A stretch of DNA of 64,000 nucleotides from Acutalibacteraceae bacterium (GTDB lineage: Bacteria; Bacillota; Clostridia; Oscillospirales; Acutalibacteraceae). How positions within the stretch are numbered: position 1 is the stretch's first letter; each line of letters starts with the position of its first letter. A program made the position numbers and the translations under genes. Shown one piece after another: positions 1 to 64,000 of the stretch. Location of the stretch: positions 9,858-73,857 of the forward strand of contig JAZLAJ010000048.1 in NCBI GenBank assembly GCA_045613145.1. The letters are read 5' to 3'. The notes under the pieces were generated by a model that was given only the letters and a program-made list of their open reading frames with translations, was not told the origin of the DNA and ran no database searches.

Positions 1-1
1 G

Positions 2-1096
2 GCGCACTACGATGTCGTTTCTGACGAAGGACAGGACTGGAAGCATCCCGCTTTCGAAGCAGAGATAATCGATGATGTTATCTGGGGCAGAGGTACCATA
101 GATAACAAATGCATCTTCACCGCTATTTTAGAGGCTATGGAAGGTCTTATAAAAGACGGCTTCACCCCCGGAAGAGACATCTATTTCGCTGCCAGTGACA
201 GTGAAGAGGTAGCCGGTGACACTATGCCCGGAATCGCCAAATGGTTCGAAGAAAAGGGTATCATTCCCGAATATGTTCTCGACGAGGGCGGAGCAGTTAT
301 GCTCGAGCTTCCTATGGGTGTAAAGATTCCCTATGCTATGATCGGTCTTTCAGAAAAAGGCTTCGCAAAGGTAACTCTCAAGGCTTACAGTAAGAGTGCC
401 GCACATTCTGCCAAGGCTGTAACAAGTAAAAAATCAGCACCTGAGCAGATTATCGATGCGATAAATGCCATCAGCAAAAACCCCACTCCCTCCACCATTA
501 CTCCCGCTTTAGAGGGTATGCTCAAGGCTTTCGCTCCCAATGTGGATGCGCCCTTAAAGCAGGTATTCAATAACATAAATCTTCTCAAACCCGTAGTTAA
601 AAAGGCTATGGAATCCATTCCCGATGCTGCGGCGATGATAAGAACTCAGATAACCCTTACATCTGTAAAAGCATTCAATGAAAAAGGAACGGTTCCCGAC
701 GAAGCATCTGCTACCTACAGTGTGAGACTTGCTCCCCAGGATAAGTTCGATGACATTTTAGCTCATATGAAGAAGGCCGTAGGTGAGGATATCGAATTCG
801 AAGTGGAAAGAATGAGAGAAGCTCCCCCTATTTCTGACTTCCACACTGAGGGCTTCGAATACATCAAAGAGACAGTTAAAAAGGTTTACCCCGGCTACGG
901 TGTATCACCCTTCATCCTTAACGCAGCCACCGACTCAAGACATTTCGCACATCTGTGCAACACCTACCGCTTCGGTGCTTTCGCCATTAATAATGAGCTT
1001 TTCGCCACAGTGCATAATGCCGACGAAAGACTCCCTGTAGCAGATTTTAAGCGCTCCATAGATTTCTATGTAGAATTTATGAAAGGCCTTAAATAA
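2..1096 (+). CDS. M20/M25/M40-family metallopeptidase, 5' end outside window
   Basis: The frame is open from base 2 (AHYDVVSDEGQDWKHPAFEAEIIDDVIWGRGTIDNKC...) and joins listed ORF 137..1096. M20-like motifs GRGTIDNK, SDSEEVAGD and LDEGG are present. Confidence 0.8.
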   Translation, partial: AHYDVVSDEGQDWKHPAFEAEIIDDVIWGRGTIDNKCIFTAILEAMEGLIKDGFTPGRDIYFAASDSEEVAGDTMPGIAKWFEEKGIIPEYVLDEGGAVMLELPMGVKIPYAMIGLSEKGFAKVTLKAYSKSAAHSAKAVTSKKSAPEQIIDAINAISKNPTPSTITPALEGMLKAFAPNVDAPLKQVFNNINLLKPVVKKAMESIPDAAAMIRTQITLTSVKAFNEKGTVPDEASATYSVRLAPQDKFDDILAHMKKAVGEDIEFEVERMREAPPISDFHTEGFEYIKETVKKVYPGYGVSPFILNAATDSRHFAHLCNTYRFGAFAINNELFATVHNADERLPVADFKRSIDFYVEFMKGLK

Positions 1097-1172
1097 ATGC
1101 AAAAAGGCGGAGAAGGTTAATATAATCGAAAGACAAAGTCCGCCAAGATAAGCTTGAACTATATTAATTATA

Positions 1173-1214
1173 AAAACCGTTATCTTAAGATTTTCTTAAA
1201 ATAACGGTTTTTAT
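1173..1214 (+). terminator. intrinsic terminator after the M20 gene
   Basis: Stem aaccgttat / ataacggtt is followed by a T-run. Confidence 0.6.
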
Positions 1215-1284
1215 TGTGTATAGGTTTTGTTTATGATATAATTTTTACAGAAATAATTAAAAGCAAAGGAAGGATTTGCTTGAA

Positions 1285-2193
1285 ATGGTCTTCAGAAAAA
1301 TTTTAAAAATCTATTGTATATTATTGATAATAAGTACCGTTTGTTTTTTTGCTGTAGGTAATTTTATTTACACCTATGCGCTCGTTCGAGAATCAGTTTC
1401 TATCAGTACGGAAAAAGAAAAACTGAACTGGTTAGAGCGAAACAGTGAAGAAAGACACATTATCTCTGATGACGGACTTCGGCTTCACGGTTATTTTGTG
1501 AAAAATCCTGATGCAGGGCATAATTATGCTATTGTTTGTCACGGATATTCCGGTGACGGAGCGACTATGTCCTCTTACGCTAAAAGGCTTTATGATATGG
1601 GAATGTCAGTTCTGTGTCCTGATGCCAGAGCTTCGGGCAAAAGCGAAGGAAATGTAATAGGAATGGGTTATATCGAAAAAAGGGATATTATTCTGTGGAT
1701 AAAAGAAATAGCAAGAATTGACCCTAATGCGGAAGTTTTACTCTTCGGTGTTTCAATGGGTGGCGCAACAGTGCTTTTCACAGGCGGAGAAAGAGATCTG
1801 CCCGTATGTGTAAAGGCGATAGTTTCTGACTGTGCTTTTACGAGTGTTTATAAAGAAATAGGAAATGTTATAAGGTTATATGTTCCTTTAATATCTGACT
1901 TTCCGATAGTTAACAGTGCTTCACTGGTGTGTAAAATCAGGTCGGGATTCTCTTTTAAAGAGGCAAGCTGTGTTAAAGCGGTTAAATCAAGTGCAACGCC
2001 AACGCTTTTTATTCACGGCAGCGAGGATACCTATGTGCCTTTTCATATGCTCAACAAACTATATGAAAGTGCAGCCTGTCCGAAGGAAAAGCTTGTGGTA
2101 GAGGGTGCAGTTCACGCAAGAAGTGCCAAGAAAAATCCGGAGCTTTATTGGAACACGGTAGAAAACTTTGTTGGTAAGTACATAAAATTATAA
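1285..2193 (+). CDS. alpha/beta hydrolase with N-terminal TM segment
   Basis: The ATG at 1285 follows AGGAAGGA; the track lists a TTG start at 1276. It has a GVSMGG nucleophile elbow and the motifs HGYSGDG and FIHGSEDTYVP. It is a paralog of 57843..58805. Confidence 0.8.
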   Translation: MVFRKILKIYCILLIISTVCFFAVGNFIYTYALVRESVSISTEKEKLNWLERNSEERHIISDDGLRLHGYFVKNPDAGHNYAIVCHGYSGDGATMSSYAKRLYDMGMSVLCPDARASGKSEGNVIGMGYIEKRDIILWIKEIARIDPNAEVLLFGVSMGGATVLFTGGERDLPVCVKAIVSDCAFTSVYKEIGNVIRLYVPLISDFPIVNSASLVCKIRSGFSFKEASCVKAVKSSATPTLFIHGSEDTYVPFHMLNKLYESAACPKEKLVVEGAVHARSAKKNPELYWNTVENFVGKYIKL

Positions 2194-2197
2194 TAGC

Positions 2198-2229
2198 AAA
2201 AAGAGGTGACCACCGTCACCTCTTTTTTT
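2198..2229. terminator. bidirectional intrinsic terminator between convergent genes
   Basis: Stem agaggtgac cacc gtcacctct is flanked by an A-run and a T-run. Confidence 0.7.
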
Positions 2230-2650
2230 AACAGTTCTGATTCCTTATAACTTCTGCAAGCTCATAGGAAACATTAAATTCTATCCGTTCCCCGTTTGCT
2301 GTTTCGACTTCGATTTCTGACAGATAGTGTCCGTTTTTCTGTTTTTCCAGAGAATCACCCATCCACCAGGTTTTTTCGAGAGTTTTTACATCAAAATCGG
2401 GTGTTTTTATTTTATAATTATACAATAATATCTTTTCAATATCTCTTTCATACAAGGCATTTCTGCTGTCGAGATATATTTCCAAACAGTTCCGTTTCGG
2501 CTTTTTCTTATGATAATCGGGAATTAGTTCGACTTCAGAAACGGAAATAATTTCTGCATCGTGCAGACCGTATTTCCAGTACCAAGCGGGAAACTGTACA
2601 TAATATTCTTCAAGTTCTTTTGCAGTTGCTATTATATCCTTTATTTTCAT
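2228..2650 (-). CDS. hypothetical protein (possibly DUF4085-like)
   Basis: This is a 140-aa ORF with a clean intergenic fit. I recognise no catalytic motif, and the family guess rests only on an LHDAEI-type segment. Confidence 0.55.
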   Translation of the reverse strand: MKIKDIIATAKELEEYYVQFPAWYWKYGLHDAEIISVSEVELIPDYHKKKPKRNCLEIYLDSRNALYERDIEKILLYNYKIKTPDFDVKTLEKTWWMGDSLEKQKNGHYLSEIEVETANGERIEFNVSYELAEVIRNQNC

Positions 2651-2674
2651 AATCGCACTGCCTTTCTTTATCCT

Positions 2675-4294
2675 TTACCAGCCGAAGCCGAAATAATCAT
2701 TGAAGAAATCCTCGAAATCACTTGCACCGCCATAGTAGTATCCGCCGCCGCTGTAAGGAGCCGTGGTGGTTTCCTCTTCCTGCGAAGCGCCCTTGTCTTC
2801 GACGAGAGTAATGGTTACATCGAAGGTAGTGGTTTTATAGGTTCTGCTTTCGATACGGCAGAGAGTGAGGGTGAGAGTGTCACCTACTGCGCCTGTTTCG
2901 ATAAGGTCAAGAAGAACACTCGAGTCGTTCATATCCTTGCCGTTTACACCGATGATAAGGTCACCTACCTCAGCTTCTGTGCCTGCCAGTGAGCTGTCAG
3001 CGGAAATGCCTGCAATAACAAGTGAGCCCTTGGGAAGTCCCTTGATGGAAACTACCATACTGTAAAGCTGATAGGAGCTTACGGAAGCATATTCGATGCC
3101 GAGCTTGGGTCTGTTGGGAACATATTTATACTGAACGAGAGCCTGAGCTACGGGAAGTGCGATAGACATAGGAACTGCGAAGCCCATGCCCTCATATTCG
3201 GTACTTGCTATTTTTGAGGAGTTGATGCCTACTACCTGACCTGAGGTGTTTACCAGAGCACCGCCTGAGTTACCGGGGTTGATAGCGGCACTGTGCTGAA
3301 TTACAGTCATAGTGTAGGTAGATGAGATAGAACGGTCAATGGAAGAAATGATGCCGTCAGTTACTGAGCCGAAGAAAGCACTTCCTCCGGGATTACCGAT
3401 AGCATAGATGGGCTCACCGATTTTAAGTGTGGCTGAGTTGCCTATTTCAGATAAGGGAAGACCTGTGGCTTCCATCTTGAGAACACCGATGTCTGTTCTG
3501 GTATCGGCTGCTACCATTTCCGCCTCGTAGGTTTTACCGTCTTCGAGCATAATTCCGTAGGTAACACCCTTGGAATCAATTACGTGAGCACAGGTGATAA
3601 CATAGGTAAAGCCGCCTTCTTCCTTCCATAAAACACCTGAACCTTCACCGTCGAGCTGCCCCTGTCTGTAGGTCATAACACCTACCACACCGGGTCTCGC
3701 CTTTTCCGCAACAACTACGGAATTATAAAGATCTACCGTACCGGGCTGTGTGGTGGCATAAACAGAATCTGCCGTGGTGGGTGTTTCCGACTGAACAGTA
3801 GTGTCATTCTGCGAAGGCTGTACGGAGCTTCCGCCGTCTGATAAGCTCAGAGCCATAGCAACTGCGCCTACGATGAGACAGAGAATGATGATAACGGCAG
3901 CTACGGTTTTACCCTTACCCTTCTTTTTCGGTTCCTCGGGAACAGGCTGATAAGAAGGCTGTGTGCCGAAATTATAGTTCTGCTGAGGCTGATAGGTTGC
4001 GTGGGGAGGCTGCTGTGAATATACAGGCTCCTCCTTATGAGGTATATCAGCAGAAGTGAAACGGTAAGTGTCTGACGGAGATACATAAGGATTAAAGACA
4101 GGCTCTTTCTTTACAGGCTCTGCCTTTATCTCCTCTTCCGATGAAGAAAAGACATTTTCATCATTTACGGGATATACGGGAGGCTTCGGGAAATCGAAGG
4201 AAAAGGACGGAGTGAAGCTTTCTTCCTCGCCGGAAAGCTTTTCAGCCTTTTCTTCACCCTCGAAGCCGTTAAGTCTGTTTTCATTGTCATTCAT
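2675..4294 (-). CDS. htrA: HtrA/DegP-family (S1C) serine protease with PDZ domain, Pro/Gln-rich N-terminus and TM anchor
   Basis: The catalytic triad context is CAHVI, DIGVLK and GNSGGALVN. A C-terminal PDZ-like region and a TM segment (AAVIIILCLIVGAVAMAL) are present. Confidence 0.9.
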   Translation of the reverse strand: MNDNENRLNGFEGEEKAEKLSGEEESFTPSFSFDFPKPPVYPVNDENVFSSSEEEIKAEPVKKEPVFNPYVSPSDTYRFTSADIPHKEEPVYSQQPPHATYQPQQNYNFGTQPSYQPVPEEPKKKGKGKTVAAVIIILCLIVGAVAMALSLSDGGSSVQPSQNDTTVQSETPTTADSVYATTQPGTVDLYNSVVVAEKARPGVVGVMTYRQGQLDGEGSGVLWKEEGGFTYVITCAHVIDSKGVTYGIMLEDGKTYEAEMVAADTRTDIGVLKMEATGLPLSEIGNSATLKIGEPIYAIGNPGGSAFFGSVTDGIISSIDRSISSTYTMTVIQHSAAINPGNSGGALVNTSGQVVGINSSKIASTEYEGMGFAVPMSIALPVAQALVQYKYVPNRPKLGIEYASVSSYQLYSMVVSIKGLPKGSLVIAGISADSSLAGTEAEVGDLIIGVNGKDMNDSSVLLDLIETGAVGDTLTLTLCRIESRTYKTTTFDVTITLVEDKGASQEEETTTAPYSGGGYYYGGASDFEDFFNDYFGFGW

Positions 4295-4382
4295 AAGTAT
4301 TTGCTCCTTTTTTATTGCCGGATTTGATTTTTATGGTTAGAGAATAACTGCTTACATTAAAAGCAAGTTTAAAAAATTTTAA

Positions 4383-5876
4383 TTATTCGTCGATATAGGG
4401 AATTTCGAAGCTGAATTCGGTATATTCTCCCTGCTTGCTCGAGGCATAAATTTCACCGTCGTGCATATTTATAATGGTTTTTACGATGTAAAGCCCGAGA
4501 CCCACACCCTTGGTATCATAAGAGCGTGATTTATCCACCTTGTAGAAACGCTCGAAAATACGTGCGATTTCTTCCTCGGATATGCCCTGTCCCGAATTTC
4601 TGATAGACACCTTTGTCAGCTCTCCGTCATTCGATGCGAAGATACTTATAGTACCTCTTTCGGGAGTGAATTTGACCGCATTATCCACCAGATTGTAAAT
4701 AACCTGCTGCACAAGGTCCTTATCGGCACGCATCATTACTGCACCCATTTCCTCGAAGCCTTCGATTTCTATCCGCTTTTCATTGATAGTCTTTTCAAAG
4801 GAAAGAAGAGTTTCAAAGACCTGTGCACTGACATCGTAAATGATGGGTGAAAGCTCTATTTCCCCTGCTTCAATTTTCGAAAGATTCAGCATGGAAACAA
4901 CCATACGGGAAAGTCTTTTCACCTCATTTGAAACGATTCCGAGATATTTCTTCTCTTCACCGGGAGGAATGGTTCCGTCCATTATTCCGTCAATAAATCC
5001 GCCTATGGAGGTCATAGGGGTTTTAAGCTCGTGGGAAACATTCGCCACAAAGCTCTTGCGGGAGTCTTCGTTTATTTTCAGCTCATATCCCATTTTATTA
5101 AGAGCCTTTGCGAAGTCATTAAGCTCACGGTTTTTATAGTTTTCTTTTGCTTTATGTCCGAAATCACCTTTAGCATAATGGTCTGTGATTTTCTGCATAT
5201 CGGAAAGCGGTACTGCTATGTCCCTTGTAATAATGAAAAGCGCTATGAACACAGCTATAAGAGCGATAATCAGAGAGTAGAAGAAGGATTCGATGATACG
5301 TACACTGTAAGGTACCAGACCGGTGATAGCATCCTCTACACCGAAGACCACAGCTACGGGAACCTCCTCCGCCCTGACCGGTGCTACAACTACAAAGGAG
5401 CCTATTTCGAAATCATCATCACTGATATAGTCGGAATACCTTCCCTTCAGCGCACGGTTTATATGATCTTCCGACACATCATAATTGCGGTGATTTTCAC
5501 ATCCGTGGTTTTTACCCGCCTGACAGTCACTGCAGTAAAGAACATTACCGTCTGTGTCAGTTATGAAATACTCTGAGAGAGTAGCCTTACCCATAGTGTT
5601 AAGCACATTATGAAGCGTCATTTCAGCAGCTGCCGCCTCAGCCTTACTCTTCTGCGGATTTTTATGAATAGAGAGCGCTACATAGGTTTCACATATATTG
5701 TTTATGTTCCGGTTAAGAGAAACATTCTTTTCGTCCCACCACTGGCTTCCTATAAACAGCATCATTACAAAGCATAAGATAATAAAGCCTACGGAAACGG
5801 CCAGTGCGGAACGGAAAAAATATTTACGCAGAATACCGGCTCTTTTCCTTCGTCGGAGACCTTTTCTTTTTGCCAT
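4383..5876 (-). CDS. sensor histidine kinase (two TM, extracytoplasmic domain, HAMP, HisKA, HATPase)
   Basis: It has the H-box SHELKTPMTSI, the N-box NLVDNAVKF and the G-box GVGLGLYIV. Confidence 0.9.
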   Translation of the reverse strand: MAKRKGLRRRKRAGILRKYFFRSALAVSVGFIILCFVMMLFIGSQWWDEKNVSLNRNINNICETYVALSIHKNPQKSKAEAAAAEMTLHNVLNTMGKATLSEYFITDTDGNVLYCSDCQAGKNHGCENHRNYDVSEDHINRALKGRYSDYISDDDFEIGSFVVVAPVRAEEVPVAVVFGVEDAITGLVPYSVRIIESFFYSLIIALIAVFIALFIITRDIAVPLSDMQKITDHYAKGDFGHKAKENYKNRELNDFAKALNKMGYELKINEDSRKSFVANVSHELKTPMTSIGGFIDGIMDGTIPPGEEKKYLGIVSNEVKRLSRMVVSMLNLSKIEAGEIELSPIIYDVSAQVFETLLSFEKTINEKRIEIEGFEEMGAVMMRADKDLVQQVIYNLVDNAVKFTPERGTISIFASNDGELTKVSIRNSGQGISEEEIARIFERFYKVDKSRSYDTKGVGLGLYIVKTIINMHDGEIYASSKQGEYTEFSFEIPYIDE

Positions 5877-5896
5877 TTTTCTTTCCCCTTTTCAAG

Positions 5897-5921
5897 AAAA
5901 CGCCTGAAAAAATCAGGCGTT
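5897..5921 (-). terminator. hairpin between response regulator and kinase genes (possible partial terminator)
   Basis: On the minus strand, aacgcctga ttttt tcaggcgtt is followed by ttcttg. Confidence 0.4.
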
Positions 5922-5933
5922 GAACTTATCGGT

Positions 5934-6623
5934 TTATTCTTTTGTTTCGAATTTATAACCTACGCCCCATACGGTACGAAGCTCCCACTTATCGGAAGCA
6001 CCCTCTAATTTTTCACGAAGACGCTTTACATGAACGTCAACAGTACGGGAATCACCGTAGTAATCGTAACCCCATACTTCATCGAGAAGCTGGTCACGGG
6101 TGAATACTCTGTTCGGATTTTTTGCCAGATGGAAAATAAGCTCCATCTCTTTCGGAGGAGTGTCTATCTGAACTCCGCCTACCTTAAGCTCGTAATTTGT
6201 AAGATTAATTGAAAGCTTGTCGTAATGTACTTCCTTGATTTCCTCTGAAGCTGAGGAAGCGCTGCGGCGGAGAACTGCCTTGATTCTTGCCACGATTTCT
6301 TTAGTGTCAAAGGGCTTTACCACATAGTCATCAGCACCGAGCTCGAGACCTAAAACACGGTCAAAAACCTCACCCTTGGCAGTGAGCATAATGATGGGAG
6401 TTTCAGAAATCTTTCTGATTTCTCTGCACACCTGCCAGCCGTCAAGCTTAGGAAGCATAATGTCAAGAAGAACAAGAGACGGACTTTCCTCCTGGAAGGT
6501 GGTAACGGCACTCTGTCCGTCGTTGGCAATTACTACATTATAGCCTTCTTTGGTAAGATAAAGTCTGAGGAGTTCGCAGATATTAAGGTCATCGTCGACA
6601 ACAAGAATTTTTTCGGGATTCAT
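5934..6623 (-). CDS. OmpR/PhoB-family response regulator
   Basis: The receiver domain shows VVDDD...LLDIMLP...LTAK. The winged-helix C-terminus shows TVDVHVKRLREKL and VWGVGYKF. Confidence 0.92.
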   Translation of the reverse strand: MNPEKILVVDDDLNICELLRLYLTKEGYNVVIANDGQSAVTTFQEESPSLVLLDIMLPKLDGWQVCREIRKISETPIIMLTAKGEVFDRVLGLELGADDYVVKPFDTKEIVARIKAVLRRSASSASEEIKEVHYDKLSINLTNYELKVGGVQIDTPPKEMELIFHLAKNPNRVFTRDQLLDEVWGYDYYGDSRTVDVHVKRLREKLEGASDKWELRTVWGVGYKFETKE

Positions 6624-6723
6624 AATATTTTCTCTCTTTCTTTTGTAGTTTATTTTATTATGGTCTGCACGGTTTAAAATAACTTTACTTTTTTAGTATT
6701 TTAACAAAAAGAATAAAAATACA

Positions 6724-8463
6724 TTACATTCTTTCCGGTGAATCAACCTTGAGCATCTTAAGAATACTCTTCATAGTATCTCTTACACAGATGCAGAGGA
6801 ATAATCTCGCCTGCATAAGACTCTCATCCTCTACACCTACACGGCATGCACTGTAGAATTTATGGAAAAGTGTGGCAAGATCAACTGCATAATGAGTAAC
6901 CTTTGCAGGGTCGTAGTTCTTCGCTGCACCGATGATAGTGTCTCCGAGAGATGAAAGGAAACGGATAAGCTCTCTTTCCTCGGGGCAGCTGAGCTTCTGA
7001 AGCTCTTCACTTGTACATTCTCTCGACTTTTTGCCTTCTCCTTCGAGCTTCGATAGAATACTGCAGATTCGTGCATGTGCATACTGGCAGTAATAAACAG
7101 GATTCTGTGAGCTCTGCTCTACAGCTAAGTCGAGATCGAAGTCCATCAGTGAGCCCGGCTCTCTGATATTGAAAAGGAAGCGGACCGCATCGATGGGTAC
7201 TTCATTGAGAAGATCAACGAGTGTGATAGCCTTACCTGTTCTCTTTGACATTCTTACCACCTCACCGTCACGCACAAGACGGACGAACTGCATAAGAAGA
7301 ATGTCGAGTCTGTCAGAGTCGATACCTACTGCCTCCATGGCACCCTTCATACGTGCCACGTGTCCGTGATGATCTGCACCCCACACGTCGATAGCCTTGT
7401 CGAAGCCTCTCTTCTCCAGCTTGTTTCTGTGATATGCGATATCAGCAGCGAAATAAGTGGGATTACCGTTGGCACGGATGAGAACATCGTCCTTAAGCTC
7501 TAATTTGTCGATATATTCCTGACTTTTGCCCTCACGAAGGAGCATTTTAGTCTGAACCTCTTTATTCTTGTACCAGAGAGCGCCATCCTTTTCGTAGGTG
7601 TAACCGCCCTTAGTAAGTATGTCGATGGTTTCCTGAAGCTCACCGCCGTTATGAAGAGTCAGCTCACTGAACCACAGATCATAATCGATACGGTATTTTT
7701 CCATCGCTTTTTTCATATTTTCGAGGTTTTTCGGAAGAGCAAACTCAACGAGAGCCTTTCTTCTTTCTTCCTCACTCTTTTCCATAAAGGCTTCACCGTA
7801 AGCCGCCTTGAATTCGCCTGCTCTTTCTGTTATGTCTTCGCCGTGGTAGCTGTCCTCGGGAAGCTCGATTTCCTCACCGCAGAGCTGACGGTATCTGATG
7901 TCCAGTGAAAGGCCGAACTTTTCGATCTGATTACCTGCATCGTTTACATAAAATTCTCTGGCTACCTCATATCCTGCATAATCGAGAACACCTGCCAGAC
8001 AGTCACCTAAAGCACCGCCTCGTGCGTTACCCATATGCATAGGTCCTGTAGGATTGGCTGAAACAAATTCTACATTTATTTTTTTACCCTGACCGTAGTT
8101 GCTTCTTCCGTAGCTGTCACCTGCTTCTTTGATTTCAAAAAGGATGTCTGCATAGTAAACATCTAAAAGGTAGAAGTTAATAAAACCGGGGCCCGCTATT
8201 TTAATCTCTCTGAAGTATGTACCTTCGAGATCTGCATTATCTACGATTGCCTGTGCGATTTTCACGGGAGGCAGACGGAAGGCTCTGGCATTTACCATAG
8301 CTGCATTAGTGGAAAAATCACCGTTATTTCTGTCAGCGGGTACTTCCACAGAGAAAGCGTTTACCTCTCCCTCGGGTAAAACTCCCTCGCTCTGAGCTTT
8401 TGCTATAGCAGCGGCTACGGTCTGTCTTATCTGATTCTGTGCTTTATCTGATGTAATGGACAT
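6724..8463 (-). CDS. argS: arginine--tRNA ligase
   Basis: It has the class I motifs SANPTGPMHMGNARGG and MSKRTGKA and is a typical 579 aa long. Confidence 0.95.
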   Translation of the reverse strand: MSITSDKAQNQIRQTVAAAIAKAQSEGVLPEGEVNAFSVEVPADRNNGDFSTNAAMVNARAFRLPPVKIAQAIVDNADLEGTYFREIKIAGPGFINFYLLDVYYADILFEIKEAGDSYGRSNYGQGKKINVEFVSANPTGPMHMGNARGGALGDCLAGVLDYAGYEVAREFYVNDAGNQIEKFGLSLDIRYRQLCGEEIELPEDSYHGEDITERAGEFKAAYGEAFMEKSEEERRKALVEFALPKNLENMKKAMEKYRIDYDLWFSELTLHNGGELQETIDILTKGGYTYEKDGALWYKNKEVQTKMLLREGKSQEYIDKLELKDDVLIRANGNPTYFAADIAYHRNKLEKRGFDKAIDVWGADHHGHVARMKGAMEAVGIDSDRLDILLMQFVRLVRDGEVVRMSKRTGKAITLVDLLNEVPIDAVRFLFNIREPGSLMDFDLDLAVEQSSQNPVYYCQYAHARICSILSKLEGEGKKSRECTSEELQKLSCPEERELIRFLSSLGDTIIGAAKNYDPAKVTHYAVDLATLFHKFYSACRVGVEDESLMQARLFLCICVRDTMKSILKMLKVDSPERM

Positions 8464-8909
8464 TAAAGTTCCTCCTGTTCGGCTCTGTAATTATTTTTTC
8501 TTTTAACTGTTATATCAAATTCAATAATGCCCAGGGGATTTCTTTCTATATCCGTGGCATAACTGAATCGGAGCGTTCCGCCTCCGGCAGTCATATCAGA
8601 CTCTATCTCCGTTCCGCATACACCCATAGAAAAGCTTCCGTAGGGCGTAACGTGATGGGACAGATGGCGTACTTCCTTTTCGATAATCATATAGGTGGCA
8701 ATACTGCCTTCACGGTTAACGGTAACACTCCCGTTTTCCGTACGGAGTCTGGTGGTGCTTTCGGTGCCGTCATCCTCCTGCTCGGTATATATAAGAGTGT
8801 AACATTCACCCTCACCCTCTAAATGTCCGTGGGTAGTGACCTCTAAAAGATCTCTTTCTCCCTCGATTTCCTGTCGGGTGACGATGGTTACGAGATAATC
8901 TTCTTTCAT
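8463..8909 (-). CDS. DUF1934-family protein (typical argS-upstream partner in Firmicutes)
   Basis: This is a 148-aa ORF whose stop overlaps the argS start (TAATG). The position-plus-size pattern is known for DUF1934. Confidence 0.7.
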   Translation of the reverse strand: MKEDYLVTIVTRQEIEGERDLLEVTTHGHLEGEGECYTLIYTEQEDDGTESTTRLRTENGSVTVNREGSIATYMIIEKEVRHLSHHVTPYGSFSMGVCGTEIESDMTAGGGTLRFSYATDIERNPLGIIEFDITVKRKNNYRAEQEEL

Positions 8910-9031
8910 CTGATTTGCCTTTCCTGAAACGAATTATAAATATACATAATATATGATAACACAGTTTATTTCAAAAAGTCAATTTTTTTCGCATCTTTTA
9001 TAGTATATTATTGTATATTTTTTCATTAAGG

Positions 9032-9061
9032 TTGACATCTGCGAGCAGAAAAAGATATAAT
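9032..9061 (+). promoter_or_regulatory. sigma-A-type promoter for the GH95 gene
   Basis: TTGACA, 18-nt spacer, TATAAT. Confidence 0.5.
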
Positions 9062-9146
9062 AAGGAAAATAACCGTGATTCTGTATGCTTTTCCTGTGAT
9101 CACTGAGTTGGAATTACGGTTCCGAATCAATCAAAGAGGTGTCATT

Positions 9147-18914: not shown

Positions 18915-18989
18915 CTTATACAGACGGAATAGCTTTTACCTTTTCAGAAAACTTATCCCGCAATTTTGCATTTTGTAATCTGCACTTAA

Positions 18990-20513
18990 TTAAACGCCGC
19001 CGCCTACGGAGCCGTCCCATGTATCTACGGTGGTAGCCTTCATTTCTTCTTCGTCGAACCAACGTGTGGTTACAGCCTTGGTCTCTGTGAAGAAGCGGAA
19101 AGCGTCCTTACCTAAGCAGTGAAGGTTACCGAAGAATGAAAGCTTGTGGCCTGTGAAGGGGAATACTCCTACAGGTACGGGGATACCTACGTTAACACCT
19201 ACCATACCGCCGTCTGTTCTCTTGGCGAACTCTCTGGCATAATAACCGCTCTGTGTGAAGATAACTGAGCCGTTAGCAAAGGGATTGCGGTTCATAAGTG
19301 CAAGGCCTTCCTCGAAGGTCTTTACTCTCTTTATGCAGAGAACAGGTCCGAAGATTTCCTGTGTACCTACAGTCATTTCTTCTGTAACATTATCGAAAAT
19401 GGTGGGACCTACATAGAAGCCGTTTTCACAGCCGGGAACAACTGCATTTCTACCGTCGAGAACGAGAGTAGCACCCTCTTCGATGCCCTTATTGATCCAG
19501 TTGATAACTGATGCCTTATGCTCTGCAGTAACTACGGGACCGAGAGTTGATTCGGGAAGATATGCAGGACCGAGCTTAAGCTCTTCAGCGTACTGCTTAA
19601 GAAGTGCTACGAGCTTATCAGCGATGCTTTCCTGTGCCACAACAACGGGAAGAGCCATACATCTTTCACCTGCACAGCCGAATGCTGAGTTGATGATACC
19701 TCTGGCACTTCTTTCGAGAGCTGCATCCTCGAGAACGAGAGCGTGGTTCTTTGCTTCGCAGAGAGCCTGTACTCTTTTACCTGTAGCTGCTGCTTCTTTA
19801 TAAACGTGGAGACCTACCTTGGTAGAGCCTACGAAGGTGATACCCTTAACGTCGGGATGCTTAAGGAAGATGTCTGCCTCTACTCTGGAGCAGGTTACGA
19901 GGTTAACTACACCCTTGGGAAGGCCTGCTTCACAGAGAAGCTCATTAAGCTTCATAGCAGTCATCGGTGTCATAGATGCGAGCTTAAGAACGATGGTGTT
20001 ACCTGATGCGATACAGCAGGGAACCATCCAGCCCATAGGAATCATACCGGGGAAGTTAAAGGGAACGATACCTGCGAAAACACCTACGGGTTCATAATAG
20101 AGAGTAGTGTCGTAGCCGTTTGATGTATCTCTCATAGAATCACCTAAAAGAGAGATGGGAGCAGAGATAGCGAGTTCTACGGGTTCCTTTACCTTAAGAA
20201 TGTCGCCCTTTGCTTCAGAGAGAACCTTACCGTGCTCGAGTGCGCAGAGCTCTGAAAGCTCATCGAGATGCTCCATAAGAAGCTCACGGAATTTATAGAG
20301 TACCTGAACTCTCTTCATAACGGGTGTATTTGACCATGCGGGGAATGCTGCCTTAGCGGAAGCGATAGCCTGTTCTACTTCTTCAGCTGTACAGCAGGGT
20401 GTTTCAGCGATAACAGCACCTGTGCTGGGATTGTAGACGGGCATATATTTTTCGGTTTTTGATTCTAACCACTGACCGTCAACGAAATAGCGTAATCTTT
20501 TTACCTGTTCCAT
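18990..20513 (-). CDS. mmsA: CoA-acylating (methyl)malonate-semialdehyde dehydrogenase family aldehyde dehydrogenase
   Basis: It has an ALDH fold with the catalytic Cys context GERCMA. The C-terminal FTGHKLSFFGNLHCLGKDAFRFFTETKAVTTRW is typical of MmsA/IolA. Confidence 0.8.
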   Translation of the reverse strand: MEQVKRLRYFVDGQWLESKTEKYMPVYNPSTGAVIAETPCCTAEEVEQAIASAKAAFPAWSNTPVMKRVQVLYKFRELLMEHLDELSELCALEHGKVLSEAKGDILKVKEPVELAISAPISLLGDSMRDTSNGYDTTLYYEPVGVFAGIVPFNFPGMIPMGWMVPCCIASGNTIVLKLASMTPMTAMKLNELLCEAGLPKGVVNLVTCSRVEADIFLKHPDVKGITFVGSTKVGLHVYKEAAATGKRVQALCEAKNHALVLEDAALERSARGIINSAFGCAGERCMALPVVVAQESIADKLVALLKQYAEELKLGPAYLPESTLGPVVTAEHKASVINWINKGIEEGATLVLDGRNAVVPGCENGFYVGPTIFDNVTEEMTVGTQEIFGPVLCIKRVKTFEEGLALMNRNPFANGSVIFTQSGYYAREFAKRTDGGMVGVNVGIPVPVGVFPFTGHKLSFFGNLHCLGKDAFRFFTETKAVTTRWFDEEEMKATTVDTWDGSVGGGV

Positions 20514-20616
20514 TTTTTGTAACTCCTTTTTATGTATTTCATCACCTTATATTAAGCCACAAAATCAAAAATAAATCAAGTCGAAAAGGAAAATTTTTCA
20601 CTTAATAAAAAATTTT

Positions 20617-21252
20617 TTATCCGATTAACTCGCTTATGCTTCCGATAACTCTTGCTCCGGTTCTAACGAGAGCCTCTCTGCTGTTATGCCCTCTCGAAAT
20701 AAGAACACATTCACAGCCTATGCTCTGTGCCACCTCGAAATCGTGAGTGGTATCTCCGACGAAAAGAACCTCCTCGCCCGAAATACCCTTTTCAGCCATC
20801 CATTTCTTAGCTATGTCCACCTTGCTGCGGGCATAGATATCCCCCGTTCCGAGAATATCCGAAAAAAGATGATCTATCCCGTGAAAGGCTACCTGAGAGA
20901 AAAGCCATTTGTTTTCCGTCATAGAAAGAATTATCTGCTCTATTCCTGCCGTACGGAAATATCTTATTACTCTTTCCGCATCCTCGAAAAGCTCCGCCTC
21001 GTGAAAGCGCTGCTCGTATTCGTAAACATAATCTCTGGCTATATCCTCGAACCTTTCATTATCGAGATCGAAGCCCATTCTTTCATAAAAGCGTATAATA
21101 GGAAAAGAAAATACACTGTGATATGTCTCTATGCTTTCCATTTCTCTGAGTCCCCTTCTGCGCAGAAGAGTATTTTCGATTTCGAAGTTAATCTGCAGGT
21201 CATCCAGAAGCGTTCCGTTCCAGTCCCACATTATATATCTTATATTATCCAT
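20617..21252 (-). CDS. HAD-IA-type hydrolase with atypical motif I (DWNGT)
   Basis: Motif I is MWDWNGTLLDD, motif II is ILSMT, and motifs III/IV are K...GDTTHD. Confidence 0.8.
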   Translation of the reverse strand: MDNIRYIMWDWNGTLLDDLQINFEIENTLLRRRGLREMESIETYHSVFSFPIIRFYERMGFDLDNERFEDIARDYVYEYEQRFHEAELFEDAERVIRYFRTAGIEQIILSMTENKWLFSQVAFHGIDHLFSDILGTGDIYARSKVDIAKKWMAEKGISGEEVLFVGDTTHDFEVAQSIGCECVLISRGHNSREALVRTGARVIGSISELIG

Positions 21253-21253
21253 T

Positions 21254-21490
21254 TTAAAATCCTTTTTTCACCTTTACTATTTCTACAAGCTCACCCAGAG
21301 TGCTTACCGTCTGAAGCTCCTCGTCTTCTATTGTGATTTCAAACTCATCTTCTACGGACATTATACAGTCAACCACATCCAGGCTGTCCAGCTCCATTTC
21401 GCCGAAGGTCATCTCCTCAGTAAATGTTACCTCATCACCTAAGTCCATATTTTCTCTTATTATATCACATATTCTTTCAAATGTATCCAT
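21254..21490 (-). CDS. stand-alone acyl/peptidyl carrier protein
   Basis: A 78-aa acidic protein with the LDSLDVVD phosphopantetheine-attachment motif. Its stop lies 1 nt from the HAD start. Confidence 0.75.
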   Translation of the reverse strand: MDTFERICDIIRENMDLGDEVTFTEEMTFGEMELDSLDVVDCIMSVEDEFEITIEDEELQTVSTLGELVEIVKVKKGF

Positions 21491-21655
21491 ATAAATTCTC
21501 CTTTTTGCTTTTTTCTGAATAATATCATATTACCTATATTGCCCTTTTGTCAATCGCAATAAAAATTATTTAACATTCCTTTTTATGGCAGGATGAATAT
21601 TATAAGAAAGCCTTTCCAATAATTTACACACATTACTTAAAGGGAGTGTAAAATT

Positions 21656-22261
21656 ATGAAGCTCAAAGCCATCGAAATATCCGCCCTCATCGCCCTTATT
21701 TTCACAGTTGTTTCCACTCTTTCCTTCGAAAGCAGCTGCGAAGGTATACGGGAAAAGATTCTGCGTCTTCACGTTATCGCTTCTTCAGATTCGGTGACTG
21801 ACCAGAGTCTGAAATACGCTGTAAGAGACTCTCTTCTACGTGACGGTGAGAGCATTTTCCGAGGCAGTGATACTGTTATTCAGGCAGAAGAAAAGATAGA
21901 AGCTTCTCTTGACTTTCTTAAAGAAAGTGCAGAAAGCACACTGAAAAATCTCGGATGCGATTATCCCGTAAGCGTTATCTTAGGCAGAAGCTATTTTCCT
22001 ACGAGACAGTACGAAGACATCACACTTCCCGCCGGCTACTATAATGCGGTAAAAGTCATAATCGGTGAGGGCAAGGGTAAAAACTGGTGGTGTGTGATGT
22101 TTCCGCCTATGTGTCTTCCTGCCGCCTCAGAAAACTCTCCCGAGCTATCCAACCTTCTTTCCGAAAGAGAAGAAGATATAGTTTCAGGCGGCAAAAAATA
22201 CGAAATTAAATTCTGGTTTGTGGAAAAGTACTATGAACTGAAAGAAAAGTTTATACATTAA
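21656..22261 (+). CDS. spoIIR: stage II sporulation protein R
   Basis: LRLHVIASSDSVTDQSLKYAVRD and GKNWWCVMFPPMCLP match SpoIIR hallmarks. Confidence 0.85.
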   Translation: MKLKAIEISALIALIFTVVSTLSFESSCEGIREKILRLHVIASSDSVTDQSLKYAVRDSLLRDGESIFRGSDTVIQAEEKIEASLDFLKESAESTLKNLGCDYPVSVILGRSYFPTRQYEDITLPAGYYNAVKVIIGEGKGKNWWCVMFPPMCLPAASENSPELSNLLSEREEDIVSGGKKYEIKFWFVEKYYELKEKFIH

Positions 22262-22354
22262 CACCAACCACAACTTATGATAAAATATTGTCAATTCTTT
22301 AAAATAATGTTATGATTAACAATAATAATATATTATTTCAAGGAGTGTTAAAAT

Positions 22355-23752
22355 ATGAAGAATTGCGATATTCTTATTGCAGGTGCATCCACTACAGGCT
22401 CATGGTTCGCTTATCAGATGGCCAAAAGAGGCTTCAATGTAGTGGTAATCGAAAAGCAGGAAAAGGATAATATTTCCCGTGAGTATGACATCTTCCATAT
22501 GGGCAGAGAGGACATGATAAAGTTCGATCTGGAAATCCCTGACAAGGAAAACACTAAGGTTTATGGCTTCGAATTTGACTCCACAGCCGTCGTTTCTCCC
22601 TACGGCAACTATCCTAAAAGAACTCACGAGGCAGTAGTAGGTCTTCACAAGCACGAGTACATAATGACAATGATAGAACGGGCCGAAAAAGCAGGCGCCG
22701 AATATATCTATGATGCTCCCTTCAAGGATTTCATATACGATGAAAAGGGCAAAATTATCGGTGCAAAATACGAAACAAAGGACGGTATACAGGAAATTTA
22801 CAGTAAGCTTGTAGCCGACTGTACAGGTATTCCCGCCGCAGCAAGAACTAAGCTCCCCGACACCTCCTTCGTAGAAAACTTCAAGCTTACCCCAAAGGAT
22901 ATTTTCTATGTAGTTCTCTACTATGCAAAATATAAGGACGAAAAGGTAGACCCGAAAAAACTTCACGGCTCCTTCTTACAGTACAAGACCTGGTCTGCTC
23001 CCTCAGGTGACGACCACGGTGCTATCCTCGGTGTAGGCGGTAACTTCTCCTACGCTTATGCAGAAGAGATTTACAAGGACTTCCGTAAGAATGTCCCCTG
23101 GCCCGAGTATACTATTGACAAGGTTGAGAGAGGTATGACTCCCTACCACAGAGGCGTTTACTGTTTCACAGAGGACGGCTTCATCGCTTTAGGTGACACA
23201 GCCTGTCTTACCAAGGCAAACTGCGGTGAAGGCTGTACATCCTCACTTTATCAGGTAGAAATCGCAGTGGATGTTATCTCTAAACTTCTGAACGAAGGGA
23301 AAGAGCTCACACAGAAAAACATGTGGTCCATCAATAAGCGTTACATCGATGTTCAGGGTAAGGATTTCGATTCTATGCGTCCCCTTCTTACAGGTATCGT
23401 TCAGGCAAGCTATGACGAAGCTGAATACCTTTTCAGAAAGGATATCATCTTCAGCCAGAAGATTCTCGGCGGTATGGGTCAGGAGCTTCAGCTCAGTGCC
23501 AAGGACATCGCTGACCTCGTAACAGGCATTTCCTCAGGAGTTCTTACTAAAAAGCTCCGTCCCTCCACACTTAAGAAAATCGTAAAAGGTCTCCTCGACA
23601 GTGACAAGGTAGCAAAACACTATGATAACTACCCCGAATCTCCCGAAGGATTCCCCGAATGGAAGAAAAAGGCAGACGAAATTTGGGCAGGCACTACATT
23701 TATGTACGAAACTGCCGATAAAAAGGTAATGAAGAAGCTGGGAATCGGCTGA
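22355..23752 (+). CDS. FAD/NAD(P)-binding oxidoreductase
   Basis: It has an N-terminal Rossmann dinucleotide motif DILIAGASTTGSWFAYQMAKRGFNVVVIEK. The specific function is unknown. Confidence 0.6.
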   Translation: MKNCDILIAGASTTGSWFAYQMAKRGFNVVVIEKQEKDNISREYDIFHMGREDMIKFDLEIPDKENTKVYGFEFDSTAVVSPYGNYPKRTHEAVVGLHKHEYIMTMIERAEKAGAEYIYDAPFKDFIYDEKGKIIGAKYETKDGIQEIYSKLVADCTGIPAAARTKLPDTSFVENFKLTPKDIFYVVLYYAKYKDEKVDPKKLHGSFLQYKTWSAPSGDDHGAILGVGGNFSYAYAEEIYKDFRKNVPWPEYTIDKVERGMTPYHRGVYCFTEDGFIALGDTACLTKANCGEGCTSSLYQVEIAVDVISKLLNEGKELTQKNMWSINKRYIDVQGKDFDSMRPLLTGIVQASYDEAEYLFRKDIIFSQKILGGMGQELQLSAKDIADLVTGISSGVLTKKLRPSTLKKIVKGLLDSDKVAKHYDNYPESPEGFPEWKKKADEIWAGTTFMYETADKKVMKKLGIG

Positions 23753-23820
23753 TTATGTTATGCGGACAGGGCAGTTATATATGAATAATTGCCTCACTTC
23801 TTATAAAGGAGTACACTGTT

Positions 23821-26370
23821 ATGAAAAAATTACTTTTATCCCTTTCGGGAGCTTTTACCGTTCTGCTGATTCTGATTATTTCCTCAGTTTCCGCCTCGGC
23901 ATACTATTATGACGAAGCCGACGGTGCGTCCTTAGAATACACTGCCGATCTGGTAAACGGTACTGCTACCATCACCGACATCGACTACTATTACTATGGC
24001 GAAGAAATCATAATCCCTGAATATATTCCCTTCGGTGATTATGATGATTACTACTATGATGACGATTATTATGACTCCGAGGATATGGTTTTCCTGAAGG
24101 TAACCTCTATTGACTGCTGTATAGACATATCATATATCAGTTACGTTCAGATACCCGCCTCTGTCCAGTACATAAGAGAAAATGCCTTCTACAACGATGA
24201 TGAATATGAAAATAAAAGCTTCAGAATTTCCTGCGTCCGTGGAAGCTATGCGGACACCTACGCCCTCTCTAAGGGTCTTGCTACCGAGTATGTAAAGGAT
24301 TTTTCTTCTCTTGATATCAGTCTTTCAGGGACCGAGTTCACCTACACTTCCGAAAGAATATATCCCGATGTTACCGTAAAAGACGGTAATGTGACTCTCT
24401 CGAGAGGAACACACTATTCTCTTTATTATGAAAAGAACCGTAATGCAGGAACTGCCTCGGTATTTATTACCGCTTCCGGCAACTACTGCGGCGGTAAAAA
24501 GCTCTACTTTACCATAAAGCCTGTACCTGCCGCCTCAGTAACCGTATCCTCAGTCGAGGACTACGAATATTACGGTGAAGCCGCCGAGCCGTGGATAGAG
24601 CTTACCTATAATAATATGTGGCTCGATGAAGGAAGAGATTACACTTATTCCTACAGAAACAACCGCTACCCCGGAACTGCTTCTATAGATATAGTATTCA
24701 AAGGAAACTATGCCGGTACAAGGACAATTAATTTCAAAATAAAGCTTTCTGCTGTAACAAACCTGGAAGCCTACTCTTACTCTCCCAAGGAAGTCGATCT
24801 TTACTGGTCCTCATGGTCAAGCGAAGCGGACACATACTACATCTACCGTTACAGCAGCAGTAAGAAAAAATATGTATATGTAAATAAATCCGACAGCGGT
24901 TACTATACCGACAAAAAGCGCAAGCAATGTACACTGTATAAGTATAAGATAGTCCCCGTAGTGTTCAACGATAAAAAGGAGCCTGTCTACGGTGAAGCAG
25001 CATATACGGAATGCTACACCCTGATTTCTGCACCGAAAATCGAACTGACCACTCTCAAAAAGTCCATTGAAATCAGCTACTCTGAAAACACCGCTGCTGA
25101 CGGTTATGTAATTTACAGACAGAATGTTCTCACCTACTCTGAACCGGAGATTATAAAAACTGTAAAAAGTAACAAGAAGGGTACATATACGGACAAAAAA
25201 ATAGATCCGGATATCGTATATGCCTACTATGCAGTAGTTTACAAGACCATAAACGGAAAGCGTGTCTACGGCGAAAACAGTGACTACCATTATTCTGACG
25301 AGCCAAGTGCTGTTTTAAAAGGCGCCAAGCTGGATTCCCACAGAAGCTTCACCGTTTACGACACACAGGGCAAGAAAACAACCCAATACACCTACAATCT
25401 CAGTGACAATGATATTAAAATCCTCAAAAGCTTCGCCAAAAATCACTTCAAAAAAGGTATGACCGAAGAAGAGAAGCTTCGTTATACCCTCGAGTGGATT
25501 CACTATAATAACACCTATGCTTTAGGCGATGACTGGAATAAAATCTCAGGCAAATCCTGGGTTGAGGCTATTTTCAAATACAAGCTCGGTCAGTGTGCAC
25601 AATATAACGGTGCTCTGGCAGGTATGCTGGTTTATTTAGGCTATGATGCACGAGTTATAAAGGGCTACCGTGGCTACAGCTACACCGGATACAAGACTCA
25701 GCATTTTTGGTGCGAGGTAGTGATTCAGGGCAGAAGATATGTTATGGAAACAGGTAACTTCAAAAGAAACGGTTCCTGGAAATGCTTCCTTCTTCCGTAC
25801 AGCCAGTGCGGAGGCTACATAATCAATCAGCAGCCTGCCGAACTTGTAGTATACAAGCCTAAGGTAGATAAGGTTTCACTTTCAGAAACGAAATATGTTT
25901 ACAACGGAAAAGCAAAAAAACCGAAAATAACCGCAACTGACACTCACGGTAACACACTCACTGAAGGCAAGGATTATACCGTAACCTACAGTAAGGGCAG
26001 AAAAAAGGTCGGCAAATACAGTGTTACCGTTAAATTCAAGGGTAAATATTCAGGCTCCAAAAAGCTCACCTTCAGCATCGTTCCGAAAGCTACCTCAATT
26101 TCATCCCTTAAGGCCGGAAGTAAAAAATTCACGGTGAAATGGAAAAAGCAGACCACAGAGACCACCGGCTATCAGATTCAGTACAGTACATCTTCCAAGA
26201 TGAAAAAGGCAAAGACCGTAACGACGAAAAAGAACTCCTCTACCTCAAAATCCGTAAAGGAGCTTAAAAAAGGTAAGACCTACTATGTAAGAGTCAGAAC
26301 CTACAAAACAGTGTCCGGAAAGAATATTTATTCTTCCTGGTCAAAGATTAAAAAAATCAAGGTTAAATAA
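23821..26370 (+). CDS. secreted multidomain protein with transglutaminase-like cysteine protease core, Ig-like and FN3-like repeats
   Basis: It has a signal peptide and a core GQCAQYNG...HFWCEVV...METGN. The module xKPxVTxxxGxxLxxGxDYxxxYxxNxxxGTAxVxIxGxGNYxGxxxxxFxIxP is repeated. Confidence 0.75.
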   Translation: MKKLLLSLSGAFTVLLILIISSVSASAYYYDEADGASLEYTADLVNGTATITDIDYYYYGEEIIIPEYIPFGDYDDYYYDDDYYDSEDMVFLKVTSIDCCIDISYISYVQIPASVQYIRENAFYNDDEYENKSFRISCVRGSYADTYALSKGLATEYVKDFSSLDISLSGTEFTYTSERIYPDVTVKDGNVTLSRGTHYSLYYEKNRNAGTASVFITASGNYCGGKKLYFTIKPVPAASVTVSSVEDYEYYGEAAEPWIELTYNNMWLDEGRDYTYSYRNNRYPGTASIDIVFKGNYAGTRTINFKIKLSAVTNLEAYSYSPKEVDLYWSSWSSEADTYYIYRYSSSKKKYVYVNKSDSGYYTDKKRKQCTLYKYKIVPVVFNDKKEPVYGEAAYTECYTLISAPKIELTTLKKSIEISYSENTAADGYVIYRQNVLTYSEPEIIKTVKSNKKGTYTDKKIDPDIVYAYYAVVYKTINGKRVYGENSDYHYSDEPSAVLKGAKLDSHRSFTVYDTQGKKTTQYTYNLSDNDIKILKSFAKNHFKKGMTEEEKLRYTLEWIHYNNTYALGDDWNKISGKSWVEAIFKYKLGQCAQYNGALAGMLVYLGYDARVIKGYRGYSYTGYKTQHFWCEVVIQGRRYVMETGNFKRNGSWKCFLLPYSQCGGYIINQQPAELVVYKPKVDKVSLSETKYVYNGKAKKPKITATDTHGNTLTEGKDYTVTYSKGRKKVGKYSVTVKFKGKYSGSKKLTFSIVPKATSISSLKAGSKKFTVKWKKQTTETTGYQIQYSTSSKMKKAKTVTTKKNSSTSKSVKELKKGKTYYVRVRTYKTVSGKNIYSSWSKIKKIKVK

Positions 26371-26373
26371 CAC

Positions 26374-26420
26374 AAAAAAGAGTTTCCTCGGGGTTTGTAC
26401 TCCGAAGAAACTCTTTTATA
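26374..26420. terminator. bidirectional terminator
   Basis: A long stem aaagagtttcctcgg / ccgaagaaactcttt. Confidence 0.8.
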
Positions 26421-26432
26421 TTTTATATGTAA

Positions 26433-27737
26433 TTAATGGGTCTTCCAGTTCTTTATTCCGTTGCCCCATTCGAGGATATAAATATCTACATTACGTCTTC
26501 CGAAGTTTCTGCAGTTATTATAACCGCGGATGTAAAGGTCAACCACTGTGTTGCTGGTGTAAATGAATCCGCCTGTGTCACTGGCTGTACAGTAACCATA
26601 ATTATACTTGCCGTCAGAGGAAACGATGTACATTTTAGTACCGTAGGGTATCTCTCTCGGGTCTACTGCCACACGTCCCGGCATAGCAGGTGCGCCTGTG
26701 GAACAGGTAGTGCCCGTACAGTAGGCTGTGGCCTTACCCGTGATAACCTTTTTATAATTGACGGGTCTGCCGTTTTTATTCAGCTGTATTTCGAAAGGCG
26801 GCTTGAGCTCGGAAATTACCTTGCCCGATTTTACTGTCGCACCGGTAAAGCCTGTGGAGCGTACCTTCGTACCTCTTACGATAATCTGTGTTACCGGTTT
26901 TTTGACCACCTTGGTACTCAGAATTTCTGTCTCTGCAATCTCACCGTCAACATATTTATACTTGTATTCGTTTACGCTTTTACCCTTTACGCCTTTTTTC
27001 TTGATCTTTCTCTGATCCTCATACAGGCTGTTATCATATTCAATCTTTGTTTTGAAATCTGTCTTTACGGTTTTGGTTTCCGTTTTATATTCGATTCTTT
27101 TAACTGTAATTGAGGTAGCCTTTTTAAGCTCCTTGGTCATTTTTTTCGAGATTTCGTCGAACTGACCGAGATTGATTCCCGTCTGCTTAAGCACACTCTC
27201 TACGGTACCGCCTGTTATATTAACCGTCTTCACCTTGCCGTCAACCTTGATTTTAACGGGGAAGGCACGGGTAATTTCGATTTTCATATCGTCAGTAATA
27301 CCCACTTCTTCATCGAAGTTAAGACTGTCTCCGTCCTTCAGCTTTACTCCTGCCTTGTCCAAAGCTGACTTTACGGTGCCTGCCACATTGACAGAAGCTA
27401 TCTGCTTTCCGTCGTCATAAATAAGCACATCGTGAGGCTCGGCTACGATAATGATTTTCTCTCCCCGGTCGGGATTATAGTAATCGAGGACCAGACTGTT
27501 GCTGTCATCGAGAGTAATGCCTGCTCTCTCTACGATTTCCTCAGGAGTTGCAGAAACGGTGACAACCTTATGCTGAACACCGTCACAGAAAACATAGGTA
27601 GCAGCCACATCCGATCTGTAAATAAGAAATCCGATCAGCAGAAAAAGCAGTGCTACACCGAAAGCAATAGCCTTTTTCGGGTTTATTCTTCTTATGAATG
27701 CGGTGCCGTTGATAAATCGCATCATATATCTGCCCAT
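26433..27737 (-). CDS. YabE/RpfB-like cell-wall protein (DUF348 repeats, G5 domain, C-terminal 3D/RlpA-like domain)
   Basis: It has an N-terminal TM, repeated DUF348-like segments, a G5-like middle region, and a C-terminus ATAYCTGTTCSTGAPAMPGRVAVDP...DTGG typical of 3D domains. Confidence 0.75.
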   Translation of the reverse strand: MGRYMMRFINGTAFIRRINPKKAIAFGVALLFLLIGFLIYRSDVAATYVFCDGVQHKVVTVSATPEEIVERAGITLDDSNSLVLDYYNPDRGEKIIIVAEPHDVLIYDDGKQIASVNVAGTVKSALDKAGVKLKDGDSLNFDEEVGITDDMKIEITRAFPVKIKVDGKVKTVNITGGTVESVLKQTGINLGQFDEISKKMTKELKKATSITVKRIEYKTETKTVKTDFKTKIEYDNSLYEDQRKIKKKGVKGKSVNEYKYKYVDGEIAETEILSTKVVKKPVTQIIVRGTKVRSTGFTGATVKSGKVISELKPPFEIQLNKNGRPVNYKKVITGKATAYCTGTTCSTGAPAMPGRVAVDPREIPYGTKMYIVSSDGKYNYGYCTASDTGGFIYTSNTVVDLYIRGYNNCRNFGRRNVDIYILEWGNGIKNWKTH

Positions 27738-27776
27738 AAGCTGTATCTCCCCCTTAATTTTTACGAAATCCTACGT

Positions 27777-27805
27777 ATTATACTGATTTGTACTTTTTTT
27801 GTCAA
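27777..27805 (-). promoter_or_regulatory. promoter of the yabE-like gene
   Basis: Minus strand: TTGACA, 17-nt spacer, TATAAT. Confidence 0.6.
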
Positions 27806-27952
27806 ATTCAGACTGATTTTTTCTTTAGTCAAGAAACACAAAAAAGCTCCCTGTTTTTTATTCAACAGGAACAATAACAGAAAAAAATATCACCGATATT
27901 CCGCATTTTATCCTTATTTCTTTCGTCAAAAAGAACAAAAATCTCAAAAGCC

Positions 27953-27981
27953 TTGACAAGTGCCTTTTTTTCCTCTAAAAT
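27953..27981 (+). promoter_or_regulatory. promoter of the lysin-cassette leader
   Basis: TTGACA (27953-27958), 17-nt spacer, TAAAAT (27976-27981). Confidence 0.6.
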
Positions 27982-28050
27982 TATATATAGCGGTACCGCA
28001 AAGCCGCTGAAAACCGAATATACCATCACAGATTTCAGTGATGCTTCAGA

Positions 28051-28094
28051 CTGCTGTTTTTCCCCTTCAGGAAAGGGAAAAAGGCAGTTTTTTT
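28051..28094 (+). terminator. strong intrinsic terminator inside the 5' leader, 25 nt upstream of the lysin SD
   Basis: ctgc-tg-tttttccc / gggaaaaa-g-gcag gives about 12 bp with a small internal loop, followed by T7. Confidence 0.65.
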
Positions 28095-28118
28095 GTTTTT
28101 TACAAGAAAGGAGCAAAT

Positions 28119-28877
28119 ATGAAAAACTATCTTATATATCCCTGTAAGACAATGAGAATCACTCAGAGCTACACGGGTACTACCTCACATCTTCCTCACA
28201 CTACAGGAAAGCCTGAGGATTATCCCATCGATGAAGGCTGCAGTGACACAGGCAGAGACTGGATTTACTGCCCCTGTGACGGAATGAAGATAAAGCGTAT
28301 CTACGGTGTCGGTACCGGCGGAACTAATACCCTATGGCTCGAAAGCACAGAAAAGGTTATCTTTGCTGACGGCAAGAAGGAATACTGCACTCTTCTCATC
28401 ACCCACCCCGACGATGCCGACCTTAAAAAGCTGAAGACAGGACAAATTTTCACCCGTAAAGAGAAAATCTGCCGTGAGGGTAAGGACGGAGCCTCAGCCT
28501 ACCATCTTCACATCTCAGCAGGCAAGGGTAAATTCAAAGGTAACGGCTGGACACGGAACAGCAAGGGTAAATATGTGCTTACCACCACAGGCGGGGCATT
28601 CAGACCTGAGAAACTTTTTTACATCGACGAAGCCTTCACTGATATTATCAGCACAAAAGGTCTCACCTTCAAAAAGATGCCTGTTTATACCGTAGGTGCT
28701 TATAAAGTAAACACTGCCGTTCTCAATGTCAGAAAAACGGCAGATGCTGATTCTGAAAAGGTCGGCACTCTCTTCAAGGGAAAGAAAATCACCGTAGACA
28801 AGGTAATCGGTGACCGGGGCAGAATCGGAAAGTACCGCTGGGTATGTCTCGATTACTGCAAGAAGGTGACGGAATGA
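28119..28877 (+). CDS. putative cell-wall metallopeptidase (HxH, LAS/M23-like) with C-terminal SH3b-like domain
   Basis: The ATG at 28119 follows AAAGGAG. It has the motifs SHLPHTTGKPEDYPID and GASAYHLHIS and an SH3b-like YKVNTAVLNVRKTADADSEKVGTLFKGKKITV. The track start at 28038 would read through the terminator. Confidence 0.55.
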   Translation: MKNYLIYPCKTMRITQSYTGTTSHLPHTTGKPEDYPIDEGCSDTGRDWIYCPCDGMKIKRIYGVGTGGTNTLWLESTEKVIFADGKKEYCTLLITHPDDADLKKLKTGQIFTRKEKICREGKDGASAYHLHISAGKGKFKGNGWTRNSKGKYVLTTTGGAFRPEKLFYIDEAFTDIISTKGLTFKKMPVYTVGAYKVNTAVLNVRKTADADSEKVGTLFKGKKITVDKVIGDRGRIGKYRWVCLDYCKKVTE

Positions 28878-29122
28878 GTGAAGCAGTCACCGTCGCCGTT
28901 ATCAGTCTTTTCGGCACTCTCGGAGGCAGTCTAATCGGTGTTCTTGCCTCGAACAGACTCACCGTCTACCGTATCGAGCAGCTCGAGAAGAAGGTAGAAA
29001 AGCATAACAACCTGGTCGAGCGCACCTATAAAATCGAAGAAGAACAGGAAGTAGAAAAAGAAAAGCTCAAGGTTATCAATCACAGGCTTGAAGACCTTGA
29101 AGGATTCCACAAGCTTAAATAA
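28874..29122 (+). CDS. small N-terminal-TM plus coiled-coil protein (XhlA/BhlA-like holin-associated)
   Basis: Its ATGA overlaps the lysin stop. The sequence is MSEAVTVAVISLFGTLGGSLIGVLASNRL followed by YRIEQLEKKVEKHNNLVERTYKIEEE...INHRLEDLE. Confidence 0.5.
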   Translation: MSEAVTVAVISLFGTLGGSLIGVLASNRLTVYRIEQLEKKVEKHNNLVERTYKIEEEQEVEKEKLKVINHRLEDLEGFHKLK

Positions 29123-29140
29123 ATGAAAGAAGGATTAATT

Positions 29141-29479
29141 ATGAAAAACATTGATTTAACACCCATCATTGAAGCATTCATCACTCTTATATCCGCAGTT
29201 ATTACTATAGTTATTATCCCTAAGGTAAGAGCTTATCTCAGTGAAAAGCTCTCAGCAGAGCAGAGAGAAAGCCTTAAGCAGTGGGTTAAGGTAGCCGTGG
29301 CTGCTGCGGAACAGCTTTATTCGGGCAAGACAGGTCAGCAGAAGAAGGAATACGTGGTTTCTTTTCTGCTCTCAAAAGGCATCGTAGCAGACATCGACGA
29401 GGTAACCGCACTCATCGAAAGCGAGGTTTACAAACTGTCTTCCGGAGCAAATAACGCTAAAAAAACCGACACAATATAA
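29141..29479 (+). CDS. LL-H-family holin-like protein
   Basis: It has an N-terminal TM (IIEAFITLISAVITIVIIP) followed by WVKVAVAAAEQLYSGKTGQQKKEYVVSFL, which resembles Holin_LLH proteins. Confidence 0.55.
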   Translation: MKNIDLTPIIEAFITLISAVITIVIIPKVRAYLSEKLSAEQRESLKQWVKVAVAAAEQLYSGKTGQQKKEYVVSFLLSKGIVADIDEVTALIESEVYKLSSGANNAKKTDTI

Positions 29480-29570
29480 AAAAGTATCTATTATTCCGTC
29501 ACCTAAAAATCAACAAATTGTTAACTATATTTCGGAAATAACAAGTTTTTGTGTGTTTTTGAATATTTAT

Positions 29571-29599
29571 TTGACATTACAAAAATTAAGTGATAAAAT
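29571..29599 (+). promoter_or_regulatory. promoter of the lipid kinase gene
   Basis: TTGACA, 17-nt spacer, TAAAAT, with a TG extension. Confidence 0.55.
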
Positions 29600-29645
29600 T
29601 AAAAAAATTAATATTTTTTTATATTTAAAAAAAGAAGGTTACACT

Positions 29646-30734
29646 ATGAGCGATAAAAGAAAAAAAGTTCTGCTTATTGTCAACCCCTGTGCAGGCAGAA
29701 CCAAATCAAGAGCAGGCACCTTTGAGATAGTCGATAAGTTCTCAAAAAACGATTACGAATTCACCGTCCGCACCACCACATGTCAGGGCGATGCTACGGC
29801 TATCGTTAAAAGAGAGCTTGATGAGCATGATATGGTAGTTTGCTGCGGCGGTGACGGAACACTCAACGAAACAGTAAACGGTGTAATGGATATGCCCCGC
29901 CGTGTCCCCATCGGATACATTCCCTCAGGCTCTACTAACGACCTTGCCACCACTCTCGGCATCCCCAAGGATATCAATGAAGCAACCGATCTGATTATGA
30001 GCGGTCAGCTTAACGATTATGACGTAGGTCTTTTCAATAACAGATACTTTACATATGTGGCCTCTTTCGGCGCCTTCACACGTTCCTCTTATGCCACAAG
30101 CCAGAAGCTGAAAAATAAATTCGGTTATCTCGCTTACCTTTCAACGGCAGTTCCCGAGGTTTTCAGCATTAAGAACTATAAGCTCAGAATCGAACACGAC
30201 GGCGGTGTAATCGAGGATTACTTCGTATTCGGCGCTATTTCAAACTCCACCTCTGTAGGCGGATTCGTTGATTTCGATACTGATGAAATAAAGCTTAACG
30301 ACGGTGTATTCGAGCTTCTTCTGTGTAAGGGTCTTTCCTTCACAGGTGTAGTTCCTGCTCTTCTTAAGATAAAACAGCGTAAGTTTGACAGCGATCCGCT
30401 TATCTTCCTTCACACTAAAAAGCTCAAGATTACCTGTCTCGAAGGTGAAATGGACTGGACTCTCGACGGTGAATACGGCGGAAAGCATAAAAATGTTATG
30501 GTTCACGTGCTTAACGGTGCCGTACACATCTGCTCCTCAGAAAATCCTCTCTTCGAAAAGCACGAAATCCCCGAATTCACTCCTGCAGCAACCCACAGTG
30601 AAGAAAAGGACGATGTAAAGGAAAAGAAATTTTTTAAAAAGCGCAGAGCGCACAAAACAGAGCTTTCCGAAGTATCGGAGGATACCTCAGAAGCAATCGC
30701 AGAAGACAGCGAAAAAGACGAAACCACTGTCTGA
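29646..30734 (+). CDS. diacylglycerol kinase-family lipid kinase (DagK/YegS/BmrU type)
   Basis: The ATG at 29646 follows GAAGG. It has LLIVNPCAGR and GGDGTLNE motifs and an acidic/Lys-rich C-terminal tail. Confidence 0.85.
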   Translation: MSDKRKKVLLIVNPCAGRTKSRAGTFEIVDKFSKNDYEFTVRTTTCQGDATAIVKRELDEHDMVVCCGGDGTLNETVNGVMDMPRRVPIGYIPSGSTNDLATTLGIPKDINEATDLIMSGQLNDYDVGLFNNRYFTYVASFGAFTRSSYATSQKLKNKFGYLAYLSTAVPEVFSIKNYKLRIEHDGGVIEDYFVFGAISNSTSVGGFVDFDTDEIKLNDGVFELLLCKGLSFTGVVPALLKIKQRKFDSDPLIFLHTKKLKITCLEGEMDWTLDGEYGGKHKNVMVHVLNGAVHICSSENPLFEKHEIPEFTPAATHSEEKDDVKEKKFFKKRRAHKTELSEVSEDTSEAIAEDSEKDETTV

Positions 30735-30873
30735 ACTCCTTTTCGTGAATTATAAAAATCTTCCAGAAGAACTCTTTGTGAAAAAAACTGTTGAAAATAC
30801 ATATACTTTATTGTATAATATTACACGAGTTAAATAAATTCTGTAATTTTGTAAACTATTTTTTAATAAATTG

Positions 30874-30902
30874 TTGACAATAAAAAATTATTAAGGTATA
30901 CT
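30874..30902 (+). promoter_or_regulatory. consensus promoter of micro-ORF P3
   Basis: TTGACA, 17-nt spacer, TATACT. A second TTGAAA-17-TATAAT promoter lies about 85 nt upstream (about 30788-30816). Confidence 0.6.
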
Positions 30903-30942
30903 GTTGGTGTAGACAGATTAAATTCAGTGAGGAGGAACGACT

Positions 30943-31041
30943 TTGGATTTTATGGATTACATCAGAGCTCTTATAAACTTTATAATGAAGTTGGTTGCCC
31001 TCTTCAAAAACGAGGATGCCCCTGAAGAGAACCAGAAATAA
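30943..31041 (+). CDS. micro-protein P3, 32 aa (29 aa from the ATG at 30952), amphipathic helix plus acidic tail
   Basis: GGAGG (30931-30935) lies 7 nt before the TTG at 30943. The peptide is (M)DFMDYIRALINFIMKLVALFKNEDAPEENQK. Confidence 0.5.
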   Translation: MDFMDYIRALINFIMKLVALFKNEDAPEENQK

Positions 31042-31052
31042 TCTGAGAAATT

Positions 31053-31094
31053 AAAGCAGGCTGTTACATAATGTAACAGCCTTTTAATTTTTTT
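31053..31094. terminator. bidirectional terminator
   Basis: Stem aggctgttaca taa tgtaacagcct is followed by a T-run. Confidence 0.75.
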
Positions 31095-32037
31095 ATTTAA
31101 GATTCTCTGAAATATCCATTTTTCCGATAAGCTTATCCAGCTTTTTTTCTATCCTTCCCATACGCATATCCTGAAGTACTTCTGAACGGTAGGTCATAAA
31201 AGCATCCTCGTCATCAGTGGCTATGGTCTGTCTTTCGATAACATAGATGCTGTCCCCGGATTTAACGGCTTTGGCTCTGCCGTGAGTGACTGAGCTTACA
31301 TCGTCGAAAAATCCGTCATCATACATAGGATCGCCCTTTTTCGTCAGCATCACCGAAAGCGGAGAAGTGACGATGATGCCGAGCGAGTCATTATATTCCG
31401 CATTCAGTTCATCGATGGAAGCAGTTCCCTGATTTATGCTTTCTGCCATAGACGAAAAAAGCTTTTCCGTTTCTTTTATCTCTTTATCGGAAAGAGGTAC
31501 GGTTTCACCCTTATCGTTGGTTTTGGTCAATGACCCTTCGATAGCCTTAAAGCCCACATACATATCAACGAATCTTTCTTTAAGATCCATTTCCTTTACC
31601 GGCTCCTTACCTTCCGCACCGTAAAAATAGTCAAGAAGCTGAAGCAGACGGCTTTCGTGAGTCTCTGCTCTGGTAATATCCTGCTTGGTAACACCTATAC
31701 TATTATAATAATCAGAAAAAAGTCCCCAGATACTTTCAGTGTTTTCGGCGGCGAGTCGCTTGAATTCACTTCCGAGAGTAATTTTTTCCTTTTCCATCAG
31801 CTTTATGGCGGCAAGATATTCCTTACAGCACTGCTTTACCGCTTCATTAATACTGTTTTCATCCTCCGCTACAGCAGAATATTCCTCAGGTGAAGCAGAA
31901 ACAGCTGCTTTATAATAATTATAAAGTCCTTCGGTGACTACATGGCTTTCGAAGGTAAAGGGATGCTCCTCTTTACCGCAGGAGGCAAAGGAAAATAAAA
32001 TCAGCATCGCAGAAATAAGAGCAAAAAGCTTTTTCAT
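31093..32037 (-). CDS. lipoprotein, unknown function
   Basis: It has a signal peptide with the lipobox LFSFASC. Confidence 0.7.
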   Translation of the reverse strand: MKKLFALISAMLILFSFASCGKEEHPFTFESHVVTEGLYNYYKAAVSASPEEYSAVAEDENSINEAVKQCCKEYLAAIKLMEKEKITLGSEFKRLAAENTESIWGLFSDYYNSIGVTKQDITRAETHESRLLQLLDYFYGAEGKEPVKEMDLKERFVDMYVGFKAIEGSLTKTNDKGETVPLSDKEIKETEKLFSSMAESINQGTASIDELNAEYNDSLGIIVTSPLSVMLTKKGDPMYDDGFFDDVSSVTHGRAKAVKSGDSIYVIERQTIATDDEDAFMTYRSEVLQDMRMGRIEKKLDKLIGKMDISENLK

Positions 32038-32122
32038 TCAGTATCAGCCTTTCATTTGGTTGTTTTGGTTATTATACACTATTTTTCCCCTCTTGTCTAC
32101 CGAATATTTTAACCGTAAACTA

Positions 32123-32151
32123 TTGACATTACCTTGTTTTACTGATATAAT
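32123..32151 (+). promoter_or_regulatory. promoter of the rpsF operon
   Basis: TTGACA, 17-nt spacer, TATAAT. Confidence 0.7.
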
Positions 32152-32241
32152 CCTTAATTGTCGCAGTATGCAAAGGCATATTACGGCATTCCTTGCTCCG
32201 GACAAGAGCCGGGGCCAGAGACCATAAGGAGGTAAAAAGAC
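32152..32241 (+). promoter_or_regulatory. structured rpsF leader (candidate S6:S18 autoregulatory element)
   Basis: A 90-nt leader with hairpins tatgc/gcata and ctccgg/ccgggg ahead of AAGGAGG. Confidence 0.35.
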
Positions 32242-32532
32242 ATGAACAAATATGAGACTATGTTCGTATTTTCTACTGCAAAGGGTGAAGAAGGCGTAAG
32301 TGCACTTACTGAAAAGTTCAAGGCACTCGTTGAAGCAAACGGCACTCTCGCTTCTGCTGAAGCTTTCGGCAGCAACGGCGGTGTTCGCACACTTGCTTAC
32401 GAAATCAATGACGAAACACAGGGCGCATACATGCTCTTCAACTACGAAGCTGCTACCACTCTTCCTGCTGAAATCGAGCGTATTGCCGGTATCACAGATG
32501 GCGTTCTCCGTGTTCTCACAGTCAGAAAGTAA
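32242..32532 (+). CDS. rpsF: 30S ribosomal protein S6
   Basis: MNKYETMFVF... in the classic rpsF-ssb-rpsR order. Confidence 0.95.
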   Translation: MNKYETMFVFSTAKGEEGVSALTEKFKALVEANGTLASAEAFGSNGGVRTLAYEINDETQGAYMLFNYEAATTLPAEIERIAGITDGVLRVLTVRK

Positions 32533-32544
32533 GGAGGAGCACTC

Positions 32545-32979
32545 ATGCTTAACTGCGTAACACTTATGGGCCGCCTCGTGGCAGACCCTGAACTTCGCAC
32601 CACTACTACAGGAAAGAACGTATGTACTTTCCGTATCGCTGTCGACCGTTCATTCCAGAAACCCGGAGAACAGAGACAGGCAGACTTCATCACCATCGTA
32701 GCATGGGAAAACACTGCAACCTTCGTAAGCAGATACTTCGCTAAAGGTTCTATGATCGCTGTACAGGGCTCTATCCAGACCCGTAATTACCAGGATACAA
32801 ACGGTAATAACAGAACAGCCTTCGAGGTTCTCGCCAGAGAAGTAAGCTTCTGTGGCTCAAAGGCTGAGACCGGAACACAGGCTCCTGCCGTTTCTGCAGC
32901 AGCTCCTGCTCCCGCTTATCAGACTGCAGTTCCCTCTGATTTCGAAGAAATCACAGATGATGATGATTTACCCTTTTAA
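32545..32979 (+). CDS. ssb: single-stranded DNA-binding protein
   Basis: An OB-fold N-terminus and the acidic tail DDDLPF. Confidence 0.95.
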   Translation: MLNCVTLMGRLVADPELRTTTTGKNVCTFRIAVDRSFQKPGEQRQADFITIVAWENTATFVSRYFAKGSMIAVQGSIQTRNYQDTNGNNRTAFEVLAREVSFCGSKAETGTQAPAVSAAAPAPAYQTAVPSDFEEITDDDDLPF

Positions 32980-33006
32980 TTAAAATATTACAGGAGGAAA
33001 ATACTC

Positions 33007-33252
33007 ATGGCATACGAAAAAGGCGCTAATCGCCCCAACAGAAAGTCACGTAAAAAGGTTTGTGCATTCTGCGTAGATAAGGTTGAAGAAATCGACTACA
33101 AGGATGTTCAGAAGCTCCGTAAGTTCACTTCTGACAGAGCTAAGATCCTTCCCCGCAGAGTAACAGGTACCTGCGCTCGTCATCAGCGTGAACTCACCAC
33201 AGCTATCAAGCGTGCACGTCAGGTTGCACTCATGGCTTACACAGCTGACTGA
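33007..33252 (+). CDS. rpsR: 30S ribosomal protein S18
   Basis: [16 protein letters not shown]...[18 protein letters not shown]. Confidence 0.95.
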
Positions 33253-33266
33253 TTTTAAAAGTATGG

Positions 33267-33300
33267 ACGGTATGACCGAAAGGTCATACCGTTTTCTTTT
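33267..33300 (+). terminator. intrinsic terminator of the rpsF operon
   Basis: Stem acggtatgacc gaaa ggtcataccgt is followed by a T-run. Confidence 0.8.
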
Positions 33301-33417
33301 TCATATAACAGCTATCTTTCTTTTTATAAAAACCTATTGCAAAAACAAATCAAATGAGTTAAAATCAGTTATAACTATTTATGAAAGGAAGACACCCCCG
33401 GTGTCAGGCTTTTTAAA

Positions 33418-34782
33418 ATGAACATTATTGTGACAGGCTGCGGAAAAATTGGTACTGCTGTAGTGTCCGCCCTCGTAAATGAGGGTCACGATGTTACTGC
33501 CTTAGACGAAAACCCTGCAGTCATTAATGAAATAACCAATGTTTACGATGTGATGGCTGTATGCGGTAACGGTACCGACTGCGAAACTCTCGAAGAAGCG
33601 AGAATAGACTGCTGTGACATCTTCGTAGCAGTTACCGGCTCCGATGAGCTTAATATGCTTTCCTGCTTCATCGCAAAAAAGATGGGTGCAAAGCATACGG
33701 TGGCACGAATCAGAAACCCCGAATATAATGACCGCTCTCTTTCCTTTATGCGTCATCAGCTCGAGCTTTCCCGTTCCATAAACCCCGAACTTATGATGGC
33801 ACAGGAGCTTCACAACCTTCTCAAGCTTCCCTCAGCCTACAAGGTAGAATATTTCTCGGGACGCAATCTCGAAATGATAGAGGTAAGACTGAAAAAAGAC
33901 TCCTCTCTCGCCGGCAAAAAAATCAGCAGAATCCGAGACAGAGAAAAGCAGCATTTTCTTATCGGTGCTGTTTTAAGAGAAAATGAGCTTCACATTCCTG
34001 ACGGTAATTTCGAGCTTCGTGAAGGTGACACAGTAAGCATCATCGCTACTCCCTCTGATATGCAGAAGCTTCTTAAGAGTCTTGATATGATTAAAAAAGC
34101 GGTCAGAGATGTTATGATCATCGGCGGAAGCAAGACAGCCTTTTATCTGGCGAAAATCCTTTCATCTACAGGTACCAATGTAAAAATCATAGAAAAGAAC
34201 AGAGACCATTGTGTAAAGCTCAGCGAGCTTCTGCCAAAAACTGACATCATACACGGAGACGGCTCCCATCACGATGTTCTTATGGAAGAAGGTCTTCGCT
34301 CCATCGATGCCTTCGTGGCACTGACGGGCATGGACGAGGAAAACATCCTCACCTCTCTTTTCGCAGGCGAGTTCAATGTACCTAAGGTAATAACAAAAAT
34401 CAACAGCAACGAGCTGACGAAAATGGGTGAAAAGTTAGGTCTTGACAGTGTCATTTCCTCTAAAAGCATTACTGCAGACATCATTATCCGTTATGCCCGT
34501 GCTCTGGAGAATTCTACGGGAAGCAACATCGAAACTCTGTACAAATTTATGGACGGCAAGGCTGAGGCTATCGAATTCAATGTCAGAGAAGGCTCAAAAA
34601 TCATCGGCATTCCCATTAAAGAGCTTTCGCTTAAGCCGGGTATACTCATCGCAGGAATAATCCGTGAAAGAAAAACCGCTGTAATCCCCACCGGTGACAC
34701 TGTAATCAATGAAGGCAACCGTGTAATCGTTCTTGCTTCGGCATCTCACAGACTCGGTGATTTATCTGATATTCTGAGGTAA
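33418..34782 (+). CDS. trkA: Trk-system potassium uptake protein TrkA (two RCK/NAD-binding modules)
   Basis: MNIIVTGCGKIGTAV and a second IIGGSKTAFYLA Rossmann motif. Confidence 0.9.
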   Translation: MNIIVTGCGKIGTAVVSALVNEGHDVTALDENPAVINEITNVYDVMAVCGNGTDCETLEEARIDCCDIFVAVTGSDELNMLSCFIAKKMGAKHTVARIRNPEYNDRSLSFMRHQLELSRSINPELMMAQELHNLLKLPSAYKVEYFSGRNLEMIEVRLKKDSSLAGKKISRIRDREKQHFLIGAVLRENELHIPDGNFELREGDTVSIIATPSDMQKLLKSLDMIKKAVRDVMIIGGSKTAFYLAKILSSTGTNVKIIEKNRDHCVKLSELLPKTDIIHGDGSHHDVLMEEGLRSIDAFVALTGMDEENILTSLFAGEFNVPKVITKINSNELTKMGEKLGLDSVISSKSITADIIIRYARALENSTGSNIETLYKFMDGKAEAIEFNVREGSKIIGIPIKELSLKPGILIAGIIRERKTAVIPTGDTVINEGNRVIVLASASHRLGDLSDILR

Positions 34783-34787
34783 CGATA

Positions 34788-36230
34788 ATGAACAGACGTA
34801 TGGTTTTATATGTGGTCGGTAAGGTGGTAATGGTGGAAGGCGGTCTTCTGCTTTTACCCCTCGTGACTGCTCTGATTTACAAAGAAGCTGTCGCCTTAAG
34901 TATAAGTATTTCTATTGCGGTAGCATTGATCTCAGGCTTCTTACTTACTAAAATTTTCAAACCCGGACTAAAGACTATTTATGCGAAAGAGGGCTTTGTT
35001 ATAACGGCTCTGTCATGGCTTGCCCTTTCTGCCGTGGGCGCTCTGCCCTTTTTTATCAGCGGAGAAATCCCCTCTTATATCGATGCTTTCTTCGAAACCG
35101 TAAGCGGTCTTACTACCACCGGTGCTTCGATTCTGACAGATGTGGAAAGCATGAGCAAGGGACTTCTTATGTGGCGTTCCTTTACTCATTGGGTAGGCGG
35201 TATGGGTGTTCTCGTTTTCGTTATGGCTATTATACCGTCTCTTTCCGACCGTTCAATCCATCTTCTGCGTGCAGAGGTTCCCGGTCCTGTGGTAGGAAAA
35301 ATCGTTCCGAGAATAAGAGAAACAACCCGTATTCTTTATATTATATACATCGTGCTTACTCTTACTGAGGCTGTTTTCCTTCTTTTCGGCGGAATGAATC
35401 TTTTCGAAGCTCTCGTCCACGCTTTCGCTACGGCGGGTACAGGCGGCTTCGCAATAAAAGCTGACGGACTGGCATCCTACAGCTCTTATCTTCAGTGGGT
35501 AATTACTGTGTTTATGCTTCTTTTCGGTGTTAACTTTAACCTTTATTACCTTATCCTCTTAAAGAAGATAAAATCGGTTTTCAAAAGCAGTGAGCTGTGG
35601 ACTTATATAAGCATAGTCACAGTAGCCGCAGTTATTATCGGCATAAACATTTCAGGTCTTTATGATACTGTGGCAGAAACAGTAAAGCACTCTGTTTTCC
35701 AGGTCGCTTCAGTTATAACAACCACAGGCTTCGCAACCACCGATTTCAACTTATGGCCTAATTTATCAAAGATGATAATCTTTATCCTTATGTTCGTCGG
35801 CGGCTGTGCCGGTTCTACAGCAGGCGGCATAAAAATAGCACGAGTTATGATGTTCACCAAAATATGTAAAACAGAGCTTCAGAGAATGCTCCATCCCAGA
35901 AGCGTTAAAGTAAACCGCTTCGAGGGTAAGGCTCTCGACAGCGGAACTATGGCCTCTGTTAATTCATATCTTACGATTTATGTAATGTTCTTCTTCGTGT
36001 TCCTTTTCGCTGTCGCTTTCAGCGGTGCTGATGTGGACATTACGATTTCAGCTGTAACATCCTGCTTCAATAACATCGGTCCCGCCTTCGGCTTTGCAGG
36101 TCCTATGGGAAGCTACGCTGACTTCCCCCAGTTGACTAAGGTTTTCCTTTCGATGGCTATGCTTTTCGGCAGATTGGAAATCTACCCCGTCATCCTCACT
36201 CTTTCACCCTCCACCTGGGCGAAGAAATAA
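34788..36230 (+). CDS. trkH: TrkH-family potassium transporter
   Basis: A 480-aa polytopic protein with repeated selectivity-filter-like TTTG/GTGG/TTTGF/STAGG segments. Confidence 0.9.
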   Translation: MNRRMVLYVVGKVVMVEGGLLLLPLVTALIYKEAVALSISISIAVALISGFLLTKIFKPGLKTIYAKEGFVITALSWLALSAVGALPFFISGEIPSYIDAFFETVSGLTTTGASILTDVESMSKGLLMWRSFTHWVGGMGVLVFVMAIIPSLSDRSIHLLRAEVPGPVVGKIVPRIRETTRILYIIYIVLTLTEAVFLLFGGMNLFEALVHAFATAGTGGFAIKADGLASYSSYLQWVITVFMLLFGVNFNLYYLILLKKIKSVFKSSELWTYISIVTVAAVIIGINISGLYDTVAETVKHSVFQVASVITTTGFATTDFNLWPNLSKMIIFILMFVGGCAGSTAGGIKIARVMMFTKICKTELQRMLHPRSVKVNRFEGKALDSGTMASVNSYLTIYVMFFFVFLFAVAFSGADVDITISAVTSCFNNIGPAFGFAGPMGSYADFPQLTKVFLSMAMLFGRLEIYPVILTLSPSTWAKK

Positions 36231-36250
36231 AAGCAAACAAGCTATACAGA

Positions 36251-36287
36251 CCACCATAAAAGCATACAGCTTTTATGGTGGTTTTTG
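36251..36287. terminator. terminator after trkH
   Basis: Stem ccaccataaaagc / gcttttatggtgg is followed by tttttg. Confidence 0.8.
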
Positions 36288-36385
36288 TTATAGACTTCAG
36301 ATTTAATGAAAAGCTTTATTTGTCTCACACAGATCAGTCCGAAAAATCAATTCCGTTTTCCTTTTTAGTTTCATATCCCAAGCTG

Positions 36386-36427
36386 ACAAAAACCCGTCGT
36401 ATCAGCCTCAGGCTTTTACAACGGGTT
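36386..36427 (-). terminator. intrinsic terminator of micro-ORF P4
   Basis: Minus strand: aacccgttg...cgacgggtt followed by tttttg. Confidence 0.6.
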
Positions 36428-36448
36428 ATCTTTAAATTATACTCTTAT

Positions 36449-36574
36449 TTAAGCTTCTGCTTCAGGGGTCTCGCCCTCTGCTTCACCCTCACTCTTGCTG
36501 AAAAGAGGTGCAAGATAAGTCATAAGTGCTTCATAAATCTGAATAAGCATTTCAAGAACTTCTCTGATAGACAT
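36449..36574 (-). CDS. micro-protein P4, 41 aa, amphipathic helix plus Glu/Ala/Pro acidic tail
   Basis: On the minus strand AAAGGAG lies 8 nt before the ATG. The peptide is MSIREVLEMLIQIYEALMTYLAPLFSKSEGEAEGETPEAEA. It replaces the implausible plus-strand ORF 36275..36637. Confidence 0.5.
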   Translation of the reverse strand: MSIREVLEMLIQIYEALMTYLAPLFSKSEGEAEGETPEAEA

Positions 36575-36617
36575 AGCGTTTTTACTCCTTTCTTAATGAA
36601 TTTATTTCTCTGTAATT

Positions 36618-36647
36618 ATAATATCACACATTATTAATAAAAGTCAA
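36618..36647 (-). promoter_or_regulatory. promoter of micro-ORF P4, overlapping the pncA-like stop codon
   Basis: Minus strand: TTGACT, 18-nt spacer, TG-n-TATTAT. Confidence 0.5.
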
Positions 36648-37159
36648 TTAATAATATCAATCTGACACATTTTCATACTTTCCAGAGCGTTACGGTGACT
36701 TTCGGGTGTGACACCTGCAGAAGCTGTGCCGTCTACAGTAACGGGAGTTTCATATAATCTTGCCTTAATAAGCATAGCATTAGAAATAACACAGATGTCC
36801 GTACAAAGACCGAGAAGCTCTACTCCCTCGAGGTTTTCCGTTTCCGCTACCCTCTCTGCCAGCTCATAAGAGCCGAAGGTAGGCTTGTCGATTATTTCAC
36901 AGCCCTCTGTGTCAAGCTCGGAGGAAATCTCCCATCCGTAACTGCCCTTTACACAGTGAACTACAGGAAGCCTTCTGCCCTCAGCTGTGTCAAGATAATT
37001 CTCACCGTGAGTGTCTCTGGTGAAAATAATTCTGTCGCCGTTTTTACGGTAGAGAGCAATTTTTTCTTTTACTTTATCTACTATAGCCTCAGCCTCTTTT
37101 GTGCCGAGGGCACCGTCGATAAAGTCATTCTGCATATCAATTACGCATAAAACCTTCAT
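36644..37159 (-). CDS. isochorismatase-family cysteine hydrolase (nicotinamidase-like)
   Basis: VLCVIDMQNDF and LLGLCTDICV motifs. Confidence 0.8.
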   Translation of the reverse strand: MKVLCVIDMQNDFIDGALGTKEAEAIVDKVKEKIALYRKNGDRIIFTRDTHGENYLDTAEGRRLPVVHCVKGSYGWEISSELDTEGCEIIDKPTFGSYELAERVAETENLEGVELLGLCTDICVISNAMLIKARLYETPVTVDGTASAGVTPESHRNALESMKMCQIDIIN

Positions 37160-37160
37160 C

Positions 37161-38681
37161 TTATACCTCCGAAACAGCCTTTTCTGACATCGTCTCTCTC
37201 TTTTCTTTAAGCTGTCTTTCGATCTCTTTTATGTGAGCCTGATCATCCTTAAGGAAAATGATAACCATAAGATAAAGTGCCGAGCCGATAGCAGGACCTA
37301 AAATAAACTGATGCCAGCGATATTTAAGGAAACGGGGAGCCGTCTGTGCACGGACAAGAGCCGAGCCTTCGAGCTTTTTACCGCCGACAGTAATGTTTTC
37401 GTTAAAGCCCATAAACTTAAGCATATATCCCTGAATGAACTTAGGAATAGCTCCTGTGAACTTCGAAACAAAGTTCTGCATAGAAAATGAGATAGCCTCT
37501 GTTCTTTCTCCTGTCTTAAGCTCCATTTCATCAATAGAGTCAGTAATAAGTGAACGGTGAGCAATATCCTTCATATTGGTAAGAATCTGTGACGAACCGA
37601 GTGTGGCCATAACCATAAGGAGTGCACCGATGTTCTTATATCTGTCATTAGCACCGATACCGAATGCGATAAGTCTGGTGATTATAGCAGCAGTTTCGGC
37701 ATAAACGAGAAGCTTTTTGTTACCGCCAAGCTTTTTGATAACGGGTACTGTAAACAGGTTGGCTATCGCACCGGGAATACCCATGACATAGCCGTAAGCA
37801 ATCTGAGCTGTACCGCCTGAAATTTCAGCGCCGAAAACATTATAGGAAACACCTTCACTTTCGAAGAAATATTCCCAGGGAAGAGTCAGTGAGAAGCACT
37901 GAACGATTCTGGCAAGACAGATAATAATAAGAGTTTTATTATATCTGAGATTCCAGATAGATTTAAGCATCGCTCTGAATTTTTCTGCCGGAGGAACATC
38001 ATCCTGAGCGGTAGTGTCGATAACCTTTTCCTTCATACGGTAGGAAAGCATGGAAATAAGCATACCGCCTATACCGAAAATCGCAGCGAAGAAAAGATAG
38101 GTATGCTTTTCACTCATTACATCTCCGCTTACGAACATATCCTTGAACATCGGGAAAAGACCTGCGATGGTACCGCCGAGACCTGCACCGATGCTTATCC
38201 ACTGGGCTACTCGCCTTCGTTCATCGGAGCTGGGACTTGACAGGGATGCCATACCCCAGATAGCGATGTCCTGGAATGAATAAAAGGTGTCGAAAAGCAG
38301 ATAAAGAATCAGTACGTAAAGAATAGTCTTGTTCGTATCAAAACCGAAATCCACGAACATCATCGTAACGAGTATACCGATAATAGCGGGCGTCCACAGC
38401 AGGAAGGGACGAAGCTTATAGCCCGGTCTGTGCTTTCTGTGGTCCATCAGTGAACCTATAAGAGGGTCGTTAATGGCGTCCCACATAGTGCTGACGCCGG
38501 TGATAATACCCGTCTTCTCTGCAGGTATACCGAGAACGGTGTTAAGGAAAACGAAAAGTCTGCTGGAAACGAGACTGTATGCCATATTCTGACCCATCAG
38601 ACCTGCCGCATGTGAAAGAAGTCGGTTATTGGCTACTTTCGTATCTGATTCTTCTTTAGAAAAAAGAAAGAAAGGCTTCAT
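37161..38681 (-). CDS. MFS transporter, glycoside-pentoside-hexuronide (GPH) symporter-like
   Basis: A 506-aa protein with about 12 TM helices and GPH-like N-terminal motifs (DAINDPLIGSLMD). Confidence 0.75.
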   Translation of the reverse strand: MKPFFLFSKEESDTKVANNRLLSHAAGLMGQNMAYSLVSSRLFVFLNTVLGIPAEKTGIITGVSTMWDAINDPLIGSLMDHRKHRPGYKLRPFLLWTPAIIGILVTMMFVDFGFDTNKTILYVLILYLLFDTFYSFQDIAIWGMASLSSPSSDERRRVAQWISIGAGLGGTIAGLFPMFKDMFVSGDVMSEKHTYLFFAAIFGIGGMLISMLSYRMKEKVIDTTAQDDVPPAEKFRAMLKSIWNLRYNKTLIIICLARIVQCFSLTLPWEYFFESEGVSYNVFGAEISGGTAQIAYGYVMGIPGAIANLFTVPVIKKLGGNKKLLVYAETAAIITRLIAFGIGANDRYKNIGALLMVMATLGSSQILTNMKDIAHRSLITDSIDEMELKTGERTEAISFSMQNFVSKFTGAIPKFIQGYMLKFMGFNENITVGGKKLEGSALVRAQTAPRFLKYRWHQFILGPAIGSALYLMVIIFLKDDQAHIKEIERQLKEKRETMSEKAVSEV

Positions 38682-38839
38682 ATAATCTCTCCTTTATAAT
38701 TCAGTTGTAAAAATTATACAATATTCTGCACATAAATGCAACAAAAACTATATTATTTTTTAAATTAAAATTATTGTCTAAAAAAATCTTTTATGCTAAA
38801 ATTAACAGTATTGATTTCCAGGAAAGAAGATAGATAATT

Positions 38840-39556
38840 ATGTTAGGTGTAATTATAAACGTCTGCACAGTAATAGCCGGCAGCACCGTAGGTCTGCTTT
38901 TCAAAAAAAGCATAAGCAAAAAATGCAGTGACGCAGTAATGACCGCCATCGGACTGTGTGTTATTTTAATCGGCATACAGGGTATGCTCAAGGGTGAAAA
39001 CATTCTGATTACCATCTTTTCTATGGTTATAGGCGCTTTAGCGGGAACTGTGGCTGACATCGACGGAAAGCTGAACGGAGCAGGTGACTGGCTTTCCCGT
39101 AAAATCAAAACCAAGGACAACGGTAAAAGCTCTATTGCTGAAGGCTTCGTTACGGCAAGCCTCGTTTTCTGCATCGGCGCTATGACCATTTTAGGCTCTC
39201 TCGATGCAGGTCTCAAGGGAGATAACACCACACTGATTACAAAAAGCATTCTCGACCTTTTCTCCTCGATGATGCTTTCGGCATCTCTCGGTATCGGCGT
39301 TATCTTTGCAGCGGTTTTCGTTTTCGTCTTTCAGGGAGGCATAGTCCTTCTGGCAGGTGTTCTCGAGCCTTTCCTCGACCCGTTCACCGTAGCTGAAATA
39401 ACCTGTGTAGGCTCGGTTATGATTATGGGTCTGGGATTCAATCTTGCCGGTATAGCAAAGATAAAGGTCGCAAACTTTTTCCCTGCACTCATACTTGTAC
39501 CCTTTATGTGCTATCTTTTTGATTATCTGGGACAGTTTATCCCCGCTTTAGGTTGA
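38840..39556 (+). CDS. DUF554-family membrane protein
   Basis: MLGVIINVCTVIAGSTVGLLFKK is an N-terminus typical of YdfK/YqgA-like proteins. Confidence 0.7.
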   Translation: MLGVIINVCTVIAGSTVGLLFKKSISKKCSDAVMTAIGLCVILIGIQGMLKGENILITIFSMVIGALAGTVADIDGKLNGAGDWLSRKIKTKDNGKSSIAEGFVTASLVFCIGAMTILGSLDAGLKGDNTTLITKSILDLFSSMMLSASLGIGVIFAAVFVFVFQGGIVLLAGVLEPFLDPFTVAEITCVGSVMIMGLGFNLAGIAKIKVANFFPALILVPFMCYLFDYLGQFIPALG

Positions 39557-39567
39557 GGTAAAATTTT

Positions 39568-40479
39568 ATGGAAAAACAAAGAAAAGAAAATCTTATCGGC
39601 TCCTTTCTCCTGATGCTCTGTGCCGTTATATGGGGCAGCTCCTTTGTAGCTCAGACAACCGGTGCGGAATATGTAGGACCGTTCACATTCATAGCTGCGA
39701 GAAGTCTTTTAGGTGCTGTCGCCCTTCTTCCCGTTATCGGTGTAACGGGAGCTGTAAAAAAGAAAAAAAGCGGTACAGCTAAAATGACAGCCGAAGATAA
39801 AAAATACCTCCTCAAGGGAGGTGCTCTCTGCGGTATAGTTCTCTTTTTCGCTTCTAATTTACAGCAATTAGGTATCGACGGCGGAACTGAACCGGGCAGA
39901 GCGGCCTTCATTACGGCTCTCTACATTCTTCTCGTTCCCATCTTCTCTGTCTTTCTCGGGAAAAAAATCAGACCTCTTATCTGGCCCTGTGTAATAGTTT
40001 CACTTGTAGCCCTTTACCTTCTGTGTGTAAAAGAAGGCGGAAAAACTCAATTTTCAGACCTTTATGTTCTCCTGTGTGCAGTATGCTACACCGTACATAT
40101 CCTCGTCATCGACAAGGTTTCACCGAAGGTAGACGGAGTTATGCTTTCCATGATTCAGTTTCTCGTAGCAGGTGCCGTATCCATCATCCCTATGCTTCTT
40201 TTCGAGGATGTAAGCGTGGAAAATATCATAAAGGCAGCCCCCTCCATAGCTTATTCAGGCATAATGTCCAGCGGTGTGGCTTACACTTTGCAGATTTTAG
40301 GTCAGCAGAAGACAGAACCGACCATCGCTACGATGATAATGAGTCTCGAATCAGTTTTCGGTGTACTTACGGCGATGATAATTCTTCATCAGGTACCCTC
40401 TCTCCGTGAAGGCATCGGATGTATTCTGATGTTCGCAGCCATAATCGTGGCACAGCTTCCCGAAAAGAAAAAAGTATAA
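39568..40479 (+). CDS. DMT-superfamily (EamA) transporter
   Basis: A 10-TM layout in two EamA-like halves. Confidence 0.8.
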   Translation: MEKQRKENLIGSFLLMLCAVIWGSSFVAQTTGAEYVGPFTFIAARSLLGAVALLPVIGVTGAVKKKKSGTAKMTAEDKKYLLKGGALCGIVLFFASNLQQLGIDGGTEPGRAAFITALYILLVPIFSVFLGKKIRPLIWPCVIVSLVALYLLCVKEGGKTQFSDLYVLLCAVCYTVHILVIDKVSPKVDGVMLSMIQFLVAGAVSIIPMLLFEDVSVENIIKAAPSIAYSGIMSSGVAYTLQILGQQKTEPTIATMIMSLESVFGVLTAMIILHQVPSLREGIGCILMFAAIIVAQLPEKKKV

Positions 40480-40483
40480 AGAA

Positions 40484-40522
40484 AAGCCATTGTATCAGTG
40501 TCAGAAGCTGTTACAATGGCTT
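40484..40522. terminator. hairpin between convergent genes (weak bidirectional terminator)
   Basis: An 11-bp stem aagccattgta / tacaatggctt with a 17-nt loop. Confidence 0.4.
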
Positions 40523-40529
40523 AAATTAT

Positions 40530-43500
40530 TCAGTCAGCGCTGTCATTTCCCGGGGTAAGTGTATATGCCTTCGTCGTCGGTACCTTTCCGCTTACATCAG
40601 AAAGCTCCGAAAGGAGAAGAATATCATAGGCTTCTCTTATCTGTGCGGGATAGGTTTCTGCTATCATTCCGTCATAGTAAATGCGTACCTTAGTGCCCTT
40701 TTTCAGCTCTGATGCTCTGCCTACCAGACCCATATCCTTAAGTGAAACCTGTATTTTATCAGCAGATTTTCTCTCGTTACTGTCCTCTGCCGGCTCTACG
40801 AGAACAGTTTTTCCGTCCTTATATACCTCGATAATCTCCGCGTCAAAGACAACCATATTCTGCGGCATAGTAGTGGAAGTAACAGCCGTAGTCGGCTCTT
40901 TCTCGGAAGCAGCCGGGGCAGACGTACCGATATTCAGTATATCTGCCATAGGATATACAGCCGAAGCATTATGGATATCGTTAAACTTTATTCCGATGAC
41001 TCCGTCATAATAGATTCTCACATAAAGACCCTCATATAAATCCGTCAGATACTCTTCGGGAATATTTTCCAGATAAACGGTTATTTTTTCGCCGTATTTT
41101 CTTTCCTTGGTATTTTCCAGTGGCTTTACAGTGAAGGCGGTGTCAGTCTTTTCCAGAACCTCGGCATCGAAGAATGCCGCGTATGCAGGTGAGCTGTGAG
41201 CAGAAATGACCTCACCCGTCAGAGAGTCTACCTCGAGCTTTTCGACTATCTCTGATGTACCGTATTTTTCCTTGGTGTACACTATTTTATTCTGTGTCTG
41301 TGCGTATGAGGTACGGTAAACATATCTCACTCCGTCCTCAATAACTTCGTGCCAACCGATTACACCTGTTTCGTAATTCACCTTAAGTCCCAGAAGCTTA
41401 TTTGACACATCCACAGAAACGCCTGCATCCGTAAGCAGAACACGGTCAATGTCTTTGTAGTCACCTATAGGGGCTTCTCTGCCGATGGAGTCAAGATAAG
41501 CTTCGGCATAAGCCTTTCTCTGAGAGTCGATGCTCTCCTGTTCTTTTTTTGTAAGGTTATGTACTCTGTGCTCATAAACTTTCGGGAACATACGCTTGAT
41601 GGATTTGGTGTAATTGGAGCCGTCCTGGGCATACTCGACGTCCATAAAGATATATTGACCGTCTTTTTTCTCAAATCTCATCACACAGGGAATACTGTGA
41701 CCGCCTACGGAAATGAACCACCCGTCCACAAAGCCGTAGGAAGAGAAGCGTTCGAGCATATATACGGAAACGATATCCTTCTTTTCACTTGTGCCGAAAA
41801 TGATGTGACCCTCGGCAGGACATTCACCGAGCCACTTACTCTTTGAATTAAGGTCTAAGATAGCTTTTGAAACAGCTGTGTCGAGATCTGTGACAGTGGT
41901 ATTATCCGTCTCGTGAATCTCGTAGGTCGCCCAGCCTTTATTTACGGCGATGCAATTAAGGAACTCTACGGCAAACACTCTTCCGCCCATTTCATCGCTC
42001 TTATCCTGGCCGATAACTTTTACGGTAAAGGAAACCTTTTCGCCCTTTTTCAGAGCATTGATTATGATTTCATAGCTTTCATCGGTGAGATATGTATCAA
42101 AATCGGGATGCCAGCTCACCTGTTTTTCACCGTCAGGCTCGAGATAGTATATGTTCTCTATCTCTGCCTCACCCTTCGAGCATTCCGCAGATACGAGCTT
42201 ATATTCCGCAGGAAGGGAGAAGTCAATGGAACTGTAAACAGTGTGACTTAAATTCGGATTGCAGTACCATTTGTTGTTTTCTTCTGTAATCTGAGGCTTT
42301 CCGAAACTGTATTCATATCCGTTTCCATATCCGCCTATAACCGTATCCTCACCGCTTATCATATAATAAGTGGATAATCCGTCATTTTCGCCGACTTTAG
42401 TTATGTTTACGGTGAAGGTTGTTTTTTCACCGTAGACTATACCCTCAAATGTAAGCTCAGCATCACCGTAGACACCGTTTTCCGCAATCTCGGGAATCCA
42501 CATATATCCGTCACCGTGTTCGTCAGAGGTATAAGCCTCTATTCTGCCGCCTTTGGCAACAGGTTCTTCCGAAATCTTTATCACAGCATCAGGAAAAAAG
42601 CTTATACTGCCGTGACCGTAGGCACTGCTGGCAAAATTACATTCCCAGATATTTCCCTGCTTTATGTAGTCCTCTTCCTCGAAGAAGCTTTTCACCTTTT
42701 CCATATCAACCGCATAAAGTGAGCTTTCAGTAACAGTGCTTCCCTCGGTGCTGAGTATAAACATCTTCGAAAATCCGTCACAGAAAACCACATCAATGTT
42801 TCCCTCAGAGTTTGAAACCTCGATTTTACCGCTATGGGTAAGACCTTCCGCTTTCATATCAGGCAGTCTTTCCAGAGAAAGAGAGTTAAAGAAATTCAGC
42901 ACCGTGCTTCTGCCTGCTCCGGGAGTAGCCTTGAAATATGACTTTTTGCCCTTGTAAACGGTGAAGTATTCGGAATATTCTAACAGCTCACCAAAGCGGA
43001 ACATCTCTTCGCCCTCATCGGTCTGAATAAGATAGCTCTTTTCAGAAGAAGTTCCGTCATCCTTTTTCGGACTCGTGGCAAAGCATACAGCAAGAATAAC
43101 ACTTGTAATTACTGCGATTACAATCAGCCAAAGGGCAGGCCTTTTGTAGCTTAAAACTGCCTTTATTCTTTTCTTTACTCCTGTTTCACCGAAGGCAACG
43201 GGACAGGCAGTTATCATTTTTCTGGGAACGGAGCAGTTAATGAGAGCCATAGAGTAAGGCTTTTTTATTTCTGCACCCATTTCCTTTATTACCTTTTCAT
43301 CACAGGCAAGCTCTATGTCTCTGCACAGAAGAATATAGGACAGCCATATTACGGGATTGAACCAATAAACAGAAAGAATAAGAAAACCTAAGGGCTTCCA
43401 GAGGTGATCCCTTCTCTTAAGATGTGCCCTTTCGTGAGCGAGAACAAAAGACCTGTCCTCTTCATACATCAGCGAGGGCAGATAGATTTTCGGACGGATA

Positions 43501-44036
43501 ATGCCGAAAATAAAAGGTGTATCTATCCTGTCGCAGAGATAAATATTGTCACGCAGATGCATACTCTGCCTTACCTTCAGATAAATGTAAAGATAACTGA
43601 AAAGCGCATAAAGAAGCATAGCACCTGCGCCGTAAACCCAGACCAGACCGCCCAGAACTGCATCCCACTGAAAGCTTTCCACATCCACAGGAACGGAAGA
43701 GTCCACATACTCCGAATAAACGGGATTATTTATAATCTCCATAGTGGTGCTTTCCACACCCTTATGGGGTTCGATGTTCAGAACCTCTGTGGGTAAGGGC
43801 TCGGCTGTAGGCACAAGACTAAGACTGCTTTCGAGCGGCACAGGACAGATAAGCCTCACTGCCACCACTGCCCACAAGACAACATTAAGCCATTTGGGAG
43901 CCTTACGGAAAGCGAGTCGGAACAAAAGCACACCGCCTACAAGCCAGCAGGCGCTTATGCTTGCATTGAGAAGATTAATAAATATACTGTCGAAGGCAAA
44001 CATTTTTTCTAAAATATTTTCAATAGCCACAATCAT
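40530..44036 (-). CDS. BlaR1/MecR1-type M56 peptidase signal transducer with about 850-aa extracellular C-terminal region lacking evident PBP motifs
   Basis: It has N-terminal TM helices and the zinc motif LAHERAHLKRRDH. In the remainder of the 1168-aa protein I see no SxxK / SxN / KTG triad. Confidence 0.8.
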   Translation of the reverse strand: MIVAIENILEKMFAFDSIFINLLNASISACWLVGGVLLFRLAFRKAPKWLNVVLWAVVAVRLICPVPLESSLSLVPTAEPLPTEVLNIEPHKGVESTTMEIINNPVYSEYVDSSVPVDVESFQWDAVLGGLVWVYGAGAMLLYALFSYLYIYLKVRQSMHLRDNIYLCDRIDTPFIFGIIRPKIYLPSLMYEEDRSFVLAHERAHLKRRDHLWKPLGFLILSVYWFNPVIWLSYILLCRDIELACDEKVIKEMGAEIKKPYSMALINCSVPRKMITACPVAFGETGVKKRIKAVLSYKRPALWLIVIAVITSVILAVCFATSPKKDDGTSSEKSYLIQTDEGEEMFRFGELLEYSEYFTVYKGKKSYFKATPGAGRSTVLNFFNSLSLERLPDMKAEGLTHSGKIEVSNSEGNIDVVFCDGFSKMFILSTEGSTVTESSLYAVDMEKVKSFFEEEDYIKQGNIWECNFASSAYGHGSISFFPDAVIKISEEPVAKGGRIEAYTSDEHGDGYMWIPEIAENGVYGDAELTFEGIVYGEKTTFTVNITKVGENDGLSTYYMISGEDTVIGGYGNGYEYSFGKPQITEENNKWYCNPNLSHTVYSSIDFSLPAEYKLVSAECSKGEAEIENIYYLEPDGEKQVSWHPDFDTYLTDESYEIIINALKKGEKVSFTVKVIGQDKSDEMGGRVFAVEFLNCIAVNKGWATYEIHETDNTTVTDLDTAVSKAILDLNSKSKWLGECPAEGHIIFGTSEKKDIVSVYMLERFSSYGFVDGWFISVGGHSIPCVMRFEKKDGQYIFMDVEYAQDGSNYTKSIKRMFPKVYEHRVHNLTKKEQESIDSQRKAYAEAYLDSIGREAPIGDYKDIDRVLLTDAGVSVDVSNKLLGLKVNYETGVIGWHEVIEDGVRYVYRTSYAQTQNKIVYTKEKYGTSEIVEKLEVDSLTGEVISAHSSPAYAAFFDAEVLEKTDTAFTVKPLENTKERKYGEKITVYLENIPEEYLTDLYEGLYVRIYYDGVIGIKFNDIHNASAVYPMADILNIGTSAPAASEKEPTTAVTSTTMPQNMVVFDAEIIEVYKDGKTVLVEPAEDSNERKSADKIQVSLKDMGLVGRASELKKGTKVRIYYDGMIAETYPAQIREAYDILLLSELSDVSGKVPTTKAYTLTPGNDSAD

Positions 44037-44395
44037 TCCTCCTCATAATTTTCTACCATTCTTTTAAGCTCCTCCACTTCCTTTGCCGTCAGCTTTTTAC
44101 GTGAAGTGAAAGCGGCAAGAAAAGCCGGCAGAGAACCTCCGAAGGTTTCATCGACGAATTTCTCACTCTGCAGAGAATAAAACTCCTCTTTTGAAATAAG
44201 AGAACTGACCGTACCCTTTTCGTTGCGGAAGATTCCCTTTTCGCAAAGTCTTTTCAGCACCGTGTAGGTAGTGGATTTTTTCCAGCTTAAAGCCTCCTCA
44301 CTTTTTTTCACAAGCTCCGCCGAGGAAAGAGGCTCATTTTCCCAGATAATGTCTGCGAAGCGGGACTCAACGGCACCCATCTGATATTCGTTCAT
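44033..44395 (-). CDS. BlaI/MecI/CopY-family transcriptional repressor
   Basis: A 120-aa winged-helix protein (WKKSTTYTVLKRLCEKG). Its stop overlaps the M56 gene start (ATGA). Confidence 0.88.
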   Translation of the reverse strand: MNEYQMGAVESRFADIIWENEPLSSAELVKKSEEALSWKKSTTYTVLKRLCEKGIFRNEKGTVSSLISKEEFYSLQSEKFVDETFGGSLPAFLAAFTSRKKLTAKEVEELKRMVENYEEE

Positions 44396-44411
44396 ATAAT
44401 CACTCCTTTTG

Positions 44412-44457
44412 GTTTACACCTTGTAGACTACAGTTTCAGTTTACACCTTGTAGACTA
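44412..44457. promoter_or_regulatory. two identical 19-nt direct repeats, each with a TACA-N3-TGTA dyad (BlaI-type operators)
   Basis: gtttacaccttgtagacta occurs at 44412-44430 and 44439-44457, with a 27-nt period. Confidence 0.7.
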
Positions 44458-44466
44458 ATTTGTCAA
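44438..44466 (-). promoter_or_regulatory. blaI-blaR1 promoter overlapped by the operator repeats
   Basis: Minus strand: TTGACA (44466-44461), 17-nt spacer, TAAACT (44443-44438). Confidence 0.55.
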
Positions 44467-44523
44467 GAACAAATTTTATTTTTAAGAAATCCGTAAGAAA
44501 TTAATATATTTTAATAAAACCCG

Positions 44524-44553
44524 TTGACAAGCTTCTTCCTCTTATTGTATAAT
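44524..44553 (+). promoter_or_regulatory. promoter of the permease leader
   Basis: TTGACA, 18-nt spacer, TATAAT preceded by TG. Confidence 0.65.
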
Positions 44554-44754
44554 CTTCAGGCAATCCCGATAAGTGGTGGAGTCTGTCATAGAGTGTAATA
44601 GCATTCTATTTATAAGGATTGCAGCTTCGTGCTTTTTTTCACCGAGGGGCAAGTGTGACACTAAAGACGAAGCTTTGTGAAATCCACTGCAGTGCAGGTG
44701 GGTTTTATTTTTTTGTACAGACACGCCCGAAAATAATCTTAAGGAGTTAAAAAA
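44554..44754 (+). promoter_or_regulatory. structured 5' leader with terminator: riboswitch/attenuator candidate of unassigned class
   Basis: Helices are 44560-44566/44616-44622, 44588-44595/44602-44609 and 44623-44630/44667-44674, plus a terminator. GTGGA at 44576-44580 can alternatively pair with the terminator 5' arm. Confidence 0.45.
44683..44714 (+). terminator. intrinsic terminator within the leader
   Basis: Stem ccactgc agt gca(g)gtgg is followed by ttttattttttt. Confidence 0.6.
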
Positions 44755-46128
44755 ATGAGTCCAATTACCATTACTGCTCTGATTATCTTCGCCGTGACAT
44801 ACATCCTTATGCTGGCTTTTCAGAAAATCAGACCCTATGTCACCGTCGGCTCCGCTTTAGTGTTCGTAGCACTTGGCGTTATCGCTTCGGTGAACCCCTC
44901 TCTTTTCGGCGAAGGCTTCTTCGCTCTTTCATCGGGAACCTACAGTTATTCTTTAGGTTCTGCTCTTTCGGAAATAGACTGGAATGTTATTATGATGATA
45001 GCAGGTACTATGGGTACAGTCTACCTGTTCATCGAATCAAAGATGCCCCAGCTTATGTCCGACATCCTTATTTCTAAAATGCCCAATATGAAATGGGTTG
45101 TGGTGGCTCTCTCTCTTTTCGCAGGTATCGTCTCCGCTTTCGTGGATAATGTGGCCACCGTGCTTATGATTGCCCCTGTAGCACTCGCCTTCTGCAAAAA
45201 GGTAAACACATCTCCCGTTCCCGCCATCATCTGCATCGCCGTTTCCTCGAATTTACAGGGTGCGGCTACCCTCGTAGGTGACACTACCTCCATCCTTCTC
45301 GCCAAGGCTGCTAACCTCGACTTCTCTGATTTCTTCGTTCACGACGGACATATCGGTATGTTCTGGGTAGTACAGGCAGGCGCCATCGTAAGCGCACTTA
45401 TTATAGTATTGATGTTCCGTAAGGATAAGGATAAAATCTCCTTCGAAGGAAGAACAGTGGTAGAAGACAAATTCCCCACCTTCCTCCTCGTCGGCACAGT
45501 CCTTTCTCTTATTGCAGTTTCCTTCATCCCCTATAAGGATGCTGCAGCAGAAGGTCAGTTCTATAAGCCTGACATCACAAACGGTATCATCTGTATCGCA
45601 TTCTTCCTCGTCGGTGTTATCCGCGAGCTTTTCATCAAGAAAAACAAGGAAATCGTCAAAAATGCCTTCAAGGAAATCGACTACTACACTATCGTCCTTC
45701 TCACAGGTCTTTTCGTAGTAATCGGCGGTATCAAAAATGCAGGTGTTATCGATGTTATCGGTTCAGCCATCGCATCTCTCGGTTCAGGCTCTACCTTTAT
45801 GGTTTACACCATCATAGTATGGATGAGTGTTATTCTCTCTGCATTCATTGATAACATTCCTTACACTGCTACTATGCTTTCTATCGTTCCCGTTATCGCA
45901 GGTGACCTCGGCATCGAGCCTACACTTCTTTACTACGGTCTCCTCTGCGGTGCTACTCTTGGCGGTAACCTCACTCCCATCGGTGCCAGCGCAAACATCG
46001 CAGGTATCGGCATTTTACGTAAGGAAGGTCACGAGGTAAAAGCAACGACCTTTATGAAATACGGCGTACCCTTCACTATGGCAGCCGTTATCACAGGTTA
46101 TCTTCTCCTGTGGTTTATCTGGAAATAA
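44755..46128 (+). CDS. ArsB/NhaD/SLC13-superfamily ion permease
   Basis: A 457-aa polytopic protein with IDWNVIMMIAGTMG and FIDNIPYTATM segments typical of this superfamily. The substrate is unknown. Confidence 0.7.
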   Translation: MSPITITALIIFAVTYILMLAFQKIRPYVTVGSALVFVALGVIASVNPSLFGEGFFALSSGTYSYSLGSALSEIDWNVIMMIAGTMGTVYLFIESKMPQLMSDILISKMPNMKWVVVALSLFAGIVSAFVDNVATVLMIAPVALAFCKKVNTSPVPAIICIAVSSNLQGAATLVGDTTSILLAKAANLDFSDFFVHDGHIGMFWVVQAGAIVSALIIVLMFRKDKDKISFEGRTVVEDKFPTFLLVGTVLSLIAVSFIPYKDAAAEGQFYKPDITNGIICIAFFLVGVIRELFIKKNKEIVKNAFKEIDYYTIVLLTGLFVVIGGIKNAGVIDVIGSAIASLGSGSTFMVYTIIVWMSVILSAFIDNIPYTATMLSIVPVIAGDLGIEPTLLYYGLLCGATLGGNLTPIGASANIAGIGILRKEGHEVKATTFMKYGVPFTMAAVITGYLLLWFIWK

Positions 46129-46167
46129 TCTTCATTCTTTTTTCATCTATATAAAAAATCGGTCAGA

Positions 46168-46201
46168 AAACCATCTTACGCTCAGTACGGTGGTTTTTTG
46201 A
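46168..46201 (+). terminator. weak intrinsic terminator
   Basis: Stem aaaacca.c / g.tggtttt followed by a T-run; GC content is low. Confidence 0.4.
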
Positions 46202-46222
46202 TTTATAAAAGCTTTTTCTCTA

Positions 46223-46251
46223 TTGACAACCTTACGGTTACTTGTTAAAAT
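46223..46251 (+). promoter_or_regulatory. promoter of the second GPH transporter gene
   Basis: TTGACA, 17-nt spacer, TAAAAT. The track ORF start at 46223 is this -35 box. Confidence 0.6.
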
Positions 46252-46282
46252 GAAGAAGACTTTTATTTCAAAGGAGAAAAAT

Positions 46283-47734
46283 ATGAGTAATCTTGTTTCG
46301 AAAGCAAAAGGCTTCATAAAGCAGATTCCCGCCCACTGGAACACACCGCCTGAGGGCAAGCACATTTCCTATAAAGAGTTTGCCGCCTATTCCTTCGGCG
46401 GCATCGGTGTAAACACCATCAATTCGATTTTCGGTTATGTAGGTCTCACAGCGAGCTGTCTGCTGGTAGGCTCTGCCTACGGAATAGACCCGGTACACCT
46501 TGCCTGGATGTCCACTCTTGTTACTGTCATAAACCTGATAAAGACACCCTTTGTAAGTATGCTTATCGACAACACGAACACCAAATACGGCAAGTTCCGT
46601 CCTTATCTTCTTCTTACAGGTGTTCCCGCAGCTGCGCTCATCTGCCTTATGGCATACATACCGAACAACCTGAATTACACTCTTAAATGTATTCTTCTGT
46701 GTACCATTTACACCTTCGCTATGATTTTCCAGTCGATATATGCTCTGGCTTTTACTTCACTGGCTCAGGTACTTACCCCCGACAGTGACGAAAGAACAGG
46801 TCTTCTTTCCGTAAGTCAGTTCATCTATTCTCTCGGTCCCTCCATCGTAAACATCATTCTCCCTGTTCTTGCAGGTCTTTTCGCCGGCGGTATGAAAGGC
46901 TTCACGGCATACAGAGTTCTTTTTCCTGTCTTCTCGGTTATCGGTATCGCTCTGAGCGTGTGGACCTTTAAGGGAACCAGAGAAAAAATCGTCGTTTCAA
47001 AGGACTATGTGGCCAAGGTAAAATTCACCGAAGGAATAAAATCACTTTACGGAAACAGATACTTCTGGCTTTTCTACCTTTATAACATTCTCGGCTCAAT
47101 GAAATATGCTATCGGTTCCATTCTCGTATGGTACTGCGCCTATGTTATTCAGAGCGATGCCGTTCTGGGCATTATGAATGCGGTTATCGGTACAGCATCT
47201 GTTCCCGGCATGCTTTTAGCTCCGATCCTTGCTAAAAAATTAGGCAAGCGTAACTGCCTTATCCTTTTCAATGTAGTAAGAGCAGTCTTCTCTGTTCTTA
47301 TGCTCTTCACATCCTCAAGCCCCGTGCTTTTCCTCGGCTCTCTTTACCTGGCTACTTTAGCCATCGGCGGTGACGGTGTTATCTGCGCTTCAATCACAGC
47401 AGATATTTTCGACTACCAGCAGTGGAAGACAGGACAGAGACTTGAAGGCTTTATCACTCAGTTCGGCGGTATGATGGTTTCGGGCGCAGGTCTCGTAACA
47501 GGTCTCATTCTCCCCTACTTCTACCGCTTCTACGGCTTACATAACGATTACGATGTTCTCTTCGACACCGCCGTAAGAACACCTATTTTCAACGTTATGA
47601 TTATCACCACTGTCATTTCCTGTCTTTTAGCTATCGTTCCCGTGCTTTTCTATAACCTCAACAGTAAAACCCTCGTAAAAATAGCATCTGACCTGGAAGA
47701 AAGAAAAGCTATAAGTGACGGAGAAAAAGCATAA
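46283..47734 (+). CDS. MFS transporter, GPH symporter-like
   Basis: The ATG at 46283 follows AAAGGAG. It is a 12-TM protein and a paralog-type of 37161..38681. Confidence 0.75.
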   Translation: MSNLVSKAKGFIKQIPAHWNTPPEGKHISYKEFAAYSFGGIGVNTINSIFGYVGLTASCLLVGSAYGIDPVHLAWMSTLVTVINLIKTPFVSMLIDNTNTKYGKFRPYLLLTGVPAAALICLMAYIPNNLNYTLKCILLCTIYTFAMIFQSIYALAFTSLAQVLTPDSDERTGLLSVSQFIYSLGPSIVNIILPVLAGLFAGGMKGFTAYRVLFPVFSVIGIALSVWTFKGTREKIVVSKDYVAKVKFTEGIKSLYGNRYFWLFYLYNILGSMKYAIGSILVWYCAYVIQSDAVLGIMNAVIGTASVPGMLLAPILAKKLGKRNCLILFNVVRAVFSVLMLFTSSSPVLFLGSLYLATLAIGGDGVICASITADIFDYQQWKTGQRLEGFITQFGGMMVSGAGLVTGLILPYFYRFYGLHNDYDVLFDTAVRTPIFNVMIITTVISCLLAIVPVLFYNLNSKTLVKIASDLEERKAISDGEKA

Positions 47735-47743
47735 CATCCGAAA

Positions 47744-47780
47744 AATATAGAGTCCGTTACATCGTCACGGTGTAACGGGT
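47744..47780 (+). terminator. intrinsic terminator
   Basis: Stem ccgttaca / tgtaacgg is followed by gttttcttttt. Confidence 0.7.
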
Positions 47781-47875
47781 TTTCTTTTTGGTTCATCTAC
47801 TTTCCTTAAAACTCTTGATTATTTTTTTCGTAAGAGTTATACTTAAATAAGTATATCCAAAAAGGGGACAGTAAA

Positions 47876-48880
47876 ATGAAACTCGTAAAAAAATACTTCA
47901 AACGCTATTTTGTTGATGCTATGAGCTTTATGGCTCTCGGTCTTTTCTCTTCTCTTATTGTCGGACTTATCATCAGTCAGATAGCCAAAATTCCCCATTT
48001 AGAAATGCTCGCCACCTTCTCCGGTGTTCTTTCCGCTTCCTCTCCCGTAGTAGGCGGTGCTATCGGTGCAGCTATTGCTTACGGTCTGAAGAGTAAGCCG
48101 TTGGTTGTCTTTTCCTGTATCGCAGTCGGTGCCTTCGGCTATGAGCTCGGCGGACCCGTAGGTGCTTACGTTTCCGCTCTCGTTGCTAATGAAATTGCTT
48201 CACTCGTAGCAGGCAAAACAAAAATCGACATCGTTATCACCCCTATCGTTACTATTGTAACCGGCGGATTTGTCAGCACCTTTGTAGGACCTTATCTTTC
48301 TGATTTTATGTCAGGTCTCGGTGCTCTCATTAACAGCGCTACTCAGCTTCATCCCTTCCCTATGGGCATCAGTGTAGCTGTTCTCGTCGGTCTGGCACTT
48401 ACGGCCCCTATCTCCTCGGCAGCTCTGTGTATTATGCTCGGAATAGAGGGAATAGCGGCAGGCGCGGCAGCTGTGGGCTGTGCAGCACAGATGGTAGGCT
48501 TTGCCGTAACCTCCTTCAAGGCTAACGGTATGGGCGGACTTATCTCTCAGGGACTCGGCACGAGTATGCTTCAGTTCGGTAATATTATGCGCCACCCTCA
48601 GATTATTCTTGCCCCCACATTAGCAGGTGCGGTATTAGGCCCTGTTTCCACCTGTATCCTTAAAATGACAAACACCCCTTCAGGTGCGGGTATGGGTACA
48701 AGCGGTCTCGTAGGCCAGTTCGGTGCCCTGTCAGCTATGGGCAGCAGCACGGAATCAGTCATTACTATTGTTATTATGCACTTCATCGCTCCCGCTGTGC
48801 TTTCTCTCATTTTCCATCTCATATTCAAAAAGCTCGGCATAGTCAGGGACGAATACTTATCACTTAAAAATCCCGAATAA
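47876..48880 (+). CDS. polytopic membrane protein, PTS EIIC_2-like family
   Basis: A Gly/Ala-rich TM protein with the N-terminus KRYFVDAMSFMALGLFSSLIVGLI. The family assignment is from memory only. Confidence 0.5.
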   Translation: MKLVKKYFKRYFVDAMSFMALGLFSSLIVGLIISQIAKIPHLEMLATFSGVLSASSPVVGGAIGAAIAYGLKSKPLVVFSCIAVGAFGYELGGPVGAYVSALVANEIASLVAGKTKIDIVITPIVTIVTGGFVSTFVGPYLSDFMSGLGALINSATQLHPFPMGISVAVLVGLALTAPISSAALCIMLGIEGIAAGAAAVGCAAQMVGFAVTSFKANGMGGLISQGLGTSMLQFGNIMRHPQIILAPTLAGAVLGPVSTCILKMTNTPSGAGMGTSGLVGQFGALSAMGSSTESVITIVIMHFIAPAVLSLIFHLIFKKLGIVRDEYLSLKNPE

Positions 48881-48893
48881 GAAAGGACCGCTT

Positions 48894-49463
48894 ATGAACG
48901 TTTACGATTTCGACGATACTATTTATAAAGGTGACTCTTCTCTGCATTTCTTCCTCTTTTATCTGAAAAAAGAGCCATCTCTCGTAAAATATCTTCCTTT
49001 TGTACTCAAAACTCTTTATAACTACCATAAAGAAAAAATCCGCTTTAACGACATCATTGACTCCTTCGGTCATGTTTTCGAAGAGTATTTCACCACTCAT
49101 ACTGTGGATTTCGACTCAGTGGTAAAGGAATTCTGGGATAAGCACGAACACAGAGTCAAGCCCTTCTACAAAGAAATACAGAAGGAGGACGATCTGGTTA
49201 TAACTGCCTGCCCTAATTTTATGGCACAGGAAATCTGCCGCCGTCTCGGTATAAAGCACTGTCTCGGCACAGAGTTCGACATTGAAACCGGCAAATTCAT
49301 CAGAGGCTGCTTCCGTGAAAGAAAGATTGACTTTTTCCGTGAAGCCTTTCCCGACGGAGTGATAGATGATTTCTACACAGACTCTATGAATGACAAATTC
49401 CTTTTCCCCTATGCCAAAAGAGTTTTCTTCGTCAAGGGCGAAAAAATCACAAGGATAAAATAA
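48894..49463 (+). CDS. HAD-IB-type phosphatase
   Basis: Motif I VYDFDDTIYKGDS, at a length of 189 aa. Confidence 0.75.
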   Translation: MNVYDFDDTIYKGDSSLHFFLFYLKKEPSLVKYLPFVLKTLYNYHKEKIRFNDIIDSFGHVFEEYFTTHTVDFDSVVKEFWDKHEHRVKPFYKEIQKEDDLVITACPNFMAQEICRRLGIKHCLGTEFDIETGKFIRGCFRERKIDFFREAFPDGVIDDFYTDSMNDKFLFPYAKRVFFVKGEKITRIK

Positions 49464-49464
49464 T

Positions 49465-50187
49465 ATGGAAAGACTCGACAAAATCATCGCATCTCAGGGG
49501 AAATATTCCCGTTCCGAGGTCAAGAAGCTTGTAAAGGCAGGTCTTGTTATGCTTAACGGCGAAAAGGTGAAAAGTGCTGATGTGAAGGCTGACGCGGAAA
49601 AAGACCTCATCACCGTAGACGGAGAAGACATCTCCTACAAAAAGCACATCTATATTATGCTCAATAAGCCTCAGGGTGTGGTTTCCGCCACAGATGACCC
49701 GGTTCATAAAACCGTTATCGACCTGGTTCCTCCTCACCTTTTCAGACAGGGTCTTTTCCCCGCCGGAAGACTTGACGGAGATACCACCGGCTTCGTACTC
49801 ATCACCGATGACGGAGACTTCGCACACCGTATACTTTCTCCGAAAAATCACATAATGAAAACCTATCACGCCACTCTGGACCACGCTCTTACAGAGGAGG
49901 ACATAAAACACTTCACCGAGGGCATAGAGCTGCGTGACGGAACGCTCTGCCTCGAAGCACAGGTAAAAATGCTCACTCAGGAGCCACCCGTAGCCGAGGT
50001 TAAAATCCACGAAGGTAAATACCATCAGGTAAAAAGAATGTTCGCCGCTCTCGGAAACAGGGTAACTGCTCTGCGAAGAGTAAAAATGGGCGGGCTCGAC
50101 CTGGATGAAAGCCTTGAAGAAGGTCAGTGCAGAGAGATAACCGAAGAAGAGCTTGAAGCAATACAGAGCCGTGAAATCTTTAATTAA
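49465..50187 (+). CDS. RsuA/RluB-family rRNA pseudouridine synthase with S4 domain
   Basis: RLDKIIASQGKYSRSEVKKLV (S4 domain) and GRLDGDTTGFVLITDDG (catalytic Asp). Confidence 0.9.
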   Translation: MERLDKIIASQGKYSRSEVKKLVKAGLVMLNGEKVKSADVKADAEKDLITVDGEDISYKKHIYIMLNKPQGVVSATDDPVHKTVIDLVPPHLFRQGLFPAGRLDGDTTGFVLITDDGDFAHRILSPKNHIMKTYHATLDHALTEEDIKHFTEGIELRDGTLCLEAQVKMLTQEPPVAEVKIHEGKYHQVKRMFAALGNRVTALRRVKMGGLDLDESLEEGQCREITEEELEAIQSREIFN

Positions 50188-50243
50188 AGATTTTTTAAAC
50201 TAAACATCTTACAATTAAACAAAACTTTACAAAGAGGTAAGCT

Positions 50244-50645
50244 ATGCTGAACAAAATCAGACAATTTATGTACGGACGCTACGGTGGAAACGATGCACTG
50301 AATGTGTTTCTTATTATTCTCGGTGCCGTTATCACCCTTATTCTTTCACTTTTCTTTTACAGAACTCCCTTCACGAGACTTTTAGGTCTCATTCCATACG
50401 GTATCGCCGTTTTCAGAGCCCTTTCGAAAAATTACGAGGCAAGAATAAAGGAAAACGCTAAATTTCTCGAAATTTCAGGTCCCTGGAGAGCCTTCATAAT
50501 AAAGAAATTCAATCAGTTCAAGGATAAAGAACACAGATACTACGCCTGTCCTCAGTGTCACAGAACCCTTCGTGTACCCAAAGGCAGAGGCAAGATAAAA
50601 ATAAGCTGTCCTCACTGCGGAAAAGAGTTTGTTAAGAAAACTTAA
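50244..50645 (+). CDS. membrane protein with C-terminal zinc ribbon
   Basis: Two TM helices followed by CPQCHRTLRVP...CPHCGKEF. Confidence 0.65.
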   Translation: MLNKIRQFMYGRYGGNDALNVFLIILGAVITLILSLFFYRTPFTRLLGLIPYGIAVFRALSKNYEARIKENAKFLEISGPWRAFIIKKFNQFKDKEHRYYACPQCHRTLRVPKGRGKIKISCPHCGKEFVKKT

Positions 50646-50910
50646 TTTATCCGGAATGAAAAAACGCAGGACAGGTTTTAATAAAACAAACCGATATTCC
50701 GCCGTCTTTACGGATAAATAATTCACAGCTTAATACAGTTGTCTGTTTTTCACACAAATCAAAGCAGTCTGTCAAATCATCAATCTGATCGGGCAGGCTG
50801 TATCTTTTTTATTATCTCAATGTTTCCCCGATATTCCGCACTTTCGCATTCCGAATTATACTTTAGTCATTTTTACCAAAGATATGCTTTTATTTTTTTT
50901 ACCTTTTCTA

Positions 50911-50939
50911 TTGCAAAATCTGTCATATTTTGTTAGAAT
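50911..50939 (+). promoter_or_regulatory. promoter of xpt
   Basis: TTGCAA, 17-nt spacer, TAGAAT, with a TG extension. Confidence 0.5.
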
Positions 50940-50978
50940 ACATTTATGCTGATTCGTTACAAAAGGAGAGAAAAGCAA

Positions 50979-51557
50979 ATGAAAATTCTGGAAGAAAGAA
51001 TAGCAAAGGACGGAAAGGTTTTTCCCGGAAACATTCTCAAGGTAGACTCCTTTCTCAATCATCAGATAGATGTATCTCTCCTGTGCGAAATGGGAAAAGA
51101 AATCAAACGCTTATATAATGACTGCGAAATTAACAAGGTTCTCACCATTGAAGCCTCAGGGATAGGTGTGGCCTGTATTATTGCGCAGTTTTTTGATTGT
51201 CCTGTTCTTTTTGCCAAAAAGACAAAGACAAAAAACATAGCCAATGCCGTCTACAAAACGCAGGTAGCGTCCTTCACCCACGGTACAACCTATGATGTCA
51301 TCGTATCAAAGGATTTCCTTTCCTCCGAAGACAAGGTTCTTATCGTAGACGACTTTCTCGCCGAGGGTAATGCCCTCATAGGTCTTATCGACCTGTGCAA
51401 TCAGGCAGGTGCTGAAGTCAAGGGCTGTGCCATCGCCGTGGAAAAAGGCTTTCAGCAGGGCGGCAAACGTATCCGTGACATGGGAATCAGAGTGGAATCT
51501 CTCGCCATCGTAGACTCGATGAGTGACGACTCTCTCACCTTCCGCAGTCAGGATTAA
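50979..51557 (+). CDS. xpt: xanthine phosphoribosyltransferase
   Basis: The ATG at 50979 follows AAAGGAGAG. It has MKILEERIAKDGKV...LKVDSFLNHQID and the PRPP motif VLIVDDFLAEGNA. Confidence 0.9.
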   Translation: MKILEERIAKDGKVFPGNILKVDSFLNHQIDVSLLCEMGKEIKRLYNDCEINKVLTIEASGIGVACIIAQFFDCPVLFAKKTKTKNIANAVYKTQVASFTHGTTYDVIVSKDFLSSEDKVLIVDDFLAEGNALIGLIDLCNQAGAEVKGCAIAVEKGFQQGGKRIRDMGIRVESLAIVDSMSDDSLTFRSQD

Positions 51558-51616
51558 ACGAGGAATTTACCGAAGTTATCGGTAAAAATAAAAAATCCCA
51601 AAGGGAGGAAAAAACA

Positions 51617-52885
51617 ATGAAAAAATTACTCGCAGTTCTTCTTGCAGCAGTTATGCTCTTTGCTCTTGCAGCATGCGGCGGTAACGGCAACGAAGACACA
51701 AACACAGCTAAAGGTATGAGTGAATCTCCTATCGCTGCAGTTGAGATCAAGGCAGATTACGAAGTTCCCGCAGACTTCAAAATCGGTTTCATCTGTCTCC
51801 ACGATGAGAACTCCACTTACGACCTTAACTTCCTCAACGCAGTAGACAGAATTCAGGAAGCTCTCGGTCTCACCGACGAGCAGGTTATCGTTAAGGTAAA
51901 CATTCCTGAAGGTAACGAATGCTACGTAGCAGCTAAGGACCTCGTAGGCGAAGGCTGTAAGATCGTTTTCGCTAACTCCTTCGGTCACGAAGACTTCATG
52001 ATTCAGGCTGCTAAGGAATTCCCCGAAGTAGAATTCTGCCACGCTACAGGTACAAAGGCTCACACTGAAGGCCTTGACAACTACCACAACGCTTTCGCAT
52101 CTATTTACCAGGGCCGTTTCCTTGCAGGTGTTGCTGCAGGTCTCAAGCTCAACGAAATGATCGAAGCAGGCAAGTTCACCGCTGAAGAAGCAAAGATGGG
52201 TTATGTAGGTGCTTTCACCTATGCTGAAGTTATCTCCGGCTACACATCCTTCTATCTCGGTGCAAAGAGCGTATGCCCCACAGTTACTATGGACGTTCAG
52301 TTCACAGGCTCATGGTATGACGCTACAGAAGAAAAGAATGCTGCAGAAGCTCTCATCGCAAGAGACTGTAAGCTTATCAGCCAGCACGCTGACTCAATGG
52401 GTGCTCCCGGTGCTTGCGAATATGCAGTTATCCCCAATGTTTCCTACAACGGCTCAACCTATGAATCCTGCCCCGAAACCTTCATCATCTCCTCAGCTAT
52501 CAACTGGACTCCTTACTACAACTACATCATCGGTCAGGTTGTTAAGGGTGAAAAGATCGACGCTGACTGGTGCGGCGGTATCGCAGAAGGCTCTGTAGTT
52601 CTTACCGGTATCAACCAGGATGTAGCTGCAGAAGGCACATTCGAAAAGATTCAGGCTCTCGTAGAAGACATCAAAGCAGGTAAGCTTAATGTATTCGATG
52701 CTGCTACATTCACAGTAGGCGGCGAAGCTGTTGAATCCTACAAGGCTGACGTTGACACAGATGCTGCTTACACACCTGACACAGAAGCTATCGCTGACGG
52801 CTACTTCCACGAATCAGAATCCCGTTCAGCTCCTTACTTCGATCTCAGAATCGACGGCATCAACCTTCTCAACGAGAAGTTCTGA
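51617..52885 (+). CDS. BMP-family (nucleoside-binding) ABC substrate-binding lipoprotein
   Basis: It has the lipobox LFALAAC and sits in the BMP/PnrA-like context of the downstream two-domain ATPase and two permeases. Confidence 0.8.
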   Translation: MKKLLAVLLAAVMLFALAACGGNGNEDTNTAKGMSESPIAAVEIKADYEVPADFKIGFICLHDENSTYDLNFLNAVDRIQEALGLTDEQVIVKVNIPEGNECYVAAKDLVGEGCKIVFANSFGHEDFMIQAAKEFPEVEFCHATGTKAHTEGLDNYHNAFASIYQGRFLAGVAAGLKLNEMIEAGKFTAEEAKMGYVGAFTYAEVISGYTSFYLGAKSVCPTVTMDVQFTGSWYDATEEKNAAEALIARDCKLISQHADSMGAPGACEYAVIPNVSYNGSTYESCPETFIISSAINWTPYYNYIIGQVVKGEKIDADWCGGIAEGSVVLTGINQDVAAEGTFEKIQALVEDIKAGKLNVFDAATFTVGGEAVESYKADVDTDAAYTPDTEAIADGYFHESESRSAPYFDLRIDGINLLNEKF

Positions 52886-52900
52886 TCTGATTAACTGAAT

Positions 52901-52937
52901 AAGCGGGGCACTCGTTGTCCCGCTTACTGTTGTTTTT
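52901..52937 (+). terminator. intra-operon hairpin after the binding-protein gene (partial terminator?)
   Basis: A 10-bp stem aagcggggca / tgtcccgctt; the T-run is offset by 6 nt. Confidence 0.4.
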
Positions 52938-53018
52938 AAGTAATGAAAAAATAGCCCCTTACGGGCTGTGTTTTGATTGCTTAAACCTTACACAGATATA
53001 AAAAAGGAGGAATGAGTT

Positions 53019-54566
53019 TTGGATAAAGCTCCGGCAATAAAGCTTAAAAATATAAGCAAATCCTTTGGCGGAAAAATCGCAAACAAAAACGTCAATCTTA
53101 CTGTAAACCGAGGAGAAATTCTCTCCATTCTCGGTGAAAACGGAAGCGGCAAAACCACTCTTATGAATATGATAGCCGGTATCTATTTCCCTGATGAGGG
53201 ACAGATATTCATTGACGGCAAAGAGGTGGTTATACGCTCACCCAAGGATGCCTTCAAGTATAAAATCGGTATGATTCATCAGCACTTCAAGCTGGTAGAT
53301 GTCTTTTCCGCTACGGAAAACATCGTTCTCGGACTTGAAGAAAAAGGTAAATTCAATCTGAAGGAAGCTACAGCAAAAGTAAAAGAAATATGCGACAAGT
53401 ACGGCTTCGAGATCGAACCGATGAAAAAAATTCACGAAATGTCCGTTTCCGAAAAGCAGACCGTGGAAATCATCAAGGTTCTTTACAGAGGCGCTGACAT
53501 TCTCATTCTCGACGAGCCTACGGCTGTACTCACTCCCCAGGAGACACAGAAGCTTTTCGCAGTTCTCAGAAGAATGAGAGAGCACGGCAAATCTATTATC
53601 ATCATCACCCATAAGCTTCACGAGGTTCTCTCTCTTTCAGATAAGGTAGCGGTTCTTCGTAAGGGTGAATACGTAGGTACAGTTGAAACTGCACAGACCG
53701 ATGAAGCAGAGCTCACAGAAATGATGGTAGGTAAAAAGGTAACTCTCAACATAGACAGAAGTGAGCCGGAAAACTGCACAGAAAGACTGACGGTAAAAGG
53801 TCTCAACTGTGTTGACCGTGAGGGCGTAAAGGTCCTCAACGATATTTCCTTCACTGCATATTCGGGAGAAATTCTCGGTATCGCAGGTATCGCAGGCTCA
53901 GGACAGAGAGAGCTTCTCGAATCCATCGCAGGTCTGCAGAAGGTCAATGACGGTGAAATAATCTACAATAATCCGAAAACAGGAACACAGGATAATCTCC
54001 GTGACAAAACTCCTATGCAGATAAGAGATCTCGGTGTCCGTCTTTCCTTCGTTCCCGAGGACAGACTCGGTATGGGTCTGGTAGGTAATATGGACATTAT
54101 CGATAATATGATGCTCCGCTCCTACCGTAAGGGTAAATCTGTATTTCTTGAGAGAAAGGCACCTAAGGATCTTGCCGAAAAGATAATCAGGGATCTGGAG
54201 GTTGTAACTCCCGATGCACGTACTCCCGTAAGAAGACTCTCGGGCGGTAACATACAGAAAATCCTCGTCGGCAGAGAAATTGCCGCTTCGCCTACGGTTC
54301 TTATGGCGGCATATCCCGTAAGAGGTCTCGACATCGGTGCTTCCTATACTATATATAATCTCCTCAACAAACAGAAGAAAAAAGGTGTAGCTGTTATCTT
54401 CGTCGGTGAAGACCTCGACGTTCTCATCGAGCTGTGCGACAGAATTCTCGTTATCGGCTCAGGCAGCATAACAGGCATCGTCGATGCACGTAATACCACC
54501 AAAGAAGAAATCGGTCTTCTTATGACCAAAGCAAAGGATTCACAGGGAGGTGGAAAGAATGAATAA
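53019..54566 (+). CDS. ABC transporter ATP-binding protein with duplicated ATPase domains
   Basis: It has the Walker A GENGSGKTT, signature-like segments and a second domain (LSGGNIQK). The TTG start is inferred. Confidence 0.88.
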   Translation: MDKAPAIKLKNISKSFGGKIANKNVNLTVNRGEILSILGENGSGKTTLMNMIAGIYFPDEGQIFIDGKEVVIRSPKDAFKYKIGMIHQHFKLVDVFSATENIVLGLEEKGKFNLKEATAKVKEICDKYGFEIEPMKKIHEMSVSEKQTVEIIKVLYRGADILILDEPTAVLTPQETQKLFAVLRRMREHGKSIIIITHKLHEVLSLSDKVAVLRKGEYVGTVETAQTDEAELTEMMVGKKVTLNIDRSEPENCTERLTVKGLNCVDREGVKVLNDISFTAYSGEILGIAGIAGSGQRELLESIAGLQKVNDGEIIYNNPKTGTQDNLRDKTPMQIRDLGVRLSFVPEDRLGMGLVGNMDIIDNMMLRSYRKGKSVFLERKAPKDLAEKIIRDLEVVTPDARTPVRRLSGGNIQKILVGREIAASPTVLMAAYPVRGLDIGASYTIYNLLNKQKKKGVAVIFVGEDLDVLIELCDRILVIGSGSITGIVDARNTTKEEIGLLMTKAKDSQGGGKNE

Positions 54567-55632
54567 AATGAATATTCATATCGTAAAGCGTGATGCCGTA
54601 GTATGGTATAAGAGCTTTCTCGTACGTGCCTTGGCCATTATTGCTTCTCTTCTTGTTTCCGCCGTGGCGATAACCTTACTTACAGGTAAAAATCCCATCG
54701 AGGTTTATTCTTCGATGCTTTCGGGCGCATTCGGTTCGTCCTTACGTATCTGGTCTCTTTTACAGAACGTGGCCGTTCTTCTGTGTATCGCTCTGGCTCT
54801 TACCCCCGCTTTCAAAATGAAATTCTGGAACTGCGGCGGTGAAGGACAGGTTCTCGTAGGCGGTCTTGCCACAGTATCGGTCATGATGTTTTTAGGTGAC
54901 AGCCTCCCCTATCCGGTTCTTCTTCTCGTTATGGTAGCAGCCTCTGTTCTGGCAGGCATCATCTGGGCAGTCCTCCCCGCCTTTTTCAAGGCTAAATGGA
55001 ACACTAACGAGACTCTTTTCACTCTTATGATGAACTATGTGGCCATTCAGCTGGTTGCATTCTTCCTCAAATACTTCGTAAAAAGCGGCTCCGGTATTCT
55101 CACTCCTATGCCTGAGCACGGTTTACCCGTTATCTTTAATCAGCCGTATCTTCTGAACATTATCACCGTGGCAGTTCTCACGGTTCTCGTTTACATCTAT
55201 CTTAAAAAGACCAAGCACGGCTATGAAATCTCCGTAGTAGGTGAAAGTGAAAATACAGCGAGATATATCGGCATCAATGTACCTAAGGTTATTATCAGAA
55301 CTCTCATCGTTTCGGGTGCACTCTGCGGTATCGCAGGTCTCATCCTCGTAGGCGGTACAAACCATACCATAAGCACCACCACTGCAGGCGGCAGAGGCTT
55401 TACTGCAATTATGGTTTCCTGGCTTGCTAAGTTCAATCCCATTTATATGGTAATGACATCCTTCCTCATCGTATTCCTCGAAAAGGGTGCGGGACAGGTT
55501 TCCACAGACTTCCGTCTTCCCGTCGCCATTTCCGATATCGTTACCGGTATCATCCTTTTCTTCATTATCGGATGTGAATTTTTCCTCCAGTATAAAATTC
55601 TTGTTTCAAAGAGCAGAAAGGAGAATGACTGA
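54559..55632 (+). CDS. ABC transporter permease
   Basis: The ATG at 54559 lies 8 nt after GGAGG and overlaps the ATPase gene end. The protein is polytopic. Confidence 0.85.
   Translation: MNKMNIHIVKRDAVVWYKSFLVRALAIIASLLVSAVAITLLTGKNPIEVYSSMLSGAFGSSLRIWSLLQNVAVLLCIALALTPAFKMKFWNCGGEGQVLVGGLATVSVMMFLGDSLPYPVLLLVMVAASVLAGIIWAVLPAFFKAKWNTNETLFTLMMNYVAIQLVAFFLKYFVKSGSGILTPMPEHGLPVIFNQPYLLNIITVAVLTVLVYIYLKKTKHGYEISVVGESENTARYIGINVPKVIIRTLIVSGALCGIAGLILVGGTNHTISTTTAGGRGFTAIMVSWLAKFNPIYMVMTSFLIVFLEKGAGQVSTDFRLPVAISDIVTGIILFFIIGCEFFLQYKILVSKSRKEND

Positions 55633-64000: not shown

Follow-up and report, generated by a model that had tools for sequence, protein, structure and literature searches.

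Are phage-type lysis genes that lie alone between ordinary chromosomal genes the last trace of a prophage, or has the host taken them over? The question is raised by a three-gene cassette in the Acutalibacteraceae DNA studied here, a stretch of 64,000 nucleotides which we call the window. A first-pass annotation had offered both answers, the last remnant of a prophage or a domesticated holin/endolysin module. The relevant features are as follows.

26433..27737, minus strand: gene of a YabE-like wall protein (Pfam domains G5, DUF348, 3D), the divergent and conserved neighbour of the cassette
27933..27944, plus strand: decayed LexA (Cheo) box, left half-site only, 20 bp upstream of the -35 hexamer
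27953..27981, plus strand: sigma-70-type cassette promoter (TTGACA, 17 nt, TAAAAT), 11 of 12 consensus matches
27982..28118, plus strand: 5' leader of 137 nt (fold, conservation, covariance model R1)
27990-28007, plus strand: leader hairpin 1, loop with CCGCAAAG
28025-28042, plus strand: leader hairpin 2
28050-28087 (stem) and 28088-28101 (T-run), plus strand: intrinsic terminator of the leader
28107-28113, plus strand: ribosome binding site (RBS) of the lysin, within the leader
28119..28877, plus strand: predicted endolysin of 252 aa, gp13-type M23 metallo-endopeptidase domain (about residues 1-190) and C-terminal SH3b domain (profile, AlphaFold2, Foldseek)
28874..29122, plus strand: XhlA-like protein of 82 aa, N-terminal TM segment and charged helical region (Pfam XhlA below cutoff, phrog_1863)
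29141..29479, plus strand: LL-H family holin of 112 aa, one N-terminal TM segment (PF09682, phrog_6918)
29646..30734: DAGK_cat lipid kinase, flanking gene (Pfam)

The genes of the cassette and their surroundings

All three ORFs delimited by the first-pass annotation are present within positions 28119 to 29479. As described there, the ATG of the 82-aa ORF overlaps the TGA of the lysin gene (ATGA), an arrangement by which the XhlA-like gene is translationally coupled to the lysin. The flanking genes, proposed to encode a YabE-like wall protein and a lipid kinase, were assigned accordingly by Pfam (G5/DUF348/3D and DAGK_cat, respectively), and both are chromosomal. The reported lack of phage genes and att-like repeats nearby was borne out: a scan of 23 ORFs in the interval 12997 to 44036 gave no match to a phage family, no integrase was found among them, and a repeat search of the flanks gave only short imperfect repeats and no att repeats.

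The 252-aa protein had been read as an HxH metallopeptidase with an SH3b domain, and both motifs quoted for it are found in the sequence. Its AlphaFold2 model (mean pLDDT 88.9) has the LytM-type beta fold, and M23 peptidases and an SH3b domain were the best matches in a Foldseek search, so that the reading holds. The top match was the wall-degrading enzyme gp13 of phi29 (3csq, E 2.5e-10), with a query-normalised TM-score of 0.58 over 191 columns at about 20% identity; it was accompanied by lysostaphin (4lxc/5nmy), LytM, ShyA, Csd3 and EnvC, and for the SH3b domain by 9ovi. A profile of 33 homologues likewise had 3csq as its best sequence-profile match (E 0.002) and found the SH3b chain 2kq8 at E 4.4e-4. 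The residues H24, H27, D34, D38, H96, H129 and H131 are invariant across the 33 homologues, and the His, Asp and HxH positions line up with those of gp13 in the profile alignment; the spacing of the candidate zinc ligands H24/H27 and D34/D38 differs from the canonical HxxxD.

Pfam reported SH3_3 alone for this protein, at 23.4 bits slightly short of the 27-bit cutoff, and Peptidase_M23 did not match at E<=1; the domain therefore appears to be a divergent, gp13-like branch of M23. The relative is the C-terminal domain of gp13, a protein that acts at the tail tip during entry and has a lysozyme domain at its N-terminus, whereas the lysin would be an exit endolysin whose catalytic domain is fused to SH3b. 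No signal peptide, TM segment or hydrophobic segment was found in it. The structural model and the profiles describe an M23-type endopeptidase that has no signal peptide and ends in an SH3b domain, a compact gp13-type enzyme that escapes Pfam. A comparison with isolate phage records gave just three distant matches with 31% identity, namely a Clostridium phage endolysin and a microvirus ORF in two records.

The 112-aa protein is an LL-H holin, as had been claimed: it scores 44 bits with Pfam Phage_holin_6_1/Holin_LLH (PF09682; cutoff 24.9), matches the holin family phrog_6918 (E 4.7e-20) and has a single TM segment (residues 9-27). For the 82-aa protein the designation XhlA-like can be kept in part. 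Its single hydrophobic segment (residues 7-25) followed by a charged helix is the architecture of XhlA, and phrog_1863 matches at E 5.7e-13; the score with Pfam XhlA (PF10779), however, is 20.2 bits and lies below the cutoff of 34.7. Among 28 relatives of the protein, 17 matched XhlA at E<=0.01, none being reported above the Pfam cutoff.

Distribution, selection and exchange with phages

Within the genus, lysin homologues occur in 91 of 117 genomes and holin homologues in 104; the remaining 26 and 13 genomes, respectively, show no homologue of this type of lysin or of the holin, and many of these are incomplete. On comparing 112 lysin places, 43 were located 304-1964 bp from a yabE match on the same contig. 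The holin is found within 6 kb of yabE in 47 of the 65 genomes having both, which include a clade with the cassette inverted in place. We fetched 40 such yabE-adjacent loci, from 40 other species; lysin and holin are present in each of them, a detectable XhlA-like gene in 33. The cassette was thus observed beside yabE in 40 other species, and inactivating mutations were looked for in the same loci: the ORFs are intact in all 40, with ATA as the lysin start in one.

On the far side the flanks vary by clade and comprise trkAH, icd, RF-1, PIG-L or ABC transporters. Among 63 flanking ORFs from 12 cassette loci no phage family was matched, and there is no conserved adjoining cargo gene, the flanks being housekeeping genes that differ between clades. 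At about ten loci the cassette adjoins an aminotransferase/aldolase pair, with no yabE match on that contig. For lysin places away from yabE, 66 were listed and 60 fetched; G123:C1, G066:C211, G131:C53, G078:C28 and G064:C104 were left out, and G070:C70 was included later. In genome G011 the leader, the XhlA-like gene and the holin are kept and a CHAP lysin stands in place of the M23 lysin. Judged from this locus, the enzyme module of the cassette appears to be swappable while the rest is maintained.

The cassette genes are under purifying selection at a level similar to yabE. Their dN/dS values are about 0.06-0.13 overall; in the clade of the window the NG86 medians are 0.094 (lysin), 0.057 (XhlA-like), 0.061 (holin) and 0.078 (yabE), most of these values being rough because the majority of species pairs have a saturated dS (above 1). 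The unsaturated pair of the window and G007 gave 0.091, 0.035, 0.206 and 0.055, in the same order. Moreover, the cassette co-diverges with yabE: Mantel rho is 0.68 (lysin) and 0.67 (holin), values that none of 999 permutations reached.

The genome from which the window is taken has, in addition, a prophage that appears to be complete. Its lysin shares 87% identity with that of the cassette, and the two lysis modules share 82% DNA identity; the cassette is of phage origin. In the lysin tree, chromosomal and prophage copies do not fall into separate groups. The copy of this prophage and three copies away from yabE (L068-L070) nest within the clade of the window, and this nesting indicates that genes were exchanged with phages. 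Part of the conservation of the cassette could consequently reflect repeated replacement from phages.

Promoter, leader and LexA box

The yabE gene and the cassette have separate promoters. Both hexamers of the cassette promoter, TTGACA and TAAAAT, are invariant in the 11 species of the window's clade, and the promoter together with a three-hairpin leader is conserved among relatives with some compensatory changes. The fold of the leader has a z-score of -3.8, and none of 200 shuffles was equally stable. The covariance model R1 is restricted to the 11 close species, because a MAFFT alignment of all leaders mis-registered hairpin 1 between clades. It gave 48 matches, one per genome in 46 of the 117 genus genomes; about 43 of them immediately precede a lysin or holin gene, and the single match in the window's own genome is the cassette leader. 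The prophage copy in this genome has no leader, its DNA homology to the cassette beginning at 28100. With Rfam, no family reached its gathering score on the whole window, and the leader gave chance-level matches only. Hairpin 1 is backed by a small number of compensatory changes and could be a DNA operator instead of an RNA element.

Of the 40 yabE-adjacent loci fetched from other species, 19 have a perfect LexA box, GAACAAATGTTC, at the corresponding place, with 21-22 bp between it and the -35 hexamer TTGACA downstream. This type of box was validated on the genes of lexA, recA and the Y-family polymerase: in the window's own genome the 12-mer GAACAAATGTTC is found ahead of the polymerase gene, with near-identical boxes ahead of lexA and recA. 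In the window no such box exists within one mismatch; what is left upstream of the cassette is a half-site, which we do not count as a LexA box, and the box is decayed in the window's clade.

Three further ideas on control were rejected. For a regulon, a regular expression for the promoter plus CCGCAA gave 24 matches in the own genome; the layout of promoter and leader is found only at the cassette, in agreement with R1. For an antiterminator formed between the hairpin-1 loop and the terminator arm, inspection by eye revealed no pairing consistent across clades. Sporulation-specific lysis of the mother cell would fit poorly with a near-consensus sigma-70 promoter and with the LexA box of relatives.

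The role of the cassette

Fixation beside yabE, purifying selection and a conserved promoter and leader of its own lead us not to regard the cassette as a prophage remnant, the first of the two alternatives named at the outset; its occurrence in many species speaks against that alternative as well. The cassette is probably a domesticated phage lysis module, maintained by the genus in the chromosome under separate control. The prophage copies within the clade, the missing homologues in some genomes and the decayed LexA box are points against this assignment.

The module is proposed to work as follows. The strong sigma-A-type promoter would fire, and the leader terminator would stop most transcripts right before the lysin RBS. 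Upon a trigger, which in about half of the related species would include the release of LexA (SOS response), transcription would pass the terminator into the lysin gene. The signal-less M23-SH3b endopeptidase would then build up in the cytoplasm until the LL-H holin and the XhlA-like membrane protein open the membrane. Having gained the wall, the enzyme would cut peptide cross-links; the producing cell would lyse and its contents would be released.

A comparable set of genes is xhlA-xhlB-xlyA of the defective, damage-inducible prophage PBSX, which like the cassette combines a chromosomal XhlA-type protein, a holin and a signal-less endolysin. XlyA is an amidase, whereas the cassette enzyme is of the M23 endopeptidase type. 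The gene order also differs (lysin, XhlA-like, holin), the holin belongs to the LL-H family and the similarity to XhlA is below the Pfam cutoff; moreover, the cassette is a free-standing unit with a promoter and leader of its own, whereas the lysis genes of PBSX end a late operon. In Bacillus subtilis, xhlA, xhlB and xlyA are described as all being required for lysis and vesicle release, their expression being raised by genotoxic stress (PMC5589764).

Sub-lethal release is a different use to which a holin and a wall hydrolase could be put. As a secretion device of the T10SS type or as a vesicle trigger, the cassette would let out signal-less proteins, peptides or vesicles, and its lack of phage structural genes, as well as a leader terminator suited to low-level expression, would agree with this. 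Precedents have been published, namely T10SS such as C. difficile TcdE/TcdL, described as host-domesticated modules of a phage holin and a peptidoglycan hydrolase, and the vesicles driven by xhlAB-xlyA of PBSX in B. subtilis (PMC5589764). In these descriptions, however, T10SS adjoin cargo genes and the C. difficile endolysin is called a remnant, whereas the cassette has no linked cargo, clade-specific far-side flanks and an enzyme that is both complete and conserved and shares 87% identity with a prophage endolysin of functional appearance. As the LexA box of relatives additionally points to damage-induced lysis, we regard sub-lethal release as unlikely.

Two further explanations turn on the neighbourhood of yabE. 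The lysin could act in partnership with YabE to remodel the wall during growth, separation, sporulation or germination, the holin being merely its export route. The adjacency in 47 of 65 genomes, maintained even where the cassette is inverted in place, is what one would expect; yet it may just reflect an ancestral insertion site, the promoters are separate, and the loci beside the aminotransferase/aldolase pair have no yabE match on the contig, which makes this partnership highly improbable. We likewise see very little room for a cassette without host function, be it a neutral prophage remnant or a module that has integrated repeatedly into a hot spot close to yabE. Its phage origin, the 82% DNA identity to the prophage lysis module and the interleaved lysin tree would all be explained in this way, but intact ORFs at low dN/dS, co-divergence with yabE, a promoter and leader absent from the prophage copies examined, and the lack of phage genes, integrase and att-like repeats would not.

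If the cassette is a domesticated lysis module, the question arises as to what it releases. A head-only module (terS-terL-portal-capsid) is present in the same lineage: of the 117 genus genomes, 114 have one copy of terL, its identity declining from 97% to 63%, and in the family as a whole the gene was found in 194 of 301 genomes, covering 126 of the 185 genera sampled. All 20 loci compared from other genera show the head genes in synteny, and the cluster is vertically conserved in the host lineage. Cassette and head module are contiguous only in G070, where the latter directly follows the former; elsewhere they are mostly unlinked. No common promoter motif was seen, R1 did not match the head module, and six terS loci viewed had neither a LexA box nor a CCGCA motif upstream. 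Baseplate-hub and sheath queries, both taken from other genera, gave no match in the window's own genome, which is uninformative as to tail genes. A second phage-like contig of this genome (C61) stops inside or just past the head module.

A divided layout has been described for gene transfer agents (GTAs). In Rhodobacter capsulatus, the endolysin-holin locus rcc00555-rcc00556 is reported to lie far from the structural cluster and to have resided in the host since the common ancestor of the lineage (PMC5026251). Here, too, a conserved lysis locus and a conserved head cluster are mostly unlinked, but host (Gram-negative in that case) and proteins are unrelated, and the link between cassette and head module is putative. 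The account of a candidate GTA of Faecalibacterium prausnitzii places heads in operon I and tail parts, holin and endolysin in operon II, about 125 kb apart; as in our case, an operon of terS, terL, portal, scaffold and capsid is conserved genus-wide in gut Clostridia, and lysis genes occupy another locus (bioRxiv 10.1101/2024.11.15.623857). There the lysis genes are beside baseplate and fibre genes, whereas the cassette stands alone; the likeness drawn here is one of layout. Best read as a tightly gated lysis module, the cassette may be where a split GTA-like element keeps its lysis genes. Our fullest version of this proposal, offered tentatively, is that the cassette is a lysis locus dedicated to such an element, which would be domesticated, GTA-like (PBSX-like) and split, with the family-wide head module as its other part. 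Release would be gated by ancestral LexA control and by a leader of a kind not described before, in which a 5' hairpin whose loop carries a conserved CCGCAA is combined with an intrinsic terminator; this leader would need a dedicated read-through factor.

Few model systems (PBSX, the R. capsulatus GTA, T10SS) are known in which the host has retained a holin/endolysin module that stands alone. The cassette has now been traced over more than 100 uncultured Clostridia species and has a defined, conserved control region. It offers three testable handles on cell sacrifice in the anaerobes of this family: the LexA box in some species, the leader terminator in nearly all, and the swappable enzyme module. 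If the cassette is indeed the exit route of the head module, it would help to explain the GTA-like DNA packaging recently found in gut Oscillospiraceae/Ruminococcaceae and would provide a genetic switch for testing it.

Genes of the cassette and their chromosomal surroundings

The cassette consists of three closely packed genes on the + strand (window 28119-29479), which follow a promoter and a leader of their own.

Elements of the lysis cassette (window coordinates, strand, description)
27953-27981, +, cassette promoter, near-consensus sigma-70 (TTGACA, 17 nt, TAAAAT)
27990-28007, +, leader, short hairpin 1 with CCGCAAAG in its loop
28025-28042, +, leader, hairpin 2 of 7 bp
28050-28101, +, leader, terminator (GC-rich stem, then T-run), with the ribosome binding site directly after it
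28119-28877, +, lysin, 252 aa, predicted M23-type endopeptidase with C-terminal SH3b domain
28874-29122, +, XhlA-like gene, 82 aa, ATGA overlap with the lysin stop
29141-29479, +, LL-H holin gene, 112 aa (PF09682, phrog_6918)

The sole Pfam match of the lysin is a sub-threshold SH3_3 at the C-terminus, and no hydrophobic segment was found in the whole 252-aa protein. Its structure was modeled with AlphaFold2, which was fed with an alignment of 33 homologues (A1); the mean pLDDT is 88.9. The top Foldseek neighbour of the model is the wall-degrading enzyme gp13 of phi29 (3csq; E 2.5e-10, 191 columns); further matches are lysostaphin, LytM, ShyA, Csd3, more M23 peptidases, and an SH3b domain. A sequence profile derived from A1 matches 3csq (E 0.002) as well as the SH3b chain 2kq8 (E 4.4e-4), and the match to 3csq aligns the His, Asp, and HxH positions of gp13 with invariant lysin residues (invariant in A1 are H24, H27, D34, D38, H96, H129, and H131). 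Due to these structure and profile matches and the aligned residues, we classify the lysin as an M23 endopeptidase of the gp13 type with a fused SH3b domain. The XhlA-like protein has a single TM segment (residues 7-25) and matches phrog_1863 (E 5.7e-13); 17 of 28 relatives match XhlA at E<=0.01. For the holin, the PF09682 score is 44 bits (cutoff 24.9) and the phrog_6918 match has an E-value of 4.7e-20. Thus, the HxH metallopeptidase with SH3b domain and the LL-H-holin-like protein proposed in the first-pass annotation are both borne out. Of its XhlA-like assignment, the ATGA overlap and the TM segment stand, whereas the score against Pfam XhlA is sub-threshold (20.2 versus 34.7 bits).

Many species, including those of the second clade and the most distant species, have a small hydrophobic ORF (roughly 30 aa) that separates the leader terminator from the lysin (loci L041-L062 and L064-L066; L142:about 4830-4930). 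It is absent from the window's clade and might represent a fourth component of the cassette, perhaps a holin regulator.

The cassette is flanked by a divergent yabE-like gene (G5, DUF348, 3D) and a DAGK_cat lipid kinase gene; rpsF-ssb-rpsR, trkA/trkH, spoIIR, and tRNA synthetase genes are further neighbours. In agreement with the chromosomal flanks noted previously, none of the 23 ORFs scanned in window 12997-44036 matched a phage family, and att-like repeats were not found around the cassette. Base composition is unremarkable. The yabE gene has a clade-conserved sigma-70 promoter of its own (window 27777-27805, minus strand), which agrees with the consensus in 12 of 12 positions and lies about 40 bp upstream of the start codon. 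Between an FAD oxidoreductase gene and yabE, window 23821-26370 encodes a secreted 849-aa protein with transglutaminase-core and fn3 domains; as tblastn detected no such gene between these two in the closest relative (G007) or at nine other loci from the window's clade, an insertion specific to this lineage is suggested. In close relatives (L029, L032, L035, L038), the convergent trkH/trkA genes abut the holin end and dagK is located 5-9 kb off in opposite orientation. The dagK-to-trkH segment (window 29646-36230) appears to be inverted in the own genome and in G007, so that dagK adjoins the holin gene there.

Leader and LexA box

The 137-nt leader that follows the promoter folds more stably than expected (z -3.8; none of 200 shuffles was equally stable). 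Among 11 species, both promoter hexamers, the loop of hairpin 1, and the terminator arms are conserved, while the spacers drift. The basal pair of hairpin 2 varies in a compensatory manner (CG in 7, AU in 3, GU in 1 species), as do two variable pairs of hairpin 1. A covariance model built from these species (R1) gave 48 matches in 46 of 117 genus genomes, mostly one each and one in the own genome. Comparison with the lysin and holin searches placed about 43 of them immediately ahead of a lysin or holin gene; one is next to yabE in a genome where no lysin was detected, and four are elsewhere. An Rfam search gave no family matching the leader; in a motif scan, the copies next to tail genes (L072, L074, L076, and L106) showed no leader of the CCGCA type. 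A strong promoter followed by a terminator ahead of lysis genes would imply conditional read-through into these genes. Colicin lysis genes are preceded by a terminator; the design may be likened to this arrangement and to a lambdoid late promoter.

A perfect GAACAAATGTTC precedes the -35 hexamer by 21-22 bp at 19 of the 40 yabE-adjacent loci, and with one mismatch at a further locus. This sequence is of the type GAAC-N4-GTTC, the established LexA box of Firmicutes. As the box is also retained in a clade whose cassette is inverted relative to yabE, it belongs to the cassette. The own genome contains 44 perfect GAAC-N4-GTTC sites in 2.97 Mb; the exact 12-mer occurs twice, namely at a distance of 16 bp ahead of a gene for a Y-family polymerase (IMS domains) and at C17:7816 before a sigma70_r4/HTH_3 regulator gene (L144:106-912). 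The latter protein is a candidate SOS-controlled regulator and a possible driver of phage-like modules. Two 11-of-12 boxes belong to the own lexA gene, and in recA, CGAACATTTGTACG directly follows the -10 hexamer. At the homologous place in the window's clade (27933-27944) only the left half-site is kept; SOS control of the cassette has probably been lost or weakened in this genome.

Retention and descent

Lysin homologues were found in 91 of the 117 genus genomes (33 of the 47 high-quality ones), holin homologues in 104, and yabE in 80 (E<=1e-20); no lysin was detected in 298 genomes from 184 other genera of the family (E<=1e-20). We compared 112 lysin places, with 9 weak or partial rows left out. 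For 43 places, yabE is on the same contig at a distance of 304-1964 bp: 33 are divergent, 29 of these at 304-472 bp, and 10 are co-directional at 666-886 bp. Of the 65 genomes possessing both, 47 have a holin and yabE at most 6 kb apart; in two others, contig ends separate them. All 40 yabE-adjacent loci fetched contain lysin and holin, and 33 a detectable XhlA-like gene. Among the species of these loci, YabE identity to the window drops to about 34-50%; the association is therefore old. The far-side flanks are clade-specific (trkH/trkA, isocitrate dehydrogenase, RF-1, PIG-L deacetylase, ABC transporters), and none of 63 flanking ORFs from 12 such loci matches a phage family in Pfam. At about ten further loci, the cassette adjoins an aminotransferase/aldolase pair; other copies follow tail-fibre or spike genes (L074, L076, L106) or large PHROG proteins of unassigned function, or are next to a cI-like repressor gene (L071).

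dN/dS values (Nei-Gojobori; dS is saturated in most species pairs)
Window's clade, 11 species, median: lysin 0.094, XhlA-like 0.057, holin 0.061, yabE 0.078
Second clade, median: lysin 0.131, XhlA-like 0.081, holin 0.078, yabE 0.113
Unsaturated pair window-G007: lysin 0.091, XhlA-like 0.035, holin 0.206, yabE 0.055

Pairwise identities of lysin and holin correlate with those of YabE (Mantel rho 0.68 and 0.67; 0 of 999 permutations as high), in a test that is inflated by genome kinship.

Contig C79 of the own assembly (92 contigs, 94% complete) harbours another cassette, whose lysin and holin are 87% and 66% identical to those of the window copy. It lies at the end of an apparently complete siphovirus-type prophage (about 64.6-87.2 kb; L006, L007), in which genes for portal, head, tail, and tape measure are present. 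The phage origin of the cassette is thus clear. In the prophage, the XhlA-like gene is separated from a longer LL-H type holin (186 aa) by a Tad2-like gene (Thoeris anti-defence). DNA homology between the two copies is confined to window 28100 to about 29320 (82% and 73% identity) and therefore begins after the chromosomal leader, which the prophage copy lacks. A quick lysin tree comprised 100 rows (41 yabE-adjacent, 9 aminotransferase-adjacent, 50 others), excluding two partial rows and five further lysin places. The label "yabE" is strongly clustered on it (14 changes versus 31.8 expected from shuffling). However, the window's clade also includes the copy of the own prophage and three more that are not adjacent to yabE (L068-L070); lysis genes are therefore exchanged between the chromosomal locus and phages of the host group. 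In the related genome G011 (L141:12890-14313), promoter/leader, XhlA-like gene, and holin are kept and a CHAP-domain lysin replaces the M23 enzyme, which shows that the enzyme is swapped as a module within the fixed chromosomal cassette.

The first-pass annotation had left open whether the cassette is the last remnant of a prophage or a domesticated holin/endolysin module. The remnant reading finds no support: lysin and holin ORFs are open at all 40 yabE-adjacent loci, with an ATA start of one lysin (L036) as an irregularity, and the flanking ORFs scanned include no phage genes. Domestication is favoured by the fixed position beside yabE, by the promoter-leader unit, and by purifying selection, the dN/dS values of the cassette being close to that of yabE (0.057-0.094 versus 0.078 in the window's clade).

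A head-packaging module and the probable function of the cassette

Terminase matches in the own genome were found in the C79 prophage and on contig C61, which carries a head module:

C61:13055-19423 (L133:4056-10424), terS, terL, portal, two head-associated genes, major capsid gene, three small genes

No tail genes are recognisable in this module, which is followed by other genes and the end of the contig. The terL gene of the module occurs as a single copy in 114 of 117 genus genomes (47 of 47 high-quality ones), with identities that fall from 97% to 63% in parallel to relatedness; across the family, it was detected at E<=1e-60 in 194 of 301 genomes, covering 126 of 185 genera. In other genera, all 20 loci fetched show synteny of the head genes, and at least nine of these loci continue into LysM, sheath, or baseplate genes. 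On account of this signature, the module looks like an old, family-wide domesticated GTA-like or PBSX-like element.

This module could be a client of the cassette, a link which we consider possible but less likely than not. The two loci meet in G070, a distant genus member, where lysin and XhlA-like gene are contiguous with a different small holin-like ORF and with terS and terL, all on the same strand; elsewhere, cassette and head module are unlinked (57 kb apart in G013, for example). Split elements have precedents: the endolysin-holin locus of RcGTA has been resident since the Rhodobacterales ancestor (PMC5026251), and a candidate GTA of Faecalibacterium has a head operon and, about 125 kb away, a second operon with holin and endolysin (bioRxiv 10.1101/2024.11.15.623857). 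The arrangement in this genus would resemble both. However, no promoter motif common to cassette and head module was seen, R1 has no match in the latter, terL is far more widely spread than the cassette, and tail genes were not located in the own genome.

From the sequence-based evidence we infer that the cassette most likely causes part of the cells to lyse in a gated, holin-dependent manner; in many species of the genus, damage would act as the trigger. Phage lysis modules kept by their hosts are already known, and the cassette is a variant of these. Its distinguishing features are the genus-wide fixation beside yabE, a conserved promoter-leader-terminator unit without earlier description, the loss of the LexA box in one clade, the swapping of lysins (CHAP for M23), and a plausible connection with the head-packaging module that is spread across the family.
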